A stretch of 64,000 nucleotides of DNA, from NCBI GenBank assembly GCA_041166405.1, contig JBEEFV010000093.1, positions 21,252 through 85,251 on the forward strand, written 5' to 3'. Origin of the DNA: Actinomycetota bacterium. Its GTDB lineage: Bacteria > Actinomycetota > Acidimicrobiia > Acidimicrobiales > JACCXE01. The position numbers and the translations under genes are program-made. Below, in pieces: positions 1 to 64,000 of the stretch (position 1 is its first letter; every line of letters begins with the position of its first letter). The notes under the pieces were generated by a model. The model did not search any database, was not told where the DNA came from, and saw only the letters and a program-made list of their open reading frames with translations.

Positions 1-1
1 G

Positions 2-259
2 ATGGGCCCGTTGTTCAACCTGCCTCGTTCCGCCACCGCGCGCGCCGGCCCAAAGGGCGCAAAGCTCACCGGCTACACGCTGCGCCAGTACTCCGAGATC
101 GTCGGCCTCGACACGCTGAGCGACGTGCTCGGCAAGACCGCGATCACCAAGCCGACGGCGCGCAAGCGCGTCGCCGCCGCCAAGAAGAAAGCCCCGGCGA
201 AGAAAGCGGCGCCGAAGAAAGCCCCCGCGAAGAAGATTCGTGCGGGCGACAGGACTTGA
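2..259 (+). CDS. Partial CDS (3' end): protein with a Lys/Ala-rich basic C-terminal tail, probably nucleic-acid binding
   Basis: The ORF runs off the left edge. The tail reads RKRVAAAKKKAPAKKAAPKKAPAKK. The last 19 nt overlap tRNA-Leu on the opposite strand, which lowers confidence. Confidence 0.35.
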   Translation: MGPLFNLPRSATARAGPKGAKLTGYTLRQYSEIVGLDTLSDVLGKTAITKPTARKRVAAAKKKAPAKKAAPKKAPAKKIRAGDRT

Positions 260-322
260 ACCTGCACGTCTTTCGACACAGGGACCTAAACCCTGCGCGG
301 CTACCAGTTACGCCACGCCCGC
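241..322 (-). tRNA. tRNA-Leu (anticodon TAG), type II with long variable arm
   Basis: Reverse complement folds as a cloverleaf: acceptor GCGGGCG/CGCCCGC, anticodon stem CAGGG/CCCTG with loop TTTAGGT, variable arm GTC-GAAA-GAC, T-loop TTCAAGT. No encoded CCA. Confidence 0.9.
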
Positions 323-361
323 GTGACTGAGGTCTCAGGCTAGGGGGCGTAGAGTTCGCGT

Positions 362-949
362 ATGGCAATTGATCTCAGCCCGGTCGGCGACATCTACCAG
401 CGGCTCCTCAAGGAGCGCATCGTGTTCCTCGGCACACAAGTCGACGACTCGTCCGCCAACCTCATTTGTGCGCAGCTGATCCTGCTCGCCGCGGAAGAGC
501 CGGAGCGCGACATCTCGCTGTACATCAACTCGCCCGGCGGCTCGGTCACGGCCGGCCTCGGCATCTACGACACGATGCAGTACATCAGCTGTGACGTGTC
601 GACGATCTGCCTCGGCCTCGCGGCGTCGATGGGCCAGTTCCTCCTGTCGGCGGGCGCGCCTGGCAAGCGCTACGCGCTTCCGCACAGCCGGATCCTCATG
701 CACCAGCCGTCGGGCCAGATGCAGGGTCAGGCGACCGATATCGCCATTCAGGCCGAGCAAATCATCTACATGAAGCGCAAGCTCGCCGAGCGCACCGCGT
801 TCCACACGGGCCAGCCCGTCGAACGCATCGAGGAGGACTCCGACCGCGACCGCTGGTTCACTGCCGAGGAAGCCCTCGAGTACGGCTTCGTCGACAAGGT
901 GATCGAAAAAGCCAATCTCGGCACCGCGGGCGCGGTACAGGTTCTCTAA
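362..949 (+). CDS. clpP: ATP-dependent Clp protease proteolytic subunit (paralogue 1)
   Basis: 195 aa. Catalytic contexts are present: GLAASMG (Ser), RILMHQPSG (His), [13 protein letters not shown] (Asp). N-terminal [13 protein letters not shown] is typical of ClpP. Confidence 0.95.
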
Positions 950-955
950 CTCGCT

Positions 956-1033
956 TGGGGTGGCTGAGGGGACTCGAACCCCCGACCCCCAGGATCACAA
1001 CCTGGTGCTCTAACCAACTGAGCTACAACCACC
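956..1033 (-). tRNA. tRNA-His (anticodon GTG) with G-1 and encoded CCA
   Basis: Reverse complement begins G-GTGGTTG TAGCTCAGTTGG. Anticodon stem CCAGG/CCTGG with loop TTGTGAT, T-loop TTCGAGT, 3' end CAGCCAC-C-CCA. Confidence 0.9.
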
Positions 1034-1159
1034 AAGGGAGCCGACAGTGTTGCATACGGCGCTGGCCGTTCAGCAAAGCATTGGTGTCCGCTTGGCCGGG
1101 GTTGTCGTGATCGCGTTCGTCGCTGGTCTGTATCTGTGGGTGCGCGATCATCGCCATCG

Positions 1160-1936
1160 CTAAGTCCCCCGCGGTTGGTAGATGGCGCGGTGAGCGACGC
1201 GGGCGACGGGTCGCTGGCCGTCGGCGAGTTGCAGGATGTCGAGATCGACGAACCGGTGGCCGCCCTTCTCCGGCACTCCTGTGACGCGGCTGCGCGTCTG
1301 CAGGCGTTCGCCGTCGACGAGCGGACTGAAGAACTGCGTCGTCGACTCGACGTGGATCCACGGCCCGAGCACGAAGTTCGACGTCAACACGAAGTTGCAG
1401 TAACGCAGCAACCAGCCGGGGTGGGCGTAGCCGTCCTTGCGAAACAGCGCGGACGGTTCGCGAATGTCGTCGAGGTACGACTGCGCGGGTTCGGCGTGGA
1501 AACCGACCTCGAGGTATCCCATCGGGATCGACGTGAACGCGTCGGCCGACGCGGGTGTGCGGTTGCCGTCGCAGGCGAAGTCGGGCCAGTCGTCGGGCGA
1601 CGGCGGTTCCGCGGAACCATCGGGCAGGGTCGCCGCGCCCGTGGCGCACAGGCCGCCGCTCGAGTCGTGCAGCACGAGCGCGTCGAGCGCGCCCGAAACC
1701 GTCACGTCGTCGCCGTCGTAGACGGGCGAAGCGAACCGCGCCGTCATCGTGCCGCGCGTGAGCCACTCGACGCCCCAGGCTTCGGCCGGGAGATGGCAGA
1801 GGTACGCGTACACGTCAACGCCGGGCACGAGTCCGCCGCGGAACCCGAGGTTGCGGGCGACGTCGTCGTCGTGGATTTTGTTGGCGGACTCCGTGGCGGT
1901 GTTGAAGGCGTTGACGGTGTACGAGGTTTCGCTCAC
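1160..1936 (-). CDS. MaoC-like (R)-hydratase / hotdog-fold protein
   Basis: Motif NKIHDDDVARNLGFRGGLVPGV. I prefer the GTG start at 1936 because it forms a GTGA overlap with the upstream gene's stop. The ORF track extends to 1963. Confidence 0.8.
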   Translation of the reverse strand: MSETSYTVNAFNTATESANKIHDDDVARNLGFRGGLVPGVDVYAYLCHLPAEAWGVEWLTRGTMTARFASPVYDGDDVTVSGALDALVLHDSSGGLCATGAATLPDGSAEPPSPDDWPDFACDGNRTPASADAFTSIPMGYLEVGFHAEPAQSYLDDIREPSALFRKDGYAHPGWLLRYCNFVLTSNFVLGPWIHVESTTQFFSPLVDGERLQTRSRVTGVPEKGGHRFVDLDILQLADGQRPVARVAHRAIYQPRGT

Positions 1937-2640
1937 GCCGCCATGTTTGCGCTTTTCGACCAACCGAACAGCGACAGGAACTCCGCCGGCAGAATCACGT
2001 TCGTCGACGAGTCGACGCGCTGGCAGGTATCGCGCGGCGCCTGGTACGCCGTGACGACGTTCCCGCCGTCGACGTCGACGACCTCGATGTCGAAACTCAC
2101 GCCGAAGGTCGCCAAGTGGTTCGCGTTCGAAAGGAACGCGATGTAACGATCATCGGGCGACCACATCGGTCGGCCGAGCTGCGTTTGCGCGACTCCGTTC
2201 CGTCCGCAGAATGACGCGTCGACTGCCGCGAAGTGGGTGAGCTGCCGCGGGTCTCCGCCACTCCGCCGGACCAGCCACAGGTCGTCTCCGGCGTCGCCTT
2301 TTCGTATCGCGGCGAGCATCTCGCCGTCGTGCGACCACGCGCCGCGCGCCGTTGACGCTGGGGTCGCCGGCGAACCCGACGGCGAGGCCGGCGTGAGTTC
2401 GGTGCCGTCACCCCGGACGGCGAACGCCGTCGGGATCGCCACTGGAGTGTCCGTTTTGCCGAACAGCACAAAGTGCTGCTTCGGAGGCGCGACGACGCGC
2501 GTTGTCGACGTCAACGTCGCGGCGATGGCGCGCTCGGCTTGTGCGCGGTCGGCCGAAAGGATCGCGATGTTCGCCGTCAGAATCGTGGCAATGAACGCGA
2601 GAATGACGGGCCGAGCGCGGCCGAGCTCTGCCATACACAA
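1933..2640 (-). CDS. Membrane-anchored PD40/TolB-like beta-propeller repeat protein
   Basis: N-terminal hydrophobic helix RPVILAFIATILTANIAIL, followed by WSHDGEMLAAI and WSPDDRYIAFLS repeats of the PD40 type. Confidence 0.6.
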   Translation of the reverse strand: MCMAELGRARPVILAFIATILTANIAILSADRAQAERAIAATLTSTTRVVAPPKQHFVLFGKTDTPVAIPTAFAVRGDGTELTPASPSGSPATPASTARGAWSHDGEMLAAIRKGDAGDDLWLVRRSGGDPRQLTHFAAVDASFCGRNGVAQTQLGRPMWSPDDRYIAFLSNANHLATFGVSFDIEVVDVDGGNVVTAYQAPRDTCQRVDSSTNVILPAEFLSLFGWSKSANMAA

Positions 2641-2659
2641 CAGTTCGACAAATTTGGGC

Positions 2660-3349
2660 TCAACTTGAGATTCCGTTGAGAACCTTCGTCACATACTGGA
2701 CAACCGGACCCTCCGCGACGCCCAGACTCACGAGCGCTTGCACCGCGATGCTGGTCTCGGGCCCTGACATCAGCGCGATGAGGACGTGCTCGGTGCCCAC
2801 GTAGTTGTGCCCCATGGCGTAGGCGACGTTGGCGCAACTCTCGAGGATTTCCCACGCCAGCGGCGTGTAGCCCTCTCGGTACCCCGGCCCGCGGGGGAGC
2901 AGGGCGTCGATCGCCGCGACCGCCTTCGCCCGCGTGATACCGCGGTCCTTCAACGCTTTCGCGGCCAGGCTCCGCTTGTCGCCGAACAGCCCGAGGAGGA
3001 GCGCTTCGGTGCCGATGCTCGGTTGCCGCAGCTCTTTCGCCGCCGCCTCCGCGAAGTGCGAAACGGCGCGCACGGCGCGCGGCGTGAACTTCTCGAAGCC
3101 TCTCGGGTTGCGCCGCTCGCCGGTGAAGCGTTTCTGAACGGCTTGCTTCGTGACGCCGAGCGCCTCGCCGATCTCGCTCCACGAATGCCCGGCGCGCCGG
3201 CTGCGGTCGACGAAGTGCGACAGCACGGCGTCGGTCGTTTCGCTGAGTTCGTTCGCGGTCGCCGACGCGGTGGCCAGCAACGCCAGCGGTTCGTTCGACG
3301 GCGCGCGCTGTTCGACTTCTGCGATGAGGGCATCGAGGGAGATCGCCAT
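2660..3349 (-). CDS. HTH plus double Clp_N (ClpA/B N-terminal repeat) domain protein
   Basis: HTH-like GHSWSEIGEALGVTKQAVQKRF, then two Clp_N-type repeats (TPRAVRAVSHFAEAAA...IGTEALLLGL and TPLAWEILESCANVA...VGTEHVLIAL). Confidence 0.75.
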   Translation of the reverse strand: MAISLDALIAEVEQRAPSNEPLALLATASATANELSETTDAVLSHFVDRSRRAGHSWSEIGEALGVTKQAVQKRFTGERRNPRGFEKFTPRAVRAVSHFAEAAAKELRQPSIGTEALLLGLFGDKRSLAAKALKDRGITRAKAVAAIDALLPRGPGYREGYTPLAWEILESCANVAYAMGHNYVGTEHVLIALMSGPETSIAVQALVSLGVAEGPVVQYVTKVLNGISS

Positions 3350-3380
3350 TCGTCAACTCTAGGTTGACGCTATCGATTCG

Positions 3381-5603
3381 TCAACCCTCGGTTGACGCGA
3401 AGCCTTCGGGAAGCGGCTCCGAGTGGACGACGGTCAATCGCGCCGTGGCGCGGGTGAGCGCGACGTACAACTCATGCGTCTCGAAGCGCCCGGGTTCGAC
3501 GACGATCACGCTGTCGAACTCGAGTCCGCGTGCCTGGTCGACGCCCATCTCGACGACGCGTTGATCCAGCGCTTCGGGTCCGACGACGGGCGCGCTCTCT
3601 CGCGGCACGAGGACGACGACGGTGCCGGCGTCGCTCGACGCCACTTCGTCCGCCGCACGCGCCCGCGCCGCCGCGAGCGCGTCGTCGAACGTCTCGACGC
3701 GCACGACGCTTGGTTCCTCGCCAGAGCTGCGGACCGATCGCGGCGGGTCTACCGGTGAGTCCGCGGCGCGCAGGACCTCCGTGGCCACGCGCATGATCTC
3801 TTCGGGTGTGCGGTAGTTCACCTCGAGCGTGAGCACGTGCGCGTCGCGATCGTCGTTGATGGTGCGCGTCACGTGGGTCCACGCGCTGGCCTCGCTGGCG
3901 CCGCTCGCTTGGTTGAGGTCGCCGACAATGGTGAACGACCCGGTCGGGCAGCGGCGCGACAGCATGCGCCACTGCATCGGCGTGAGCTCCTGCGCCTCGT
4001 CGACGAGGACATGCCCCCACGTCGTTCGTTCCTCTTCCTCGGGCGCCTCCCGAAACGTCTCCGTGACGTGTGCGATCGTTTCGTTGAGTTGCTGCACTTG
4101 CAGCGGGGCGAAAACCTCTTCGGTCTTGTAGGAGCGCTTCGGCTCGCACGTGTCGCAGAACCAGTCGAAGCCCTTCGACGCGAGTTCGGAACCGCACACC
4201 GGACACGTTGGGATCAGGCCCATGTCGGCGAGCTGGCGTTCGAGAATGGCGTCGATGCGCGGCGCCTTGCGCGTCTTCTCGGCCGACGTCGGTGGATGAC
4301 CGATGAGCGCGTCGGCCTCGTCCAGTAGCGCAAGGTCGTGCACGCTGCGCGCGCCGTCGTCGCGTTGCAGGCCGAGCTGCTCGAGCACCTCGTCGACGAG
4401 CTGCGCTGGGGTCATGCGAGGCCAGATGCGCGACGTGAGCGCGCGCACCGCGCGGTCGTCGCCGAGGCGACGACGTGTCACGGTCGCGTCGAAGCGGTGC
4501 CGGCTTATCTGGCCCGCTCGCTCGGACCGATCGGCGGCGGCCTGCGCCTGCGCGACCAAATGCGTGAGCAGCGCGCGGTACGTCGCGACGCGGGCCTCGG
4601 CGTAGGGGCGATCGACGGCGCGCACCTCGTCGAGGATGCGCTGCGTGTCGTCGGGGGTGACCGCGAGCCGCCATCGGTCGAAGCCGATATGGACGGTGTC
4701 GTCAATGGGCACGCAGTGCGGGGACAACGTCGCGCGCAGCGTGTCGACCATGGCGGCCGCGCCCTTCACCCGCGCGACCTCGGGCGAGTCGGTCGCCGTG
4801 GCGTCGGCGCCTGCGACCAACTCGCCGGGCGTCGCCAGTCGCACTCCGGTCTCGCCGAGGCCCGGCAGGACGTTTTCGACGTAGCGGGCGAAGATCTTGT
4901 TCGGGCCGACGACGAGCACGCCCTGCACGGACAACTCCAGCTCGTGCGCGTACAGCAGGTAGGCGGCGCGGTGCAGCGCCACTGCGGTCTTGCCCGTGCC
5001 CGGCCCGCCCTGCACGACGAGCACGCCGCGCAACGGCGCGCGGATCGCTTCGTCCTGCTGTGCCTGGATCGTCGCCACGATGTCGCCCATCTGCCCGCGC
5101 CGCGGTGCCGCCAGCGCAGCCAGGAGCGCGCCCTCGCCGACGAGGCCGGTGTCGTTGGCGTCGAGCGAATCCCGGTCGAGCGGCTCATCGTCGAGCGCGA
5201 CGACGGTTCGGGCGCGCATGCGGATGTGGCGGCGGCGCGTGAGTCCTCGCGGGTCGCTCGGGGTCGCGCGGTAGAACGACTCCGCGATCGGCGCGCGCCA
5301 GTCGACCATCAACGGATCACCCTCGGCGTCGCTGACGCCGAGGCGGCCGATGTGGAAGACCTCCTCCGTGGTGGTGTCGATGCGGCCGAAGCAGATCGAC
5401 TGATCGCCGATCACGTACCGGTTGCGCCGCACGCCATGGGCGGCCAGTAGTGCCTCGCGGTCCATGACCGTCGACGGCATCGAGTCGCTGAGTTTCAGCG
5501 ACTCCGCCGCCTGGTCCACCGCCTGCCGCCGCAACACGTCAATCCGGGCGTACGTCCGATCGACGTGGTCCTGCTCCGAGCGCAACTGCTCAGGAACTCC
5601 CAA
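3381..5603 (-). CDS. helD: UvrD/Rep superfamily-1 helicase of the HelD (helicase IV-like) type
   Basis: 740 aa. Walker A VQGGPGTGKT, VLVDEAQELTP, GLEFDSVIVV, LYVALTRA. TTG start at 5603 preceded by GGAGG. Cys4 insert CPVCG...FCDTCE at nt 4146-4205. Confidence 0.85.
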   Translation of the reverse strand: MGVPEQLRSEQDHVDRTYARIDVLRRQAVDQAAESLKLSDSMPSTVMDREALLAAHGVRRNRYVIGDQSICFGRIDTTTEEVFHIGRLGVSDAEGDPLMVDWRAPIAESFYRATPSDPRGLTRRRHIRMRARTVVALDDEPLDRDSLDANDTGLVGEGALLAALAAPRRGQMGDIVATIQAQQDEAIRAPLRGVLVVQGGPGTGKTAVALHRAAYLLYAHELELSVQGVLVVGPNKIFARYVENVLPGLGETGVRLATPGELVAGADATATDSPEVARVKGAAAMVDTLRATLSPHCVPIDDTVHIGFDRWRLAVTPDDTQRILDEVRAVDRPYAEARVATYRALLTHLVAQAQAAADRSERAGQISRHRFDATVTRRRLGDDRAVRALTSRIWPRMTPAQLVDEVLEQLGLQRDDGARSVHDLALLDEADALIGHPPTSAEKTRKAPRIDAILERQLADMGLIPTCPVCGSELASKGFDWFCDTCEPKRSYKTEEVFAPLQVQQLNETIAHVTETFREAPEEEERTTWGHVLVDEAQELTPMQWRMLSRRCPTGSFTIVGDLNQASGASEASAWTHVTRTINDDRDAHVLTLEVNYRTPEEIMRVATEVLRAADSPVDPPRSVRSSGEEPSVVRVETFDDALAAARARAADEVASSDAGTVVVLVPRESAPVVGPEALDQRVVEMGVDQARGLEFDSVIVVEPGRFETHELYVALTRATARLTVVHSEPLPEGFASTEG

Positions 5604-5684
5604 GGCGCCTCCTCATACTTGGGGGGAAGCGACGTTACTACCCGGCGAGGGGGACGCGTATTGCTCGGGTGACCACGACGTAGG

Positions 5685-6185
5685 GTGAACGCGATGGCTG
5701 ACCTGGATGCGATCAACGCCGAGCGCGACCGGCTGCGGGACGCCTTCCTGAAAGCGGCGGAAGTCCGCCCGCCCACCACGGCGCGCGGCGTGCACCACAT
5801 TGCACTCCTTTCGTCCAACGTGGAGCGGACGATCCGCTTCTACCAGGACATTCTCGGGTTCCCGCTGACCGACATCTTCGAGAACCGCGACTACGCAGGC
5901 TCCAATCACTTCTTCTTCGACATCGGACACGGCAACTTCCTGGCGTTCTTCGATTTCCCGGACCTGCCCCTCGGCGCGTACGCGGAGGTGCTGGGCGGGC
6001 TGCATCACCTCGCCATTTCCGTCGAGCCCGCCCAGTGGAAGGCGGCGCACGAGCGGCTGGTGGCGGCCGGAGTCGACGTCCACGAGATGAGCGGCACGTC
6101 GCTGTACTTCAGCGACCCCGACGGTGCTCGCCTCGAGTTGATCGCCGACCCGCTCGGCGAGATGTACGGCCACTCCGTGGCGTAG
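5685..6185 (+). CDS. Glyoxalase/VOC family protein
   Basis: VHHIALLSSNVERTIRFYQDILGFPL and HHLAISV...LYFSDPDGARLELI are typical VOC beta-alpha-beta-beta-beta modules. Confidence 0.8.
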   Translation: MNAMADLDAINAERDRLRDAFLKAAEVRPPTTARGVHHIALLSSNVERTIRFYQDILGFPLTDIFENRDYAGSNHFFFDIGHGNFLAFFDFPDLPLGAYAEVLGGLHHLAISVEPAQWKAAHERLVAAGVDVHEMSGTSLYFSDPDGARLELIADPLGEMYGHSVA

Positions 6186-6223
6186 CGCTCAGCAAACGAC
6201 CTGTCGCGACCGACAGGAGAGTT

Positions 6224-7678
6224 GTGATTCGTCGCGTCTTTGTTGTGGTGCTCGCGTTGGCTGCGATCTTCGCCGTGCCGACGCCGCCTCCGGCGCACGC
6301 CGTGGACGAGCATCCTGATTTCGCGACGCAGACCTACGGCGACCCCTGGGACTTCTCGAACCCTGAGGACTTCGACGTGCAGCAACAGTGGTGGTCGACG
6401 AAGTCGTCGAACTTCGCGGTGCAGAACGGGATGCTGTCGTTCGACACGTCGTCGTTCGGCGAGATCCCGCTGGTGCGCGGCTTCGGCGCCATCGCGTTGC
6501 CGTGGGGGCGTGACGGTTCGGCGCACCCGATCGACGCGTCGAAGTACACCCGCATTGCGTTCCGCATGAACTCGCCCGTGAAAACGCAAGGCCAGATCAC
6601 GTGGTACACGTGCGGCACGCTCGACGGTTCCTGCCTCGGCGGCATGCCCGTCAACGTCTTGCCCGGTTGGAACACGTACGACCTCACGCTGCAGAACGGC
6701 TACGCGTCCATGCCCAAAGCGTGGGCGGGTCCGATCACGTCGCTCACGCTCGTTCCCGTCGGCGCCAACGTTGCGTCGGCACACATCGACATCGACTGGG
6801 TGCGCGTGTACGACCCGACGACGACCGGACCGGCGACGCCCGTGTCCAAGCTCGCGCCCGATCCGATGCCGGGTAGCGACTACGGCTCGATCGTCGGCGG
6901 CAACGCGTGGGACATGAGTCAGTCGAGCGACATCGCGCTGAGCCGCAACGCCGCGCTGTCCTTCGATGGCCAGATCCTGCACGGCACGAACGCCGGGCCC
7001 GACGTCAACGACCCGTTCCTGATCTTCCCGACGCCGGCGCCGTTCAACGGCACGCGCTTTCACACCTTCAGCATTCGCATTCACTACGACGGCGGGTTCA
7101 GCCTGGCCGACACCGTGGGCGGCGGGATGAACGGGCGGGTGTACTGGAACGTCGCGGGATCTGACGTGCAACAGACGAGTCAGGACATCCTCGTGTACCC
7201 CGGTTGGCAGACGATCACCATCGACATGAACCAGCCGGGCATCCTCGACGAAACACAACCCTCGGGCCGCATCGGTTGGGCCGGCCAGACAATCACGCAA
7301 GTGCGCTTCGATCCCGACGAAGACCGCGGCGCCCGCACGTGGGCGATCGACTGGGTGCGGCTCGGCTCAGACAAGCCCTTCGGCTCGCTCGACGTCGTGC
7401 AGCGCGGCGCCAACAGCGCGTTCGTCGGCGGGTGGTCGATCGATCCGAACACGACGGCGTCGACGCAGATGCGGGTCTTCGTCGACAACACGATGTACGT
7501 CATTCCTGCGGCGACCGGCCAACGAAACGACGTCGCCGCCGTGTATCCGGCGTTCGGTCCGAACCACGGGTTCAGCGGCAACGTTCCGATCGGCGCCGGT
7601 CCGCACCGCGTCTGCGTGTGGGCGATCAACATCGGCCCCGGCGGCCACGGGCTGATCGGCTGTCAGAACGTTGTCTAG
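6224..7678 (+). CDS. Secreted protein with two jelly-roll/CBM-like modules, function unknown
   Basis: In-frame GTG at 6224 preceded by AGGAGA. Signal peptide VIRRVFVVVLALAAIFAVPTPPPAHA. Internal duplication ends in IDIDWVRVY and WAIDWVRLG. The ORF-track start 6035 overlaps the VOC gene and was rejected. Confidence 0.7.
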   Translation: MIRRVFVVVLALAAIFAVPTPPPAHAVDEHPDFATQTYGDPWDFSNPEDFDVQQQWWSTKSSNFAVQNGMLSFDTSSFGEIPLVRGFGAIALPWGRDGSAHPIDASKYTRIAFRMNSPVKTQGQITWYTCGTLDGSCLGGMPVNVLPGWNTYDLTLQNGYASMPKAWAGPITSLTLVPVGANVASAHIDIDWVRVYDPTTTGPATPVSKLAPDPMPGSDYGSIVGGNAWDMSQSSDIALSRNAALSFDGQILHGTNAGPDVNDPFLIFPTPAPFNGTRFHTFSIRIHYDGGFSLADTVGGGMNGRVYWNVAGSDVQQTSQDILVYPGWQTITIDMNQPGILDETQPSGRIGWAGQTITQVRFDPDEDRGARTWAIDWVRLGSDKPFGSLDVVQRGANSAFVGGWSIDPNTTASTQMRVFVDNTMYVIPAATGQRNDVAAVYPAFGPNHGFSGNVPIGAGPHRVCVWAINIGPGGHGLIGCQNVV

Positions 7679-9292
7679 CTACGCGAGCACAAAGCCTTCG
7701 TAGTCGGCTTCGACGATCTCCTGGCAACGCTGCATGTAGGTCGTGAGGCCGCCCGCGTAGGGCATGTAGTACCGCGTCTTGCCGGGAACGTTGGCGCCCA
7801 AGTACCACGACGCACAGTTCGGGTGCGTCTGCGCTTTCCCGACGAAGGTGTTGACGTGTTGTGCCCACTCGTGTTGCGCAGTGGCGTCGGCTTCGATCGT
7901 GCGGATGTTGTTGTGACGCATGTGTCGCAGGGTGTCGGTGATCAACTCGACGTGATGCTCGATCGACGTGACCATGTTGGTGAGCACCGACGGGCTGCCC
8001 GGTCCGGTGACGGTGAACAGGTTCGGGAAGCCCGCCACCTGGAGGCCGAGGTAGGCGGTCGGTGTTTCCTTCCACACGTCGCGTAACACGACGCCACCGC
8101 GGCCGCGCACGTCGATGCGCGACAGCGAACCGGTCATGGCGTCGAACCCCGTCGCCAGTTCGATGACGTCGAGTTCGAGGAACTCGTCTTGCAGCTGGAT
8201 GCCCGTCGGCGTGATCTCGACGATCGGGCTCTTGCGCAGGTTGACGAGGCGGACGTTGTCGCGGTTGTACGTCTCGAAGTAGCCCTCGTCGATGATGACG
8301 CGCTTGCATCCGAACGGATACTGCGGGACGAGGTCCGCCGCGGTTTCGGGGTCGTTGACGATCTGCGCGATCGCGTGGGCGTACAGCTGGCGCGACGCTT
8401 CGTTGGCGTCGAGGTCGACGAACGAGTCGGCCCACGCGAAGCACCCGACCATGCCCATCTCCTCGACCTGCGCGACCTGTTCGTCCCACGGCGTCTCGAG
8501 AATGAGCTTGGTCGGCATCGACCCGAGGAACACGGCGCCGAGGCGCGCCGTTCCCGCGGGCGACGCCCACTGCGCGGCGCGGATGTCGGGGTACTGCGCC
8601 TTGAGCTTTTCCAACTCGCCGCCGCGGAGTGAGCGGTTGGGCGACGGCAGCGTGTACGCCGCCGAGCGCTGCAGCACGAAGAGCTGGTCCGCTTGTTGCG
8701 CGATGACGGGGATCGACTGCACACCCGACGACCCCGTGCCGATGACGGCGACCCGCTTGCCCGTGAAGTCGTAGCCCTCCTTCGGGAAACGGTTCGTGTA
8801 CAGGCTGTCGCCTTCGAAGCTGTGGAGCCCGGGGATGTCGGGCTCGAGCGGCGCCGACAGGCAACCCGTCGCCGCCACCACGTAGGGCGCAGTGACGCGT
8901 TCGCCGGTGTCGGTTTCGATCGTCCAGGTGGCGTTGGCTTCGTCGAACGTCGCCTTGGTGACGGTCGTCTTGAACTGGATGGCGTCGTACAGCTTGAGCC
9001 GGTCGGCGACGAAGTTGAGGTAGCGCTCGATCTCTTCTTGCGCCGGCATCAACTCCGTCCAGTCCCACTCCTGTTCGAGCTCGGGGAACTTGGTGAACAT
9101 GTACTCGACGCTTTGGATGTCGACACGTGCGCCTGGATACCTATTCCAGTACCACGTGCCGCCGATGCCGTCGCCTTTCTCGAAGACCCGCACCGTGAAG
9201 CCGGCCTCGCGCAACTTGTAGATCGAGTACAGCCCGGCAAACCCGGCACCGATGACGACGACATCAACCTCAGGTTCCCCCATGGTCGTCAT
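7679..9292 (-). CDS. Type I Baeyer-Villiger (flavin-containing) monooxygenase
   Basis: FAD motif VVVIGAGFAGLY, BVMO motif GGTWYWNRYPGARVD, NADPH motif VAVIGTGSSGVQ. 537 aa. Confidence 0.9.
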   Translation of the reverse strand: MTTMGEPEVDVVVIGAGFAGLYSIYKLREAGFTVRVFEKGDGIGGTWYWNRYPGARVDIQSVEYMFTKFPELEQEWDWTELMPAQEEIERYLNFVADRLKLYDAIQFKTTVTKATFDEANATWTIETDTGERVTAPYVVAATGCLSAPLEPDIPGLHSFEGDSLYTNRFPKEGYDFTGKRVAVIGTGSSGVQSIPVIAQQADQLFVLQRSAAYTLPSPNRSLRGGELEKLKAQYPDIRAAQWASPAGTARLGAVFLGSMPTKLILETPWDEQVAQVEEMGMVGCFAWADSFVDLDANEASRQLYAHAIAQIVNDPETAADLVPQYPFGCKRVIIDEGYFETYNRDNVRLVNLRKSPIVEITPTGIQLQDEFLELDVIELATGFDAMTGSLSRIDVRGRGGVVLRDVWKETPTAYLGLQVAGFPNLFTVTGPGSPSVLTNMVTSIEHHVELITDTLRHMRHNNIRTIEADATAQHEWAQHVNTFVGKAQTHPNCASWYLGANVPGKTRYYMPYAGGLTTYMQRCQEIVEADYEGFVLA

Positions 9293-9378
9293 TCTGTCCG
9301 CGCGTTCGGCCAGCGTGCGGCGGGATCGCCAGGTCGGAACACGTCAAAGCGAACATCTCGGGTCGAGATCTACCTAAG

Positions 9379-10002
9379 GTGTGCGCGGTGCGAAATCTCA
9401 GGCTGGTGTGCGCGCTCGGGCTTTTGCTGGGTGTGGCGTGGTTCGCCGTCAATCCGTCGCAGCAAGGCGCGCTCAGCGCACCCTGCCCCACCACGACGAC
9501 TCGGGTACCGCGGACGACGACATCGCACCCGCCGCGGACGACCACATCGCACCCGCCGCGTACGACGACAACCACCACGCCTTGCGACCAACCGACCACC
9601 ACCGTCGCCGGTCAGACCACGACCACGCCCGTTCCGCCGACGACGAGCAGCACGCTCCCGGCGACGACTACAACGACGACGCATCAGGCCACGACGACGA
9701 CTTCGAGTTCGAACACCACGTCCACCTCGACGTCCACGTCCACCACATCGACGACGGGCCTTCCGGCGACAACCACCTCATCGAGTTCGTCGAGCCTCCC
9801 CACCACCACCACGACCACGGGTTCGGCGGCTGGTGCGACGACGTCGACCATCGGCGCCCGGAACCTGCCGATCACGGGTTCGAACACGGGCGGGCAAGTG
9901 CGTCCGGGCCTGCTGTTGCTCAGCTTCGGTGCCGCGCTCGTCGCCACGGCGGCGGTGCGCTTCGAGCGCAAGCGGCGCGGCAACCACTTCCTGAAGCACT
10001 GA
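9379..10002 (+). CDS. Thr/Ser-rich cell-surface protein with LPXTG-type sorting signal
   Basis: N-terminal signal-like LRLVCALGLLLGVAWFAV, about 140 aa of T/S/P-rich low complexity, then LPITG, hydrophobic GLLLLSFGAALVATAAV and basic RFERKRRG. Confidence 0.75.
   Translation: MCAVRNLRLVCALGLLLGVAWFAVNPSQQGALSAPCPTTTTRVPRTTTSHPPRTTTSHPPRTTTTTTPCDQPTTTVAGQTTTTPVPPTTSSTLPATTTTTTHQATTTTSSSNTTSTSTSTSTTSTTGLPATTTSSSSSSLPTTTTTTGSAAGATTSTIGARNLPITGSNTGGQVRPGLLLLSFGAALVATAAVRFERKRRGNHFLKH
9508..9570 (+). repeat. 24-nt in-frame tandem repeat (about 2.5 copies) inside the Thr-rich gene
   Basis: Unit 9508-9531 (ccgcggacgacgacatcgcacccg) and unit 9532-9555 differ at one base. A third partial copy follows. 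The unit encodes PRTTTSHP. Confidence 0.8.
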
Positions 10003-10028
10003 CCGCCTTCGCGGCGGGCGTGCGTCGA

Positions 10029-10094
10029 CTTTGAAGCACGCAAACGCGCGCCAAGGCGCCGTTTGGTCTAGCCGCGCGTTTGAGTGCTCTGAAG
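10029..10094. other. Long imperfect palindrome between convergent genes, possibly a bidirectional terminator
   Basis: Arms ctttgaagcacgcaaacgcgcg (10029-10050) and cgcgcgtttgagtgctctgaag (10073-10094) match at about 18 of 22 positions. Confidence 0.35.
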
Positions 10095-10200
10095 TGGCGC
10101 TCGGGATTGCACGTCCTGCTAGGACACGACCATGATGCAGCACACGCCTTGGCGTTGGCGGTCACGGATGACAACCTCTGATAGTCCGTGACCGCTGCCG

Positions 10201-10710
10201 CTACGGTGGCCCGAAGTTCAGCGTCAAGTCGGAGCCGGCGCCGCCGTGGAACCAGCGGCGGGGTGCGTCAATCGTCTCGGCGACGCGGTGGCCCTGCATC
10301 CTCGCTTCGTAGACATCGCGACCGCGTTCGTTGGAACCGACCGGGATCGAGGCCGCAGAGGCCCACGCAATGAAGGACCCGCCGCCGTACGGGAAGGTGC
10401 CGTACGCGCCGCCTCCGTAGGCGCCCGCGGGCCGTGATGCCGTGACGAGTCCAAGTTGATGGTTCGCACGGTTGCGCGCCCAGCGCACGCCGGCAAGAAG
10501 CCGCCCGTCTTGGTCGGCTTGGCGCCGCTGCTTGTAGGTGGGGTCCATCTCGGCCAATCGTTCGTCCAGAGCGCACGCCCACCACAAGACTTCGGTCGCA
10601 GGTGCGAACGCCTCTACCGCGTCTTGCTCGGCGTGGAATCGGCCGAGCGCGGCCTCGAAGGCGTCGCGGGCCACGACGAGCATGAGGCGTTGTTCGGCTG
10701 GAGGCGCCAC
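10201..10710 (-). CDS. Hypothetical protein with a Gly/Tyr-rich segment
   Basis: 169-aa ORF, co-directional with and 102 nt downstream of the repeat protein. No motif recognised. Contains GAYGGGAYGTFPYGGG. Confidence 0.5.
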   Translation of the reverse strand: MAPPAEQRLMLVVARDAFEAALGRFHAEQDAVEAFAPATEVLWWACALDERLAEMDPTYKQRRQADQDGRLLAGVRWARNRANHQLGLVTASRPAGAYGGGAYGTFPYGGGSFIAWASAASIPVGSNERGRDVYEARMQGHRVAETIDAPRRWFHGGAGSDLTLNFGPP

Positions 10711-10812
10711 GGAGGCAATCCTGCGCCTTCTGCGAGCTATCCGCGCTTGAGGTCCTGCGCCGTCGGGGATCGAACGCCGTAGGCACAGGCGCGCGCGATG
10801 CTTCGCCTGCTC

Positions 10813-11979
10813 CTAGGCGCGGCGCGCCGCGAGAGTCACCGGTGGGCCTTGACCGCCGAAGGAGAACCCGACAGCGGTGCAGACGGGGCCCAACCTGCAG
10901 GACACGCTGTTAAAGGTCGCGAGGTCTGTTCGGTTCGGGGTGGTCTCGATAATCCACTGATGGCCGTCCCAGCGTTCCGCCAGCGTTCGACTACCAGCAC
11001 TGCTGTATGAGCTCCCCACGGCGGTACACGCGATCGCTGAGGTGCACGACACGCCCTCCAGGAACGTGTATTCGGCCTCAGCCGGGTTTGGGGCGGACTG
11101 CAACGTCCAGCGAACGCCATCCCATCGTTCCACCAAAGCGACGCTGTGCGGGTTCCAGTAGTCGCCCACAGCCGTGCAGGCATTCGCGGCGGTGCACGAC
11201 ACGCTCTCCAAGACGTCGAACTCGGAGCTCGGATTGGGGGTTGCCTGCAACTCCCAGCGCGTGCCGTTCCACTGCATCGCCAGCGTCCGCGTTGGGTAGC
11301 CGCCACCTTCCGGTACGTCGTGGTTGCCGACAGCTGTACAAGAAGTAGGCGAGGTGCACGAGACGTCAGTCAACCGGACGGAACTCGCGTCCGCGATCGA
11401 CGGCGTGGTTTCCGTCTTCCATCCTGAGCCATCCCAGTGCTCGGCGAAAGTGAAGTACTCGGTTCGGTCCGCCACGGTCTTGTGATAGGTGCCGACAGCG
11501 ACGCAGGACGTCGTCGCCGCACACGAGACTGCGGAGAGGTTTGTTCCTAGGGCACCTTTCGGTGGGGGCGCCCACTGCAGCGCCCAGCGCGTGCCATTCC
11601 AACGCTCGACCAAAGGGAACCCTCGCCTGTCGGCATCGACGTAGTTGCCGACTGCGGTGCACGCGGCACGCGACGTGCACGAGACGTCGTTGAGTTCTTG
11701 TCTGACGTCCCTTGGATTCGGGGTTCGCTGGACGGTCCAGCGAGCGCCGTCCCAATGCTCGACGATCGGAGAGTTGACATCGCGCCCAACGGCGGTGCAC
11801 GCGGTCGTCGACGAGCATGACACCGACACCAACCGATTCTCCTCGGCTCCAGGATTCGGCGTGAACTGAACTCTCCAGCGCTGTGTCGTAGCAATCGGCG
11901 AAGCCGCTGCGCCGCCCCCGGTGGCAAACACCGCGATTGCGACCACGATGACGGTGAACCGGACTCTCGTCACGTACAT
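10813..11979 (-). CDS. Secreted protein with seven repeats carrying a conserved Cys pair, probably a beta-propeller
   Basis: ATG at 11979 gives the signal peptide MYVTRVRFTVIVVAIAVFATGGGAAAS. The unit W(D/N)G.RW...TPNP...(V)SC.S...CTAVG occurs seven times. Confidence 0.75.
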   Translation of the reverse strand: MYVTRVRFTVIVVAIAVFATGGGAAASPIATTQRWRVQFTPNPGAEENRLVSVSCSSTTACTAVGRDVNSPIVEHWDGARWTVQRTPNPRDVRQELNDVSCTSRAACTAVGNYVDADRRGFPLVERWNGTRWALQWAPPPKGALGTNLSAVSCAATTSCVAVGTYHKTVADRTEYFTFAEHWDGSGWKTETTPSIADASSVRLTDVSCTSPTSCTAVGNHDVPEGGGYPTRTLAMQWNGTRWELQATPNPSSEFDVLESVSCTAANACTAVGDYWNPHSVALVERWDGVRWTLQSAPNPAEAEYTFLEGVSCTSAIACTAVGSSYSSAGSRTLAERWDGHQWIIETTPNRTDLATFNSVSCRLGPVCTAVGFSFGGQGPPVTLAARRA

Positions 11980-12121
11980 GCGGGCGAGACTAGGGCGGTC
12001 TTGTTGGTCGGCGCAGGTGCGCGGACGCATCGCGCGTCACGACGAGATGACAGGTTCGGGCGCAGTCTTGCGCCCGCCGCGACCGTTCAGTCGGCGGGAC
12101 ACCCGTAGGAGCTCGTTAATC

Positions 12122-12174
12122 GAGTACGCCGCGTGGCATTCCAACCCAGAACCTGAGATCAAGAGTGTGTTCTG
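12122..12174 (-). repeat. Degenerate copy of the tRNA-Lys 3' half (anticodon loop to 3' end), putative attR-like relic
   Basis: Aligns with 13192-13245 at roughly 85% identity with 2 single-base gaps, in the same orientation. T-stem and T-loop are disrupted (ttggaatgccac), so it is not a functional tRNA. Confidence 0.6.
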
Positions 12175-12293
12175 GTGACGTCGACCTGCTGGTTCATTCG
12201 CAGCCGCCCGTAACACCCGGCAGCAACGCGGAACAAATACGTGGTTCCGAACCTGGCCTTGCCGTGGCTCGCCTAGTCACTTCGGTGCTGTGT

Positions 12294-12316
12294 ACGAGTC
12301 CACTGTGTGGACTCGT
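12294..12316. other. Perfect 10-bp stem with 3-nt loop
   Basis: acgagtccac-tgt-gtggactcgt, about 100 nt downstream of the 213-aa minus-strand gene. Three T follow on the plus strand only. Confidence 0.4.
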
Positions 12317-12415
12317 TTAGCACCGGGGACCGACCGCCTGTCTGCATTGCAGACTCGTCAACAGAATCAGCAGCGCATACGTGCCGTTCTCGCGCGAGGA
12401 GGACGGCACCGCAGG

Positions 12416-13057
12416 CTACCTCCCGCCGTTGCCGGGCTTTCGCTTCATTGCCTTGCGACGTTCTGCCCTGTTCGGCCCTCCAGGCGTCGCGGGTGGAGTG
12501 CGTGCAGGCTGCGCCGGACGCGCGATCGTCGGCGGCGGCGTAGTCGATCGCGGTGCTTTCTCCTGAGCAACAACCTCATCGACGACGCGCTCGATCTGCG
12601 CGCGAATCTCAGCGTCGCTCGGACTGGGGCTCGACGCCTTTGCCTTGGCGATTGCCATCGCCAAGAGCACGCCGAGCACGGCGCTGACGACAGCCCACAG
12701 GAGCTTGTCCGGCCAGCCGTTCGACTTGCTCATCGCCTTGACGACGTCGGCGACTTTCGAGTCGATCGCGTCGAGTCGGGCCAGTACCTCGTCCCGTTGA
12801 ATCTCGCCGCGAGCGCCTGCGTCAACGGCCGCCTTGATACGTCTCAGAACGTGATGGGTCATCGCCGGCGCTGCGAGAACGGTCATCACTCCGTTGGAAT
12901 CGAAATGAAACGTCCCATCGAGGAATCCTGCGTACGCACCGCACACGGGACAGTTGGTGCCACTGTTGACCATCGTGACGGTGGCGCCGGCGGCGATTTC
13001 GATCGCGTTCGAGCGGAACAGATGCCCGTTCTCGCAACGCGCCAAAAGACCTGCCAC
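12416..13057 (-). CDS. Hypothetical single-pass membrane protein with an N-terminal Cys/His zinc-ribbon-like motif and a Pro-rich basic tail
   Basis: 213 aa. C-ENGH...NCPVCG, TM helix LLWAVVSAVLGVLLAMAIA, tail PPPTIARPAQPARTPPATPGGPNRAERRKAMKRK. It is the only gene between the two tRNA-Lys-derived repeats. Confidence 0.6.
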   Translation of the reverse strand: MAGLLARCENGHLFRSNAIEIAAGATVTMVNSGTNCPVCGAYAGFLDGTFHFDSNGVMTVLAAPAMTHHVLRRIKAAVDAGARGEIQRDEVLARLDAIDSKVADVVKAMSKSNGWPDKLLWAVVSAVLGVLLAMAIAKAKASSPSPSDAEIRAQIERVVDEVVAQEKAPRSTTPPPTIARPAQPARTPPATPGGPNRAERRKAMKRKPGNGGR

Positions 13058-13109
13058 GGACTGGACGGTACCTAGGCGGTCTCACGCGCGGCGGACAATG
13101 CACCGAAAG

Positions 13110-13140
13110 TGACTGCGCGAATTCGAAAACTGACTGCGCG
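13110..13140. promoter_or_regulatory. Direct repeat tgactgcgcg x2 with 21-nt spacing, upstream of the 213-aa gene
   Basis: Exact 10-mers at 13110-13119 and 13131-13140, with a related tgaccgctcg at 13179-13188. They lie between the gene start (13057) and the tRNA-Lys 3' end. Confidence 0.3.
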
Positions 13141-13194
13141 CTTTCGACTTCGGCCTTCGCCTTCGTCAAAAGGACAACTGACCGCTCGACTGAG

Positions 13195-13266
13195 TACGCC
13201 CCCTGGGATTCGAACCCAGAACCTGCAGATTAAGAGTCTGTTGCTCTGCCGTTGAGCTAGAGGCGC
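13195..13266 (-). tRNA. tRNA-Lys (anticodon CTT)
   Basis: Cloverleaf: GCGCCTC TA GCTC..GAGC, anticodon loop CTCTTAA, T-arm CTGGG-TTCGAAT-CCCAG. The acceptor 3' strand GGGGCGT gives two G-U pairs, and there is one A-C mismatch at the top of the anticodon stem. Confidence 0.85.
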
Positions 13267-13316
13267 GTAGGGAGTGGACAGGATAGTGGTCAGGCGTCGG
13301 ACGTAGCATCACCGGA

Positions 13317-14135
13317 GTGAAGGTGTGGTGCCGAGCGACGCTCAACTACGCGGGTCCGGGCGGCCTCGGCGAGCGCGGGATGTCGCCGGTCGAGGTGGAG
13401 ATCCGTGACGGACGATTGCTCGCAGCCCCGTGGACGGAGTGTGGCTTCGAACTCCGTCGTCACGCGTCCGCGATCGCGGACTGGACCGACGATGAGGCGA
13501 TAGCCGGCGTCCACTACGGCGAGGTCGAAGCGTTGGCGCGCGAAGTCACGGGGTGTGACGCCGCGTTGGTGTCGGACCACGTCAAGCGGACGGCGAACGA
13601 CACGAAGCGAGAGCGCGAGCAAGAACCCGTGCGGCTCGTCCACTCCGACTTCGCAGCTGACTACGGCGACATCGTGCGCACGTCGTATCGCGAAGTCAGC
13701 GGACGGGGCGCCGCAACGTTGAAGCGAGCCGGCGTCACCAGCGACGACATCGAACACGCGCAACGGATCGTGATGCTGCAGGTGTGGCGCAACCTCGGTT
13801 CGCCACGTCCCGATTTGCCGGTCGCCTGGTGCGACGCGCGCACGGTGACGCCCGCCGACGCGCGCCCGTTTCGTTACACCGGCTACGTCGCCGGCGGCCG
13901 CGCCTTCGACGCGTTGGCGATCGTCGCACCCGCCAACGCCGACGACCACGGTTGGTACGGCTTTCCCGACCTGACGTCCGACGAGGCCGTTGTCTTCCGT
14001 ACCTACGACACCGAGCTCGTGGCCGAGAACACAACGTGGTTCACACCCCACAGCGCGTTTCGCGATCCCACCGTCGAACTAGGGCAGCCGCCGCGGTTCA
14101 GCATCGAGCTGCGCGTGCTGTGTCTGTTCGCCTGA
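13317..14135 (+). CDS. CmcJ/NvfI (AsaB-like) family putative non-heme iron oxygenase
   Basis: 272 aa. ATLNYAGP near the N terminus and VRLVHSDF (H-x-D) resemble this family from memory. No HMM check was possible. Confidence 0.55.
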   Translation: MKVWCRATLNYAGPGGLGERGMSPVEVEIRDGRLLAAPWTECGFELRRHASAIADWTDDEAIAGVHYGEVEALAREVTGCDAALVSDHVKRTANDTKREREQEPVRLVHSDFAADYGDIVRTSYREVSGRGAATLKRAGVTSDDIEHAQRIVMLQVWRNLGSPRPDLPVAWCDARTVTPADARPFRYTGYVAGGRAFDALAIVAPANADDHGWYGFPDLTSDEAVVFRTYDTELVAENTTWFTPHSAFRDPTVELGQPPRFSIELRVLCLFA

Positions 14136-14191
14136 GCGCGCTCGACGAGCGCCGGCGGCGGTGGTCGTCGCAGGCACGCCTGCTCGCGGTG

Positions 14192-15184
14192 ATGGACGAC
14201 GACGAGCTTGGCCGTCTCGTCGACCGCACGCACATCGACGGTTGGGGAGCGAGCTCGACGGCGACGCTTCCCGACGGCTCGCTGGTGTTCGTCAAGCGTC
14301 TCCCGTTGACCGAGGTCGAATACGAACGCGCACACTCGACGCGCAACCACTTCACACTGCCGACCTATTACCAATACGGCGTCGGGTCCGCCGGCTTCGG
14401 CGCGTGGCGCGAACTCGCTACTCATGTGAAGACGACCGGGTGGGTTGTCGACGGGTCATGCACGGCGTTCCCGCTGTTGGTGCACCACCGCGTGATGCGT
14501 CGTCGGCGCGCCGCACAATCCGCACCGACACGTGGATCGCGTTCGTGGGTCGACAGCCCCGAGTACGTCATGTACTGGAACGCGAGCAAACGGATCGGGT
14601 CGTTCATCGCGGCGCGCCGCGAGACACCGTTCGAATTGTGGCTGGTGCTGGAGCACGTTCCGCATCGGATGTTCGACTGGATCCGCGACCACCAGGGCGC
14701 CGTCGCCAAAGTGGTCGACGCGCAGATTGGAACGCTGCGCTTCCTGCACGAAAACGGCGTGTTCCATTTCGACGCCCACTTCGGCAACGTCGTCACCGAC
14801 GGGTCGGCGCCGCTGCTCACCGATTTCGGTCTCGCGAGTGACCGCGCGTTCGCGTTGTCGTCGGCGGAGCGCGCGTTCGTTGACCGGCACGCGCACTACG
14901 ACTTCGGCGAGACGATCTACAGCGTCGGCAACGCGTTGCTGGGGTTCCGCGACCTGCCCGACCTGCCGGCCGACCACGATGCAGCCATCGCAGAACTCGT
15001 CGCCAATGTCCGCGCGTTGGATGTCTCGCGTGCGTACGCCGACGTCATCGCGCGCTACCGAGCGGTGATCCTGTTCATGGCGTCGTTCTTTTCGGCGATG
15101 CGGCACAACCGTCGGAAGAACACGTTCTTCGACGACGCGCGGCTTACGGCGTTGCTGAAGGACGCAGGCGTCGACGTCGGCTGA
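14192..15184 (+). CDS. Protein-kinase-like fold phosphotransferase, substrate unknown
   Basis: ATG at 14192 (MDDDELG). Catalytic-loop-like HFDAHFGNVV and LTDFGLA. The ORF-track start 13784 overlaps the previous gene and was rejected. Confidence 0.7.
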   Translation: MDDDELGRLVDRTHIDGWGASSTATLPDGSLVFVKRLPLTEVEYERAHSTRNHFTLPTYYQYGVGSAGFGAWRELATHVKTTGWVVDGSCTAFPLLVHHRVMRRRRAAQSAPTRGSRSWVDSPEYVMYWNASKRIGSFIAARRETPFELWLVLEHVPHRMFDWIRDHQGAVAKVVDAQIGTLRFLHENGVFHFDAHFGNVVTDGSAPLLTDFGLASDRAFALSSAERAFVDRHAHYDFGETIYSVGNALLGFRDLPDLPADHDAAIAELVANVRALDVSRAYADVIARYRAVILFMASFFSAMRHNRRKNTFFDDARLTALLKDAGVDVG

Positions 15185-15185
15185 G

Positions 15186-15259
15186 CGCCCCCGGCAGGAT
15201 TCGAACCTGCGACAACCGACTTAGAAGGACGGTGCTCTATCCAACTGAGCTACGGGAGC
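15186..15259 (-). tRNA. tRNA-Arg (anticodon TCT)
   Basis: GCTCCCG TA GCTCAGTTGGATAGAGC, loop CTTCTAA, T-arm GCAGG-TTCGAAT-CCTGC, acceptor CGGGGGC. One U-U mismatch in the anticodon stem. The 3' end lies 1 nt beyond the upstream gene's stop. Confidence 0.8.
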
Positions 15260-15277
15260 GGCGCAAGCGTAATAACG

Positions 15278-15748
15278 GTGTCGTACCGTGCGTCCATGGG
15301 GAAAGCAGCGGGGAGCGAGCGGATCGTCGTCAGCGCGTCGCCCGAGGTCGCGTACGACGTCGTCAGTGACGTCACGCGGACGGGGGAGTGGTCGCCGGAA
15401 TGCGTGCGCGTGGAGTGGATCACGCAAGGCGAGCGTTTCATAGGGCACAACAAGGACGGCGAGCGCGAGTGGTCGATGGAGTGTGTGATCGACGAGGCGG
15501 CGCGCCCGTCCGCGTTCAGTTTTCACACGGAGCGCGACGGGCAGCCGCGCACGAAATGGGGCTACCGGTTCGCGCCGGTGGAGGGCGGTACCGAGATCAC
15601 CGAGTGGTACGAGCGCGTGGCCGACACACCACTCGTGGCGCGCCTCGTCGAGCGGGTAGCGATGGGCGGTCGCGAGAAGCACAACGCCGCCAACATGCAA
15701 AAAAGCCTTGAGCGTCTCAAGAAAGTCGTGGAGTCTGCGGGTGCTTGA
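15278..15748 (+). CDS. SRPBCC (polyketide cyclase/dehydrase-like) family protein
   Basis: 156 aa. IVVSASPEVAYDVVSDVTRTGEWSPE is the typical SRPBCC N terminus. The start could be ATG 15296. Confidence 0.75.
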   Translation: MSYRASMGKAAGSERIVVSASPEVAYDVVSDVTRTGEWSPECVRVEWITQGERFIGHNKDGEREWSMECVIDEAARPSAFSFHTERDGQPRTKWGYRFAPVEGGTEITEWYERVADTPLVARLVERVAMGGREKHNAANMQKSLERLKKVVESAGA

Positions 15749-16650
15749 CGGCCGAGCAGCGACACGAGGGCGAGATCCCGATGGACGAGGCGCGCGTGCG
15801 CGCCTTGTTGCGCGCGCAGTTCCCGCAGTGGGCGGACCTGCCGCTCGTCGAGCTCGCCGAGCAGGGGACTGACCACACCCTTTACCGTCTCGGCGACACG
15901 ATGGTCGTGCGCATGCCGATTCGCCCGTTCGCCGGGGCGCCGTTGGCGAAGCAGCAGGCCGGGCGAGAGGCGGCGTGGGTGCCGTACCTCGCCTCCCGCT
16001 TGCCGCTCGAGCTCCCGATTCCGGTAGGACTCGGTGAACCGACTGACGACTACCCGTGGCACTGGTCGATCGTCTCGTGGATAGACGGCGTTTGCACCGA
16101 CGCCGACAACACCGACATGGATCGCGCCCTCGACGATCTCGCAGCCTTCATCCGCGCGTTGCATGCGATCGACACGACGGGTGCGCCCACCGCGAGCTCC
16201 GTCAATTGGGGACGCGGCCAGTCATTGCGGCCCGGCGCGCAGATGATTCGCGACGCCATCGACCGCGTCAGCGATCGCTACGACACCGCGCCGATGCGCG
16301 CCGCGTGGGACGCGGCGATAGAGGCCGACGAGTGGGACCGTCCGGGCGTGTGGTTCCACGGTGACCTGCAATTCGGCAACCTGATCTCGCGGGACGGGCG
16401 TCTCGTTGGTGTCATCGACTCGCCCTACGGAGTGGGCGATCCCGCGTGCGATCTCATGCCCGGGTGGACGATGTTCCGCGGCAAGGAGCGGGCGCGCTTT
16501 TTCGAAGCCGTGGGGCTCGACGAGGCGACGAAGATCCGGTCGCGGGGTTGGGTCCTCGGGCCCGCCTGCTACGGGCTGACGTACTACCGCAATGTGCCGT
16601 CGTTGCTGGCGAAGATGCTGGCGGCCGTCGAGTGCGCGTTGTCTGACTGA
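15745..16650 (+). CDS. Aminoglycoside/choline-kinase-type phosphotransferase (APH family)
   Basis: HGDLQFGNLI and VIDSPYGVGDPACDL motifs. 4-nt overlap with the SRPBCC gene. Confidence 0.85.
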   Translation: MTAEQRHEGEIPMDEARVRALLRAQFPQWADLPLVELAEQGTDHTLYRLGDTMVVRMPIRPFAGAPLAKQQAGREAAWVPYLASRLPLELPIPVGLGEPTDDYPWHWSIVSWIDGVCTDADNTDMDRALDDLAAFIRALHAIDTTGAPTASSVNWGRGQSLRPGAQMIRDAIDRVSDRYDTAPMRAAWDAAIEADEWDRPGVWFHGDLQFGNLISRDGRLVGVIDSPYGVGDPACDLMPGWTMFRGKERARFFEAVGLDEATKIRSRGWVLGPACYGLTYYRNVPSLLAKMLAAVECALSD

Positions 16651-16703
16651 CACGTTCCGTTAGTGCGCCCGTAAGGGCCACGTCGCGTGGAGAGGTCAGA
16701 CTG

Positions 16704-17486
16704 GTGTCGATGCGGACCCTGCTGACGAACGACGACGGCATCGACTCTCCCGGCTTGCATGCGCTGGCGCGGGCGATGAAAACCTGTGGCCACGAGGTCG
16801 TGATCGTTGCTCCGGCGGTCGATCACTCCGGCTACGGCTCTGCCCTCGGCCCGCTGCACATGACGGGTCAAGTGTCGTTCGAGGACCGCAAGATCGAAGA
16901 CCTGCTCGACGTCGAGGCGTATGCCGTCGACGGGTCGCCTGCGCTGTGCGCCTTTTCTGCCGTCCTCGGTGGCTTCGGTGCGACGCCCGACCTCGTCGTG
17001 TCGGGCATCAACGCGGGACAGAACCAGGGCCGCGCTGTTCTGTTCTCGGGGACCGTCGGCGCCGCGCTCACTGCGTGCCAGTTCGGCGTTCCGGGCATGG
17101 CGGTGTCGCTGGCGAAACGTACCGACGACGAGTGGCACTGGGATACGGCCGCCGTGTGCGCGGCCAGCTTGGTGAACGCCGTCCAAGAGATCGGCACGTC
17201 CGGGGTCCTCAACGTGAACGTGCCCAACGTGCGGCCGTATGCCGTGCGCGGCATCAAGACGGCCCGCCTCGCCGTCGGCGGGCGAGTGCAGACCGCGATG
17301 GTCGAGGCGGGGCCGGGCACCCTCGAGCTCAACTTCGAACGCTTCGAACCTGAGCCCGGCACCGACGTCGCCCTGTTGCGTGAGAACTACGTCACTTTGG
17401 CGTTGATCTCCGTCGCGCGCGATCTTGACGACCCGGCGCTCGACGCCATCGTCGGGCGTCTCACCAACGAAGAGCTCGCCGGCTAA
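16704..17486 (+). CDS. surE: 5'/3'-nucleotidase SurE
   Basis: N-terminal MRTLLTNDDGIDSPGL and VVIVAPAVDHSGYG. 260 aa. Confidence 0.9.
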   Translation: MSMRTLLTNDDGIDSPGLHALARAMKTCGHEVVIVAPAVDHSGYGSALGPLHMTGQVSFEDRKIEDLLDVEAYAVDGSPALCAFSAVLGGFGATPDLVVSGINAGQNQGRAVLFSGTVGAALTACQFGVPGMAVSLAKRTDDEWHWDTAAVCAASLVNAVQEIGTSGVLNVNVPNVRPYAVRGIKTARLAVGGRVQTAMVEAGPGTLELNFERFEPEPGTDVALLRENYVTLALISVARDLDDPALDAIVGRLTNEELAG

Positions 17487-17507
17487 TTCGGCGGCGCGGC
17501 CCGTGGG

Positions 17508-17948
17508 GTGGCCGCGAGACTTCGCTGCATGAAGCCACTGCGCGCCCTGGTCCTGCCCGCCGCACTTCTCGCCGCCGCCCAGGTGTGGCACGCGGTGACG
17601 CCCGCCAACAACCTCGACCCGACTTCGCAGAAGCCGGTCGAAGGCGGCGTGATCGGGCTGCCCGTGGGACTGCTGCTCCTGCTTGGTTGCATCGTCGCTT
17701 CGATCGCTGCTCGCCAGGGCAAGGAGTGGGCGCGGCCGCTGTCGCTCGTGTGCGGCGTGGGCGTCGCCCTCGGCTTCGTGCTGTATCACGCCACCACGCT
17801 GCGCTCGCCGGTGACGAACCCGTACTTCGGCGTCGACGGCATCGGCATCGTGCAGTTGCTGCCCGTGTTCGCCTGCATCGTCCTCGGCGCCTGGCTCGCG
17901 TGGACGGCATGGCCTCTGCGCGAACGGTCAGCGACAGCGACAGTGTGA
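17508..17948 (+). CDS. Hypothetical integral membrane protein
   Basis: 146 aa with four hydrophobic segments. No motif recognised. Confidence 0.6.
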   Translation: MAARLRCMKPLRALVLPAALLAAAQVWHAVTPANNLDPTSQKPVEGGVIGLPVGLLLLLGCIVASIAARQGKEWARPLSLVCGVGVALGFVLYHATTLRSPVTNPYFGVDGIGIVQLLPVFACIVLGAWLAWTAWPLRERSATATV

Positions 17949-17950
17949 TC

Positions 17951-17997
17951 CGTCGGCGTAGTTGGGTGCGGAAAACGCGCACCCGACTACGCCGACG
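17951..17997. terminator. 20-bp stem-loop between the membrane-protein gene and tRNA-Gly
   Basis: cgtcggcgtagttgggtgcg / cgcacccgactacgccgacg (one G-U pair), 7-nt loop, followed by cttt. It starts 3 nt after the stop codon. Confidence 0.6.
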
Positions 17998-18002
17998 CTT
18001 TG

Positions 18003-18076
18003 AGCGGGTGACCGGGCTTGAACCGGCAACCTCAACCTTGGAAGGGTCGCGCTCTAGCCAATTGAGCTACACCCGC
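18003..18076 (-). tRNA. tRNA-Gly (anticodon TCC)
   Basis: GCGGGTG TA GCTCAATTGGCTAGAGC G CGACC-CTTCCAA-GGTTG, T-arm GCCGG-TTCAAGC-CCGGT, acceptor CACCCGC. Confidence 0.9.
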
Positions 18077-18083
18077 GTGTTGC

Positions 18084-18569
18084 TCAGGTTAGGTGATCAC
18101 CACGCCCAAGCTGCCACTGCGCATCCAGCTTCGTCCAGCCGACGAACGCCACGCGCGCGAATCCTCCGCGTCGAGCTGTTCGCCGGCGATGGCAGTTCGC
18201 GCACACGACATCGCATTTTGCGATCTCGGCCAGGACCAGCGCCCAGGGTTTGTTAGCGATCCCGTCGCTGATGTTGAAGCGCTTGTCGCGCAGGTGGTCG
18301 AACTCGAGAACGACGGGATCGGTTTCACCGCAGTCGACGCACGGGTGTGTCTCGAAGTAGTCGAGCAGCCAGTTACCCCGTTCGATCGCGAGCTTGTCGT
18401 TCCACACTCGCGCGTTCTCTATGTATCGCTGTTTGTTGGCGTTGTAGTGGGCCTTCTTGTACACGGCGCGACACGGTCGGCAATAGCAGTCGCGCTCGCC
18501 CTTCGCTTTATTGCTCCACATGAAGTCGTCGAGAGGCTTGCGTTCGCCGCACATCGAACACCGCTTCAC
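18084..18569 (-). CDS. HNH endonuclease with N-terminal zinc ribbon (paralogue 1)
   Basis: GTG at 18569 preceded by GGAGGAG. CSMCG...CRPC, HPCVDCGE, EFDH, CANCHRRRT. The stop lies 7 nt from the tRNA-Gly 5' end. Confidence 0.8.
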   Translation of the reverse strand: MKRCSMCGERKPLDDFMWSNKAKGERDCYCRPCRAVYKKAHYNANKQRYIENARVWNDKLAIERGNWLLDYFETHPCVDCGETDPVVLEFDHLRDKRFNISDGIANKPWALVLAEIAKCDVVCANCHRRRTARRGGFARVAFVGWTKLDAQWQLGRGDHLT

Positions 18570-19006
18570 CGCTCCTCCACCAAACGAAATCGCAGGTACC
18601 CGCCGGCTTGAGCGGTGCGGCGCCGGTGACAGTTCGCGCACCTCACTTCGCATTTCTCGATCTCGGCGAGCACGTCAGCCCAAGATCGGTTGATCCAGTC
18701 ACGGCCGATCGTGAACTCCTTGTCTCGGCGGTGGTCGAACTCGAGAACCAATGGGTCCGCTTCTCCGCAATCGACACAAGGATGGGTGCTGAGGTACTCG
18801 ACGATCGCGTAGGCCCGCGCCGAGCGCAGCAGTCGATTGCGGCGCATCGCCCTCGCGACATACTTCGCCTTGTTCGACGCGTAGTGCGCTCCGCTCTTCG
18901 CGCGTGCGCAGTACTTGCAAATGCTCGATAGACGGCCAGTCGCCTTGCTCTTCCAGCTGAACTCCGACAGGAGCTTTTCTTCGCCACATCGCGCGCAGCG
19001 TTTCAT
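18566..19006 (-). CDS. HNH endonuclease with N-terminal zinc ribbon (paralogue 2)
   Basis: ATG at 19006 preceded by AAGGGAGGA. CARCG...CKYC, HPCVDCGE, EFDH, CANCHRRRT. The stop overlaps the paralogue 1 start (GTGA). Confidence 0.8.
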   Translation of the reverse strand: MKRCARCGEEKLLSEFSWKSKATGRLSSICKYCARAKSGAHYASNKAKYVARAMRRNRLLRSARAYAIVEYLSTHPCVDCGEADPLVLEFDHRRDKEFTIGRDWINRSWADVLAEIEKCEVRCANCHRRRTAQAGGYLRFRLVEER

Positions 19007-19075
19007 TCCTCCCTTATACAGATGAGGTGTAACGATGCGGAGCGGTCCACGCACCAACACAGGTACCTTCGGTCC

Positions 19076-19465
19076 ATGAGTTCCTTCTCCGAGTGGGACG
19101 CGCTCGCCGCCTACATGGAGCCGCGCCGCTTCAGTCCGGGCGAGACCGTTCTCGTTCCTGGTGAGCCCGACCGGTCGCTCTATTTGTTGGCGGAAGGAAC
19201 CGTCGAAGCCATTGTGACGAGCAAGAGCGGATCCAAGCGGACGACGGTGATGGAGGCGGGCGCGCTGTTCGGCGAGGTCGCGTTTTTCGACGGCGGCGCG
19301 CGGTCGGCAACGGTGCGCGGCGTCACGCACGGCGAGTTGTTGCGGCTCGGCTTCCCGCAGTTCGAGGCGATGGCAGCCGATCGCCCCGAACTCGCCCGCG
19401 CGCTCCTGCTCGACCTTGGCGTTCGCGTAGCGGGACGGTTGCGGGCCGCTGAACGCGGCCAGTAA
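19076..19465 (+). CDS. Stand-alone cyclic-nucleotide-binding domain protein
   Basis: 129 aa from ATG 19076. cNMP signature FGEVAFFDGGARSATV. No recognisable output domain. Confidence 0.85.
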   Translation: MSSFSEWDALAAYMEPRRFSPGETVLVPGEPDRSLYLLAEGTVEAIVTSKSGSKRTTVMEAGALFGEVAFFDGGARSATVRGVTHGELLRLGFPQFEAMAADRPELARALLLDLGVRVAGRLRAAERGQ

Positions 19466-19503
19466 CTGTCGGGACCGCGCCGCAAGCGCGGGGTGGACGC
19501 GGA

Positions 19504-19529
19504 AAGGCCCCGGCCGCAGCCGGGGCCTT
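19504..19529. terminator. GC-rich hairpin between convergent genes
   Basis: aaggccccggc-cgca-gccggggcctt, an 11-bp perfect stem. A second 6-bp hairpin, ccgcgc-cgcaa-gcgcgg, lies just upstream. Confidence 0.6.
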
Positions 19530-19550
19530 CCACATCGTGTCGTTCAGTCG

Positions 19551-20867
19551 CTATGGGCAGATCGCCGGAGGGCTGGACGGACCGACTCCGTTGTTGCCGG
19601 TCCACGTGTTCGCCGTTCCCGCGGTGCCGGCACCCGTCGACTGATCCTCGCATTCGAAGCGACCGCTGCCGCTCACGTTGTTGCCAGAGATCGTGTTGCC
19701 GTTGGTCGCGGCGCCGAAGAAGATGCCGTCCCCACCAGCGAAGCCGAGATCGTTGCGCACAACGCCGTTGCGGTTCAACGTGTTGTTGGACACGGCCACT
19801 CGGGACGGGTCGGCGGTGGTGACGTCGATGCCGTTGTTGCCGCTGTCGTTCACAATGTTGTTTGCGATGGTGACGCCGCCCGCAGGCAGCAACCCCGAGA
19901 CTGCGCATTGCGGATCGTCGCGAACGGCAATTCCGCTGTAGGGCGCCTTGTTGAGCGTGTTGCCCGCGCCCGCGCCGCCGATGAGCACGTTCGTCGCGCC
20001 CGCACCGATGTAGAACGCCGAGCCCCACTGCAGGTCATTGTCGGGGCGGCTGTCGAACGTCTTGTTGCTTTGGATCGTCACGTTCGTGTTGTTCTGGTAG
20101 ATGGTGATGTCGCTGTAGTTGTCGGTGAACCGGTTCGACTTGAACGTGATGCCGTTGTTGATGCCACCGGTGCAGTTCTGGATGAGCGCGCCGCCCAAGA
20201 AGTTCGTGCTGAACGTGTTCGCGCTGATAAGCACGTTGTTGAGGCCGGCGTCGCTGTAGATGCCGTATCCCGGTGACGACGCGGGATTCGGATCATTGAT
20301 CCCGTTGTTGTTGGCGACGATCTTGTTGCGAGTGACGGTCGTCGGGTTGGTGCCGCTCGAGTTCAGGAAGAGACCCTCGACGTTCGTGCGAATGATGTTG
20401 TTGCGCACGACATAGCCGCTGTTTCCACTGTTCGTCCACACGCCGACACGCGAGTTCTGAATCGTGAATCCGTCGAGCTTGATGTTGTCGGCCAGCAGGA
20501 TGAACGCGTCCTCCGCCGTGCCGACACTCGACACGACGGCTTCGCTCGCACCGCCGAATGTGCGCGTGGCGCCATTCACGCCGACCTTCGGGCCGTTGAT
20601 CGTGAGCGTCTTGTTGACACTGACTGGACCGAAATAGTGGCCAGGGCACACCTTGACGGTGTCGCCGGGATCCGCCGCGGCGACGGCGTCCTGAATCGTC
20701 GAGTAAGCGCTGCCCGCGGCGCCGCCGTCACACGAGCCCGCGCCGTGGCGACTGTCGTCGTCGACCCACCTCACGGTCGCAGCGCGCGCTGGCGTGGCGA
20801 AAGCGAGCCCAGCGCAAAGAAGAACGCCGGCCGCGACAGCGACCGATCTCCGGGATAACAGGTTCAT
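19551..20867 (-). CDS. Secreted right-handed parallel beta-helix repeat protein
   Basis: ATG at 20867 (MNLLSRRSVAVAAGVLLCAGLAFATPARA) with AAGGGGGG upstream. Many N-x-I/V-x-x-N coils (VRNNIIRTN, VTRNKIVANNNGI, ISANTFSTN). The ORF-track extension to 21101 runs through tRNA-Pro. Confidence 0.8.
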   Translation of the reverse strand: MNLLSRRSVAVAAGVLLCAGLAFATPARAATVRWVDDDSRHGAGSCDGGAAGSAYSTIQDAVAAADPGDTVKVCPGHYFGPVSVNKTLTINGPKVGVNGATRTFGGASEAVVSSVGTAEDAFILLADNIKLDGFTIQNSRVGVWTNSGNSGYVVRNNIIRTNVEGLFLNSSGTNPTTVTRNKIVANNNGINDPNPASSPGYGIYSDAGLNNVLISANTFSTNFLGGALIQNCTGGINNGITFKSNRFTDNYSDITIYQNNTNVTIQSNKTFDSRPDNDLQWGSAFYIGAGATNVLIGGAGAGNTLNKAPYSGIAVRDDPQCAVSGLLPAGGVTIANNIVNDSGNNGIDVTTADPSRVAVSNNTLNRNGVVRNDLGFAGGDGIFFGAATNGNTISGNNVSGSGRFECEDQSTGAGTAGTANTWTGNNGVGPSSPPAICP

Positions 20868-20986
20868 TCGGGTCGTACCCCCCTTGAAGCCGCCCAGCCC
20901 TGGTGCACTATGCCCAACTCGGACGAATCGCATACCCTTCGCGGCGAATTCCCGCAAATAACGGCCATACGTGGGCAGCGCACACG

Positions 20987-21063
20987 TGGTCGGGACGGCG
21001 AGATTTGAACTCGCGACCCCCTGCTCCCAAAGCAGGTGCGCTACCGAGCTGCGCCACGTCCCG
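20987..21063 (-). tRNA. tRNA-Pro (anticodon TGG) with encoded CCA
   Basis: CGGGACG TG GCGCAGCTCGGTAGCGC A CCTGC-TTTGGGA-GCAGG, T-arm GCGAG-TTCAAAT-CTCGC, CGTCCCG-A-CCA. Confidence 0.9.
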
Positions 21064-21112
21064 TCGGTGACCAAAGCGTAGCGGCGTGACGGTGCGATCA
21101 AATGGTGGTTCC

Positions 21113-21766
21113 ATGACTGAACTCGTCGACGAGGTCGTTGCCATCGTGCGCGAGCGCGACGCGCACGTGGTCGGTATCACCGGCGGCATCGCCGCGGGCA
21201 AGTCGACGGTTGCGGCCGCGGTCGCCGCGACCCTTGGTTGGCCCACGGTGTCGACGGATGGGTTCATCGTCGCCGACGCCGGTGATCGCAAGGGCTACGC
21301 GGAGTCCTACGACGCCGCGGCGCTGGCGGCGTTCATCGACGCGATCCGGACCGAAGGCAAAGCGATCGCGCCGCGCTACTCACACCTGCACTACGACGTC
21401 GTCGGTCACGACGAGATCGAGTCGTCGTCGATCGTGATCGACGGCCTGCATCTCGGTCACGGCGCCATCGGGCTGCGCGACCGCATCGACGTGCTCGTCC
21501 ATCTCGATGCCCCGACGGACGCGCTCAGCGCGTGGTACCTCGGGCGCTTCCAGGAGCTGCGGACGCTCGCCAAGAGCGACCCGACCGCGTTCTTGCATCC
21601 CTACAAGGACTTGGATCCGGAGGTCCTCGACGGTATGGCGATGCAGGTGTGGCGCGACCTCAACGCGGTCGTGATCGAGACCGAGGTGCGCCCCGCAGAG
21701 TCGGCGGCCGACGTGATCGTGCGCCTCGACGCCGACCACAACGTCGTCGAGATCATCCGCCGCTGA
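21113..21766 (+). CDS. coaA: Type I pantothenate kinase (short form)
   Basis: GITGGIAAGKST, TDGF, KGYAESYD, YSHLHYDVV and DAPTDALSAWYLGRFQELR are colinear with E. coli CoaA as I recall it. The N terminus is shorter. Confidence 0.8.
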   Translation: MTELVDEVVAIVRERDAHVVGITGGIAAGKSTVAAAVAATLGWPTVSTDGFIVADAGDRKGYAESYDAAALAAFIDAIRTEGKAIAPRYSHLHYDVVGHDEIESSSIVIDGLHLGHGAIGLRDRIDVLVHLDAPTDALSAWYLGRFQELRTLAKSDPTAFLHPYKDLDPEVLDGMAMQVWRDLNAVVIETEVRPAESAADVIVRLDADHNVVEIIRR

Positions 21767-22877
21767 CGAGGAGCTCCGCCCCCGCGGGCACGTCGGTTGA
21801 CTCGGCGGTCTCCAGCCACCCATAGGGCAGCGAGACCGGACGCGGTCCTTGCGTGTGACCGCGCTTGGCGCGCGCCGCGTCGGGATGCGGCAACACGTCG
21901 CGCTCGAGCGCGTCGAGCATGTCGGCGAGTTCGGCGAGCGAAGAGCACAGCGCCATCGACCGCCGCACCTCGCCGCCGACGGGGTAGCCCGTGAGGTACC
22001 AGGCGACGTGCTTGCGGAAGTCGCGCACCGCCATCGCCTCGTCGCCGATGTCGTCGACCAGCAAACGCACGTGGGTGCGCATCGAGTCGGCGACGACGCC
22101 CAGAGCGGGTGCCGGCTCGACGTCGAGGCCGCGCAACGCGCGGTCGAGGTCGCGGAACAACCACGGGCGCCCGAGGCACCCGCGGCCGACCACGACGCCC
22201 GCGCATCCCGTCTCGTCGATCATGCGCAGAGCGTCGTGCGCCTCCCAGATGTCGCCGTTGCCGAGCACGGGAACGCCGGAGCCGTCGAGCAGCGCCACGA
22301 GTTGTGCGATACGCGTCCAATCCGCGACGCCGCTGTAAAGCTGCTCCGCGGTGCGCGCGTGCAGCGACACCGCGGCGACGCCGATGTCGGCCGCGGCGCG
22401 CGCCGCGCGCAGATACGTCACGTGTTCGTCGCTCACGCCCACGCGCATCTTCACCGTCACCGGCACCTCGCCTGCGGCGCGCACGGCGTGCGTCACGATC
22501 GACGAGAACAAGTTGTGATGCAACGGCAGCGCCGCGCCGCCGCCGAGGCGCGTCACTTTGGGAACGGGGCAACCGAAGTTGAGGTCGACGTGGTCGACGC
22601 CGATGTCGTCGACCAGCATCGCGACGGCACGTCCCATGACGACCGGATCGACTCCGTACAGCTGCACGGAGTGCACCGGTTCGCCTTCGGCGCGCGCCAC
22701 CATGCGCATCGTCTTGCGATTGCGTTCGACCAACGCCCGCGCCGTGACCATCTCGCTGACGTAGAGACCTCCGCCGTACGAGCGACACAGGCGACGGAAC
22801 GCCGCGTTGGTCACACCGGCCATCGGCGCGAGGACGACCGGTGGGTCGACGGTGATATTTCCGATCGTCAGGCCCAC
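21753..22877 (-). CDS. dus: tRNA-dihydrouridine synthase
   Basis: [28 protein letters not shown] motifs. 374 aa. Confidence 0.9.
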
Positions 22878-23468
22878 AGGTCCATCACCGTCAGCCCAAG
22901 TTCTCCCAACAGTTGGCGGAACAGCGGCAACGAGATTCCCGTCACGTTGCCCGAGTCACCGTCCAATCCGTCGATGAAGGGTCCCGACAGGCCGCGCTGG
23001 GTGAACGCGCCGGCGACGCGCAACGGTTCCCCGCTCGCGACGTAGGCCGCGATCTCGTCGTCGGACGGATCGCCGAAGCGCACGGTCGTGCGTCCGACGC
23101 CCTCGACGGGCCGTCCCCGAGCGCGTGTCGATCACGCAATGACCTGTCAGCAGCAGCCCGGATCGGCCGCGCATCGTCTTCCACCACAGCATCGCCTGGT
23201 CGGGCGACGACGGCTTGCCACGGGACTCGCCGTCGAAGTCGAGTAGCGAGTCGCAGCCGACGACCACCGCGTCGGCGGCCGCGGGCCGAGCCGCGACCGC
23301 CTCGGCTTTGCGCCTCGCCAGGGTCTGCACCGCCTCGGAGGTCGGCAAATCGTCGAATCCGTCCTCATCTACCCCGCTGACGATCACGTCGGGCGAAAAC
23401 CCCGCCGATTGCAGCAACTGCAGGCGCGCCGGCGACGCGGACGCCAGCACCAATCGACGGCGAGTCAT
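22868..23468 (-). pseudogene. maf: Maf-like nucleotide pyrophosphatase split by a single-base frameshift
   Basis: The N-terminal part (LVLASASPAR...[13 protein letters not shown]) and the C-terminal part ([30 protein letters not shown]...) lie in frames offset by one. The junction is at a C4 run at 23115-23118. Confidence 0.75.
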
Positions 23469-23551
23469 CCCAAATGCTCGCACAAGGGTGTTGGTCCGAA
23501 GTTGAGCGGCCGTTGATCAACTCTGTGGCTCGGCAGCCGAAAGGTTTAGAT

Positions 23552-26500
23552 ATGGCCGAAGACGCGTTCGCGCGACCGCTTCTCGGCGGGCGATATCGCT
23601 GCGACCGTTTGATCAAGTCGGGCAGCGGCGTCGAAACGTTCGCGGGCGTCGACATCGAGTCGCGCTCGCCGATCATCGTCAAGCGCGTCGCCGCTGCCAG
23701 CCGGATGGATCCCGCCTGGGTGCGCCTCGCGCACGAAGCGGAAGTGCTGCGCCGCCTCGAGTCGCGGTCGTTCCGCGCGCCCGTCACGACCGGGCGGGAG
23801 GACGGCTTCTTCTACCTCGTGCGCCCCTCGGTCGACGGGATCAGTCTCGCCGAGCGACTCAACCGTGGCCCGTTGAGCATCGCGTCCGCTCTCCGCGTCG
23901 GAACGAACCTGCTCGACGCGTTGCAGCAGGCGCACGACAACCACGTGCTGCACCGCGACGTGAAGCCGGCGAACGTGATCGTCGACGAGTCCGAGTCCGT
24001 GGAGCGCGTGGTGCTGATCGACTTCGGGTTCGCGCGCAGTCCGACGCTCGACAGCGACGTGCGCGATCAGCGCGTCGGCACCGCGCGCTACCTCGCGCCG
24101 GAAGCCGCGGGCTTACTAGAACGCGAAGTCGACGAGCGATCCGACTTGTACGCGTTCGGCGTCGTGCTGTTCGAATGCATCGCCGGCCGCGCTCCCTTCG
24201 AGGCGAGCGACGTCGGACAACTTCTCCGCATGCACCTCAACGCGCCGCCGCCGGCGCTGCGAGAGCTTCGTCCCGACGTGCCGCGCGCCCTCGACGCCGT
24301 GGTGCAACGCCTGCTGCGCAAGGACCCTGCCGAGCGCTACCAGTCCGCCAGTGCGGCGCTCGCCGACCTGCGCGCCATCGAGGAAGCCATCGCGCGCGGC
24401 AACGCCGACCCGGCGATCGTCGTCGGTGCGCACGACAACCGTCCGGTGCTGACCGAGCCGGCCTTCGTGGGGCGCAGTGCCGAACTCGCGGTGCTGGCGC
24501 ACAGCGTGGACGTCGCCGCGGACGGTGAGGGTGGTCTCGTCCTCCTCGAAGCCGAGTCGGGCGGTGGCAAGTCGCGCCTGCTCGACGAGCTCGCGCTGCG
24601 GATCGGCGCCGACGCGTGGGTGTTGCGCGGCCAGGGCGTCGACCAGGGCGCGCAGCGTCCCTTCCAAGTACTCGAAGGTCTCGTCCAGGCGATCAACAAG
24701 GCCGCAGCCGACGATGCGAACGTTCTGGAGGTGCTGCGCGCCGGCGTCGGCGACCGTGCCGAAGCGGTCGTGGCCGCGCTGCCCGATCTCGCCGAGACGT
24801 TCAACATCGACGCCCACGTCAACCTCGGTCCGGAGGCGTACGGCGAGACGCGCAGCATCGCGGCGATCAACGTCCTGTTGCACTCGCTCGGCGAAACCGG
24901 CCGGCCGGCGATTGTCTTGCTCGACGACTGCCAGTGGGCCGACGCGTCCACGTTGAAGTTGTTGGCCGAGTGGCCGACCGAGTCTCGGTGCCGCACGGTC
25001 GTGATCGCGGCGTTTCGCACAGAGGAAGTGCCGGCCTCTCACGCGTTGCGCAAGGGTCGGCCGATCGCCCACGTCTCGTTGACGGCGTTCGGTACCGCCG
25101 ACGTCGAGAGCCTGGCGGAGTCGATGGCGGGCACGCTGCCCGCCGCGGCTATCGAGACGGTTGCCGCGCTGTCCGAAGGCAGTCCGTTCATGGCGGCGGC
25201 GGTGTTGCGCGGTCTCGTCGAAACGGGCGCGCTGGTGCACGAGGCGCGCGGCTGGCGCGTCGACGCCGCGCGATTGGCCGACGTGCAGACGTCGCGCCGC
25301 GCCGCGCTGTTCCTCGTACGCCGCCTCGAACTGTTGGGCCCGACGACGCTCGAGCTGTTGACGGTCGGCGCGATCCTCGGCAAGGAATTCGACGCCGATC
25401 TCGCCGCGGAGTTGTGTGGCCAGGACGCGGACACGGTCGCCGTCGGCCTGAGCGAAGCGGCGCGGCGCCGCATCGTGTGGCCGGAGGAGGCAACCGGACG
25501 CGTCCGGTTCCTGCACGACAAGTTGCGCGAGGCATTGCTCAGCCGCCTCAGCGCCGACGAGCGCGCCACGCTGCACCTCCGCGCCGCGACGCGCATCGAA
25601 GCGCTCGACGCCGGTCGCACGTTCGAGCTGGCGTACCACTTCGACGCGGCGCGTCGCGACGACTTGGCGCTGCCGTACGCGCTGCGAGCCGCCGAGTCCG
25701 CGCGCGCCCAGCACTCGCTCGACGTCGCGCTGCGCAATTACCGCATCGCCGAAGCGGCGCTGCGCGCCAACGGTTCTGACGCCGATCGCGCCGCCGTCGC
25801 CGAAGCCCTCGGCGACGTGCTGATGTTGCAGGGCACGTACGACGAGGCGGCGGCACAGCTGACCTCCGCGCTCGACCACGCGTCCACGGTCGATCGTCGT
25901 GCCGCCCTCATGGGCAAGCTCGGTGAGGTCGCCTTCAAGAAGGGCGATCAACGACTGGCGCGCACCCACCTCGAGTCTGCCGTGCACGAACTGCGTGGTC
26001 GCCTCCCGCGCAATTCGGTGACGCTGCTGTGCGCACTCGTGTTCGAAGTGGTGGTGCAGGCGGCGCATTCGATCGCCCCGCGCCTTTTCGTCGGTCGCCG
26101 CAAGCTCGAGGGCGCCGAGCGCGAGTTCCTCGTCCTGCGTCTCTACAGCCGCTTGGCGTACGTGTACTGGTTCAGCGCGGGGAAAGTCGCCTGCGCGTGG
26201 GCGCACCTCCGCGAGATGAACATGGCCGAGCGCTATCCGCCGACCGCCGAGCTCGCGCAGGCGTACTCCGAGCACGCGCCCGTCATGACGATGGCGCCGT
26301 GGTTCAAGCGCGGCCTGGACTACGTCGAGCGATCGCTTCGTATCCGCACCGACCTCGGCGACCTGTGGGGCCAGGGCCAATCGTTGAACTTCTACGGCGT
26401 CACGCTTTACGCCGCGTCACGCCATCGTGAAGCGATCGAGAAGCTCGACGAGGCGTACCGACTGCTCGACCAGACCGGCGATCGATGGGAGGCGAACGTC

Positions 26501-29314
26501 GCGCTGTGGAACAAGGCGTACGCGCATTACCGCCTCGGTGAGCTGGACGAGGCCGTCCGCATCGGGCGCAGGTTGCACGAGAGCGCGACCGCCATGGGCG
26601 ACATGACCTCCGCCGGTCTCGGCTTGAGCGCGTGGTCGCGGGCGTCCGGTGGTCGAGTACCCGCAGAGTTCATCCGCACGCAACTCGAGTACGGACTGGC
26701 TGACGCGCAGACGGACGCCGAGGTCAACGTCGCCGACGGCATCCGCCTCATGAGCGAGGGGGAATACGGGGCCGCAGTGATGGTGCTCGAGGAAGCCGCC
26801 AGCATCGTGCGTTCCGCGGGGTTGCGTCAGGAGTACGTCGCGCCCGTACAGCCGTGGCTGGCGACGGCACTGCGCGAACTCGCGCAGTCGAAAGCGCCAT
26901 GGGACTTGGCTGAGCGCGGCGCCGCAATACGGCGGGGTAGGCGCGCGGTACGCAGCGCGCTCTTCGTCGCCTTCTGCTTCCGCAACAACTGGCCGCACGC
27001 ACTGCGAGAGGCCGCCCTGTACGCGGCGATCGTTGGTCGCGCGCGCAAGGCACAGCGTTTGATGCGCAAGAGCCTCGGCGCCGCGGTCGCGCAGGACGCG
27101 CAGTACGAGCGGCTTCTCACGCTGCGGGCCTGGGCATCGCTCGGCCTCGACGTCCAGGACACGCCGGCGGCTGTCGTGCTCGAGTCGATCCAAGCCGAGC
27201 TGGCGTTGCTCATGCCCGAGACGACGACCGTCGAAGCCGCCGACGCCGGCCCGGCGCCGTCGCTGTCGCTCATCGACCGGTTCGCGGCGCTTCTCGCCGC
27301 CGGCCGTGAAATCGCCGCGGCGCCAACAGCCGAAGGTGTTGCCGCTGCTGTCGAACACGCGTCGGTGGCGTTGCTGCGTGGCGAACGGTGCGAGGTGTTC
27401 GCGGTGACCGAGGACCATCCACGGCCGCAGAGTGTGAGCCGGACGATCGTGCGGCGCGCCATCGAAGAGCGGTCCGTGGTCGTGTGGTCAGCGTTGAACG
27501 GTGACACGCTCGACAGTTCCGACAGCATGGAACTTTCGGGCGTTCGATCCGCGCTGTGCGCGCCGATCGTGCGTGACGGCGAGGTCGTCGCGCTCGTGTA
27601 CGTCAGCCACGCGGGTTTCGAGGATCTCTTCGGTGAAGACGAGGTCCGCATTGCCGAGTTCATCGCGACGCTCGCCGGCGCGGCAATGGAACACGTCGCC
27701 AACACCGAAGCGGAGTTGCGGCAAATGCTCGACGACCTCACCGTCACGTCGTCGCTGCTCGAGGCCACTCTCGACGCGACGATCGACGGGATCCTCGTCG
27801 TCGACCGTTCCGGCCGAATGACGAGCTACAACCAACGCTTCGGTGAGATGTGGGGCATCCCGCCCGACGTGCTCGCCAGCCGCGACGACAAGGAAGCCAT
27901 CCGCTACGTGCTCGACTGCGTCGCCGATCCCGCGGCGTTCGTGGCCAAGATCGAGGAGTTGTACGCGTCGCCCGAGGCCGAGAGCTACGACATCATCGAG
28001 TTCAAGGACGGCCGCGTGTTCGAACGCGGTTCGAAGCCCCAACGCATCGGCGACGACACTGTTGGCCGCGTGTGGAGCTTCCGCGAGGTGACCGAACGCG
28101 TTCGCACCGAGCAGGCACTCGCCGTTGCCCGCGACAAGGCGATGGAGGCGAGCCGTCTCAAGTCGGAATTCGTCGCCACGACGAGCCACGAGATTCGCAC
28201 GCCGATGAACGGTGTCATCGGCCTCACGGGTCTTTTACTGGAGACGAGCCTCGACGACGTGCAGCGTGAGTACGCGGAGGGCGTTCGCATGTCGGCCGAA
28301 GCGCTGCTCGGCGTGATCAACGACATCCTCGACTTCTCGAAGATCGAAGCCGGCAAGCTCGAACTCGAGAACATCGACTTCGAATTGCCGCTCGCTCTCG
28401 ACGACGTGGCGGGTCTCGTCGCGCGTGGCGCCGCCGCGAAACATCTCGACCTCGGGTGGGACTGCGACCGCGACGTGCCGACCGGCGTTCGCGGTGACGT
28501 CGGTCGACTGCGTCAGATCCTGCTGAACCTCGTGGCGAATGCCGTCAAGTTCACCGAGCGCGGCGGCGTGCGCCTGCACGTCAGCCGTACGCGCACCCTC
28601 GACGACGGCCGATCGATGCTGCGGTTCGAAGTGATCGACACCGGCGTCGGCCTCCGCCCGCAGGACAGCGCGCGCTTGTTCGAGCCGTTCTCGCAGGCCG
28701 ACGCGTCGACGACCCGGAAGTTCGGGGGCACCGGTCTCGGGCTCGCGATTTGCGCCCGGCTCGCCGAGGCGATGGGCGGCACGATCGGAGTCGAGAGCGA
28801 GTTCGGCGTCGGCTCCACGTTCTGGGTCGAGTTGCCGTTCACGCTCGTCGACTTGGCGGCGCGCGACGCCGCGGTTCCGGCCGCGCCCGTGCCGTTGCAC
28901 CCCGTCGATCCGCCGCGCGCCAGCGCGCGGGTCCTCGTCGCCGAAGACAACGCCATCAACCAATTGGTGGCGAAGGAGATGATCCGTCGGCTCGGCTACG
29001 AGTGCGACGTGGTCGCCAACGGCGCCGAGGCGCTGGAAGCGCTGCGTTTGCGCAGGTACGCGGCAGTGTTGATGGACTGCTACATGCCGGAAATGGACGG
29101 GTTCGCGGCGACGCGCGAATTGCGCGAGCGCGAACGCGCCGCCGGGGTCACCCCCACGCCGGTGATCGCCATGACGGCGTTGGCGATGGCAGAGGACCGC
29201 GAGCGCTGCACCGAATCCGGCATGGACGACTACGTCTCGAAACCCATCAATCTCACCGCGCTCGGTTCGACGCTGGAACGGTGGGCCTCGGGCCGGGCCG
29301 CCGCCACCGCGTAG
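23552..29314 (+). CDS. Multidomain signalling protein: Ser/Thr kinase, AAA/STAND NTPase, helical repeats, GAF, PAS, HisKA/HATPase_c, receiver
   Basis: ATG at 23552. HRDVKPANV (23951), DFGFAR, APE. Walker A ESGGGKSRL (about 24561), LLDDCQWAD. GAF about 27.4-27.7 kb, PAS about 27.75-28.1 kb. H-box SHEIRTPMNGV (about 28.18 kb), GGTGLGLAI. REC: VLVAEDN...LMDCYMPEMDG...SKP. Confidence 0.9.
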   Translation: MAEDAFARPLLGGRYRCDRLIKSGSGVETFAGVDIESRSPIIVKRVAAASRMDPAWVRLAHEAEVLRRLESRSFRAPVTTGREDGFFYLVRPSVDGISLAERLNRGPLSIASALRVGTNLLDALQQAHDNHVLHRDVKPANVIVDESESVERVVLIDFGFARSPTLDSDVRDQRVGTARYLAPEAAGLLEREVDERSDLYAFGVVLFECIAGRAPFEASDVGQLLRMHLNAPPPALRELRPDVPRALDAVVQRLLRKDPAERYQSASAALADLRAIEEAIARGNADPAIVVGAHDNRPVLTEPAFVGRSAELAVLAHSVDVAADGEGGLVLLEAESGGGKSRLLDELALRIGADAWVLRGQGVDQGAQRPFQVLEGLVQAINKAAADDANVLEVLRAGVGDRAEAVVAALPDLAETFNIDAHVNLGPEAYGETRSIAAINVLLHSLGETGRPAIVLLDDCQWADASTLKLLAEWPTESRCRTVVIAAFRTEEVPASHALRKGRPIAHVSLTAFGTADVESLAESMAGTLPAAAIETVAALSEGSPFMAAAVLRGLVETGALVHEARGWRVDAARLADVQTSRRAALFLVRRLELLGPTTLELLTVGAILGKEFDADLAAELCGQDADTVAVGLSEAARRRIVWPEEATGRVRFLHDKLREALLSRLSADERATLHLRAATRIEALDAGRTFELAYHFDAARRDDLALPYALRAAESARAQHSLDVALRNYRIAEAALRANGSDADRAAVAEALGDVLMLQGTYDEAAAQLTSALDHASTVDRRAALMGKLGEVAFKKGDQRLARTHLESAVHELRGRLPRNSVTLLCALVFEVVVQAAHSIAPRLFVGRRKLEGAEREFLVLRLYSRLAYVYWFSAGKVACAWAHLREMNMAERYPPTAELAQAYSEHAPVMTMAPWFKRGLDYVERSLRIRTDLGDLWGQGQSLNFYGVTLYAASRHREAIEKLDEAYRLLDQTGDRWEANVALWNKAYAHYRLGELDEAVRIGRRLHESATAMGDMTSAGLGLSAWSRASGGRVPAEFIRTQLEYGLADAQTDAEVNVADGIRLMSEGEYGAAVMVLEEAASIVRSAGLRQEYVAPVQPWLATALRELAQSKAPWDLAERGAAIRRGRRAVRSALFVAFCFRNNWPHALREAALYAAIVGRARKAQRLMRKSLGAAVAQDAQYERLLTLRAWASLGLDVQDTPAAVVLESIQAELALLMPETTTVEAADAGPAPSLSLIDRFAALLAAGREIAAAPTAEGVAAAVEHASVALLRGERCEVFAVTEDHPRPQSVSRTIVRRAIEERSVVVWSALNGDTLDSSDSMELSGVRSALCAPIVRDGEVVALVYVSHAGFEDLFGEDEVRIAEFIATLAGAAMEHVANTEAELRQMLDDLTVTSSLLEATLDATIDGILVVDRSGRMTSYNQRFGEMWGIPPDVLASRDDKEAIRYVLDCVADPAAFVAKIEELYASPEAESYDIIEFKDGRVFERGSKPQRIGDDTVGRVWSFREVTERVRTEQALAVARDKAMEASRLKSEFVATTSHEIRTPMNGVIGLTGLLLETSLDDVQREYAEGVRMSAEALLGVINDILDFSKIEAGKLELENIDFELPLALDDVAGLVARGAAAKHLDLGWDCDRDVPTGVRGDVGRLRQILLNLVANAVKFTERGGVRLHVSRTRTLDDGRSMLRFEVIDTGVGLRPQDSARLFEPFSQADASTTRKFGGTGLGLAICARLAEAMGGTIGVESEFGVGSTFWVELPFTLVDLAARDAAVPAAPVPLHPVDPPRASARVLVAEDNAINQLVAKEMIRRLGYECDVVANGAEALEALRLRRYAAVLMDCYMPEMDGFAATRELRERERAAGVTPTPVIAMTALAMAEDRERCTESGMDDYVSKPINLTALGSTLERWASGRAAATA

Positions 29315-29364
29315 CCATTCCGTGTCGGGGTTTCTTCCCCCCGCCGGTACACTGCTCACCTCTT

Positions 29365-30702
29365 ATGAAGGCTGTCGCTGAACCCCTTGAGGGCAACAAG
29401 GTCAAGCTGTCCGTCGAGGTCGACGAGGCCGAATTCGAAAAAGCCGTTGACGCTGCGTTCCGCCGCTTGGCGCGCGAAGTCAAAGTCGACGGCTTCCGTC
29501 CGGGCAAAGCGCCGCGCCGCGTGCTCGAAGCCAAGCTCGGCGCCGGCGTGGCGCGCGAAGAGGCGTTGCGCGAAGCACTGCCCGGTTACTACGAGAATGC
29601 GCTACGCGAAACCGAAACCGACGCGATAGCGCAGCCCGAAATCGACGTCACTGCGGGGCAAGAGACCGGGCCGCTCACGTTCGACGCCGTCGTCGAGATC
29701 CGCCCCGTCATCACGGTGCCCGGCTACGACACGCTGAAGGTCGTCGTCCCGAGCCCCGAGCCATCCGAAGAAGACGTCAACGCACAGATCGATCGCCTGC
29801 GCAACCAGGGAGCCGAACTGAACGACGTCGATCGCGCCGCGCGCAAGGGCGACGCCGTCGTGCTCGACATCCACGGCACGCAGAACGACGAATCCGTGCC
29901 CGGTCTCGACGCCACCGATCTCACGTACGAAGTCGGCAGCGGGACGCTCGTCGACGGGCTCGACGATGCGATCACCGGCGCCAAGGCGGGCGACGCCGCC
30001 GCGTTCTCCACCGAAGTTCCCGGCCACGAAGGTGCCGTCGACTTCAAGGCGCTCGTGAAGGGCGTGAAGGAAAAGGTGCTGCCCGAAGTCACCGACGAGT
30101 GGGCGAGCGAAGTCTCCGAGTTCGACACGGTCGAAGAGTTGCGCGCTGATCTCGTCAAGCGGATGACCGCTGTTCGACTCGCCAACGCGCAGATGGCGTT
30201 GCGCTCCGGCACGGCGCAAGCGCTGGCGGATCTCGTCGTCGACGTGATGCCCGACGCGTTGATCGACGGCGAAGTGTCGCGTCGCATCGACGACCTCGCG
30301 CATCGTCTGTCGCATCAGGGCGCGACGCTGCAGCAGTGGCTCGAGGCCACGGGTCAGTCGCCCGAGGAGTTCATCGCCGGCCACCGCGAGGACGCCGCGT
30401 CGAGCGTGAAGGTCGACCTGGCGCTGCGCGCCGTCGTCGTCGCCGAGGGCATCGACATCTCCGACGACGAACTCGACGAAGAACTCACGAAGGTCGCCGA
30501 AGACGCAGGCGAGAAGCCTGCCAAGTTGCGCAAGCAACTCGAGACCAACGGCGTGCTGCCGCTGGTCAAGCTCGACCTCGCGAAAGCCAAAGCACTCCAG
30601 TGGCTGATCGACCATGCTGAGGTGGTCGACGAAGAAGGCAATCCCGTAGACGTCGCGGCGCTCACAGCGGCACCCGACCAGGAAGAGGAGCAACAGGACT
30701 GA
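29365..30702 (+). CDS. tig: Trigger factor
   Basis: ATG at 29365 ([19 protein letters not shown]). [12 protein letters not shown] motif. Positioned upstream of clpP-clpX. 445 aa. Confidence 0.95.
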
Positions 30703-31331
30703 TGGAGCCGATCTACAACTACCTGGTACCGACGGTTGTCGAGAGTTCGAGCCGAGGCGAGCGCGCCTACGACCTGTACTCGCGCATGCTCAAAGAGCAC
30801 GTGATCTTCCTGGGCACGCCGATCGACGACACGATTTCCAACCTCGTCTGCGCGCAGATGTTGTTCTTGGAGTCGGAGAACGCCGATAAGCCGATCTCGC
30901 TCTACATCAACTCACCGGGCGGTGAAATCACGGCGCTGCTGGCGATTTACGACACCATGCGGTACGTCGGCAACGAGATCCACACGTTCTGTTACGGCCA
31001 GGCGGCTTCGGCGGCCGCCGTGCTGCTTGCTGGAGGCACCAAGGGTCGCCGCTATGCGCTGCCCCACGCCCGTATCCTGATGCATCAGCCCTACGGCGGC
31101 GCCGCCGGACAGGCCACCGACATCGAGATCCAGGCCAAGGAGATCCTCCGGATGAAGGACTTGCTCAACCAGATGCTGGCGGAAGACACCGGTCAGCCGT
31201 TTGAGCGCGTGTCAAAGGACACCGAGCGCGACTTCATCATGAGTGCAGAAGAAGCGCAGGCCTACGGCGTTATCGATGAAGTGATTTCCACCCGTCTTCC
31301 GGTGACCGAGCACGCGCTCGGCGCGGCATAG
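30702..31331 (+). CDS. clpP: ATP-dependent Clp protease proteolytic subunit (paralogue 2)
   Basis: [25 protein letters not shown] (Ser), RILMHQPYG (His). TGATG overlap with tig. Confidence 0.95.
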
Positions 31332-31340
31332 GAGTAACCA

Positions 31341-32609
31341 GTGGCTCGTCTCGGCGACGGAAGCGATCTCGTCAAGTGCAGCTTCTGCGGCAAAACGCAG
31401 AAGCAGGTCAAGAAGTTGATCGCCGGCCCCGGTGTGTACATCTGCGATGAGTGCATCGAGTTGTGCAACGACATCATCGAAGAGGACCTGGCGGAAGCGA
31501 GCGAGCTCAAGTTCGAAGAGCTGCCCAAGCCCCGCGAGATCTTCTCGTTCCTCGACGACTACGTCGTCGGTCAGGAACACGCCAAGAAAATCCTGTCGGT
31601 CGCGGTCTACAACCACTACAAGCGCGTGCAGGCGGGCGCACACGACCCCGAGGTCGAACTCGGCAAGTCGAACATCCTGCTGATCGGGCCGACGGGCTGC
31701 GGCAAGACGTATCTCGCGCAGACGCTGGCGCGCATGCTGAACGTGCCGTTCGCCATCGCCGACGCCACGGCGCTGACCGAGGCCGGCTACGTCGGCGAAG
31801 ACGTCGAGAACATCCTCCTGAAGCTCATCCAGGCTGCCGACTACGACGTCAAGAAGGCCGAGACCGGCATCATCTACATCGACGAGATCGACAAGATCGC
31901 CCGCAAGAGCGAGAACCCGTCGATCACTCGGGACGTGTCGGGCGAAGGCGTGCAGCAGGCGTTGCTCAAGATCCTCGAGGGCACGACCGCTTCGGTACCG
32001 CCGCAGGGCGGGCGCAAGCACCCGCACCAAGAGTTCATCCAGATCGACACGGGCAACATCCTGTTCATTTGCGGCGGCGCGTTCGCCGGTATGGACAAGA
32101 TCATCGAGAGCCGCATCGGCAAGACCGGCATTGGCTTCGGTGCCACCATCAACCGCCGCTCGAACGACGTCGGCGAGCTGATGCTGCAGGTGCAGCCCGA
32201 AGACCTGCTCAAGTTCGGGCTCATCCCCGAGTTCGTCGGCCGTCTCCCCGTCATCGGCGCGGTGTCCAACCTCGACAAGGACGCCCTGGTGCGCATCCTC
32301 GTCGAGCCGAAGAACGCCGTGGTCAAGCAGTACCAGCGCATGTTCGAGCTCGACGGCGTGCAACTCGAGATGACCGACGACGCGCTCGAGGCCGTTTCGG
32401 AACAGGCGCTGCTGCGCGGCACCGGTGCCCGCGGTCTGCGCGCGATCCTCGAAGAGGTGCTGCTCGACGTCATGTACGACGTGCCGAGCCGCACCGACGT
32501 CGGCAAGTGCGTCGTCGACCGCTCCGTCGTGCTCGACAAGGTCGCGCCGACGCTCACCCCGCGGGCGGACACACCCCCCACGGACAAGCCCCGCCGCGCC
32601 GCTTCCTGA
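31341..32609 (+). CDS. clpX: ATP-dependent Clp protease ATP-binding subunit ClpX
   Basis: Zinc finger CSFCGK...CDECIELC, Walker [21 protein letters not shown]. 422 aa. Confidence 0.97.
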
Positions 32610-32620
32610 CGCACCAACCC

Positions 32621-32670
32621 AAAGTTGTGTTCTGTCGCACGTGAATCGTGTGCCACAGAACACAAGTTTC
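32621..32670. terminator. Long imperfect hairpin downstream of clpX
   Basis: aaagttgtgttctgtcg ... ccacagaacacaagttt: 17-nt arms with 2 mismatches and an inner gcacg/cgtg(t)gc pairing. AT-rich relative to its surroundings. Confidence 0.5.
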
Positions 32671-32695
32671 TTCCCCGCCTAGGCTCCGCGGCGTT

Positions 32696-34069
32696 ATGAC
32701 GTTGACCCGGTTGTTGGTCGCGCCTGCGGTGCTGGCTGGGGAGCCCGACGCGGTGGCGCTGCGCGCTGCTGGCGTTGCCGCGGAGCGCCGCTTCGACACC
32801 GAGGGTGAGACCGAGCTGATCGTCGGCACGCTCGAGGGCGACTTGGCGTCGCAACACGCCGTCGAGAGCGAACTGGCGCGCGAGGGGCTCGACCGCACCG
32901 TCATCGGCCGCGACGCGTTCGTCGAACGCGTGCGCGAGACCGAAGCGCGCCACCGCTCCGCGTTGCGCGACGCGCTCACCGACGCCGGCATCCCCGCTGA
33001 CATCGAGCTGGGTCGCACCGCAGACGAGATCGTGTTGCGCGCGGCGCGCATCGCCTTCGTGCGCCTGTACGACGCCGGTCTGCTCGAACACGCCGAACGC
33101 GTCGTCGACATTTGCGCGCGCTGCCAGACGGTCGTCGAACCGAGCGACGCCGCCGCGGTGCCGACCGAAGTCGTCCGCTACACGCTCGCGCTCGACGGAG
33201 TCGAGGTTGCGATTACCGACGCCGAACTGTTGCCCGGTGTGGTGGCGGTCGCGGTGCCCGCCGGACACGCTGCGGCGGGCACGACGGTCCGCGTGCCGCT
33301 CGGCCACGACGTCCCCGTCGTCGCCGACGACGCCACCGACGCGCCGTGGTTCGTCGTCCCGGCGCACGCCGGGCGTGCGCTCGACTTCGCCCGGCAACAC
33401 GGCCTCACACCGCTTCCCGTCCTCGACAGCGACGGCGTGGTCGTGAGCGAAGGCCCGTTGGCCGGACTGGCGCGCTACGCGGCGCGCGCCGCGGCCGCGG
33501 AGTTGCTGCGCGCCGAGGGCGTCGTGCTCGCCGAGCAAGTCGACACCGTCGACGACCTCCGCTGCGGGCGCTGCGCCACGTCGCTCACCCCCGTCCTCGG
33601 CCCGCACTGGTTCCTGCGGACGGCGGACCTCGAGATTGCGGCCGCCGATGCGATCCGCGGCGGCGCCGTCCAGATCGACGACGTGGAAACCCGCGATCGT
33701 TTCGTCGACCGCGCCGAGCGCGCCGATTCTTGGTGCCTATCGCACCAGGTGTGGGCGGGCGATGCGGTGCCGGCGGCGCGCTGCATCGACTGCGGCCAGA
33801 TCGCCGTCACTGCCGAGCCGTCGTCGTCGTGCGGGAAGTGCATGGGCGAACTCGTGCCGACCGAAGACGTGCTCGACGCCAGGTTCATCGCGGCGCTGTG
33901 GCCGCTGGCGCTCGCCGGCTGGCCCGTCGAGGAGCAGCGCGCCGATCGCAGCGTCGTGTTCGCCGGTCCCGATGACGTGACGGGATTCGCTTTGCCCGTC
34001 GCCGCGCTCGGTTTGCGCCTCGCCGGCGCCGTCCCGTACGACGAACTCGTGAGCGTGCACACCGAATGA
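32696..34069 (+). CDS. ValRS-derived degenerate and truncated protein (pseudo-synthetase or relic)
   Basis: Colinear with class Ia ValRS from the HIGH region to just before KMSKS ([50 protein letters not shown]), but the signature residues are replaced. The stop overlaps the folC ATG. Confidence 0.7.
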
Positions 34070-35364
34070 ATTTCGAAGAGGCGGTCGCGTTCCTCGACGA
34101 GCACATCAACATGGAAAAGATGCTGGCGGGGGAGCGCGCGACTGCCCCGACGCTCGAACGGATCCGCGAACTGTTGCGGCTGCTCGGCGATCCCGAGCAG
34201 CAATACCCGATCGTTCACGTGACGGGGACGAACGGCAAGACGTCGACGGCTCGCGCCATCGGACGGTTGCTGATGGCGCACGACCTGTCGGTCGGCACGT
34301 ACACCAGCCCGCACGTCGTGTCGTTGACCGAACGCATCCTGCGCGACGACGAGCCCATCGCGCCCGACGAGTTCGCGTTGCTGATCGCGCAGTTGGCGCG
34401 GCTCGAACCGCTGCTGACGGAACGCGCCACCTGGTTCGAGCTCATAACCGCTGCCGCCTACGCACACTTCGCCGACATCGCCGTGAACGCCGCGGTGATC
34501 GAAGTCGGCCTCGGTGGAACGTGGGACGCCACGAACGCGGCAAACGGCGCCGTCGCCGTCGTCACGTCAGTTGGGCTCGATCACATGGAGTTCCTGGGTG
34601 ACACCCCGGAGGACGTCGCCGCGGAGAAGTCGGGGATCATCAAGGAAGGCGCCGACGTCGTCGTCGGCTACCTCGACGACGGACCGCGCGAAGTGATCGA
34701 CATCGCGGCGCGCGTCAACGGTGCCGCCAGCGTCGTACACGCCGGTGACGAGTTCGCGGTGACGAGCGATCGCGTCGCCATCGGTGGACGGCTGCTGTCG
34801 GTGCGCACGTCGCGGGCGCGATACGACGAGATCTTCATGCCGCTGCACGGCGCGCATCAGTCGGAGAATCTCGCGTGCGCCATCGCGGCGACGGAGGCGT
34901 TCTTCGACCGGCCGCTCAACGAGGAATTGGTGATCGCCGCCGCCGCGGGCCTCACTGCGCCGGGTCGCCTCGAGGTGATCGGGCGCAATCCGCTCGTGAT
35001 CCTCGACGGCACGAAGAACGAGATGGGTGCCGCCGCCGTCAAGGCGGCGCTCGATGAGGAGTGGTCGACGGTGTCCCCGCGCGTGCTGGTGGTCGGACTC
35101 CTGAAAGGCAAAGGCAAGGACCCCAAGGCGCTGCTCGACGCTCTCGGCGCGCGCAGCGCCAAGCTCGTGATCGCGGTACCCGCGCCGTCGCCGCGCGCGA
35201 TGGACGCCGACGAGATCGCAGCCGCCGCCCGTGAACTCGGGGTGCACGCGGAGACGGCGTCGTCGGTCGACGAAGGTCTCGCCCGCGCCAAGTTCGAAGC
35301 CGGCGCCGACGGCCTCGTCCTCGTCGCCGGCTCCCTCTACGTCGCCGGCGCCGCCTCTCACTGA
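34066..35364 (+). CDS. folC: Folylpolyglutamate synthase / dihydrofolate synthase
   Basis: VTGTNGKTSTA P-loop. 432 aa. Conserved position before ndk. Confidence 0.92.
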   Translation: MNFEEAVAFLDEHINMEKMLAGERATAPTLERIRELLRLLGDPEQQYPIVHVTGTNGKTSTARAIGRLLMAHDLSVGTYTSPHVVSLTERILRDDEPIAPDEFALLIAQLARLEPLLTERATWFELITAAAYAHFADIAVNAAVIEVGLGGTWDATNAANGAVAVVTSVGLDHMEFLGDTPEDVAAEKSGIIKEGADVVVGYLDDGPREVIDIAARVNGAASVVHAGDEFAVTSDRVAIGGRLLSVRTSRARYDEIFMPLHGAHQSENLACAIAATEAFFDRPLNEELVIAAAAGLTAPGRLEVIGRNPLVILDGTKNEMGAAAVKAALDEEWSTVSPRVLVVGLLKGKGKDPKALLDALGARSAKLVIAVPAPSPRAMDADEIAAAARELGVHAETASSVDEGLARAKFEAGADGLVLVAGSLYVAGAASH

Positions 35365-35411
35365 CTTTCTGAATCTGATGCTCACGTGGTGTGCATAGAT
35401 GTCAGAAAGTC
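35363..35411. other. AT-rich bulged hairpin between folC and ndk
   Basis: gactttctga (35363-35372) pairs perfectly with tcagaaagtc (35402-35411). The stem extends inward with bulges (atctgatgc / gcatagat). Confidence 0.4.
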
Positions 35412-35440
35412 CGTGACCGGGCATTAGCCTCGCCGCCGCT

Positions 35441-35851
35441 ATGGCAGACCGTACGTTCGTTATTTGTAAGCCCGACGCCGTGGAACGCGGCCTTGCGGGC
35501 GAGATCATCCGCCGATTCGAGAACAAGGGGCTCAAGATCGTCGCCGCCGAGTTGCGCACGATCGACGCCGACACTGCCGGCAAGCACTACGCCGAGCACG
35601 CCGAGAAGCCCTTTTTCGGGGACCTGGTGAGCTTCATCGGCCGTAGTCCGGCGATGTTGCTCGTACTCGAAGGCCCCGAAGACACCTGGAAGGTCGTCCG
35701 CACGATGATGGGCGTCACCAATCCGCGTGACGCGGGGCCCGGGACGATCCGCGGCGACTACGGGATCGAATTGACCGAGAACCTGGTGCACGGCAGCGAC
35801 GGGCCGGAGTCGGCCGCACGCGAGATCGCACTGTTCTTCCCAGCCCTGTAG
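35441..35851 (+). CDS. ndk: Nucleoside diphosphate kinase
   Basis: RTFVICKPDAVERGL, NLVHGSD (active-site His). 136 aa. Confidence 0.97.
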   Translation: MADRTFVICKPDAVERGLAGEIIRRFENKGLKIVAAELRTIDADTAGKHYAEHAEKPFFGDLVSFIGRSPAMLLVLEGPEDTWKVVRTMMGVTNPRDAGPGTIRGDYGIELTENLVHGSDGPESAAREIALFFPAL

Positions 35852-35901
35852 CCTGACGGACTTCCGAGGGGGGACCCCGATCCCTTGCGGAGCCCGTCTA
35901 C

Positions 35902-36942
35902 GTGTCAGAAAGCATCTTTTCCAATCTCCTAGGTCGCGACATGGCCGTCGACCTAGGCACCGCCAACACGCTCGTCTACGTACGCGGGCGCGGCATCGTG
36001 CTCAACGAGCCGTCGGTGGTCGCGGTGAACGTGAAGGACGGGCGACCGCTCGCCGTCGGCACCGAGGCGAAACGGATGATCGGCCGCACGCCGAATCACA
36101 TCCGCGCCATCCGTCCGTTGAAGGACGGCGTCATCGCCGACTTCGACATCTGCGAAAAGATGCTGCGGTACTTCATCCAGAAGGTGCACCAGCGTCGCTT
36201 CTCGCACCCTCGCATGGTCATCTGCGTTCCTTCTGGCATCACCGGCGTCGAGCAGCGCGCCGTGGCCGAGGCGGCCGAGTTCGCCGGCGCCCGCAAGCCC
36301 GTCTACATCATCGAAGAACCGATGGCCGCGGCGATCGGCGCCGGCCTGCCGGTGCACGAGCCCGCCGGCAACATGGTCGTCGACATCGGCGGCGGCACAA
36401 CCGAAGTCGCCGTCATCTCCCTCGGTGGCATCGTCACCGCCGGCTCGATCCGCATCGGCGGCGACGAACTCGACGACTCGATCATCAACTACATCAAGAA
36501 GGAATACTCCGTGGCGCTCGGCGAGCGCACCGCGGAGGAGATCAAGTGCTACTACGGCTCGGCGTGGGCGCTCGAAGAGGAGCACTACTTCGAGATCCGC
36601 GGCCGTGACCTCATCACCGGGCTCCCGAAGCCGGTCATGACGTCGACGGGGGAGATCCGCGAAGCGATCGAAGAGCCGGTCGCCGCCATCGTCGACGCGG
36701 TGAAGGTGACGCTCGACAAGACGCCGCCGGAACTGGCAGCCGACATCATGCAGCGCGGCATCGTCATCACCGGTGGCGGCGCGTTGCTGCACGGGATGGG
36801 CGAGCGCCTCGAACACGAGACGGGAATGCCGATCGTGATCGCGCCGAACCCGCTGCATGCCGTTGCCATCGGCAGCGGCCAGTGCCTCGAGGAGTTCGAA
36901 GTCCTCAAGGGCGTCTTCATCAACTCGAACCCTCCCCACTAG
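35902..36942 (+). CDS. mreB: Rod-shape-determining protein MreB
   Basis: DLGTANTLVYV, VVDIGGGTTEVAV, ITGGGALL. 346 aa. Confidence 0.97.
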   Translation: MSESIFSNLLGRDMAVDLGTANTLVYVRGRGIVLNEPSVVAVNVKDGRPLAVGTEAKRMIGRTPNHIRAIRPLKDGVIADFDICEKMLRYFIQKVHQRRFSHPRMVICVPSGITGVEQRAVAEAAEFAGARKPVYIIEEPMAAAIGAGLPVHEPAGNMVVDIGGGTTEVAVISLGGIVTAGSIRIGGDELDDSIINYIKKEYSVALGERTAEEIKCYYGSAWALEEEHYFEIRGRDLITGLPKPVMTSTGEIREAIEEPVAAIVDAVKVTLDKTPPELAADIMQRGIVITGGGALLHGMGERLEHETGMPIVIAPNPLHAVAIGSGQCLEEFEVLKGVFINSNPPH

Positions 36943-36951
36943 CGTGACGGG

Positions 36952-37779
36952 GTGGTCGCGCCCCGGCGAACTTCCCGCCCACGCTTCACGCTGCTGCTGA
37001 TCGTCCTCACCGCGATCACGCTCATCACGCTCGACTACCGCGCCGATGGTGGCGGAGTCACGGGTTCGATCCGCGACGGGGCGCGCACCGCACTCCAGCC
37101 GATCGGCACCGCCGTCGACTTCGTCGTAACGCCGGTCGGCAACGTCATCGGCGGCATCCTCGACTTCGGACGCGTGCGGCGCGAGAACGCCAAGCTCCGC
37201 GACGAACTGGCCCAGGCGCGCAGCACGGTGCAGTCCGCGCAAGACGCCAAGAGCCAGCTGCAGCGCATCGAAGACGAGATCGGCGTGACGAGCACGAGCG
37301 ACATCCCGTCGGTCGCGGCGCGCGTCACGGGCGGTTCGCCGTCGGTCCTGCAACTCACCATCGAGATCGACAAGGGCAAGGACGACGGCATCACCAAGGG
37401 CATGCCGGTCATTTCCGGTGGCGCGCTCGTGGGGCGCATCCAACGGGCGACGGGGCACCGCTCGACGGTGCAGTTGCTTTCCGATCCGGGCCTCAGCGTC
37501 GGCGTGCGTTTGGCGCGCACGGGCGATCTCAGCGTGGCGACCGGTGACGGCGGCGACATGGTGATGTCGCTCGTCGAGCCCAACACCGAGATCCACCCCG
37601 GCGATGCGGCGGTCACCAGCGGCCTGCAACAGAGCGAATACCCGCCGGGGCTGCCCGTCGGGAAAGTGCGCTCGGCAAAACGCGACGACGCGGGTCTTAC
37701 GCAATCGGTGCGGCTGCGTCCGCTCGTGAACCTGCGCAGACTTTCCTTCGTGCGTGTGCTGCAGTGGGCGCCGCAATGA
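36952..37779 (+). CDS. mreC: Rod-shape-determining protein MreC
   Basis: N-terminal TM, coiled coil (ENAKLRDELAQAR), C-terminal GMPVISGGALVGRI and YPPGLPVGKV. Positioned after mreB. Confidence 0.85.
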   Translation: MVAPRRTSRPRFTLLLIVLTAITLITLDYRADGGGVTGSIRDGARTALQPIGTAVDFVVTPVGNVIGGILDFGRVRRENAKLRDELAQARSTVQSAQDAKSQLQRIEDEIGVTSTSDIPSVAARVTGGSPSVLQLTIEIDKGKDDGITKGMPVISGGALVGRIQRATGHRSTVQLLSDPGLSVGVRLARTGDLSVATGDGGDMVMSLVEPNTEIHPGDAAVTSGLQQSEYPPGLPVGKVRSAKRDDAGLTQSVRLRPLVNLRRLSFVRVLQWAPQ

Positions 37780-38294
37780 CCGAAGGCGCCAACCGTCCGC
37801 TACGCATCGCCGTCGTGCTGCTGGGACTGCTCGAGTTGCAGCTGCACGTCGTCGACGGGATCCGTATCGGCGGCTACCACCCGCTGATCCTGTTCCTGAT
37901 TCCGATCGCGGCTGCGCTCGAGGGTGACGGGTCGCGCGCCGCCATCGCCGGATTCATCACCGGCCTCGTGCTCGACCTCTTCCTGGAAACGCCGCTCGGA
38001 TTGTCGGGGCTCGTGTTCGCCATCGTCGGATACGGCGTGGCGTCGTTCGAGCGCGGTGTCATCCGCGCCGATCGCTGGTTGCAGCCGGCCGTTGCCGGCG
38101 CCGCGAGCGCCGCCGGGGTCGTCGGCATCGGGATCGCGGCGGCCATCTTCGGTCAGCCGCAGTATTTCCGGCTGTCGTTGATCGGTTCGGTCGTCTTCGT
38201 CGGCGTGTTCAACGCCATCGTGGCGACGCCGGTGATCCGCGCCGTGCGTTGGGCGCTCGGCCCCGTCGCCGTGCACGGGGGGCTGCATGCCTGA
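37764..38294 (+). CDS. mreD: Rod-shape-determining protein MreD
   Basis: 176-aa polytopic membrane protein. Called on position between mreC and pbp2, overlapping both. Confidence 0.7.
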   Translation: MGAAMTEGANRPLRIAVVLLGLLELQLHVVDGIRIGGYHPLILFLIPIAAALEGDGSRAAIAGFITGLVLDLFLETPLGLSGLVFAIVGYGVASFERGVIRADRWLQPAVAGAASAAGVVGIGIAAAIFGQPQYFRLSLIGSVVFVGVFNAIVATPVIRAVRWALGPVAVHGGLHA

Positions 38295-40218
38295 CCCGCA
38301 AGGATCGGCGCACCTGCGGCTGACCATCGTCGGCATCGTCGTGTTCTCGCTGTTCGCCACGTTGCTGAGCCGCGCCACGTATCTCCAGGCGATGGATTCC
38401 GGCGCGTTCGTCAAGCAGGCCCGCGAGAACCGCGTGCGCATCGTGTACGAACCGGCGCCGCGCGGGCGCATCCTCGACCGCAACAACCAGGTGCTGGTCG
38501 ACAACAAGGTGTCGAACGTCATCACGCTGAGTCGCGAGCAGGCGGCCAAGGACGACGAAGTCATCGACCGTCTGGCAGCGCTCCTGCACATCCAACGCTC
38601 CGACATCGAGGCGAAGGTGAAGGACCAACGGTTCTCGCCGTTCACGCCGGTCCCGGTCATCACCGAGGCGCCCGAAGAGGCGATCGTCTACATCCGCGAA
38701 CACCAGAGCGACTTCGAAGGCGTCGACGCCGCACGCGTGACCGAGCGCTCGTATCCCTACGGCACGCTCGCGGCGCATCTGCTGGGTTACGTCGGCAAGC
38801 TCAACGAGCGCGAACTCAGCGAGCACCGGCGCGACAACTACCAGCCGTCCGACGAGATCGGCAAGAGCGGCGTGGAGTTGCTGTACGAGAAGTGGCTGCG
38901 GGGCACGCCCGGCGTGACGCGTCTCGAGGTCGACAGCGCCGACCGCGTCGTGCGCACGCTGTTCCACACCGATCCTGTGCCGGGCCACGACATCCGCCTC
39001 ACGCTCGACCTCAACGTGCAGGTCGCTGCCGAAGCCGCGATGGCTCGGGCGATGAACGCCGCGCACGGGACGTACGACCGCGGGATGGCCAAAGACTTCA
39101 TCGCGCCCGCGGGCGCGGCCGTCGTGCTCGATCCGCGCGACGGATCCGTGCGCGCCATGGCGTCGCTTCCGACGTTCAACCCCGGCGACTTCGTCGGCGG
39201 CATCACGACGCCGCAGTACCAGGCGCTCACCGCACCCCAGGCGCACTTCCCGCTCAACAACCGCGCGCTCGCCGGTGAGTACTCACCGGGCTCGACGTTC
39301 AAGCTGGCGACCGCTGTCGCCGCCGTCAACACCCGCATGCTCGACCCGCGCAAGACGATCGTCGACGGCGGGAAGTACACCGTCGCCGGTTGTGCCGGTG
39401 ATCGCTGCGTGTTCCACAACGCCAACAACGAGGCGCACGGACCCGTCAACCTGACGACCGCCATCACGGTGTCGTCCGACGTGTTCTTCTACGGCCTCGG
39501 CGATCAGTTCTGGAAGAACCGCAACACGTACGGCACCACCGCGATCCAGGACACGGCGCGTTCGCTCGGCTTCGGCGCCAAGACGGGCATCGGACTCGGC
39601 GAGCACGCCGGGCGTGTGCCGACGCCCGACTTGCGCGCCGCGCTCCACGACGCCAACCCGAAAGCGTTCCCCACCCGCGACTGGCGCACGGGCGACAACA
39701 TCAACCTCTCGATCGGCCAAGGCGAGCTCGTCGTGACACCGATCCAACTGGCGCGTGCGTACGCGACGTTCGCGAAGGACGGCAAGGCGTTCGTCCCCCG
39801 CGTCGCCAGCGAAGCGCTCACCGAAACCGAGAACGGCGGCTACCGCACGGTGATGTCGTTCCCGGCCGTCTCCGTGCCGGGACCGATCATCCAGCCCGAC
39901 GTGAAAGCGCCGATCGAAGCGGGTCTCAAGGGCGTGACGTCGAACCCGCGCGGGACCGCCTACAACGCCTTCGCAGGATTCACCGGGATGACCGTCGCCG
40001 GCAAGACCGGTACCGCGCAGGTACACGGCAAACAGGACACGGCGCTGTTCGCCGCCTACGCGCCCGTCGAGGACCCGCAGTGGGCCGTCGCCGTGGTGAT
40101 GGAAGAAGCGGGCTTCGGTGGTTCAATCGCCGCGCCCGTTGCCCGCCACATCTTCGACGCCGTCCTCGGCCGCACCAACGACAGCTCGGCCGACGTCGTG
40201 CAGAGCGTGCTGGACTGA
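38287..40218 (+). CDS. mrdA: Penicillin-binding protein 2 (elongasome transpeptidase)
   Basis: SPGSTFK (SxxK), VSSDVFF (SxD/N), KTGTAQV (KTG). 643 aa. Confidence 0.9.
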   Translation: MPDPQGSAHLRLTIVGIVVFSLFATLLSRATYLQAMDSGAFVKQARENRVRIVYEPAPRGRILDRNNQVLVDNKVSNVITLSREQAAKDDEVIDRLAALLHIQRSDIEAKVKDQRFSPFTPVPVITEAPEEAIVYIREHQSDFEGVDAARVTERSYPYGTLAAHLLGYVGKLNERELSEHRRDNYQPSDEIGKSGVELLYEKWLRGTPGVTRLEVDSADRVVRTLFHTDPVPGHDIRLTLDLNVQVAAEAAMARAMNAAHGTYDRGMAKDFIAPAGAAVVLDPRDGSVRAMASLPTFNPGDFVGGITTPQYQALTAPQAHFPLNNRALAGEYSPGSTFKLATAVAAVNTRMLDPRKTIVDGGKYTVAGCAGDRCVFHNANNEAHGPVNLTTAITVSSDVFFYGLGDQFWKNRNTYGTTAIQDTARSLGFGAKTGIGLGEHAGRVPTPDLRAALHDANPKAFPTRDWRTGDNINLSIGQGELVVTPIQLARAYATFAKDGKAFVPRVASEALTETENGGYRTVMSFPAVSVPGPIIQPDVKAPIEAGLKGVTSNPRGTAYNAFAGFTGMTVAGKTGTAQVHGKQDTALFAAYAPVEDPQWAVAVVMEEAGFGGSIAAPVARHIFDAVLGRTNDSSADVVQSVLD

Positions 40219-41375
40219 TGCTTTCCGCGCGGCCGAACGAACGGTTCTCGACGCTGCGATCGTGGCGCCACGCCGACCACTCGTTGATCATCGCCTGCGT
40301 CGCCGCGGCGTCGCTCGGCCTCGTCGCCGTGTTCTCGGCGACGCGCCACGAGCTCGCGGCCGCGGGCCTGTCGGAGAACAGCACGGTCAGCAAACAAGCG
40401 ACGTTCGTGCTCGTCGGAATCGTCGTGATGGCGATCGCGACACTGGTCGACTACCGCAACCTGCGCGCCATGTCGCCGTACTTGTTCGCCGGCACGGTGC
40501 TGCTGCTGCTGATGGTGAAGACGCCTCTCGGCTCGCACCAACTCGGCACCCAAGCGCGCTTCGACCTCGGGCCGTACCAGTTCCAGCCGTCGGAGTGGGC
40601 CAAGGTCGTCATGGTCGTGTGCATCGCCGCGTTCTGCGCGTCGTTCCGCGGGCAACTCACGGGTGGCCACATCATGGGACTGCTGTTGCTGTCAGCGGTC
40701 CCGATCGGCCTGATCTACCTGCAGCCCGACCTCGGCACCGCGCTCGTGTTCATCGCGGTGCTGCTCGGTGTGCTCGCCGTCGCCGGTGCGAAGCCGCGCC
40801 ACCTCGCCGTGCTCACCGCCATCGGGGTGACGGCGGTCGTGCTCGTCTTACAGCTCGGGGTGTTGAAGCAGTACCAACTCGACCGCTTCGGCGCGTTCCT
40901 CGACCAGCAGGACTCCGCGCAGCGAGTGGCGTTCAACGTGAGCCCCGCCAAGTACAACCTCAACCAGTCGAAGATCGCCATCGGCTCCGGCGGCATCACC
41001 GGCAAGGGGTTGTTCAAGGGAACGCAGACCAACCTGCGCTACGTCCCGGAGCAGTCGACCGACTTCATCTTCACCGTCGTCGGTGAAGAGCTGGGCCTCG
41101 TCGGGTCGGGCGCGCTCATTCTCCTGTTCGCGTTCATCACCTACCGCGTGTGGCGCGCCGCGGCGACGGCGCGCGATCTGTTCGGGACGCTGGTGTGCGT
41201 CGGCGTGCTGTGCATGTTCGTGTTCCAGATTTTCGAGAACATCGGCATGACGATGGGCATCATGCCGATCACCGGGATCCCGCTGCCGTTCATCAGCTAC
41301 GGCGGCAGCTCGACGCTCGCCGCGTTCGCCGGCATCGGTCTCGTCTTGAACGTCGGCATGCGGCGCTTTAGCTAG
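40218..41375 (+). CDS. rodA: SEDS-family peptidoglycan polymerase RodA
   Basis: ATG at 40218 (TGATG overlap with pbp2). FQPSEWAKV and PLPFISYGGSS. The ORF-track start 40080 was rejected. Confidence 0.9.
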   Translation: MLSARPNERFSTLRSWRHADHSLIIACVAAASLGLVAVFSATRHELAAAGLSENSTVSKQATFVLVGIVVMAIATLVDYRNLRAMSPYLFAGTVLLLLMVKTPLGSHQLGTQARFDLGPYQFQPSEWAKVVMVVCIAAFCASFRGQLTGGHIMGLLLLSAVPIGLIYLQPDLGTALVFIAVLLGVLAVAGAKPRHLAVLTAIGVTAVVLVLQLGVLKQYQLDRFGAFLDQQDSAQRVAFNVSPAKYNLNQSKIAIGSGGITGKGLFKGTQTNLRYVPEQSTDFIFTVVGEELGLVGSGALILLFAFITYRVWRAAATARDLFGTLVCVGVLCMFVFQIFENIGMTMGIMPITGIPLPFISYGGSSTLAAFAGIGLVLNVGMRRFS

Positions 41376-41390
41376 GGATAAGGTCAGCGC

Positions 41391-42233
41391 ATGCGCAAAG
41401 TGGCAATTGCCCTGTTGATGTTGGCCGCCCTGTTGGGGGCGTGCGGCAAGAACGACAACCCTTCCATCGACAGCCAGACACCGGCGGCAGCGAGCATCAA
41501 CGTGACGACCAAGGACTTCCAGTTCGCGGACGCTCCCACGACCGTCACCGTCGACAACTTGGCCAAGCTCACGATCAAGAACGAGGGGACCGAGCCCCAC
41601 GAGGCCGCCATCATCAAGTTGACCGACGGCAAGACCGTCGACGACGTCAAGACGTTCCTCGGGTCGAAGACTCCTTCGGGCCCTCCGCCGTTCACGCTCG
41701 GCGGCGGCACCACCGCGGTTGATCCCGGTGGCAGCGCGTCGGTCACGCAGTCGTTGCCCGCGGGGTCCTACGCCTTTATTTGCTACGTCGCCGGCCAGGA
41801 CGGTGTGCCGCACTTCGCCAAGGGCATGCTCGCCGGGTTCAGCGTGACGGGGAACTCGACGACGTCGCTTCCCCTGCCTGACGGTGTCAACGCCACCGGC
41901 AAGGAGTTCCAGTTCGACCTGCCGGCGCTCAAGGCGGGCACGACGACGATCCGCTTCCGCAACGCCGGCCAGCAGGACCACGTGCTCGGATTCGCCAAGG
42001 TGGCCGACGGCAAGACGGCTGACGACGCCCGCAAGTGGCTCACGGACCATCAGGGCCCGCCGCCGCTGTCTTTCATGGGCGGCCCCGCCGCCGGCCCGGG
42101 CGAGTCGAGCTCGTTCCAGGCGAAATTGAGCAAGGGAACCTACGTCTTCTACTGCCCGGTCCCGGATCAGACCGACCCCAACAAGGCGCCGCACTTCACC
42201 AAGGGCATGTTCCAGGGCGTAACTATCACGTAG
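41391..42233 (+). CDS. Lipoprotein with two tandem cupredoxin-like domains
   Basis: Lipobox LLGAC. Each half carries a candidate type-1 Cu ligand set (EPHEA...FICYVAGQDGVPHFAKGM, and QDHVL...FYCPVPDQTDPNKAPHFTKGM). Confidence 0.6.
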   Translation: MRKVAIALLMLAALLGACGKNDNPSIDSQTPAAASINVTTKDFQFADAPTTVTVDNLAKLTIKNEGTEPHEAAIIKLTDGKTVDDVKTFLGSKTPSGPPPFTLGGGTTAVDPGGSASVTQSLPAGSYAFICYVAGQDGVPHFAKGMLAGFSVTGNSTTSLPLPDGVNATGKEFQFDLPALKAGTTTIRFRNAGQQDHVLGFAKVADGKTADDARKWLTDHQGPPPLSFMGGPAAGPGESSSFQAKLSKGTYVFYCPVPDQTDPNKAPHFTKGMFQGVTIT

Positions 42234-42255
42234 GCACCGGTACACTTTCGGCGTC

Positions 42256-44226
42256 ATGAAGCACGAAGCGACCCTGTGGAGCAGGGTCGAGGCGCTGCTG
42301 GCCAACGTGCAGAAGCCCGCGCGGTACATCGGGTGCGAGGACGGGGCACTCACCCCGACCTACGGCCCGGAAACGGTGTCGTGGTTGCTCGTGTATCCCG
42401 ACACGTACGAAGTCGGGCTGCCGAACCAAGGCCTGCAGATCCTCTACGAGTTGCTCAACGAAGCCGCGGACACCGCGGCCGAGCGCTCGTACGCGCCTTG
42501 GACCGACATGGAGGAGCAGATGCGCGCCCACGGCGTGCCGCTGTTCTCGCTCGAGACCCACCGCGCCGCCGCTGACTTCGACGTGCTGGCGTTCAACCTG
42601 TCGGCCGAGCTCGTGTACACGAACGTGCTCAACTGCATCGACCTCGCGGGCGTGGCGGTGCGCGCTGCCGATCGCGCCGACGACGACCTGTTCGTCTGCG
42701 CCGGCGGACACTGCACGTTCAATCCCGAGCCGCTCGCGGACTTCGTCGACTTCTTCGTCATCGGCGACGGGGAAGAAGTCGTCGCCGAGATCACCGAGTC
42801 GCTGCGGGCGTCGCGTGGTGAGGCGCGTGCCGAACGGTTGCGCGCGCTCGGTCGCGTCCCCGGTGTCTACGTGCCGTCGCTTTACGACGTCGTGTACGAC
42901 GGTTCTCGCATCGCGTCGGTGGCGCCGCGCTTCGCCGACGTGCCGGCGCGCGTCGACAAGCGCACCATCGCCGACCTCGGCGCGTGGCCCTATCCCAAGC
43001 AGCAACTCGTGCCGCTCACCGAAGTCGTGCACGACCGACTCAACGTCGAAGTGTTCCGCGGCTGCACGCGCGGTTGCCGTTTCTGTCAGGCGGGGATGAT
43101 CACGCGCCCGGTGCGCGAGCGGCCGGCCGCGCAGGTACGCACGATGGTGTCGGAAGGCCTCAAGCGCACCGGCTACGACGAGGTGTCGCTGACGTCGCTG
43201 TCGAGCGCCGACTACTCGGGGATCAAGGAGGTCGTCGGCGAGATCATCGACGACCCAGAATGCAGCGGCTCGGCCGGTGGCGGCGCGGGACAGATCAGCG
43301 TGTCGCTGCCTTCGTTGCGCGTCGACGCCTTCACGGTCGGCATCGCCGGCGAGATCCAAAAGGCGCGCCGCACCGGCCTTACCTTCGCGCCCGAAGCCGG
43401 CACATGGCGAATGCGTCAGGTCATCAACAAACTGATCACCGAAGAAGACCTCTACGCGTCGGTCGACGCCGCGTTCTCGCAGGGGTGGCGGCGCGTGAAG
43501 CTCTACTTCCTCATCGGGCTGCCGACCGAGACCGACGAAGACGTGCTCGGTATCGCGGAGTTGGCGCGCCGTTGCGCGGCGATCGGGCGCGGTCACACGA
43601 AGGCGGCGACGGTCGTCGCGTCCGTCGGCGGTTTCGTGCCCAAGCCGCAGACGCCGTTCCAGTGGTTCGGTCAGGTGCGCTCCGAAGAACTGCAACGCCG
43701 CATCTGGCTGTTGAAGGACGAGTTCAAGAAGATCAAGGGCGCCCAGTTGAAGTGGCACGACCCGAAGGCGACGCTCGCCGAAGGGCTCGCGTCGCGCGGC
43801 GACCGCCGCATGGGTGCCGTCATCGAAGAGGTCTGGCGGCAAGGCGGCGTCTTCCAGGAATGGTCCGAGTGCTTCTCGCTCGACCGGTGGTTGACGGCGA
43901 TGGAGAACCACGGGCTGTCGCCCGACGATCACGTCTTCCGGCACCGCCAGCGAGAAGAGATCCTGCCGTGGAGCCATATCGGCGCGGGTCTCCACGAAGA
44001 CTTCCTGTGGGACGACTGGCAGGACGCGTTGGCGGAGTACGGCCTCCCCGATTGCCGGTGGACGCCGTGTTATGACTGCGGCGCATGCACCGAGTTCGGC
44101 ATCGAACACGTCGTCGCGTCGAACGTGCCGCCCGCGGGCGGCTCGCAGGGGACTGGGCAGGATCTGTCGAGGGGCGGCGATGTGCCCGTCACCCTTCTCG
44201 CCACACGCGCAGGGGTGTCGCAATGA
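42256..44226 (+). CDS. B12-binding-domain radical SAM protein (uncharacterised TIGR03960-like family)
   Basis: CxxxCxxC in FRGCTRGCRFCQAG. 656 aa. Conserved partner gene downstream. Confidence 0.9.
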   Translation: MKHEATLWSRVEALLANVQKPARYIGCEDGALTPTYGPETVSWLLVYPDTYEVGLPNQGLQILYELLNEAADTAAERSYAPWTDMEEQMRAHGVPLFSLETHRAAADFDVLAFNLSAELVYTNVLNCIDLAGVAVRAADRADDDLFVCAGGHCTFNPEPLADFVDFFVIGDGEEVVAEITESLRASRGEARAERLRALGRVPGVYVPSLYDVVYDGSRIASVAPRFADVPARVDKRTIADLGAWPYPKQQLVPLTEVVHDRLNVEVFRGCTRGCRFCQAGMITRPVRERPAAQVRTMVSEGLKRTGYDEVSLTSLSSADYSGIKEVVGEIIDDPECSGSAGGGAGQISVSLPSLRVDAFTVGIAGEIQKARRTGLTFAPEAGTWRMRQVINKLITEEDLYASVDAAFSQGWRRVKLYFLIGLPTETDEDVLGIAELARRCAAIGRGHTKAATVVASVGGFVPKPQTPFQWFGQVRSEELQRRIWLLKDEFKKIKGAQLKWHDPKATLAEGLASRGDRRMGAVIEEVWRQGGVFQEWSECFSLDRWLTAMENHGLSPDDHVFRHRQREEILPWSHIGAGLHEDFLWDDWQDALAEYGLPDCRWTPCYDCGACTEFGIEHVVASNVPPAGGSQGTGQDLSRGGDVPVTLLATRAGVSQ

Positions 44227-44978
44227 AGTTGCGCGTGCGGTTCCAAAAGCTGGGCAAGGTGCGCTGGATCAGCCACCGCGACATTGCGCGCTGTGTCGAG
44301 CGCGCCGTGCGGCGGGGCAAGCTGCCCGTCGCCTACTCCGAGGGCTTCTCGCCGCGCCCTCGCATCGCCTTCGGCTTGGCCCTGCCTACGGGTGCCGAGT
44401 CGCTGGCGGAATACCTCGACGTCGACTTCGGGGTGAATGAAGTCGACGCCGCTGCTGTCGGATCGGCGCTGTCTGCTGGGCTGCCGGTCGGAATCGACGT
44501 AACAGCGACTGCGCCCGTTCCAACGGGTGCGGTGTCGTTGCAAGAGGGCGTCGTCGCCTGCCGCTGGGAGCTCGGCGTGTTCGGCGAACCAATGCCCGAC
44601 GACTGGTTTGCGCAGTCCGCGGCCCGCTTGTTGGCCGCCGACGAACTCGTCGTCACCCGCGAACGCAAGGGACAGATGGTCAGCGACGACCTCCGTCCGA
44701 ACATCACCGCGCTGAGCGCCGAGGCCCGACCCGACGGGACCCCGATTCTCGCGGTGGAACTATCGACCTACCCGCGCGGCATCCGTCCCGCGGATCTTGG
44801 TCACGCACTGGAACTGCCTGTGACGCGCCTCGACGTGCGTCGCACCCACCAATGGATTGCGCCCGATGGCGCGCGTACCGAGCCACTGATGCTCGATGAA
44901 ACGAGTTACCCATGTCCGAACCTTCCCCCGAATACACACCAACCCCCCGGCGACGCCGTCGTCGCCCGAACCGCGTAG
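44223..44978 (+). CDS. Radical SAM-linked protein (DUF2344 / TIGR03936-like)
   Basis: ATG at 44223 (ATGA overlap with the radical SAM gene). MKLRVRFQKLGKVRWISHRDIARCVERAVRR...YSEGFSPRPRIAFG is the family's typical N terminus as I recall it. Confidence 0.75.
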   Translation: MKLRVRFQKLGKVRWISHRDIARCVERAVRRGKLPVAYSEGFSPRPRIAFGLALPTGAESLAEYLDVDFGVNEVDAAAVGSALSAGLPVGIDVTATAPVPTGAVSLQEGVVACRWELGVFGEPMPDDWFAQSAARLLAADELVVTRERKGQMVSDDLRPNITALSAEARPDGTPILAVELSTYPRGIRPADLGHALELPVTRLDVRRTHQWIAPDGARTEPLMLDETSYPCPNLPPNTHQPPGDAVVARTA

Positions 44979-46684
44979 GAGACGCGGCTACAACAACATC
45001 GCCCGTCGATCAGCGGCCTGACGACCTGCCCGATCCTCCGTACGAAGGCACGCCCCGTCCGAAGATCGGCGATACCCGGCCCGCGCCGCCCGCACCGGCG
45101 GCGTCAGTAGCGTCGAGACTCGACCGCGGCGAAGGCCAGCGGTCGTCGACCTCCGGTGCCGCACGACGCCGTCGGCGCCGCGCCGGCCAGCAACGACGCT
45201 CTGAAGTTGACGCCGTCGACAGCCCTTTGGCGCCAACTGGCGACACCGCCGCCGCTAGCGACCAAAAGGCGGAACGCGCCGAGCGCCCGGCGCGCGCGCG
45301 TACGCGCGGCGGACGCGGGCGGGGACGCGATCGCGATCGCCGCGAAGAAGACTCCGTATCCGTCGAGGACATGCGCGTCGGCCGCACCCGCGGTGGGCGC
45401 GCCGTCGGGCGCTACCTCATGTGCGTGCACGTCCGTGACGAGGTCACGCAGATCGCCGTGCTCGAAGGCCGAGCGCTGATCGAGCACTACGTGTCGCGTC
45501 CGCAGGACGACGCCACCCAGATCGACGGCAACATCTACCTCGGTCGCGTGCAGAACGTGCTGCCGGGCATGGAGGCGGCGTTCGTCGACATCGGCACCCC
45601 GAAGAACGCCGTGCTGTACCGCGGCGACGTCCAATACGACCGTGGCGACCTGGACACGGCGACGGCGCGCGAATCAGTCCGTATCGAGAACCTGCTGCGG
45701 CCCGGCCAGGTCGTCACGTGCCAGGTGACGAAGAACCCGATCGGTTCCAAGGGGGCGCGCCTCACCCAGGAGGTGTCGCTGCCCGGCCGGTTCGTCGTGC
45801 TCGTGCCGAACAGCGACACGTACGGCATCTCGAAACGCCTGCCCGACGACGAGCGCAAGCGACTCCGCCGCATCCTCGACGACATCAAGCCCGAACGCCA
45901 CGGCCTCATCGTGCGCACCGCCGCCGCCGGCGTGAGCGCCGACGAGCTCGTGGCCGACGTACGCCTGTTGAGTGAACGGTGGGCGTCGATCGAGGACCAG
46001 CAGCGGCGAACCAAGGCGCCGGCGCTGCTGTACCGGGAGCCCTTCGCGGCGCTGCGCATCATCCGTGAGGAGTTCAACGCTTCGTACCGCGGCATCGTCA
46101 TCGACAACCGCGAGCTGTACGAGCAGGTGCAGAACTACGTCCGCGACATCAGCCCAGGCCTGGCCGATCGAGTCGAGTTCTACGACCCGGACGAGGGCGA
46201 CAACGGTGGGCTGCCGATCTTCGAGCGCCATCACATCCACGAGCAGCTGCACAAGGCGCTCGACCGCAAGGTGTGGCTCCCGTCGGGCGGCTCGCTGATC
46301 ATCGAGCGCACGGAGGCGCTGACCGTCATCGACGTGAACACGGGGCGCAACGTCGGCTCGTCGTCGTTGGAGGAGACGGTGTACCGCAACAACCTCGAGG
46401 CGGCCGACGAGATCGCCCGTCAACTCCGGTTGCGTGACATCGGCGGCATCATCGTCATCGACTTCATCGACATGGAGATCAAGCAGAACCGCGACGACGT
46501 GATTCGGGCGTTCCGGTCAGCCTTGGCCCGCGACAAGACGCGCACGCAGGCCTTCGAGATCTCCGACCTCGGCCTCGTCGAGATGACCCGCAAGCGCATC
46601 GGCGAAGGCCTCGTCGAGTCGATGTCCAAGACCTGTCCCATGTGCGAGGGCCGCGGCCTCCTCATCGACGAGGACTCCTACTAG
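44912..46684 (+). CDS. rne: Ribonuclease E/G family endoribonuclease
   Basis: Arg/Pro-rich disordered N terminus, S1 domain GNIYLGRVQNVLPGMEAAFVDIG, VIDVNTG, IIVIDFIDM, CP.CEGRG zinc link. Start uncertain; it overlaps the DUF2344 3' end by 67 nt. Confidence 0.9.
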   Translation: MSEPSPEYTPTPRRRRRRPNRVGDAATTTSPVDQRPDDLPDPPYEGTPRPKIGDTRPAPPAPAASVASRLDRGEGQRSSTSGAARRRRRRAGQQRRSEVDAVDSPLAPTGDTAAASDQKAERAERPARARTRGGRGRGRDRDRREEDSVSVEDMRVGRTRGGRAVGRYLMCVHVRDEVTQIAVLEGRALIEHYVSRPQDDATQIDGNIYLGRVQNVLPGMEAAFVDIGTPKNAVLYRGDVQYDRGDLDTATARESVRIENLLRPGQVVTCQVTKNPIGSKGARLTQEVSLPGRFVVLVPNSDTYGISKRLPDDERKRLRRILDDIKPERHGLIVRTAAAGVSADELVADVRLLSERWASIEDQQRRTKAPALLYREPFAALRIIREEFNASYRGIVIDNRELYEQVQNYVRDISPGLADRVEFYDPDEGDNGGLPIFERHHIHEQLHKALDRKVWLPSGGSLIIERTEALTVIDVNTGRNVGSSSLEETVYRNNLEAADEIARQLRLRDIGGIIVIDFIDMEIKQNRDDVIRAFRSALARDKTRTQAFEISDLGLVEMTRKRIGEGLVESMSKTCPMCEGRGLLIDEDSY

Positions 46685-46697
46685 CCCGTTTTCCTCC

Positions 46698-46746
46698 GAA
46701 CTGGTCCTCCCAGTCACCGCGCGACGGTTGTGGGGAGGACCAGTTC
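46698..46746 (+). promoter_or_regulatory. Perfect 14-bp stem-loop between rne and rplU (terminator or L21-operon leader)
   Basis: gaactggtcctccc (46698-46711) pairs with gggaggaccagttc (46733-46746), with a 21-nt loop. It ends 37 nt before the rplU ATG. Confidence 0.5.
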
Positions 46747-46783
46747 GCTGGGAAAAGCCGGTTCGTCTACAATCTCCGGTCCT

Positions 46784-47089
46784 ATGTATGCAGTCATCCG
46801 GACGGGCGGGAAGCAGTACAAGGTCGCTGAGGGCGAACGCCTCGACGTCGAGAAGGTCACCGGCGACGAGCTGTCTTTTGTGCCGTTGATGCTGGTCGAC
46901 GGCGACACCGTGCTCGCCGGGCCGGCCGCCGCCGGCGCGTCGGTCGCTGCACGCGTCGTGGGTGAGGGCCGGGGCAAGAAGATCCGCGGCTTCACGTACA
47001 AGAACAAGACCAACCAGCGGAAGCGCTGGGGCCACCGGCAGAGCTTCTCGACCATCGAGATCACCGGGATCACGAAGGGCGCTAACTGA
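46784..47089 (+). CDS. rplU: 50S ribosomal protein L21
   Basis: [14 protein letters not shown] from ATG 46784. 101 aa. Confidence 0.95.
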
Positions 47090-47090
47090 C

Positions 47091-47336
47091 ATGTCGAAGA
47101 CAAAGGGCGGCGGCTCAACCCGCAACGGCCGCGATTCCAACGCACAGCGCCTCGGCGTGAAGGTGTTCGACGGCGGCGTCGTGCGCGCCGGCGCCATCAT
47201 CGTGCGCCAGCGCGGCACCAGGATCCATCCCGGTGAGAACGTCGGCAAGGGTGGCGACGACACGCTGTTCGCCCTCACCGACGGTGCGGTCAAGTTCGGC
47301 GAGCGCCGCGGCCGCAAAATCGTCAACGTCCTCTAA
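47091..47336 (+). CDS. rpmA: 50S ribosomal protein L27
   Basis: [24 protein letters not shown] from ATG 47091. 81 aa. Confidence 0.95.
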
Positions 47337-47369
47337 GACGTTCGCGGGAGCATTTCCCGCAGACCTGCC

Positions 47370-48599
47370 ATGAGTTCCTCCTTCGTCGACACCGCGCAGG
47401 TGCACGCCAAGGGTGGCAACGGCGGCGCTGGTTCGGTGTCGTTCCGTCGTGAGGCGCACGTGCCGCGCGGTGGTCCCGACGGCGGCGACGGCGGCGACGG
47501 TGGCGACGTGTGGCTCGTGGCTGATCGCAACACTGCGTCGCTGCTGTCGTTCCGCGACCACCCGCACCGCCGCGGCGAGGCGGGCATCCACGGCCAAGGC
47601 AAGCAGAAGCACGGCAAGCGCGGCGCCGAGTGCATCGCGACCGTCCCGATCGGCACCGTCGTCAAGGACGCCGACGGCGAAGTGCTCGCGGATCTCCACA
47701 CCGATGGGATGCGGTACCTCGCGGCGAAGGGCGGCCAGGGCGGACGCGGCAACGCGCGCTTCCTCGCCAACCAGCGACGCGCCCCGGCGTTCGCGGAACA
47801 GGGCGAGATGGGCGAAGAGCGCTGGCTCGACCTCGAACTCAAGCTCATGGCCGACGTCGCGCTGGTCGGGTTCCCGAACGCCGGCAAGTCGACATTCATC
47901 TCCGCCGTCAGCGCCGCCAAACCCAAGATCGCCGACTACCCGTTCACCACGCTCGAACCGCACCTCGGCGTCGTGCGGATCGGCGAGCGCGAGATGGTCA
48001 TCGCCGACATCCCTGGTCTGATCGAGGGCGCCAGCGAAGGCAAAGGGCTCGGCCACGAATTCTTGCGTCACATCGAACGCGCGCGCGTGCTGCTCATCCT
48101 GATCGACCTGGCGTCAGCCGAGGGCCGTGACGCGCAGTACCAACACGACGCGTTGCTGCACGAGCTCGGCAATCACGAGCCCGATCTGCTGGACCGCCCG
48201 CGCGTCGTCGTGGGCACGAAGGCCGACGCCGCCGTCTTGGATTGGGACGGCGACCGCATTTCGGCGGCGACGGGCGAGGGCGTGCGCCCACTGGTCGGGC
48301 GCTTGATGGATCTCGTCCACGAGGCGCGCAACGTCGAGCCCGAACGCGAAGCGTTCGTCATCCATCGACCCGAGCCCGAGGGATTCCGCGTCGAGCGCGA
48401 CGGCAACGAGTGGGTTGTTCTCGGGCGCGCCGCCGAACGCGCCGTCGCGCTCAGCGACCTCACCGATGTCGGAGCGCTGCAGTACGCGCAGCAGCGACTG
48501 AAGCGCCTGGGCGTCGACCGGGCGCTCGCCCGCGCCGGCGTGCGGCCCGGTGATGCCGTGCGCATCGGCGGCTTCGTGTTCGAATACGAGGCGGACTGA
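47370..48599 (+). CDS. obg: GTPase Obg/CgtA
   Basis: FVDTAQVHAKGGNGGAGSVSFRRE, G1 GFPNAGKST, DIPGLIEGA. 409 aa. Confidence 0.95.
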   Translation: MSSSFVDTAQVHAKGGNGGAGSVSFRREAHVPRGGPDGGDGGDGGDVWLVADRNTASLLSFRDHPHRRGEAGIHGQGKQKHGKRGAECIATVPIGTVVKDADGEVLADLHTDGMRYLAAKGGQGGRGNARFLANQRRAPAFAEQGEMGEERWLDLELKLMADVALVGFPNAGKSTFISAVSAAKPKIADYPFTTLEPHLGVVRIGEREMVIADIPGLIEGASEGKGLGHEFLRHIERARVLLILIDLASAEGRDAQYQHDALLHELGNHEPDLLDRPRVVVGTKADAAVLDWDGDRISAATGEGVRPLVGRLMDLVHEARNVEPEREAFVIHRPEPEGFRVERDGNEWVVLGRAAERAVALSDLTDVGALQYAQQRLKRLGVDRALARAGVRPGDAVRIGGFVFEYEAD

Positions 48600-49699
48600 T
48601 GACCACGGTCGTAGCGAAGATCGGCACGAGCTCCATCACCGACGCGCGCGGCGACATCGCCGCTTCGGCGATCACCAAGCTGGTGGACGAGGTCGCGTCG
48701 CTGCGCGCCGAAGGTCACCGCATCGTGGTCGTCACCAGTGGCGCCATCAGCGCGGGGCTGCCGCGTCTCGGGTTGCACGAACCGCGGCCCACCGACTTGC
48801 CGACGCTGCAGGCGGTCGCCGCCGTCGGCCAAAGCCGCCTGATGCGGGTGTACGACGACGCGTTCTCATCCCACGACCTCGTCGTCGGGCAGGTGTTGCT
48901 GGCGCCGCTCGACTTTGGTCACCGCCAGCAGTACCTCCACGCACGCCAGACCCTCACGCGCCTGCTCGACCTGGGCGTGATCCCGGTCGTCAACGAGAAC
49001 GACGCCATCGCCGACGACGAGATCCGGTTCGGCGACAACGATCGCTTGGCGGCGCTCGTCGCCCACCTCGTCGACGCCGACCTCCTCGTGCTGCTCACCG
49101 ACATGGAGGGCGTCTACACCGCTGACCCGCGCCTCGACGCCGACGCCACGTTGATTGAAGACATCGTCGCCGTCGATGCCGCCATCGAAGCCGCGGCCGG
49201 GGGAGCGGGGACGGAGCGGGGCAGTGGCGGCATGGCGTCGAAACTGGCGGCGGCGCGTATCGCGTCGCGCAGCGGCGTGCCCACGGTGATCGCCGCGGCG
49301 AGCCGCGACGCGGTGCTCCACGCAGCGCTGCGCGGCGAAACGGGCATCGGCACGGTCGTGCGCGCGTCGAGCGGGAAGAAGCTGTCGGCGCGCAAGCTGT
49401 GGATCGCGTTCGCGCTGGCGTCGCACGGGACGATCACCGTCGACGACGGCGCGCGGCGCGCCCTCGTCGAACGCGGCACGTCGCTGTTGCCGGCCGGCGT
49501 GACCGGCGCCGACGGTGCGTTCTCAGACGGCGACGGCGTCGAGATCTGCGGGCCCGACGGCGTCGTGTTCGCCAAAGGCATCGCCGCGCACGACGCGGCC
49601 TGGGTGCAGCGCGCCAAGGGGAAGCGCACCGATGCGCTCACTCCCGGTGAGGATCACGAGGTCGTCCACCGGGACGACCTCGTCGTGCTCGACGGCTGA
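48599..49699 (+). CDS. proB: Glutamate 5-kinase
   Basis: VVAKIGTSSIT, VVTSGAI, and a C-terminal PUA-like region. 1-nt overlap with obg. Confidence 0.95.
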   Translation: MTTVVAKIGTSSITDARGDIAASAITKLVDEVASLRAEGHRIVVVTSGAISAGLPRLGLHEPRPTDLPTLQAVAAVGQSRLMRVYDDAFSSHDLVVGQVLLAPLDFGHRQQYLHARQTLTRLLDLGVIPVVNENDAIADDEIRFGDNDRLAALVAHLVDADLLVLLTDMEGVYTADPRLDADATLIEDIVAVDAAIEAAAGGAGTERGSGGMASKLAAARIASRSGVPTVIAAASRDAVLHAALRGETGIGTVVRASSGKKLSARKLWIAFALASHGTITVDDGARRALVERGTSLLPAGVTGADGAFSDGDGVEICGPDGVVFAKGIAAHDAAWVQRAKGKRTDALTPGEDHEVVHRDDLVVLDG

Positions 49700-49709
49700 G
49701 TCTTGAGCG

Positions 49710-50492
49710 CTAGGACTCCGGCGCGCTCTCCGTCTTGGCGTCGGAGATCGCCGGCGCCTCGGCGGCCGGTGCGCTGATCCCGAGCTGCTCCTTGATCTGA
49801 TCCAGACGGGCGGAGGCCTCGGTGTCCTGCGCGGCGCGCTCGACTTCGAGCATGCGCGTCTCGACCGTGGCGCCCTGCAACTCCGCGTTGCCGATCGCTT
49901 TCGCGTAGCGCGCCTCGATCTTGTCGCGGACCTCGGCGAGCGTCGGAACGTCCTGGCCGACGGCGGCAGTCAACTGCGCCATCGCCTTGTTCATCTGCTC
50001 CTGCATCTTCGCCTGGTCGAGCTGGCTGAGCAGCTTCTGCTTCTCGTTCAGCTTGATCTGCAACGCCGAGGAGTTCTGCTGGACGGCGGCCTTGGCCTTG
50101 TCCGACGCCTCGGTCGCCTGCAGCGAAAGCGCCTTGAGGTTCTCGACCTCCTTCTCGATCGACACAAGACGACCGGCGAACGCTTCGGCGGCGCGGGTGT
50201 ACTCCGCGGCCTTCGCGGTGTCGCCCTTCTTCGTCGCCTCGTCGGCCATCAGCACGGCTTGGCGCGCCGACGCGTTCTGCTTCTCGAGATCCTCCATCGA
50301 GCGTGACAGCCGCATCTCGGTCTGCTTCTGGTTGGCGATGACGCTGGCGGCCTGCTCGGTAAGGCGTCGGTGCTGATCCTGTGCCTCTTGGATCGCCTGC
50401 TCCAACTGGATCTTCGGGTCGGCCAACTGGTTGAACTTCATGTTGCCCGCGGTCGTGAAGTACCGGCGGATGCGTTGCAGCAACTTGAACAT
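49710..50492 (-). CDS. pspA: PspA/IM30 (phage shock protein A) family protein
   Basis: MFKLLQRIRRYF...ADPKIQLEQAIQEAQDQHRRLTEQAA and a long coiled coil. 260 aa. Confidence 0.9.
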   Translation of the reverse strand: MFKLLQRIRRYFTTAGNMKFNQLADPKIQLEQAIQEAQDQHRRLTEQAASVIANQKQTEMRLSRSMEDLEKQNASARQAVLMADEATKKGDTAKAAEYTRAAEAFAGRLVSIEKEVENLKALSLQATEASDKAKAAVQQNSSALQIKLNEKQKLLSQLDQAKMQEQMNKAMAQLTAAVGQDVPTLAEVRDKIEARYAKAIGNAELQGATVETRMLEVERAAQDTEASARLDQIKEQLGISAPAAEAPAISDAKTESAPES

Positions 50493-50509
50493 GGCCGCAG
50501 GTTAGCGAG

Positions 50510-51013
50510 TCACGTGGGGTGCACTTCGGCGATCGCTTGACGGAGGGCTTCGAGGTCGCCGACGACCGACTCGACGTCGTCGGCGACGGCGTCGAGGCCG
50601 CTCAGTTGTCCGGTCGCCAACTCTGCGGCGCGGGCGACGGCCTCGTCGAGGTTCTTCGTCAACGCCGCGAGTTTCTGGCGAGTGTCGTCCTCGCGCGCTC
50701 GCATTCGCGTGAGGGAGTCGGAGTTCGTGTCGGCGACTTCCAGCAGGGTCTTGTGCAACTGGTAGCCGCTCTCGGCGATGCGCCAGCAGGCGTGGACGCC
50801 GTCATCCACTCGCGCGTCGATGTCGCCGAGGCGGTCGCGCAGCGGACCTTCCCGCACCGTGGCGATGATGCGTCCGAAGCGGGCTTTGGCTTGCTGCGCG
50901 TCCTGCACGAAAGACCGCCACGGATCGGTGAGCGTGAACGGATCGATCCGTTCCTTCTTCTGCTTCTTGGTACGGCGAAACCAGCTCAACGCGGTTCGCG
51001 CCACATGAGCCAC
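50510..51013 (-). CDS. Hypothetical coiled-coil protein upstream of pspA
   Basis: The ORF-track version (to 51349) overlaps the GNAT gene. Candidate starts are GTG 51013 or 51004, or TTG 50989 (overlapping the GNAT stop). No motif recognised. Confidence 0.5.
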   Translation of the reverse strand: MAHVARTALSWFRRTKKQKKERIDPFTLTDPWRSFVQDAQQAKARFGRIIATVREGPLRDRLGDIDARVDDGVHACWRIAESGYQLHKTLLEVADTNSDSLTRMRAREDDTRQKLAALTKNLDEAVARAAELATGQLSGLDAVADDVESVVGDLEALRQAIAEVHPT

Positions 51014-51588
51014 ACCGAGGGGCCCTTGCCTCCGAGCAACGGCAGTTCGCGCGTCACCTCGAAGCCGTGGCGGCTGTAGAAGGGGATGTTCTTTTCCTTG
51101 CTCGACTCGAGGTACGCGCCGAGGCCTTGCTGGTCGCACTTTTCGAGCACCGGCGCAAGCACGGCCGAGCCGAGGCCCTTGCCTTGTGACGCCTGTTCGG
51201 TGCCGAGCACCGCGAGGTAGTAGTGGTCGCCCGGCGGATGCGCGGCCTCCACTTCGAGAAGCGCCCGCAGCGCGCGCGGCAACGCCCTGCCGAGGATGCG
51301 CGCGAACGCGGGCGCGTTCTTGATCGTCGCCCAGTTGCTCATCCGCCACTTACCGGGCGGCGCCCAGATGGCGGCGCCGCTCAGTGCATCGGTCGTCCAC
51401 GCCTCGTCGTTCGGCAGGTAGTGCTTCGCCAGCTCGTGCGCGAAGAACGACTTGTACGTCTTGGCGCGGTTCTTCTGCGGGAACAGGAATCCGAAGACGG
51501 GATCGTCGTCGAACGCGCTCGCCAGCGCGGTCGAGAGGCGGTCGACGTCGGCCATCGTGGCCTTGCGCACCTCGCTCATGAGCCTCAA
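50986..51588 (-). CDS. GNAT family N-acetyltransferase
   Basis: AcCoA-binding Q-x-x-G-x-G motif (QGKGLGSAVL). C-terminal FYSRHGFEV. 200 aa. Confidence 0.8.
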   Translation of the reverse strand: MRLMSEVRKATMADVDRLSTALASAFDDDPVFGFLFPQKNRAKTYKSFFAHELAKHYLPNDEAWTTDALSGAAIWAPPGKWRMSNWATIKNAPAFARILGRALPRALRALLEVEAAHPPGDHYYLAVLGTEQASQGKGLGSAVLAPVLEKCDQQGLGAYLESSKEKNIPFYSRHGFEVTRELPLLGGKGPSVWLMWREPR

Positions 51589-51611
51589 CCTATCGCCGGT
51601 ACTCTTGCGTC

Positions 51612-52850
51612 ATGGACGTGGCGGCGCAGGGTGCCAAGGTGAAGAACGCCGCGCGCGCCGTCGCGCTCGCCAGTACCGACTCGAAGAACGCGGCGCTGCT
51701 CGCCGCCGCCGACGTTCTGGTCGCTCGAACCGACGAGATCCTCACCGGCAACGCCGCTGATGTCGCCGCCGCGGAAGACGCCGGTGTGTCGCCGACGGTC
51801 GTCGATCGCCTCCGGCTGACGCCGGCGCGCATCGAGTCGATGGCCGACGGTCTGCGTCAGGTTGCGGCGCTGCCCGATCCCGTCGGCGAAGTGCTGGAGG
51901 GTTGGGTCCGGCCCAACGGGCTGCGCATCGAGCGCGTGCGCGTGCCGCTCGGCGTTGTCGCCATCATCTACGAAAACCGCCCGAACGTGACCTCCGACGC
52001 CGCGGCGTTGTGCATCAAGTCCGGCAACGCCGCGTTCCTGCGCGGCTCGTCGGGGGCGTTGCAGTCGAACCGCGCGATCGCCGCGGCGTTGCGCGACGGC
52101 ATCACGAAGGCGGGCCTGCCCGACGACGCCGTCACGCTCGTCGACGACGTGTCGCGCGAAGCCGCGGTCGAGTTCATGCGCTTGCGCGGCGTCATCGACT
52201 GCTTGATTCCGCGCGGCGGGCCGTCGCTCATCGCGTCGATCCTCGAAAACGCCACCGTGCCGTTCGTCATCGACGGCGACGGCAATTGCCACGTGTACGT
52301 CGACGCGTCGGCCGACCTGGAGATGGCCGAAGCGATCGTCGTCAACGCGAAGACGCAGCGGCCGTCGGTATGCAACGCCGCCGAGTCGTTAGTCGTGCAC
52401 GCGGCGCTCGCAGAGTCGTTCCTGCCGCGCGCCGTCGCCGCCCTCGATGGCGTCGAACTCGTCGGCGACGCGCGAGCGCGCGCCATCGTCCCGTCCATCG
52501 GCGAAGCGAGCGAGAGCGACTTCGCCACGGAGTTCCTCGACCTCAAGATGAGCGTGGCGGTCGTCGACGACCTCGACGCCGCCATCGCGCACGTCAACCG
52601 TTACAGCAGCGGTCACAGCGAAGCGATCATCACGAGCGACCTGTGGGCGTCTGAGCGGTTTACCCACGAAGTCGACGCCGCCGCGGTGATCGTGAACGCG
52701 TCGACCCGCTTCACCGACGGCGAGCAGTTCGGCTTCGGCGCCGAGATCGGCATCTCCACCCAGAAGCTGCATGCCCGCGGTCCGATGGGCCTGCGCGAGC
52801 TCACGACCACGAAATACGTCGTCCACGGGAGCGGCCAGATCCGTCCGTGA
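51612..52850 (+). CDS. proA: Gamma-glutamyl phosphate reductase
   Basis: Aldehyde-dehydrogenase-type VCNAAESLVVH with catalytic Cys. 412 aa. Confidence 0.95.
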   Translation: MDVAAQGAKVKNAARAVALASTDSKNAALLAAADVLVARTDEILTGNAADVAAAEDAGVSPTVVDRLRLTPARIESMADGLRQVAALPDPVGEVLEGWVRPNGLRIERVRVPLGVVAIIYENRPNVTSDAAALCIKSGNAAFLRGSSGALQSNRAIAAALRDGITKAGLPDDAVTLVDDVSREAAVEFMRLRGVIDCLIPRGGPSLIASILENATVPFVIDGDGNCHVYVDASADLEMAEAIVVNAKTQRPSVCNAAESLVVHAALAESFLPRAVAALDGVELVGDARARAIVPSIGEASESDFATEFLDLKMSVAVVDDLDAAIAHVNRYSSGHSEAIITSDLWASERFTHEVDAAAVIVNASTRFTDGEQFGFGAEIGISTQKLHARGPMGLRELTTTKYVVHGSGQIRP

Positions 52851-52905
52851 CACATGTCACGCCCGCTCGTGGAACGCCGGGCGGACGTGCGGTGTTGAAC
52901 GGGAT

Positions 52906-53364
52906 ATGGAGATCCGTCCCATCGAACCAGGCGATGCGCAGGCACTGATCAAGGCGCACGACCACCTGAGTGATGAATCCCGCCGCCTGCGGTTCTTCCA
53001 TGCGCATCCGAGGATGACCGAGGCGGAAGCGTCGTTCTTTACCGAGGTCGACCACGTCGACCGCGAGGCCTTCGTCGTGACGGATGGCAAGTACATCGTG
53101 GCGGTCGGCCGGTACGACCGCGTGGCGCCGGACGCCGCCGAGGTCGCCATCACGGTCGGCGATTCGTACCAGCATCACGGCCTCGGGACGATGCTGCTCG
53201 ACGCGCTGGCGCAACGGGCACAGCAAGTCGGGATCACCCGCTTCGTCGCCGACACCTTCGGCGACAACCGCGCCGCCATCGGGCTGGTCCGCCACTGGGC
53301 ACCCCGGCGGACGTCGAGCCTCGACAGCGGGTTCATGCACTTCGAGATGCCGCTCTCCGCGTAA
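52906..53364 (+). CDS. GNAT acetyltransferase (Pat C-terminal-domain-like)
   Basis: ATG at 52906 (MEIRPIEPGD). RLRFF and YQHHGLGTMLL motifs. 152 aa. Confidence 0.75.
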   Translation: MEIRPIEPGDAQALIKAHDHLSDESRRLRFFHAHPRMTEAEASFFTEVDHVDREAFVVTDGKYIVAVGRYDRVAPDAAEVAITVGDSYQHHGLGTMLLDALAQRAQQVGITRFVADTFGDNRAAIGLVRHWAPRRTSSLDSGFMHFEMPLSA

Positions 53365-53402
53365 CTAGACCGACCGGTCAAGTTTTTCACTAGCATCGGC
53401 GG

Positions 53403-54284
53403 ATGGACCAAGAACACCGGTTTGAGTCAGTCGCCGAAGTCCGTCAGAAGCTGCACGACGTCGCGTATCTCGCCGACGACGGCATCGCCGGTGTCGTGCA
53501 TCTCGCCGATCGCCTGCAGAAACCGATCCTCGTCGAGGGCCCCGCGGGCACCGGCAAGACGCAGCTGGCGAAGTCGGTGGCGGAGATCACCGGCAGCCGC
53601 TTGATCAGGCTCCAGTGCTACGAAGGTCTCGACGAGGCCAAGGCGCTGTACGAGTGGAACTACAAGAAGCAGCTGCTGCGCATCCAAGCCCAGCGCGTGT
53701 CGGAGTCCGAAGGCGCCAAGTGGAGCGAGATCGAAGAGGACATCTTCGGCGAGGACTTCCTGATGACGCGACCGCTGCTCGAAGCCATCCGCGCCGAAGA
53801 GCCCGTCACCCTCCTCATCGACGAGGTCGACCGCGTCGAGGTCGAGACCGAGGCGCTGTTGCTGGAGATCCTGTCCGAGTACCAAGTCTCGATTCCCGAG
53901 CTCGGCACCGTGACGGCGACGCAGATCCCGCTCGTGTTCCTCACGTCGAACAACACGCGTGAGTTGTCCGAGGCGCTGAAGCGTCGCTGCCTGTTCCTCC
54001 ACATCGACTACCCGTCGCTCGAGCGCGAGAAGGAAATCGTCGTCACGCGCGTCGAGGGCATCACCGATCACCTCGCCGACCAGATCGTGCGCATCGTGCG
54101 CTCGATCCGTTCGATCGACTTGAAGAAAGCGCCGTCGGTTTCCGAGACGCTCGACTGGGCGCGCACGCTCGTGCTGCTCGGCATCCAGTCGATCGACGCC
54201 GAGCAGGCGAAGGAAACGCTGCACATCCTGCTCAAGTACCAAACCGACATCGCGAAGGCGACGAAGGAACTCAGCGACAGCTAA
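53403..54284 (+). CDS. MoxR-family AAA+ ATPase
   Basis: Walker A VEGPAGTGKTQLAKS, Walker B LLIDEVDR. 293 aa. Confidence 0.9.
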   Translation: MDQEHRFESVAEVRQKLHDVAYLADDGIAGVVHLADRLQKPILVEGPAGTGKTQLAKSVAEITGSRLIRLQCYEGLDEAKALYEWNYKKQLLRIQAQRVSESEGAKWSEIEEDIFGEDFLMTRPLLEAIRAEEPVTLLIDEVDRVEVETEALLLEILSEYQVSIPELGTVTATQIPLVFLTSNNTRELSEALKRRCLFLHIDYPSLEREKEIVVTRVEGITDHLADQIVRIVRSIRSIDLKKAPSVSETLDWARTLVLLGIQSIDAEQAKETLHILLKYQTDIAKATKELSDS

Positions 54285-55712
54285 ATGCTCGATCTGCTGA
54301 ACGGTTTCGTCGGGGAGTTGCGCAACGCCGGCTTGCCGGTGTCGCTGACCGAGTCGATCGACGCCATGAACGCGGTCAAGCACGTCCCGCTCGAAGATCG
54401 CGAGGCGTTCAAGTACGCGCTCGGCGCCACGATGGTGAAGTCGGCCGCACACTGGCGCGCCTTCGAGACGGTGTTCGAGGTCTACTTCTCGACGCGGCTG
54501 GCTCCGCCCGAAGGTGGCGACGGGAACGGCGCGCTCGACGACGTCGCCCTCGAGATGCTGCGCGAGATGCAGGGCGAGCAAGCCGGTGGCGGACTCGAAG
54601 GACTCACGCCCGAGCAACTCGCCGAGATGCTCTACAAGGCGTTGATGAACGCCGACGACGCCATGATCAAGGCGCTCGCCAAGCAGGCCGTCGCCCGCTA
54701 CGCCGGGATGGAACCCGGGCGTCCCGTCGGCGGCACGTACTACCTGTATCGCACGCTGCGGAACCTCGACCTCGAGGGAATGCTCGAGCGCATGATGCAG
54801 GAGGCGCAGAATGAAGCCGACGACGGCCAGCTGACGTCGCTCGAAGAACGCCTCGCGCACGACGAGTACCAGTCGCGCATCGAGAAGCTGCGCCAGGAGA
54901 TCGAAGCGGAGATCCGCCGCCGGTTGGTGGCCGACCGCGGGCCCGAGGCGATGGCGCGCACGCTGCGCAAGCCGTTGCCCGAAGACATCGACTTCATGCA
55001 CGCGTCGAAAGAAGAGCTGGGCAACTTGCGCAAGGCGATCGCGCCGTTGACGCGCAAGCTCGCGGTGCGGTTGGCGCGCAAGCGGCGTCATGGTCGCAAG
55101 GGTCCGCTCGACTTCCGCAACACCGTGCGGCACTCGCTGTCCTACGGCGGCGTCCCGGCCGAGCCGAAGTTCAAGTACCCGCGCCCGTCCAAGCCCGAGT
55201 TGGTGATCATCGCCGACATCTCAGGGTCGGTTGCGGCCTTCGCCCGCTTCACGCTGCACCTGACCTACGCGCTCAACACGCAGTTCTCGAAAGTGCGGTC
55301 GTTCGTGTTCATCGACGGCATCGACGAAGTGACGGAGTTCTTCACCGGCGTCGAGGACATCACCGACGCCATCACGCGCGTCAACAACGAAGCCGACGTG
55401 ATCTGGGTCGACGGCCACTCCGGCTACGGCCACGCCTTCGAAGTGTTCTGGGAGCGGTGGGGCAAAGAGCTCAACCCGAAGACGTCGGTGCTGCTGCTCG
55501 GCGACGCCCGCAACAACTACCACGCCGCCCAGTCGTGGGTCGTGCACGAGATGAACAAGCGGGCGCGCCACGTCTACTGGCTGAACCCGGAACCGCGTTC
55601 ATACTGGGACACCGGCGACTCGATCGTCAGCGAATACGGCACCCACTGCGACGGCGTCTACGAGTGCCGCAACCTGCGCCAACTCGAAAACTTCGTCGGT
55701 CTCCTCGACTAA
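54285..55712 (+). CDS. VWA domain protein of the CoxE type
   Basis: Starts immediately after the MoxR stop. C-terminal MIDAS IIADISGSV. N-terminal LRNAGLPVSLTESIDAM is typical of the CoxE family. Confidence 0.85.
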   Translation: MLDLLNGFVGELRNAGLPVSLTESIDAMNAVKHVPLEDREAFKYALGATMVKSAAHWRAFETVFEVYFSTRLAPPEGGDGNGALDDVALEMLREMQGEQAGGGLEGLTPEQLAEMLYKALMNADDAMIKALAKQAVARYAGMEPGRPVGGTYYLYRTLRNLDLEGMLERMMQEAQNEADDGQLTSLEERLAHDEYQSRIEKLRQEIEAEIRRRLVADRGPEAMARTLRKPLPEDIDFMHASKEELGNLRKAIAPLTRKLAVRLARKRRHGRKGPLDFRNTVRHSLSYGGVPAEPKFKYPRPSKPELVIIADISGSVAAFARFTLHLTYALNTQFSKVRSFVFIDGIDEVTEFFTGVEDITDAITRVNNEADVIWVDGHSGYGHAFEVFWERWGKELNPKTSVLLLGDARNNYHAAQSWVVHEMNKRARHVYWLNPEPRSYWDTGDSIVSEYGTHCDGVYECRNLRQLENFVGLLD

Positions 55713-55721
55713 CCCCGCATT

Positions 55722-55764
55722 CTTGTGATGTTCCGTCGGGGTCTTGTCGACAAAACATCACAAG
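55722..55764. terminator. Perfect 11-bp inverted repeat between convergent genes
   Basis: cttgtgatgtt (55722-55732) pairs with aacatcacaag (55754-55764). AT-rich. It overlaps the last codons of the VOC gene. Confidence 0.5.
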
Positions 55765-56126
55765 AGCGGTGCTTGGAACTCCAGGCGATTGCCGAACGGG
55801 TCGAACACGAAGATGCGGTCGACGCCAGCGATCGGGTCGTCGTCTTTGACTTCGTAGCCGGCTGCGCGTGCAGCCTCACCCAGGGTCTTCACTTCGTCGA
55901 CCTTGAACGCCACGTGCGCTTTACGCGCCGCGCGGAAGTCCACCTCCACGCCGATGTGCACCTGCACGTCGGAGTCAGAGCGAAACCAGCAGCCGCCGCG
56001 CCCTGCGAGTTCCGCCGGCTTCGGCACCTCCGTCAACCCGAGGAGGTCGCCGTAGAACGCGCGTGCGCGGTCTTCCTCGCCGACGGGAATGGCGAGTTGC
56101 ACGTGGTCGATGCGCTCGATCTGCAC
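55758..56126 (-). CDS. Glyoxalase/VOC family protein
   Basis: IDHVQLAIPVGEEDRARAFYGDLLGL. 122 aa. Confidence 0.8.
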   Translation of the reverse strand: MQIERIDHVQLAIPVGEEDRARAFYGDLLGLTEVPKPAELAGRGGCWFRSDSDVQVHIGVEVDFRAARKAHVAFKVDEVKTLGEAARAAGYEVKDDDPIAGVDRIFVFDPFGNRLEFQAPLL

Positions 56127-56143
56127 TGTGCGATCTTACGAGC

Positions 56144-56689
56144 GTGTCACCGGATAGAACTGCGGCTATGTGCGCATGGCAGGTTCCGACGACGGACGAA
56201 ACCGAGCTCTTTCTCTCGTTCCTGCAGGGCGAACGTGACAAGGTGCTGCGTTCCATCGAAGGACTCGACGAGGACGAGGCGCGGTGGACGCCGGACGGCA
56301 AACTCCTGCCGATCCTCGGGATCGTCAACCATCTCACTGAAGTCGAATGGCGGTGGACGAACGGCCGTTACCTGCGCGAGCCGGTGTCCGAACACGGCAG
56401 TCGTCCTGGATGCGTGCCACCCGGCGACGCCGAGTTCACCGTCGACCGAACTCGAACCGTCGGTGATGTGGTCGCGGCGTACCGCGCCCGCGCAGAAGAA
56501 ACGGCGCGCATTGTGCGCGGCGCGCCAAACCTTGACGCAGAGTGCCCCGGCAGCGCGAACCAACCGCCCCGCCCAGGTCTGTACCTGCGATGGGTCTTGC
56601 TCCACCTTGTCGAGGAGACCGCGCACCACGCCGGCCACGCCGACTCGACGCGCGAGCTCTTGGATGCACGGTCGGGGGCTCGGCCTTAA
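56144..56689 (+). CDS. DinB/DUF664 (mycothiol-dependent enzyme-like) family protein
   Basis: LVNHLTEVEWRW and HLVEETAHHAGHADSTRE (metal-binding His). The start is GTG 56144 or ATG 56168. Confidence 0.75.
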   Translation: MSPDRTAAMCAWQVPTTDETELFLSFLQGERDKVLRSIEGLDEDEARWTPDGKLLPILGIVNHLTEVEWRWTNGRYLREPVSEHGSRPGCVPPGDAEFTVDRTRTVGDVVAAYRARAEETARIVRGAPNLDAECPGSANQPPRPGLYLRWVLLHLVEETAHHAGHADSTRELLDARSGARP

Positions 56690-57399
56690 CGCGCGATGAC
56701 CTCGTCGCCGACGCTGATCGCTCCCGCCTTTGTGATCGAGCAGTAGACGCCGAGGTTGTTGCCGCGCGTGTCGCGGATCGTCGTGCCGACGGACATGTCG
56801 CGCGGGATGCCGGGCTGGGCGCGTGACGGCATCGAACAACGCGGCGTCGGCATGATCACTTTCGCTTCGACGGAGCCGAGCGCGACCTCGCTCCACGCGT
56901 CCTCCGTGCCGGATGACTCGATGAGCGCCGTCGGCCGGAAGCGGCGCACGTCCCACTCGCCGAGGCTGGCGGTCGTGAGGAAATGGGCGTCGGCGAGGTC
57001 GAGCCACGTCCCGGCCGGACCCGGCCAGTCGAACAGGGGAGTGGTCTCGTCCGACATGCCGGTGTACATCTCCATCGGGAAGACACCATCGCTCGGCGGC
57101 GCCTCGAGGCGCACGTCTTTGCCGAGCCACTCCGACAACGCCGCGTGCACGTTGGGGTCGTCGGCGGCGAACTCGTCGCCGCTCGGCAGGCCGATCACGA
57201 TGCCACCGTCGACGGTGCGCGCCGACGCCATCAACAGATCGGCGTAGCGCTTCGCGGACAAGACCTTGCGCGCCGCGGGATCCACGACGGCGAGGACGCG
57301 GTCACCGGGCGAACCGCCGGGTCCCAGTTCGATGCGGTCGACGCGTTCGCCTTGCATCGACTTGACGGGATAGCGCCACAACTCGGCGACAGAACTCAT
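56686..57399 (-). CDS. MOSC domain protein
   Basis: ATG at 57399 (MSSVAELWRYPVKSMQGE), forming an ATGA overlap with the upstream gene. The ORF-track extension to 57726 was rejected. Confidence 0.85.
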   Translation of the reverse strand: MSSVAELWRYPVKSMQGERVDRIELGPGGSPGDRVLAVVDPAARKVLSAKRYADLLMASARTVDGGIVIGLPSGDEFAADDPNVHAALSEWLGKDVRLEAPPSDGVFPMEMYTGMSDETTPLFDWPGPAGTWLDLADAHFLTTASLGEWDVRRFRPTALIESSGTEDAWSEVALGSVEAKVIMPTPRCSMPSRAQPGIPRDMSVGTTIRDTRGNNLGVYCSITKAGAISVGDEVIAR

Positions 57400-58205
57400 G
57401 GTGTCTCGATTTCTGCGAAGAGACCGAAGTGGTCGGACGCGAACGCGCCGGTCAACGCGCGATCGCACACGACGTCGCAGAACGCGACGCGGCCCGCGCC
57501 TTTCGTGTCGTCCTTGCGCCAGCCGCTGAAGATGTAGTCGATCCGCCGGTCGGGCTCTCGTTCGACGGCGGCGTTGACGTTGCGGTTGTCCCACGTGAAC
57601 CCGTCTCCGCGCCCGCCGGCGACGCGCCACGCGTCTTGGTAGTACGTGCTGCGCCCGTCGATGGCGTGCGAGCCGGTGAGGAACCGGATCTCGGTGGAGT
57701 CGGGCTCGGCGTTGAAGTCGCCGCACACGACCGGCGGAAGCGACGCGTCACGGTCGACGTGTTGACGGACGAAGTCGTCGATCTCGACGACTTCCACTTC
57801 GCGAATGTGGCCTTCGTCGTAACGCCACACGAGGTGCGTGCTGAAGATGTCGAACCCATTCGTGCGGGCGTGCAGCACGATGCGCTGTACTTCGTCGAGC
57901 CGGCCCGGCGGGTTCGACTTGAGATCGCCGTCGTGCTGCTCGTCGATCGGCCAGATCGACAGGACGGCGTTGCCGAACTTGGCGGCGCCGTCCATCACGT
58001 CACGGCCGGCGAACGCGACGTGCCAATCACCGGCGGCATTCTCGGCGATCCAGTCGGCTTGGTTCTTGCCGTCGGGCATCTGGACGACTTCTTGCAGACA
58101 GATGATGTGGGGTTCGACGTGATCGATCCACGCCACGATGTCTTGGCGACGGGCGCGCCAGTCGCCCATCACGTTCCAGATGTTGAGCGTCATCACCCGC
58201 AGCAT
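57396..58205 (-). CDS. Endonuclease/exonuclease/phosphatase (EEP) family protein
   Basis: VMTLNIWN, ICLQEV, GDFN, SDHFGL motifs. Confidence 0.85.
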   Translation of the reverse strand: MLRVMTLNIWNVMGDWRARRQDIVAWIDHVEPHIICLQEVVQMPDGKNQADWIAENAAGDWHVAFAGRDVMDGAAKFGNAVLSIWPIDEQHDGDLKSNPPGRLDEVQRIVLHARTNGFDIFSTHLVWRYDEGHIREVEVVEIDDFVRQHVDRDASLPPVVCGDFNAEPDSTEIRFLTGSHAIDGRSTYYQDAWRVAGGRGDGFTWDNRNVNAAVEREPDRRIDYIFSGWRKDDTKGAGRVAFCDVVCDRALTGAFASDHFGLFAEIETP

Positions 58206-58208
58206 CGG

Positions 58209-58940
58209 TCAGTCCAGCGACGCCACGAAGTCGTTGAGAATCTTGGCGCCAACGTCGGGAACTTGCAGCGGCCAGAAGTGTCCCGACGCGAACTCGACTG
58301 ACTGCGCGCCGAGCGTCTCGACTACCTCCGGTGCGAGATCTCCCGACGTAAACGGGTCGTCGCTCGGGCGCAGCACGAGGCACGGCCGCGTCGCCCGCGT
58401 GTAGCTGTCGCTCCAGTCGGCGTTCGGGTTCGGTACTGCGGACCGATAGAGGTCGAGGATGCAGCTGTTCATCACCGGGTCTCCCATCCGCGTGAGCTTG
58501 AGCGCGGCGGTCTCGTCGAGACCGAACATCGCGAACAACGGCGCGCGTTCCTCCGGCGTCGACGCTTCCTGATCTTCGAAGAACTTCTCGCCGTCACCCG
58601 GCGTTTGCCAGATCTGCGCGAAGTCGTGCCACACGTAATTGGGATGCAGGACGCCCCCGACGTCGGTGACGAACGAGCGCACCAGTTCCGGATACTTCTG
58701 GCCGATGCGCGCCGAGAATCCGCCACCCCAATCGTGGCCGACGAGGTCGATCGGGCCGTCCAGAGAGCGCAGTTCGTTCGCGATCCACTCGACGTACGCG
58801 TCTTTGGTCGCGGTGAAGCCGTCGGGGCGCGGGCAGCCGAAGCCGGGCAGGCGCAACGCCGTCGACGGTGCGTCGAGTTGGGCGCGAACGTCGTCCCAGA
58901 TGTCGGCGGTCTCGGGCACTCCATGCAGCAGCACGATCAT
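58209..58940 (-). CDS. Alpha/beta hydrolase
   Basis: IVLLHGVPE and LVGHDWGG (nucleophile elbow with Asp). 243 aa. Confidence 0.8.
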   Translation of the reverse strand: MIVLLHGVPETADIWDDVRAQLDAPSTALRLPGFGCPRPDGFTATKDAYVEWIANELRSLDGPIDLVGHDWGGGFSARIGQKYPELVRSFVTDVGGVLHPNYVWHDFAQIWQTPGDGEKFFEDQEASTPEERAPLFAMFGLDETAALKLTRMGDPVMNSCILDLYRSAVPNPNADWSDSYTRATRPCLVLRPSDDPFTSGDLAPEVVETLGAQSVEFASGHFWPLQVPDVGAKILNDFVASLD

Positions 58941-58959
58941 GCGGCGAACCTACTTGTGT

Positions 58960-60396
58960 TCAGGCGAGCGCGTAGATGCGAACCAGCGACGTCTTGCCGC
59001 GTACGGGACGGTCACCGCGATCGGTGAGGTTCGGCGGATGGTGCGAGCACGCGTCGACAACGGCTTGCGTGAGCAAGATGCTGTCACCGGTGTCCTTCGT
59101 CATCTCCTCGACGCGCGACGCGATGTTCACCGCGTCACCGATGACCGTGAAGTCAAGTTTGCCGCCTCCGCCGATCGTTCCGGCGATGACTTGGCCGGTG
59201 TTGATGCCGATCCCGAGTCGCAGCCCGTCACCGAACGTGTCGCGGATCCCGCACTGGATGTCGACCGCAGCGCGAATGGCGCGATCGGCGTGGTCGGCAT
59301 GCGGTTCGGGTGTGCCGAAGACCGCGAGGACGCCGTCTCCCGTGTAGCGGTTGGGGTGACCACCGGCGTCGCGGATAGCGGGCACGAGAATGTCGAACAG
59401 CCGGTTGAGTTGCGCGACGGCGTTCTCCGGGGTCACGTTGTCGGCGTAGGTCGTGAAGCCGCGCACGTCGGCGAAGAACATCGTGGCGTGCACGGCCTCG
59501 CCGTCGAAGATCGACGAGTCCTGGTTCAGCAGCCGTTGCGCCAACGCGGGATCGACGTACGAGCCGAACGCGGCGTGCAGCGCTTGGCGTTGCACCAACC
59601 CGTCCATCATGTCGTTGAAGGCGACGGCGATGTCGCCGATCTGGTCGGCGGAGGTGACCGCGAGTCGGTGTGAGTAGTCGCCTTGCCGCACGCGCGTGAT
59701 GGCGGCCTCCAGGTCTTCGAGCGGCTGGAGCGTCGGCTGCGCGAGACCAATCTGAAACAGCGCGCTGCAGTACACCGCCATGGCAACGCTCGTCACGAAG
59801 CTGGCGACGAAGCCCGTCTCCAGCGACGAGTCGAAGAGGTACGCGATCCCGCCGGCGCCGAGGCCCGACACCAACGCCGCGGAGCTAACGCCGGCGAACA
59901 GCCGCAGCTTGACCGACCACGCACGCATCTTCGGCGGCTGGTTGACGGTCAGTTCGGTCGCGATCTCTTCGAGCAGCGGACGCGCCAGCAGCGTGCACGC
60001 GATCCCGACGAGGAACATCGAGATGGCGAAGGACATCGCGATCATCACCTCGACGATGAGGAAGCCGCGCCAGCCGAGGTGGCCGAAGTGCACGAGCATC
60101 GGGGCGACGATGGTCGCGCCGAGCGGCAAGGCCACTTTGAGCCCTTGCGCCGCGGCGCGCTGTGCCGACACCAGCGCGCTGTCGCGCACGTGCAACGGGT
60201 TCGAATGATCGCCCGCGATCCACGCTTCGATCGGTTTGCGGAAGCGCGGGATCGAATTGGCGCCGTAGAAGGCGGCGACGATCGAGATCAGGAAGGTCGT
60301 GAATCCGAAGACGACGCCGCCGGCGGCGCTGACGCGCCACACCTGCGCGAACAGCTCGCCGGTCGGGATGAGGACGAACACGCCGATGAACAACAC
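58960..60396 (-). CDS. Membrane-bound class III adenylate/guanylate cyclase with HAMP domain
   Basis: Multiple TM helices, HAMP (ITRVRQGDYSHRLAV...IAVAFNDM), cyclase motifs FFADVRGFT, GDGVLAVFG, GINTGQVIAG. Confidence 0.9.
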   Translation of the reverse strand: MLFIGVFVLIPTGELFAQVWRVSAAGGVVFGFTTFLISIVAAFYGANSIPRFRKPIEAWIAGDHSNPLHVRDSALVSAQRAAAQGLKVALPLGATIVAPMLVHFGHLGWRGFLIVEVMIAMSFAISMFLVGIACTLLARPLLEEIATELTVNQPPKMRAWSVKLRLFAGVSSAALVSGLGAGGIAYLFDSSLETGFVASFVTSVAMAVYCSALFQIGLAQPTLQPLEDLEAAITRVRQGDYSHRLAVTSADQIGDIAVAFNDMMDGLVQRQALHAAFGSYVDPALAQRLLNQDSSIFDGEAVHATMFFADVRGFTTYADNVTPENAVAQLNRLFDILVPAIRDAGGHPNRYTGDGVLAVFGTPEPHADHADRAIRAAVDIQCGIRDTFGDGLRLGIGINTGQVIAGTIGGGGKLDFTVIGDAVNIASRVEEMTKDTGDSILLTQAVVDACSHHPPNLTDRGDRPVRGKTSLVRIYALA

Positions 60397-60491
60397 GGCG
60401 ACCGTCGCGCCGGCTTTGATTTAGTGCTCGCGCAAGCGACTCCAGAACCAGTCGACGAACCGTTCCAGCACGGCACAGTTCTATCTGGTCG

Positions 60492-61733
60492 TCAGATGAT
60501 CATGCCTGCACCGACGGTGGCGTTGGTCGCCTCGTCGATGAGGATGAACGAGCCCGTCGTGCGATTGCGGCGGTACTCGTCGACCATGAAGGGCGACGTC
60601 GTACGCAGCGATACGCGGCCGATCTCGTTGAGCGACAGGCCCGTGGCCGTTTCGTCGCGGTGCAGCGTGTTCACGTCGAGGCGGTAGCGCAATTCCTTCA
60701 CGACGGCGCGCGCTTCCTTCGTGGTGTGCTTGATGGCGTACTTGCCCCCGGTTTCCATCGGCTTCTCGCTGAACCAGCAGACCATCGCTTCGATGTCCTG
60801 GCTCGGTTCGGGGTGGTTGCCCGGCCGGCAGATCATGTCGCCGCGCGAGATGTCGATGTCGTCCTCGAGCCGGATCGTGACCGACATCGGCGCGAACGCT
60901 TCGTCGAGCGGACCCTCGTAGGAGTCGATGGCCGCGATGCGAGTCGTCAGCCCCGACGGCAAGACGAGCACGTCGTCGCCGGGACGCAGCACGCCGCCGG
61001 CGACCTGGCCGGCGTAGCCGCGGTAGTCGTGGTGTTCGTCGTTGAGCGGACGGATGACGTACTGCACAGGGAAGCGGACGTCGACCAGGTTGCGGTCGGA
61101 CGCGATCTCTTGCTCCTCGAGGTGCGTCAGCAACGGCAGGCCGCGGTACCACGGCATATTGGTGGACGGTTCGACGACGTTGTCGCCCTTCAACGCGCTG
61201 ATCGGGATGAACGAGAGGTCGGCGATCTCGAGGCGCGTGGCGAACTCACGGAACTCGTCGCGAATCGACTCGAAGACCTTCTCGTCGTAGTCGACGAGGT
61301 CCATCTTGTTGACGCACACGATGATGTGCGGGATGTGCAGCAGCGTCGCCAGGAACGTGTGGCGACGACTCTGCTCGACCAGGCCGTGGCGAGCGTCGAC
61401 CAACACGAGCGCGACGTCGGCGGTCGACGAACCCGTCACCATGTTGCGCGTGTACTGCACGTGGCCGGGCGTGTCGGCGATGATGAACTTGCGGCGCGGC
61501 GTGGCGAAGTAGCGGTAGGCGACGTCGATGGTGATGCCCTGCTCGCGCTCGGCGCGCAGACCGTCGGTCAGCAACGCCAGGTTGACGTAGTCGAGGCCGC
61601 GTCGCTCGCTGGCGTCTTCGACGGCGGTCAGCTGATCCTCGAAGATGCTCTTGGCGTCGTAGAGCAGGCGGCCGATGAGCGTGGACTTGCCGTCGTCAAC
61701 CGAACCGGCGGTGGAGAAGCGAAGGAGTTCCAT
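60492..61733 (-). CDS. cysN: Sulfate adenylyltransferase subunit 1 (GTPase), without a fused APS-kinase domain
   Basis: STAGSVDDGKSTLIGRL, DTPGH, NKMD. 413 aa. Confidence 0.95.
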   Translation of the reverse strand: MELLRFSTAGSVDDGKSTLIGRLLYDAKSIFEDQLTAVEDASERRGLDYVNLALLTDGLRAEREQGITIDVAYRYFATPRRKFIIADTPGHVQYTRNMVTGSSTADVALVLVDARHGLVEQSRRHTFLATLLHIPHIIVCVNKMDLVDYDEKVFESIRDEFREFATRLEIADLSFIPISALKGDNVVEPSTNMPWYRGLPLLTHLEEQEIASDRNLVDVRFPVQYVIRPLNDEHHDYRGYAGQVAGGVLRPGDDVLVLPSGLTTRIAAIDSYEGPLDEAFAPMSVTIRLEDDIDISRGDMICRPGNHPEPSQDIEAMVCWFSEKPMETGGKYAIKHTTKEARAVVKELRYRLDVNTLHRDETATGLSLNEIGRVSLRTTSPFMVDEYRRNRTTGSFILIDEATNATVGAGMII

Positions 61734-62663
61734 CTAGAAGTACCCCTCCTTCTTGCGGTCTTCCATGGCCGCTTCGGTGAAGCGGTCATCGGCGCGCGTG
61801 GCGCCGCGCTCGGTGATGCGCGACGACGCGACCTCGTCGATGATGGCGTCGATCGTCGCCGCGGTGGACTCCACCGCACCGGTGCAGCTCATGTCGCCGA
61901 CGGTGCGGTAGCGCACGATCATGCGCTTCGGCGTCTCGTCGGGCAGCAGCGTCATGAACGGCGCGGTCGACAGCAACATCCCGTCGCGTTCGAACACTTC
62001 GCGTTCGTGACTGAAGTAGATCGACGGGATCTCGAGGTTCTCGCGGCGGAGGTACTGCCACACGTCGAGCTCGGTCCAGTTGGAGATGGGGAAGGCGCGG
62101 ATGTGCTCTCCCTTGCGGACGCGCCCGTTGTAGAGCGACCACAGCTCAGGGCGCTGGTTCTTCGGATCCCACTGGCCGAATTCGTCGCGGAACGAAAGGA
62201 AGCGCTCCTTGGCGCGCGCCTTCTCTTCGTCGCGACGGGCGCCACCGAATGCGGCGTCGAAGCCGTACTCCTCGATGGCGTCGAGCAGCGTGGTCGTCTG
62301 CAGGCGGTTGCGCGACGCGCGCGGTCCCGACTCCTCGACCACGCGGCCTTTGGCGATCGAATCCTCGACGCTGGCGACGATCAGCCGTTCTCCGAGTTCG
62401 GCGACGCGGCGGTCGCGGAACTCGATCGCCTCGGGGAAGTTGTGTCCCGTGTCGACGTGCATGATCGGGAACGGGAACTTGCCCGGGCGGAACGCCTTTT
62501 CGGCGAGGCGCAGCAGGATGATCGAGTCCTTGCCGCCGGAGAACAGCAGCACGGGACGCTCGAACGTCGCCGCCACCTCGCGCATGACGTAGATGGCTTC
62601 GGACTCGAGCATGTCGAGGTGCGACAGCTCGAAGCGGTTGCGTGAATCGGTGGCAGTAGGCAT
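61734..62663 (-). CDS. cysD: Sulfate adenylyltransferase subunit 2
   Basis: PP-loop LFSGGKDSIILL. 309 aa. Directly abuts cysN. Confidence 0.95.
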   Translation of the reverse strand: MPTATDSRNRFELSHLDMLESEAIYVMREVAATFERPVLLFSGGKDSIILLRLAEKAFRPGKFPFPIMHVDTGHNFPEAIEFRDRRVAELGERLIVASVEDSIAKGRVVEESGPRASRNRLQTTTLLDAIEEYGFDAAFGGARRDEEKARAKERFLSFRDEFGQWDPKNQRPELWSLYNGRVRKGEHIRAFPISNWTELDVWQYLRRENLEIPSIYFSHEREVFERDGMLLSTAPFMTLLPDETPKRMIVRYRTVGDMSCTGAVESTAATIDAIIDEVASSRITERGATRADDRFTEAAMEDRKKEGYF

Positions 62664-62678
62664 CAGGAAGGGAAAAGC

Positions 62679-63365
62679 CTAGAGGTGCAGGCCGCACTCC
62701 GTTTTATCGGTGCCCGCCCAGCGTCCGCTTCGCGGATCTTCGCCGTCGGCGACCGGTTTCGTGCACGGCCAGCATCCGATTGACGGATAGCCCTGCGCGG
62801 TGAGCGGGTTGACGGGCACGTCGTGGTCTTTGATGTACCCGTCAACGTCGGCCTGCGTCCAGTTGGCGAGCGGGTTGACCTTGATAAGGCCGCGCAAGTC
62901 GCGCGCCACAATCGGCGCGTTCAGCCGCGTCTCCGCCTCGTCGCGGCGCAGCCCCGACATCCACGCTTCCTTGCCGGCGAGCGCGCGGTCGAGCTGGCCG
63001 ACCTTCACCGCCGAGCAGCAGTTCTCGGGATCGACCTTCCACAGATCCTCGTCGTGGGTCGGCACCGTCATCATCCGCAGGTTGAGCCCGTACTTGCGGC
63101 GCACCTTCTCGACGGTTTCGAGCGTCTCGGGGAAGTGGTAGCCGGTGTCGATGAAGACGACCTCGATGGGCTCGTACACCTTCCACGCGAGATCCACGAG
63201 TACGGCGTCGGTCATCGACGCGGTGAGGCACAGGTGCGGCGCGAAGTTGTCGACGGCCCAGCGAATGATCTTCGAGGGCGACGCGGTCTCGAACGACTTC
63301 GAGATGTCCGCGAGCTCGCCGTCGCTGAAACCGTCAGCGGTCGCTAAGGGCGCAAGGCTTGCCAT
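62679..63365 (-). CDS. cysH: Adenosine 5'-phosphosulfate (APS) reductase, Fe-S type
   Basis: ATG at 63365 preceded by GGAGGAG. NCCSAVKV and GCWPCT cysteines plus C-terminal ECGLH. Confidence 0.9.
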   Translation of the reverse strand: MASLAPLATADGFSDGELADISKSFETASPSKIIRWAVDNFAPHLCLTASMTDAVLVDLAWKVYEPIEVVFIDTGYHFPETLETVEKVRRKYGLNLRMMTVPTHDEDLWKVDPENCCSAVKVGQLDRALAGKEAWMSGLRRDEAETRLNAPIVARDLRGLIKVNPLANWTQADVDGYIKDHDVPVNPLTAQGYPSIGCWPCTKPVADGEDPRSGRWAGTDKTECGLHL

Positions 63366-63877
63366 AGCTCCTCCACTGACTCGTCGAGCGTCTTGTTGCT
63401 GGTGTCGATGCGGATCTCGGGATCGAGCGGCGCCTCGTACGGGTCGTCGACTCCGGTGAGGCCGCTGATCGCGCCTTCGCGCTGCTTGGCGTAGAGGCCC
63501 TTCACGTCGCGTTCGGAGCACAGCTCGACGGGCGTCGCCACGTGCACTTCGACGAACCGCCCCTCGTGCTTCGCCCGCACCTCGTCGCGCGCGTCGCGGT
63601 ACGGCGCGATGACGGGGCAGATGGCGACGACGCCGTTGCGCGACAGCAACTCGGCGACGAAGCCGATGCGGCGCACGTTGGTGCGGCGGTCCTCGGGCGA
63701 CAAGCCGAGGTCGGCCGTGAGGCCTTCGCGGATGACGTCGCCGTCGAGGACCTCGACGCGCTGGCCCGCCTCGATGAACTTCTTCTCGAGCGCGTACGCC
63801 AGCGTCGTCTTGCCTGAAGACGGCAAACCGGTGAGCCAGATCGTTGCGCCCTGCGAGACGTCGATCACGTGGCGCAC
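63344..63877 (-). CDS. cysC: Adenylylsulfate (APS) kinase
   Basis: P-loop LTGLPSSGKTT. 177 aa. Overlaps the cysH start by 22 nt. Confidence 0.9.
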   Translation of the reverse strand: MRHVIDVSQGATIWLTGLPSSGKTTLAYALEKKFIEAGQRVEVLDGDVIREGLTADLGLSPEDRRTNVRRIGFVAELLSRNGVVAICPVIAPYRDARDEVRAKHEGRFVEVHVATPVELCSERDVKGLYAKQREGAISGLTGVDDPYEAPLDPEIRIDTSNKTLDESVEELWQALRP

Positions 63878-64000
63878 TCGGATTCGCCGAGTTCGACTTC
63901 GTAGGGGCCGGTCTCGTCGTAGTCGACGTAGTAGTCCGGGCCCTCGTCAGGCTTCGGGAAGTAGTCGAGGTCGCGCAGGTCGTCGGCGAGCACCTTCACG
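63865..64000 (-). CDS. Partial CDS (3' end), unidentified, upstream of cysC
   Basis: My own translation gives ...VKVLADDLRDLDYFPKPDEGPDYYVDYDETGPYEVELGESECAT*. The stop overlaps the cysC GTG region. No motif recognised. Confidence 0.3.
   Translation of the reverse strand, partial: VKVLADDLRDLDYFPKPDEGPDYYVDYDETGPYEVELGESECAT

Follow-up and report, generated by a model that had tools for sequence, protein, structure and literature searches.

Within the window, that is, the whole 64,000-nucleotide stretch of DNA analyzed here, clpX (ending at 32609) and folC (starting at 34066) are separated by an interval of 1456 bp, which is occupied by an open reading frame of 457 aa on the + strand, referred to as ORF X, with its ATG at 32696 and a TGA that ends at 34069. 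The ORF coordinates thus confirm the starting point of the original prediction, namely that a clpX-folC interval of ∼1.46 kb is filled by a 457-aa ORF, and the prediction was also correct in calling this interval the valS slot because genuine valS occupies the same slot in other phyla. A longer version of ORF X initiated at a GTG at 32648 is possible and is supported neither by the orthologues nor by the conserved upstream hexamer. The G+C content of ORF X is higher than that of the adjoining genes. As shown in Table 1, the features of interest lie along ORF X and at its two borders; the protein runs from the first Rossmann half through the CP core, CP1 (once the editing domain), and CP2/CP3 into the second Rossmann half, and it ends just before the KMSKS loop.

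Table 1. Features of ORF X and its borders (positions in the window)
Feature	Position	Strand	Basis
clpX, upstream neighbour bounding the slot	31341..32609	+	
TAGGCT, -10-like TANNNT hexamer, starting 16 nt before the ATG	32680..32685	+	conservation
ORF X, ValRS-derived, predicted non-catalytic, short form of the family	32696..34069	+	profile, structure, alignment, dN/dS
Ex-HIGH site, DAVA (residues 18-21), aligned with E. coli HMGH 49-52	32747..32758	+	alignment
LEGDLASQ in place of (T)DHAGIATQ	32831..32854	+	alignment
Cys140/Cys143, first CxxC of the CP zinc knuckle, retained	33113..33124	+	alignment
AITDAEL in place of the Thr-rich editing peptide ATTRPET	33209..33229	+	alignment
VVPAHAGRA in place of ITPAHDFND	33353..33379	+	alignment
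Cys290/Cys293, second CxxC of the CP zinc knuckle, retained	33563..33574	+	alignment
14-residue stretch in place of WCISRQLWWGHRIP	33731..33772	+	alignment
CP3 zinc ribbon, CIDCGQ...SCGKCMG (Cys363, 366, 379, 382)	33782..33841	+	
DVLDARF in place of DVLDTWF	33866..33886	+	alignment
ATGA, stop of ORF X overlapping the folC start	34066..34069	+	
folC (Mur_ligase_M/C), downstream, probably co-translated with ORF X	34066..35364	+	

The original prediction had recognized ORF X as colinear with E. coli ValRS from the HIGH region to just before KMSKS, and had proposed that HMM searches and a structural model would decide whether the homology and the Rossmann and CP1 folds are real. Alignment reproduced the colinearity, and the profile and PDB sequence matches were all highly significant. 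ORF X passes the Pfam model PF00133 (tRNA-synt_1) with an E value of 3.8e-22 and 79.1 bits (gathering cut-off 22.7), and residues 41-432 match residues 76-490 of Thermus thermophilus ValRS (PDB 1gax) with an E value of 4.2e-45. The NCBIfam valS models TIGR00422, NF004349, and NF011492 give E values of 1e-41 to 8e-50, yet the scores reach only 140-170 bits, and ORF X fails every one of their family cut-offs (612, 704, and 1783 bits). The AlphaFold model (pLDDT 93, pTM 0.89) aligns with 1gax in Foldseek at a TM-score of 0.88; as modelled, the Rossmann/CP1/zinc fold persists with high confidence, and both the Pfam score and the Rossmann and CP1 elements identify ORF X as a class I synthetase core. 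Homology and fold are supported for the long form of the family as well. Further, all four CxxC motifs of the class Ia CP knuckles, which are putative zinc sites, are present: among 47 sequences, six of these cysteines (Cys140, Cys293, Cys363, Cys366, Cys379, and Cys382) never vary, and the other two, Cys143 and Cys290, hardly do. Genuine ValRS are all about equally distant, at 28-36% identity, and so point to no particular donor or sister lineage.

The catalytic, editing, and tRNA-recognition parts were compared between 26 family representatives and 60 genuine ValRS using E. coli ValRS numbering. The motif pairs listed in the original prediction, including ATTRPET/AITDAEL and QWYV/HWFL, were reproduced in this alignment; HMGH is indeed lost, but the replacement is DAVA rather than PDAV, one residue away from the predicted position. 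Neither HIGH nor KMSKS is found in ORF X or in any of the 26 representatives, and the long-form relatives carry DDPDPR at the KMSKS position. Pro42, Asn43, Asp80, Trp476, and Ile511, which form the valine/Val-AMP pocket as in 1gax, are invariant in the 60 genuine ValRS and are all replaced in the family. In ORF X, a Leu takes the place of the Asp to which the Val-AMP amino group is bound, and the motif there has become a family-specific G-D-L. Fixed replacements in the family are D80L, G83D (19 of 26 representatives), T226L, T279V, W476R (the Trp-to-Arg change in the valine pocket, nearly fixed at 23 of 26), and R518P. In the segment at 33731..33772, Arg427, Trp431, and His433 are lost, and dN is 0 in close relatives. 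The CP1 editing site has fared similarly: the TTRPET peptide is gone, and Lys277, Thr279, Asp283, and Asp286 are all replaced in ORF X. Across the representatives, Lys277 and Thr279 are kept in none of the 26 and the Asp286 equivalent in 7, and some deep-branching members retain the Asp of PAHD. The anticodon domain (PF08264) and the coiled coil (PF10458) are absent from ORF X, in which Pfam finds PF00133 alone, and a tblastn search with the C-terminal half of E. coli ValRS gave no match in the window or in ∼40 family loci. No nucleotide-binding motif is left. Overall, we infer from the replaced residues and missing domains that ORF X would be unable to aminoacylate, edit, or read a tRNA anticodon.

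The family of ORF X comprises at least 120 sequence clusters at 45-98% identity (35-98% over the family as a whole), and ∼48 clusters at the 50% level rank before the first genuine ValRS. The family was seen only in Acidimicrobiia-type metagenome genomes, the sources of which are named Acidimicrobiales, Acidimicrobiia, or Actinomycetota. When the clpX-folC interval was compared in relatives, as the original prediction had suggested, every family locus of sufficient length had X in this slot, with the gene order clpP-clpX-X-folC-ndk-mreB; by this order, ORF X is the positional orthologue of valS. The same ORF with identical ends was recovered in independent JGI, ENA, NCBI, and Logan assemblies, including contigs of 0.7, 2.3, and 4.1 Mb, which speaks strongly against the assembly deletion that the prediction had named as a possible source of the truncation.

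The dN/dS of ORF X is 0.034 at a dS of 0.27 and 0.10-0.15 at a dS of 0.7-0.8, compared with 0.047 and 0.09-0.17 for folC in the same comparison, and it is 0-0.23 across every segment of ORF X. Stops and frameshifts were absent from the eight orthologues with called coordinates. ORF X thus shows none of the marks of a pseudogene (stops, frameshifts, or a dN/dS near 1); values of 0.03-0.15, like those of folC, are the opposite of the neutral decay that had been named as the refuting outcome. The original prediction had left the choice between a pseudo-enzyme and an unusually clean relic. The first of these is supported, and the second rejected, by the position in the valS slot, the shared losses, the retained fold, and the dN/dS of 0.03-0.15 with no stops or frameshifts. 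As judged from the alignments, the catalytic and editing losses are common to the whole family with fixed replacements. Purifying selection on ORF X matches that on folC in strength, and ORF X is, on this evidence, a pseudo-enzyme and not a dying gene. The combination of lost catalytic residues and purifying selection that characterizes HisZ-like proteins is present in ORF X.

Constraint in the family has moved toward the zinc ribbon and the CP1 surface. Compared with genuine ValRS, the family shows higher conservation of the CP3 zinc ribbon and CP1 residues ∼241-270, added constraint on the helix at residues 111-125, and lower conservation around the ex-HIGH, TDHAG, and GxDIxFFW motifs. The C terminus has been trimmed in successive steps, from ∼575 to ∼490 to 457 aa, in what looks like a continuing reduction, and at least 445 aa are retained in all complete family members. 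The C-terminal extension of the long forms, in which Pfam detects nothing and AlphaFold predicts an ordered six-helix domain, is by alignment a remnant of the post-KMSKS region. ORF X is strongly acidic (pI 4.6, net charge -34, a single Lys; the same region of genuine ValRS has a net charge of ∼-8), as is the family (-30 to -45, almost no Lys), and with a net charge of about -34 RNA binding by ORF X is unlikely. A salt bridge between the family-specific residues Asp49 and Arg396 was considered and rejected because the two residues do not co-vary; co-variation thus gives no support to such a bridge or to a new pocket.

Upstream of ORF X, a TANNNT hexamer lies 15-16 nt before the start; of 34 family loci, 23 have it inside a window of 8 nt, compared with an expectation of 0.16. 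From this hexamer we infer that ORF X probably has a promoter of its own and that the leader is very short or missing. An 11-bp palindrome between clpX and ORF X is not kept even in a 98% relative and was discarded as part of the feature. Rfam families and T-boxes were absent from 31000-36000, and simple sigma-70 and terminator scans found nothing. At the downstream border, the overlap of the ORF X stop with the folC ATG, read as ATGA in the original prediction, is real and is conserved in the family. It is also inherited: genuine valS-folC operons carry a stop/start overlap too, and pairs overlapped in this manner occur from Clostridia to Actinomycetota. The overlap is therefore not in itself evidence of a new role, and the adjacency and coupling provide no specific pointer to FolC as a partner.

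A full-length valS was not found in the window, where the sole ORF of at least 800 aa is a kinase fusion and no large ORF has synthetase domains, and no ValRS C-terminal domain was found in ∼40 family loci with 4-10 kb of flanking sequence. The nearest genuine ValRS in the 50% representative library is that of Thermaerobacter, and when the best candidates were used as queries, the matches listed were enzymes of Streptosporangiaceae and Coriobacteriia type, none of which could be matched to an X-bearing contig. Among the matches listed in a scan of a genome collection, the genuine ValRS were those of other phyla. Because ValRS is universally essential, aminoacylation in these genomes would be carried out by a second, working valS elsewhere, as the original prediction had also held, and with a dead copy at the ancestral locus, this working ValRS would be a displaced or acquired one.

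We posit that X is the positional orthologue of valS turned pseudo-enzyme in an Acidimicrobiia lineage and is most likely a non-catalytic, partner-binding protein, a reading to which we assign a probability of roughly 60%. With catalysis, editing, and anticodon reading lost and RNA binding unlikely, binding of a protein partner is the most likely role by elimination. ORF X and folC would be expressed on one near-leaderless mRNA that starts at a promoter belonging to ORF X, and the ORF X protein, itself without catalytic activity, would serve as a scaffold or a regulatory subunit, much as HisZ and the trypanosomatid prozymes do. The candidate interface would comprise the surfaces that have gained constraint, namely the CP3 zinc ribbon, CP1 ∼241-270, and helix 111-125, and the most obvious candidate partners are FolC, probably co-translated with it, and the genuine ValRS. 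A bolder version, which we regard as unlikely, is that ValRS has an old non-catalytic second job tied to FolC and that X, able to shed catalysis, proofreading, and tRNA recognition once a second valS had taken over charging in Acidimicrobiia, was kept solely for that job. If this were true, X would be a natural separation-of-function allele revealing that a universal synthetase moonlights, perhaps as a complex of the ValRS core with FolC through which folate metabolism is tied to valine or translation status.

The best surviving alternative, although an improbable one, is that X serves as a translation platform that has delivered ribosomes to folC since the valS function moved, with a slowly shrinking ORF whose product would be kept just soluble and harmless. 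The ancestral overlap retained across the family and the stepwise truncations, each of which restored the overlap with folC, are in keeping with it. However, a short leader ORF would couple as well, yet at least 445 aa are retained; further, a dN/dS as low as that of the FolC enzyme and low in every segment, the fixation of family-specific residues, and regions such as the zinc ribbon and CP1 241-270 whose conservation exceeds that in genuine ValRS all argue against it. We also consider it rather doubtful that the remodelled cleft has a new ligand-binding or catalytic activity, without ATP-dependent adenylation, at a site formed by the Arg of the former valine pocket and the Asp of the former TDHAG motif. 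The frequency of W476R and G83D (23 and 19 of 26 representatives), a dN of 0 at WCLSHQ in close relatives, and the retained cleft fold in AlphaFold/Foldseek would fit such a site, but the ex-HIGH, TDHAG, and GxDIxFFW regions are less conserved than in genuine ValRS, Asp49 and Arg396 vary independently, and the nucleotide-binding motifs are gone. A tRNA-directed factor, either trans-editing mischarged tRNA-Val or binding the acceptor stem or CCA end, is very unlikely: the CP1 fold is retained and the PAHD Asp survives in some deep branches, with the universal Asp286 equivalent in 7 of 26, but the Thr-rich peptide, Lys277, Thr279, and mostly Asp286 are replaced (all of them in the window protein), the anticodon domain and coiled coil are absent, and a charge of -30 to -45 with almost no Lys is ill suited to RNA. 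Finally, a relic or an assembly artefact truncating a real valS, as half the length of ValRS, the disappearance of every signature, and the raised G+C might suggest, is scarcely credible given the same ends in independent assemblies, a frame intact in every orthologue examined, a dN/dS of 0.03-0.15, and a family that has diverged to 35% identity yet keeps its length, zinc ligands, and confidently predicted fold.

X is a previously undescribed pseudo-enzyme as far as the literature searched goes: that literature yielded no ValRS-derived example and nothing on paralogues of ValRS, on proteins resembling it, or on truncated forms, and ValRS is absent from a 2022 review of duplicated aaRS. Proteins derived from synthetases (HisZ, YadB, PoxA, AlaX, and LeuRS-I) have repeatedly opened new biology, and the present family, an unusually clean case in that the dead copy lies at the ancestral locus, spans a whole class of mostly uncultured, soil- and water-dwelling bacteria. 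It shows, as a natural experiment, what in a class Ia synthetase may serve non-catalytic ends, with the zinc ribbon and CP1 surface gaining constraint, and raises the testable question of what explains the translational coupling of valS and folC in different phyla. There is also an annotation problem, in that JGI and some NCBI records name X proteins "valyl-tRNA synthetase"; analyses of Acidimicrobiia genomes that assess pathway completeness or use marker genes can be led astray by such labels.

Among known systems, ValRS itself (EC 6.1.1.9; T. thermophilus 1gax, E. coli b4258) is the evolutionary source of X. The two share Rossmann/CP1/CP2/CP3, both zinc sites, the clpX-folC slot, and the stop/start overlap, whereas X, at 457 versus ∼880 aa, is without HIGH, KMSKS, the valine pocket, the editing residues, the anticodon domain, and the coiled coil. 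HisZ is a HisRS paralogue without aminoacylation or an anticodon domain that serves as the regulatory subunit of the ATP phosphoribosyltransferase HisG. It is our working model for X, which by analogy would likewise be a synthetase-derived protein retained after loss of catalysis and of the anticodon domain; however, HisZ is class II, has a known partner and ligand, and is a paralogue at a his locus, whereas X is class Ia, has candidate partners only, and sits at the ancestral synthetase locus. HisZ is among the aaRS-derived proteins covered in PMC9437257. The trypanosomatid prozymes of AdoMetDC and deoxyhypusine synthase (PMC5201418 and PMC3663545) are likewise dead copies retained to bind and regulate an active enzyme, but they are eukaryotic, have unrelated folds, and act in demonstrated partnerships, whereas for X a partnership is proposed. 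LeuRS-I of Sulfolobaceae and LeuRS2 of Halobacteria are class Ia duplicates whose CP1 editing domain is disrupted and whose C-terminal part is acidic; they show little or no aminoacylation and matter for growth, in a role that is unexplained (PMC9437257). LeuRS-I, however, is full length, makes Leu-AMP, and binds tRNA-Leu, whereas in X the adenylation motifs and tRNA-binding domains are gone. Glu-Q-RS (YadB) and PoxA/EpmA are, like X, truncated synthetase cores without an anticodon-binding domain (PMC9437257), but they have kept their active sites and carry out amino-acid activation and transfer, whereas X has no catalytic residues. AlaX and YbaK/ProX are stand-alone proteins derived from editing modules, and X likewise contains a CP1 fold; they keep the hydrolytic site, whereas in X the equivalents of the Thr-rich peptide, Lys277, Thr279, and Asp286 are replaced. 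Lastly, the Streptomyces P0211 group and SbzA are actinobacterial class Ia ValRS-/IleRS-like paralogues annotated, like X, as "class I tRNA ligase family protein." P0211 resembles X in its lost editing motifs and similar CP1 sequence; unlike X, it keeps HIGH, KMSKS, and the anticodon domain, is ∼793 aa long, is an extra copy outside the valS slot, and is probably catalytic.

ORF X occupies the interval between clpX and folC (Table), which measured 1456 bp, in agreement with the ~1.46-kb gap and 457-residue ORF of the original prediction. The ORF is unmistakably derived from ValRS, as had been claimed: searches matched it to Pfam tRNA-synt_1 (E 3.8e-22), to four NCBIfam valS models (E 2e-19 to 8e-50, three within 6e-41 to 8e-50) and to T. 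thermophilus ValRS (PDB 1gax; E 4.2e-45, spanning residues 76-490). With the three best valS models X scored 140-170 bits against cut-offs of 612-1783; no family criterion identifies it as a ValRS. Directly upstream of tig, a single ORF encodes a multi-domain fusion (Ser/Thr protein kinase, AAA_16 ATPase, TPR, GAF, PAS, HisKA, HATPase_c and receiver), in which a kinase of eukaryotic type is combined with a hybrid histidine kinase.

Table. Features in and around the actinobacterial gene string that contains ORF X (window coordinates)
Feature	Coordinates	Strand	Remark
Kinase fusion ORF	23474-29314	+	1946 aa
tig	29365-30702		
clpP	30702-31331		
clpX	31341-32609		Upstream neighbour of X
11-bp inverted repeat	32625-32665		clpX-X spacer; rejected as conserved part of locus
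TANNNT hexamer (TAGGCT)	32680-32685		Begins 15-16 nt ahead of start codon
ORF X	32696-34069	+	457 aa; sole ORF filling the clpX-folC gap
folC	34066-35364		Downstream neighbour of X
ndk	35441-35851		
mreB	35902-36942		Followed by mreC

Alignment with E. coli ValRS (sequence from NC_000913) reproduced all motif substitutions read earlier, except that HMGH pairs with DAVA at residues 18-21, a shift of one residue from the proposed PDAV; the end of the ORF immediately precedes the KMSKS position, as predicted. When 26 family representatives were compared with 60 genuine ValRS (E. coli numbering), residues invariant in the genuine enzymes and replaced in the family comprised Pro42, Asn43, His49, Gly51, His52, Asp80, His81, Thr221, Arg223, Thr226, Asp230, Lys277, Thr279, Asp286 (kept in 7 of 26), Arg427, Trp431, His433, Thr475, Trp476, Ser478, Ile511, Arg518 and KMSKS. 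Many replacements are fixed and family specific (D80L, G83D, T226L, T279V), W476R being present in 23 and R518P in 20 of the 26. In genuine ValRS, as described for 1gax, these residues serve in ATP binding, the valine pocket and the editing site. Judged by its sequence, X would be unable to activate an amino acid, to aminoacylate, to edit or to recognize an anticodon. The ValRS fold persists: AlphaFold2 with a 47-sequence family alignment gave a mean pLDDT of 93 and a pTM of 0.89 with no disordered segment, Foldseek returned 1gax as top match (E 1.6e-34, TM 0.88 over the query) with IleRS structures next, and each of the eight cysteines that form the two zinc sites of ValRS is invariant or almost invariant in the family.

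X is not a one-off but belongs to a conserved family. A search of 5.8 billion proteins yielded 189 relatives, the best 120 of which span 98% to 45% identity, and a 50%-identity representative library contained ∼48 clusters of the family, the most distant at 35% identity, ahead of the first genuine ValRS (Thermaerobacter, 36%). Source organisms, where named, are given as Acidimicrobiales, Acidimicrobiia, Acidimicrobiaceae, Actinomycetota or "uncultured Actinomycetes". All family genomes are metagenome assembled; among them are OY970363.1, a complete chromosome of 4.1 Mb, and contigs 0.7 and 2.3 Mb long. The same library also matched ValRS-like paralogues: a Streptomyces group of ∼793 aa (P0211) with HIGH and KMSKS kept, editing motifs lost and a CP1 like that of X; Micromonospora P0188, with P0251 and P0230, in which the anticodon domain is kept and HIGH or KMSKS is degenerate; and P0227 (592 aa), with TTRPE kept and HIGH and KMSKS lost.

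The family splits into two length classes. Long forms (∼565-585 aa) extend through the position of the KMSKS loop, where they read DDPDPR, to a predicted ordered domain of six helices (AlphaFold pLDDT 92) and end before the anticodon-binding domain, whereas short forms, X included, do not have this extension. Putative forms of intermediate length (∼485-510 aa) indicate that the C terminus was probably trimmed more than once. Loci of long-form members (L002, at 9538-9948; L021, L031-L034 and L042) carry an additional conserved Ala/Lys-rich ORF of ∼136 aa between clpX and X, which had no Pfam match and is absent from the clade of the window.

The order clpP-clpX-X-folC-ndk-mreB was found in 40 of 42 family loci, the remaining two contigs stopping beside X, so that X lies in the same slot in every locus long enough. 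Genuine valS takes the matching slot in other phyla, as clpP-clpX-valS in Atribacteria-type and other metagenome-assembled genomes (MAGs) and as valS-folC in Clostridia, Bipolaricaulota and "Thermotogae" MAGs and one Actinomycetes MAG; clpX, valS, folC and ndk also follow this order in Streptomyces and Mycobacterium. X therefore descends from the ancestral valS of this slot rather than from a paralogue inserted there. The TGA of X and the ATG of folC share ATGA, as originally noted; in all family loci with a placeable folC start the two overlap (ATGA, GTGA, TGATG) or lie ≤18 nt apart, and most of the X-folC junctions outside this set likewise read ATGA or GTGA. Because genuine valS also overlaps or nearly abuts folC (ATGA, TTGA, GTGA) in Clostridia, Bipolaricaulota, "Thermotogae" and Actinomycetes MAGs (L045-L053, L059, L071, L075 and L089), the coupling is inherited; we know of no explanation for this cross-phylum translational coupling.

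The ATG of X matches the start position in all close orthologues; a GTG at 32648 could give a longer ORF, but it sits in spacer unconserved even against the 98%-identical relative. The only part of the clpX-X spacer that aligns between relatives is the TANNNT hexamer. With positions anchored on a conserved Arg codon, 23 of 34 loci had TANNNT within a single 8-nt window (0.16 loci expected at its background frequency), and the hexamer may represent an actinobacterial −10 element with a leader of a few nucleotides. A promoter scan with an E. coli-type consensus found nothing, and neither an Rfam element nor a T-box was found around X. A perfect inverted repeat in the spacer, TTGTGTTCTGT-N19-ACAGAACACAA, was rejected as a conserved part of the locus because the 98%-identical relative (L023), with a spacer of just 39 nt, does not have it.

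Nei-Gojobori estimates on orthologous DNA gave X a dN/dS of 0.034 (dS 0.27) for the closest pair (98% identity) and 0.10-0.15 (dS 0.7-0.8) for pairs at 83-87%, compared with 0.047 and 0.09-0.17 for folC, 0 and 0.025 for clpX, and ∼0.05 for ndk (closest pair). Stops and frameshifts were absent from all eight orthologues whose coordinates had been called. One of the eight is L005; at its locus (L005/L027, CAVRKD010000004.1) X is intact, folC and mreB are fragmented and clpX is shortened, probably through uncorrected indel errors in the assembly; in L039 (OY970363.1), where clpX, X and folC matches are fragmented, such errors may also affect X. All of X is constrained (dN/dS 0 to 0.23 across segments), less than genuine ValRS near the former HIGH, TDHAG, Thr-rich and GxDIxFFW motifs and more in helix 111-125, CP1 residues 241-270 and the CP3 zinc ribbon (361-385). 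A protein that has a new role under constraint shows such a pattern; together with the low dN/dS it excludes neutral decay and, of the two options first raised, favors a pseudo-enzyme over a relic. G+C reaches 0.71-0.75 within X (32750-33750) compared with 0.61-0.68 in clpX and folC, and Gly, Ala, Arg and Pro make up 39% of its residues, consistent with lost residue-specific constraints under GC-biased mutation.

X has a pI of 4.6, a single lysine and a net charge of −34 (family median −31, compared with −8 in the same region of genuine ValRS), and this acidity would make tRNA or mRNA binding unlikely. With catalysis excluded, what is left would be a stably folded, zinc-stabilized module in which family-specific surface constraint is strongest on the zinc ribbon and on a single face of CP1. 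This favors a role in binding: X would most likely act as a non-catalytic scaffold or regulatory subunit, comparable to HisZ or prozymes. Overall, we assign a probability of roughly 0.6 to X being a pseudo-enzyme with a function and less to any particular partner, FolC and genuine ValRS being the obvious candidates. The main rival, that X is kept solely to bring ribosomes to folC under selection just for a harmless fold, would accommodate the ancestral valS-folC coupling and the stepwise shrinkage of the C terminus, but we consider it unlikely given the FolC-like dN/dS, the regions that gained constraint and the length of at least 445 aa that has been kept. It is also unlikely that the remodeled cleft forms a new ligand site built on the nearly fixed Arg of the old valine pocket; Asp49 and Arg396, at the former TDHAG motif and valine pocket, do not co-vary.

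Genuine valS was found neither within the 64-kb window nor in the 4-10 kb around X in ∼40 loci, and matches in protein collections were Thermaerobacter, Streptosporangiaceae-type and Coriobacteriia-type enzymes. Because every organism needs ValRS, a working valS presumably lies elsewhere in these genomes; the family shows much the same identity to all genuine ValRS compared (28-36%), which singles out no source for the replacement copy.

Databases call family members by the generic "class I tRNA ligase family protein" or, wrongly, "valyl-tRNA synthetase," and neither Pfam nor NCBIfam holds a family specific for X. Our full-text literature search found no paper on ValRS-like, truncated or paralogous ValRS, and ValRS is nowhere mentioned in a 2022 review with a table of duplicated aaRS and aaRS-like proteins (PMC9437257). 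The closest described cases are HisZ, an aaRS-derived non-catalytic protein, and LeuRS-I of Sulfolobaceae, which is full length, forms Leu-AMP and binds tRNA but cannot aminoacylate. Among aaRS-derived non-catalytic proteins, X is unusual in being a positional orthologue instead of a side copy.
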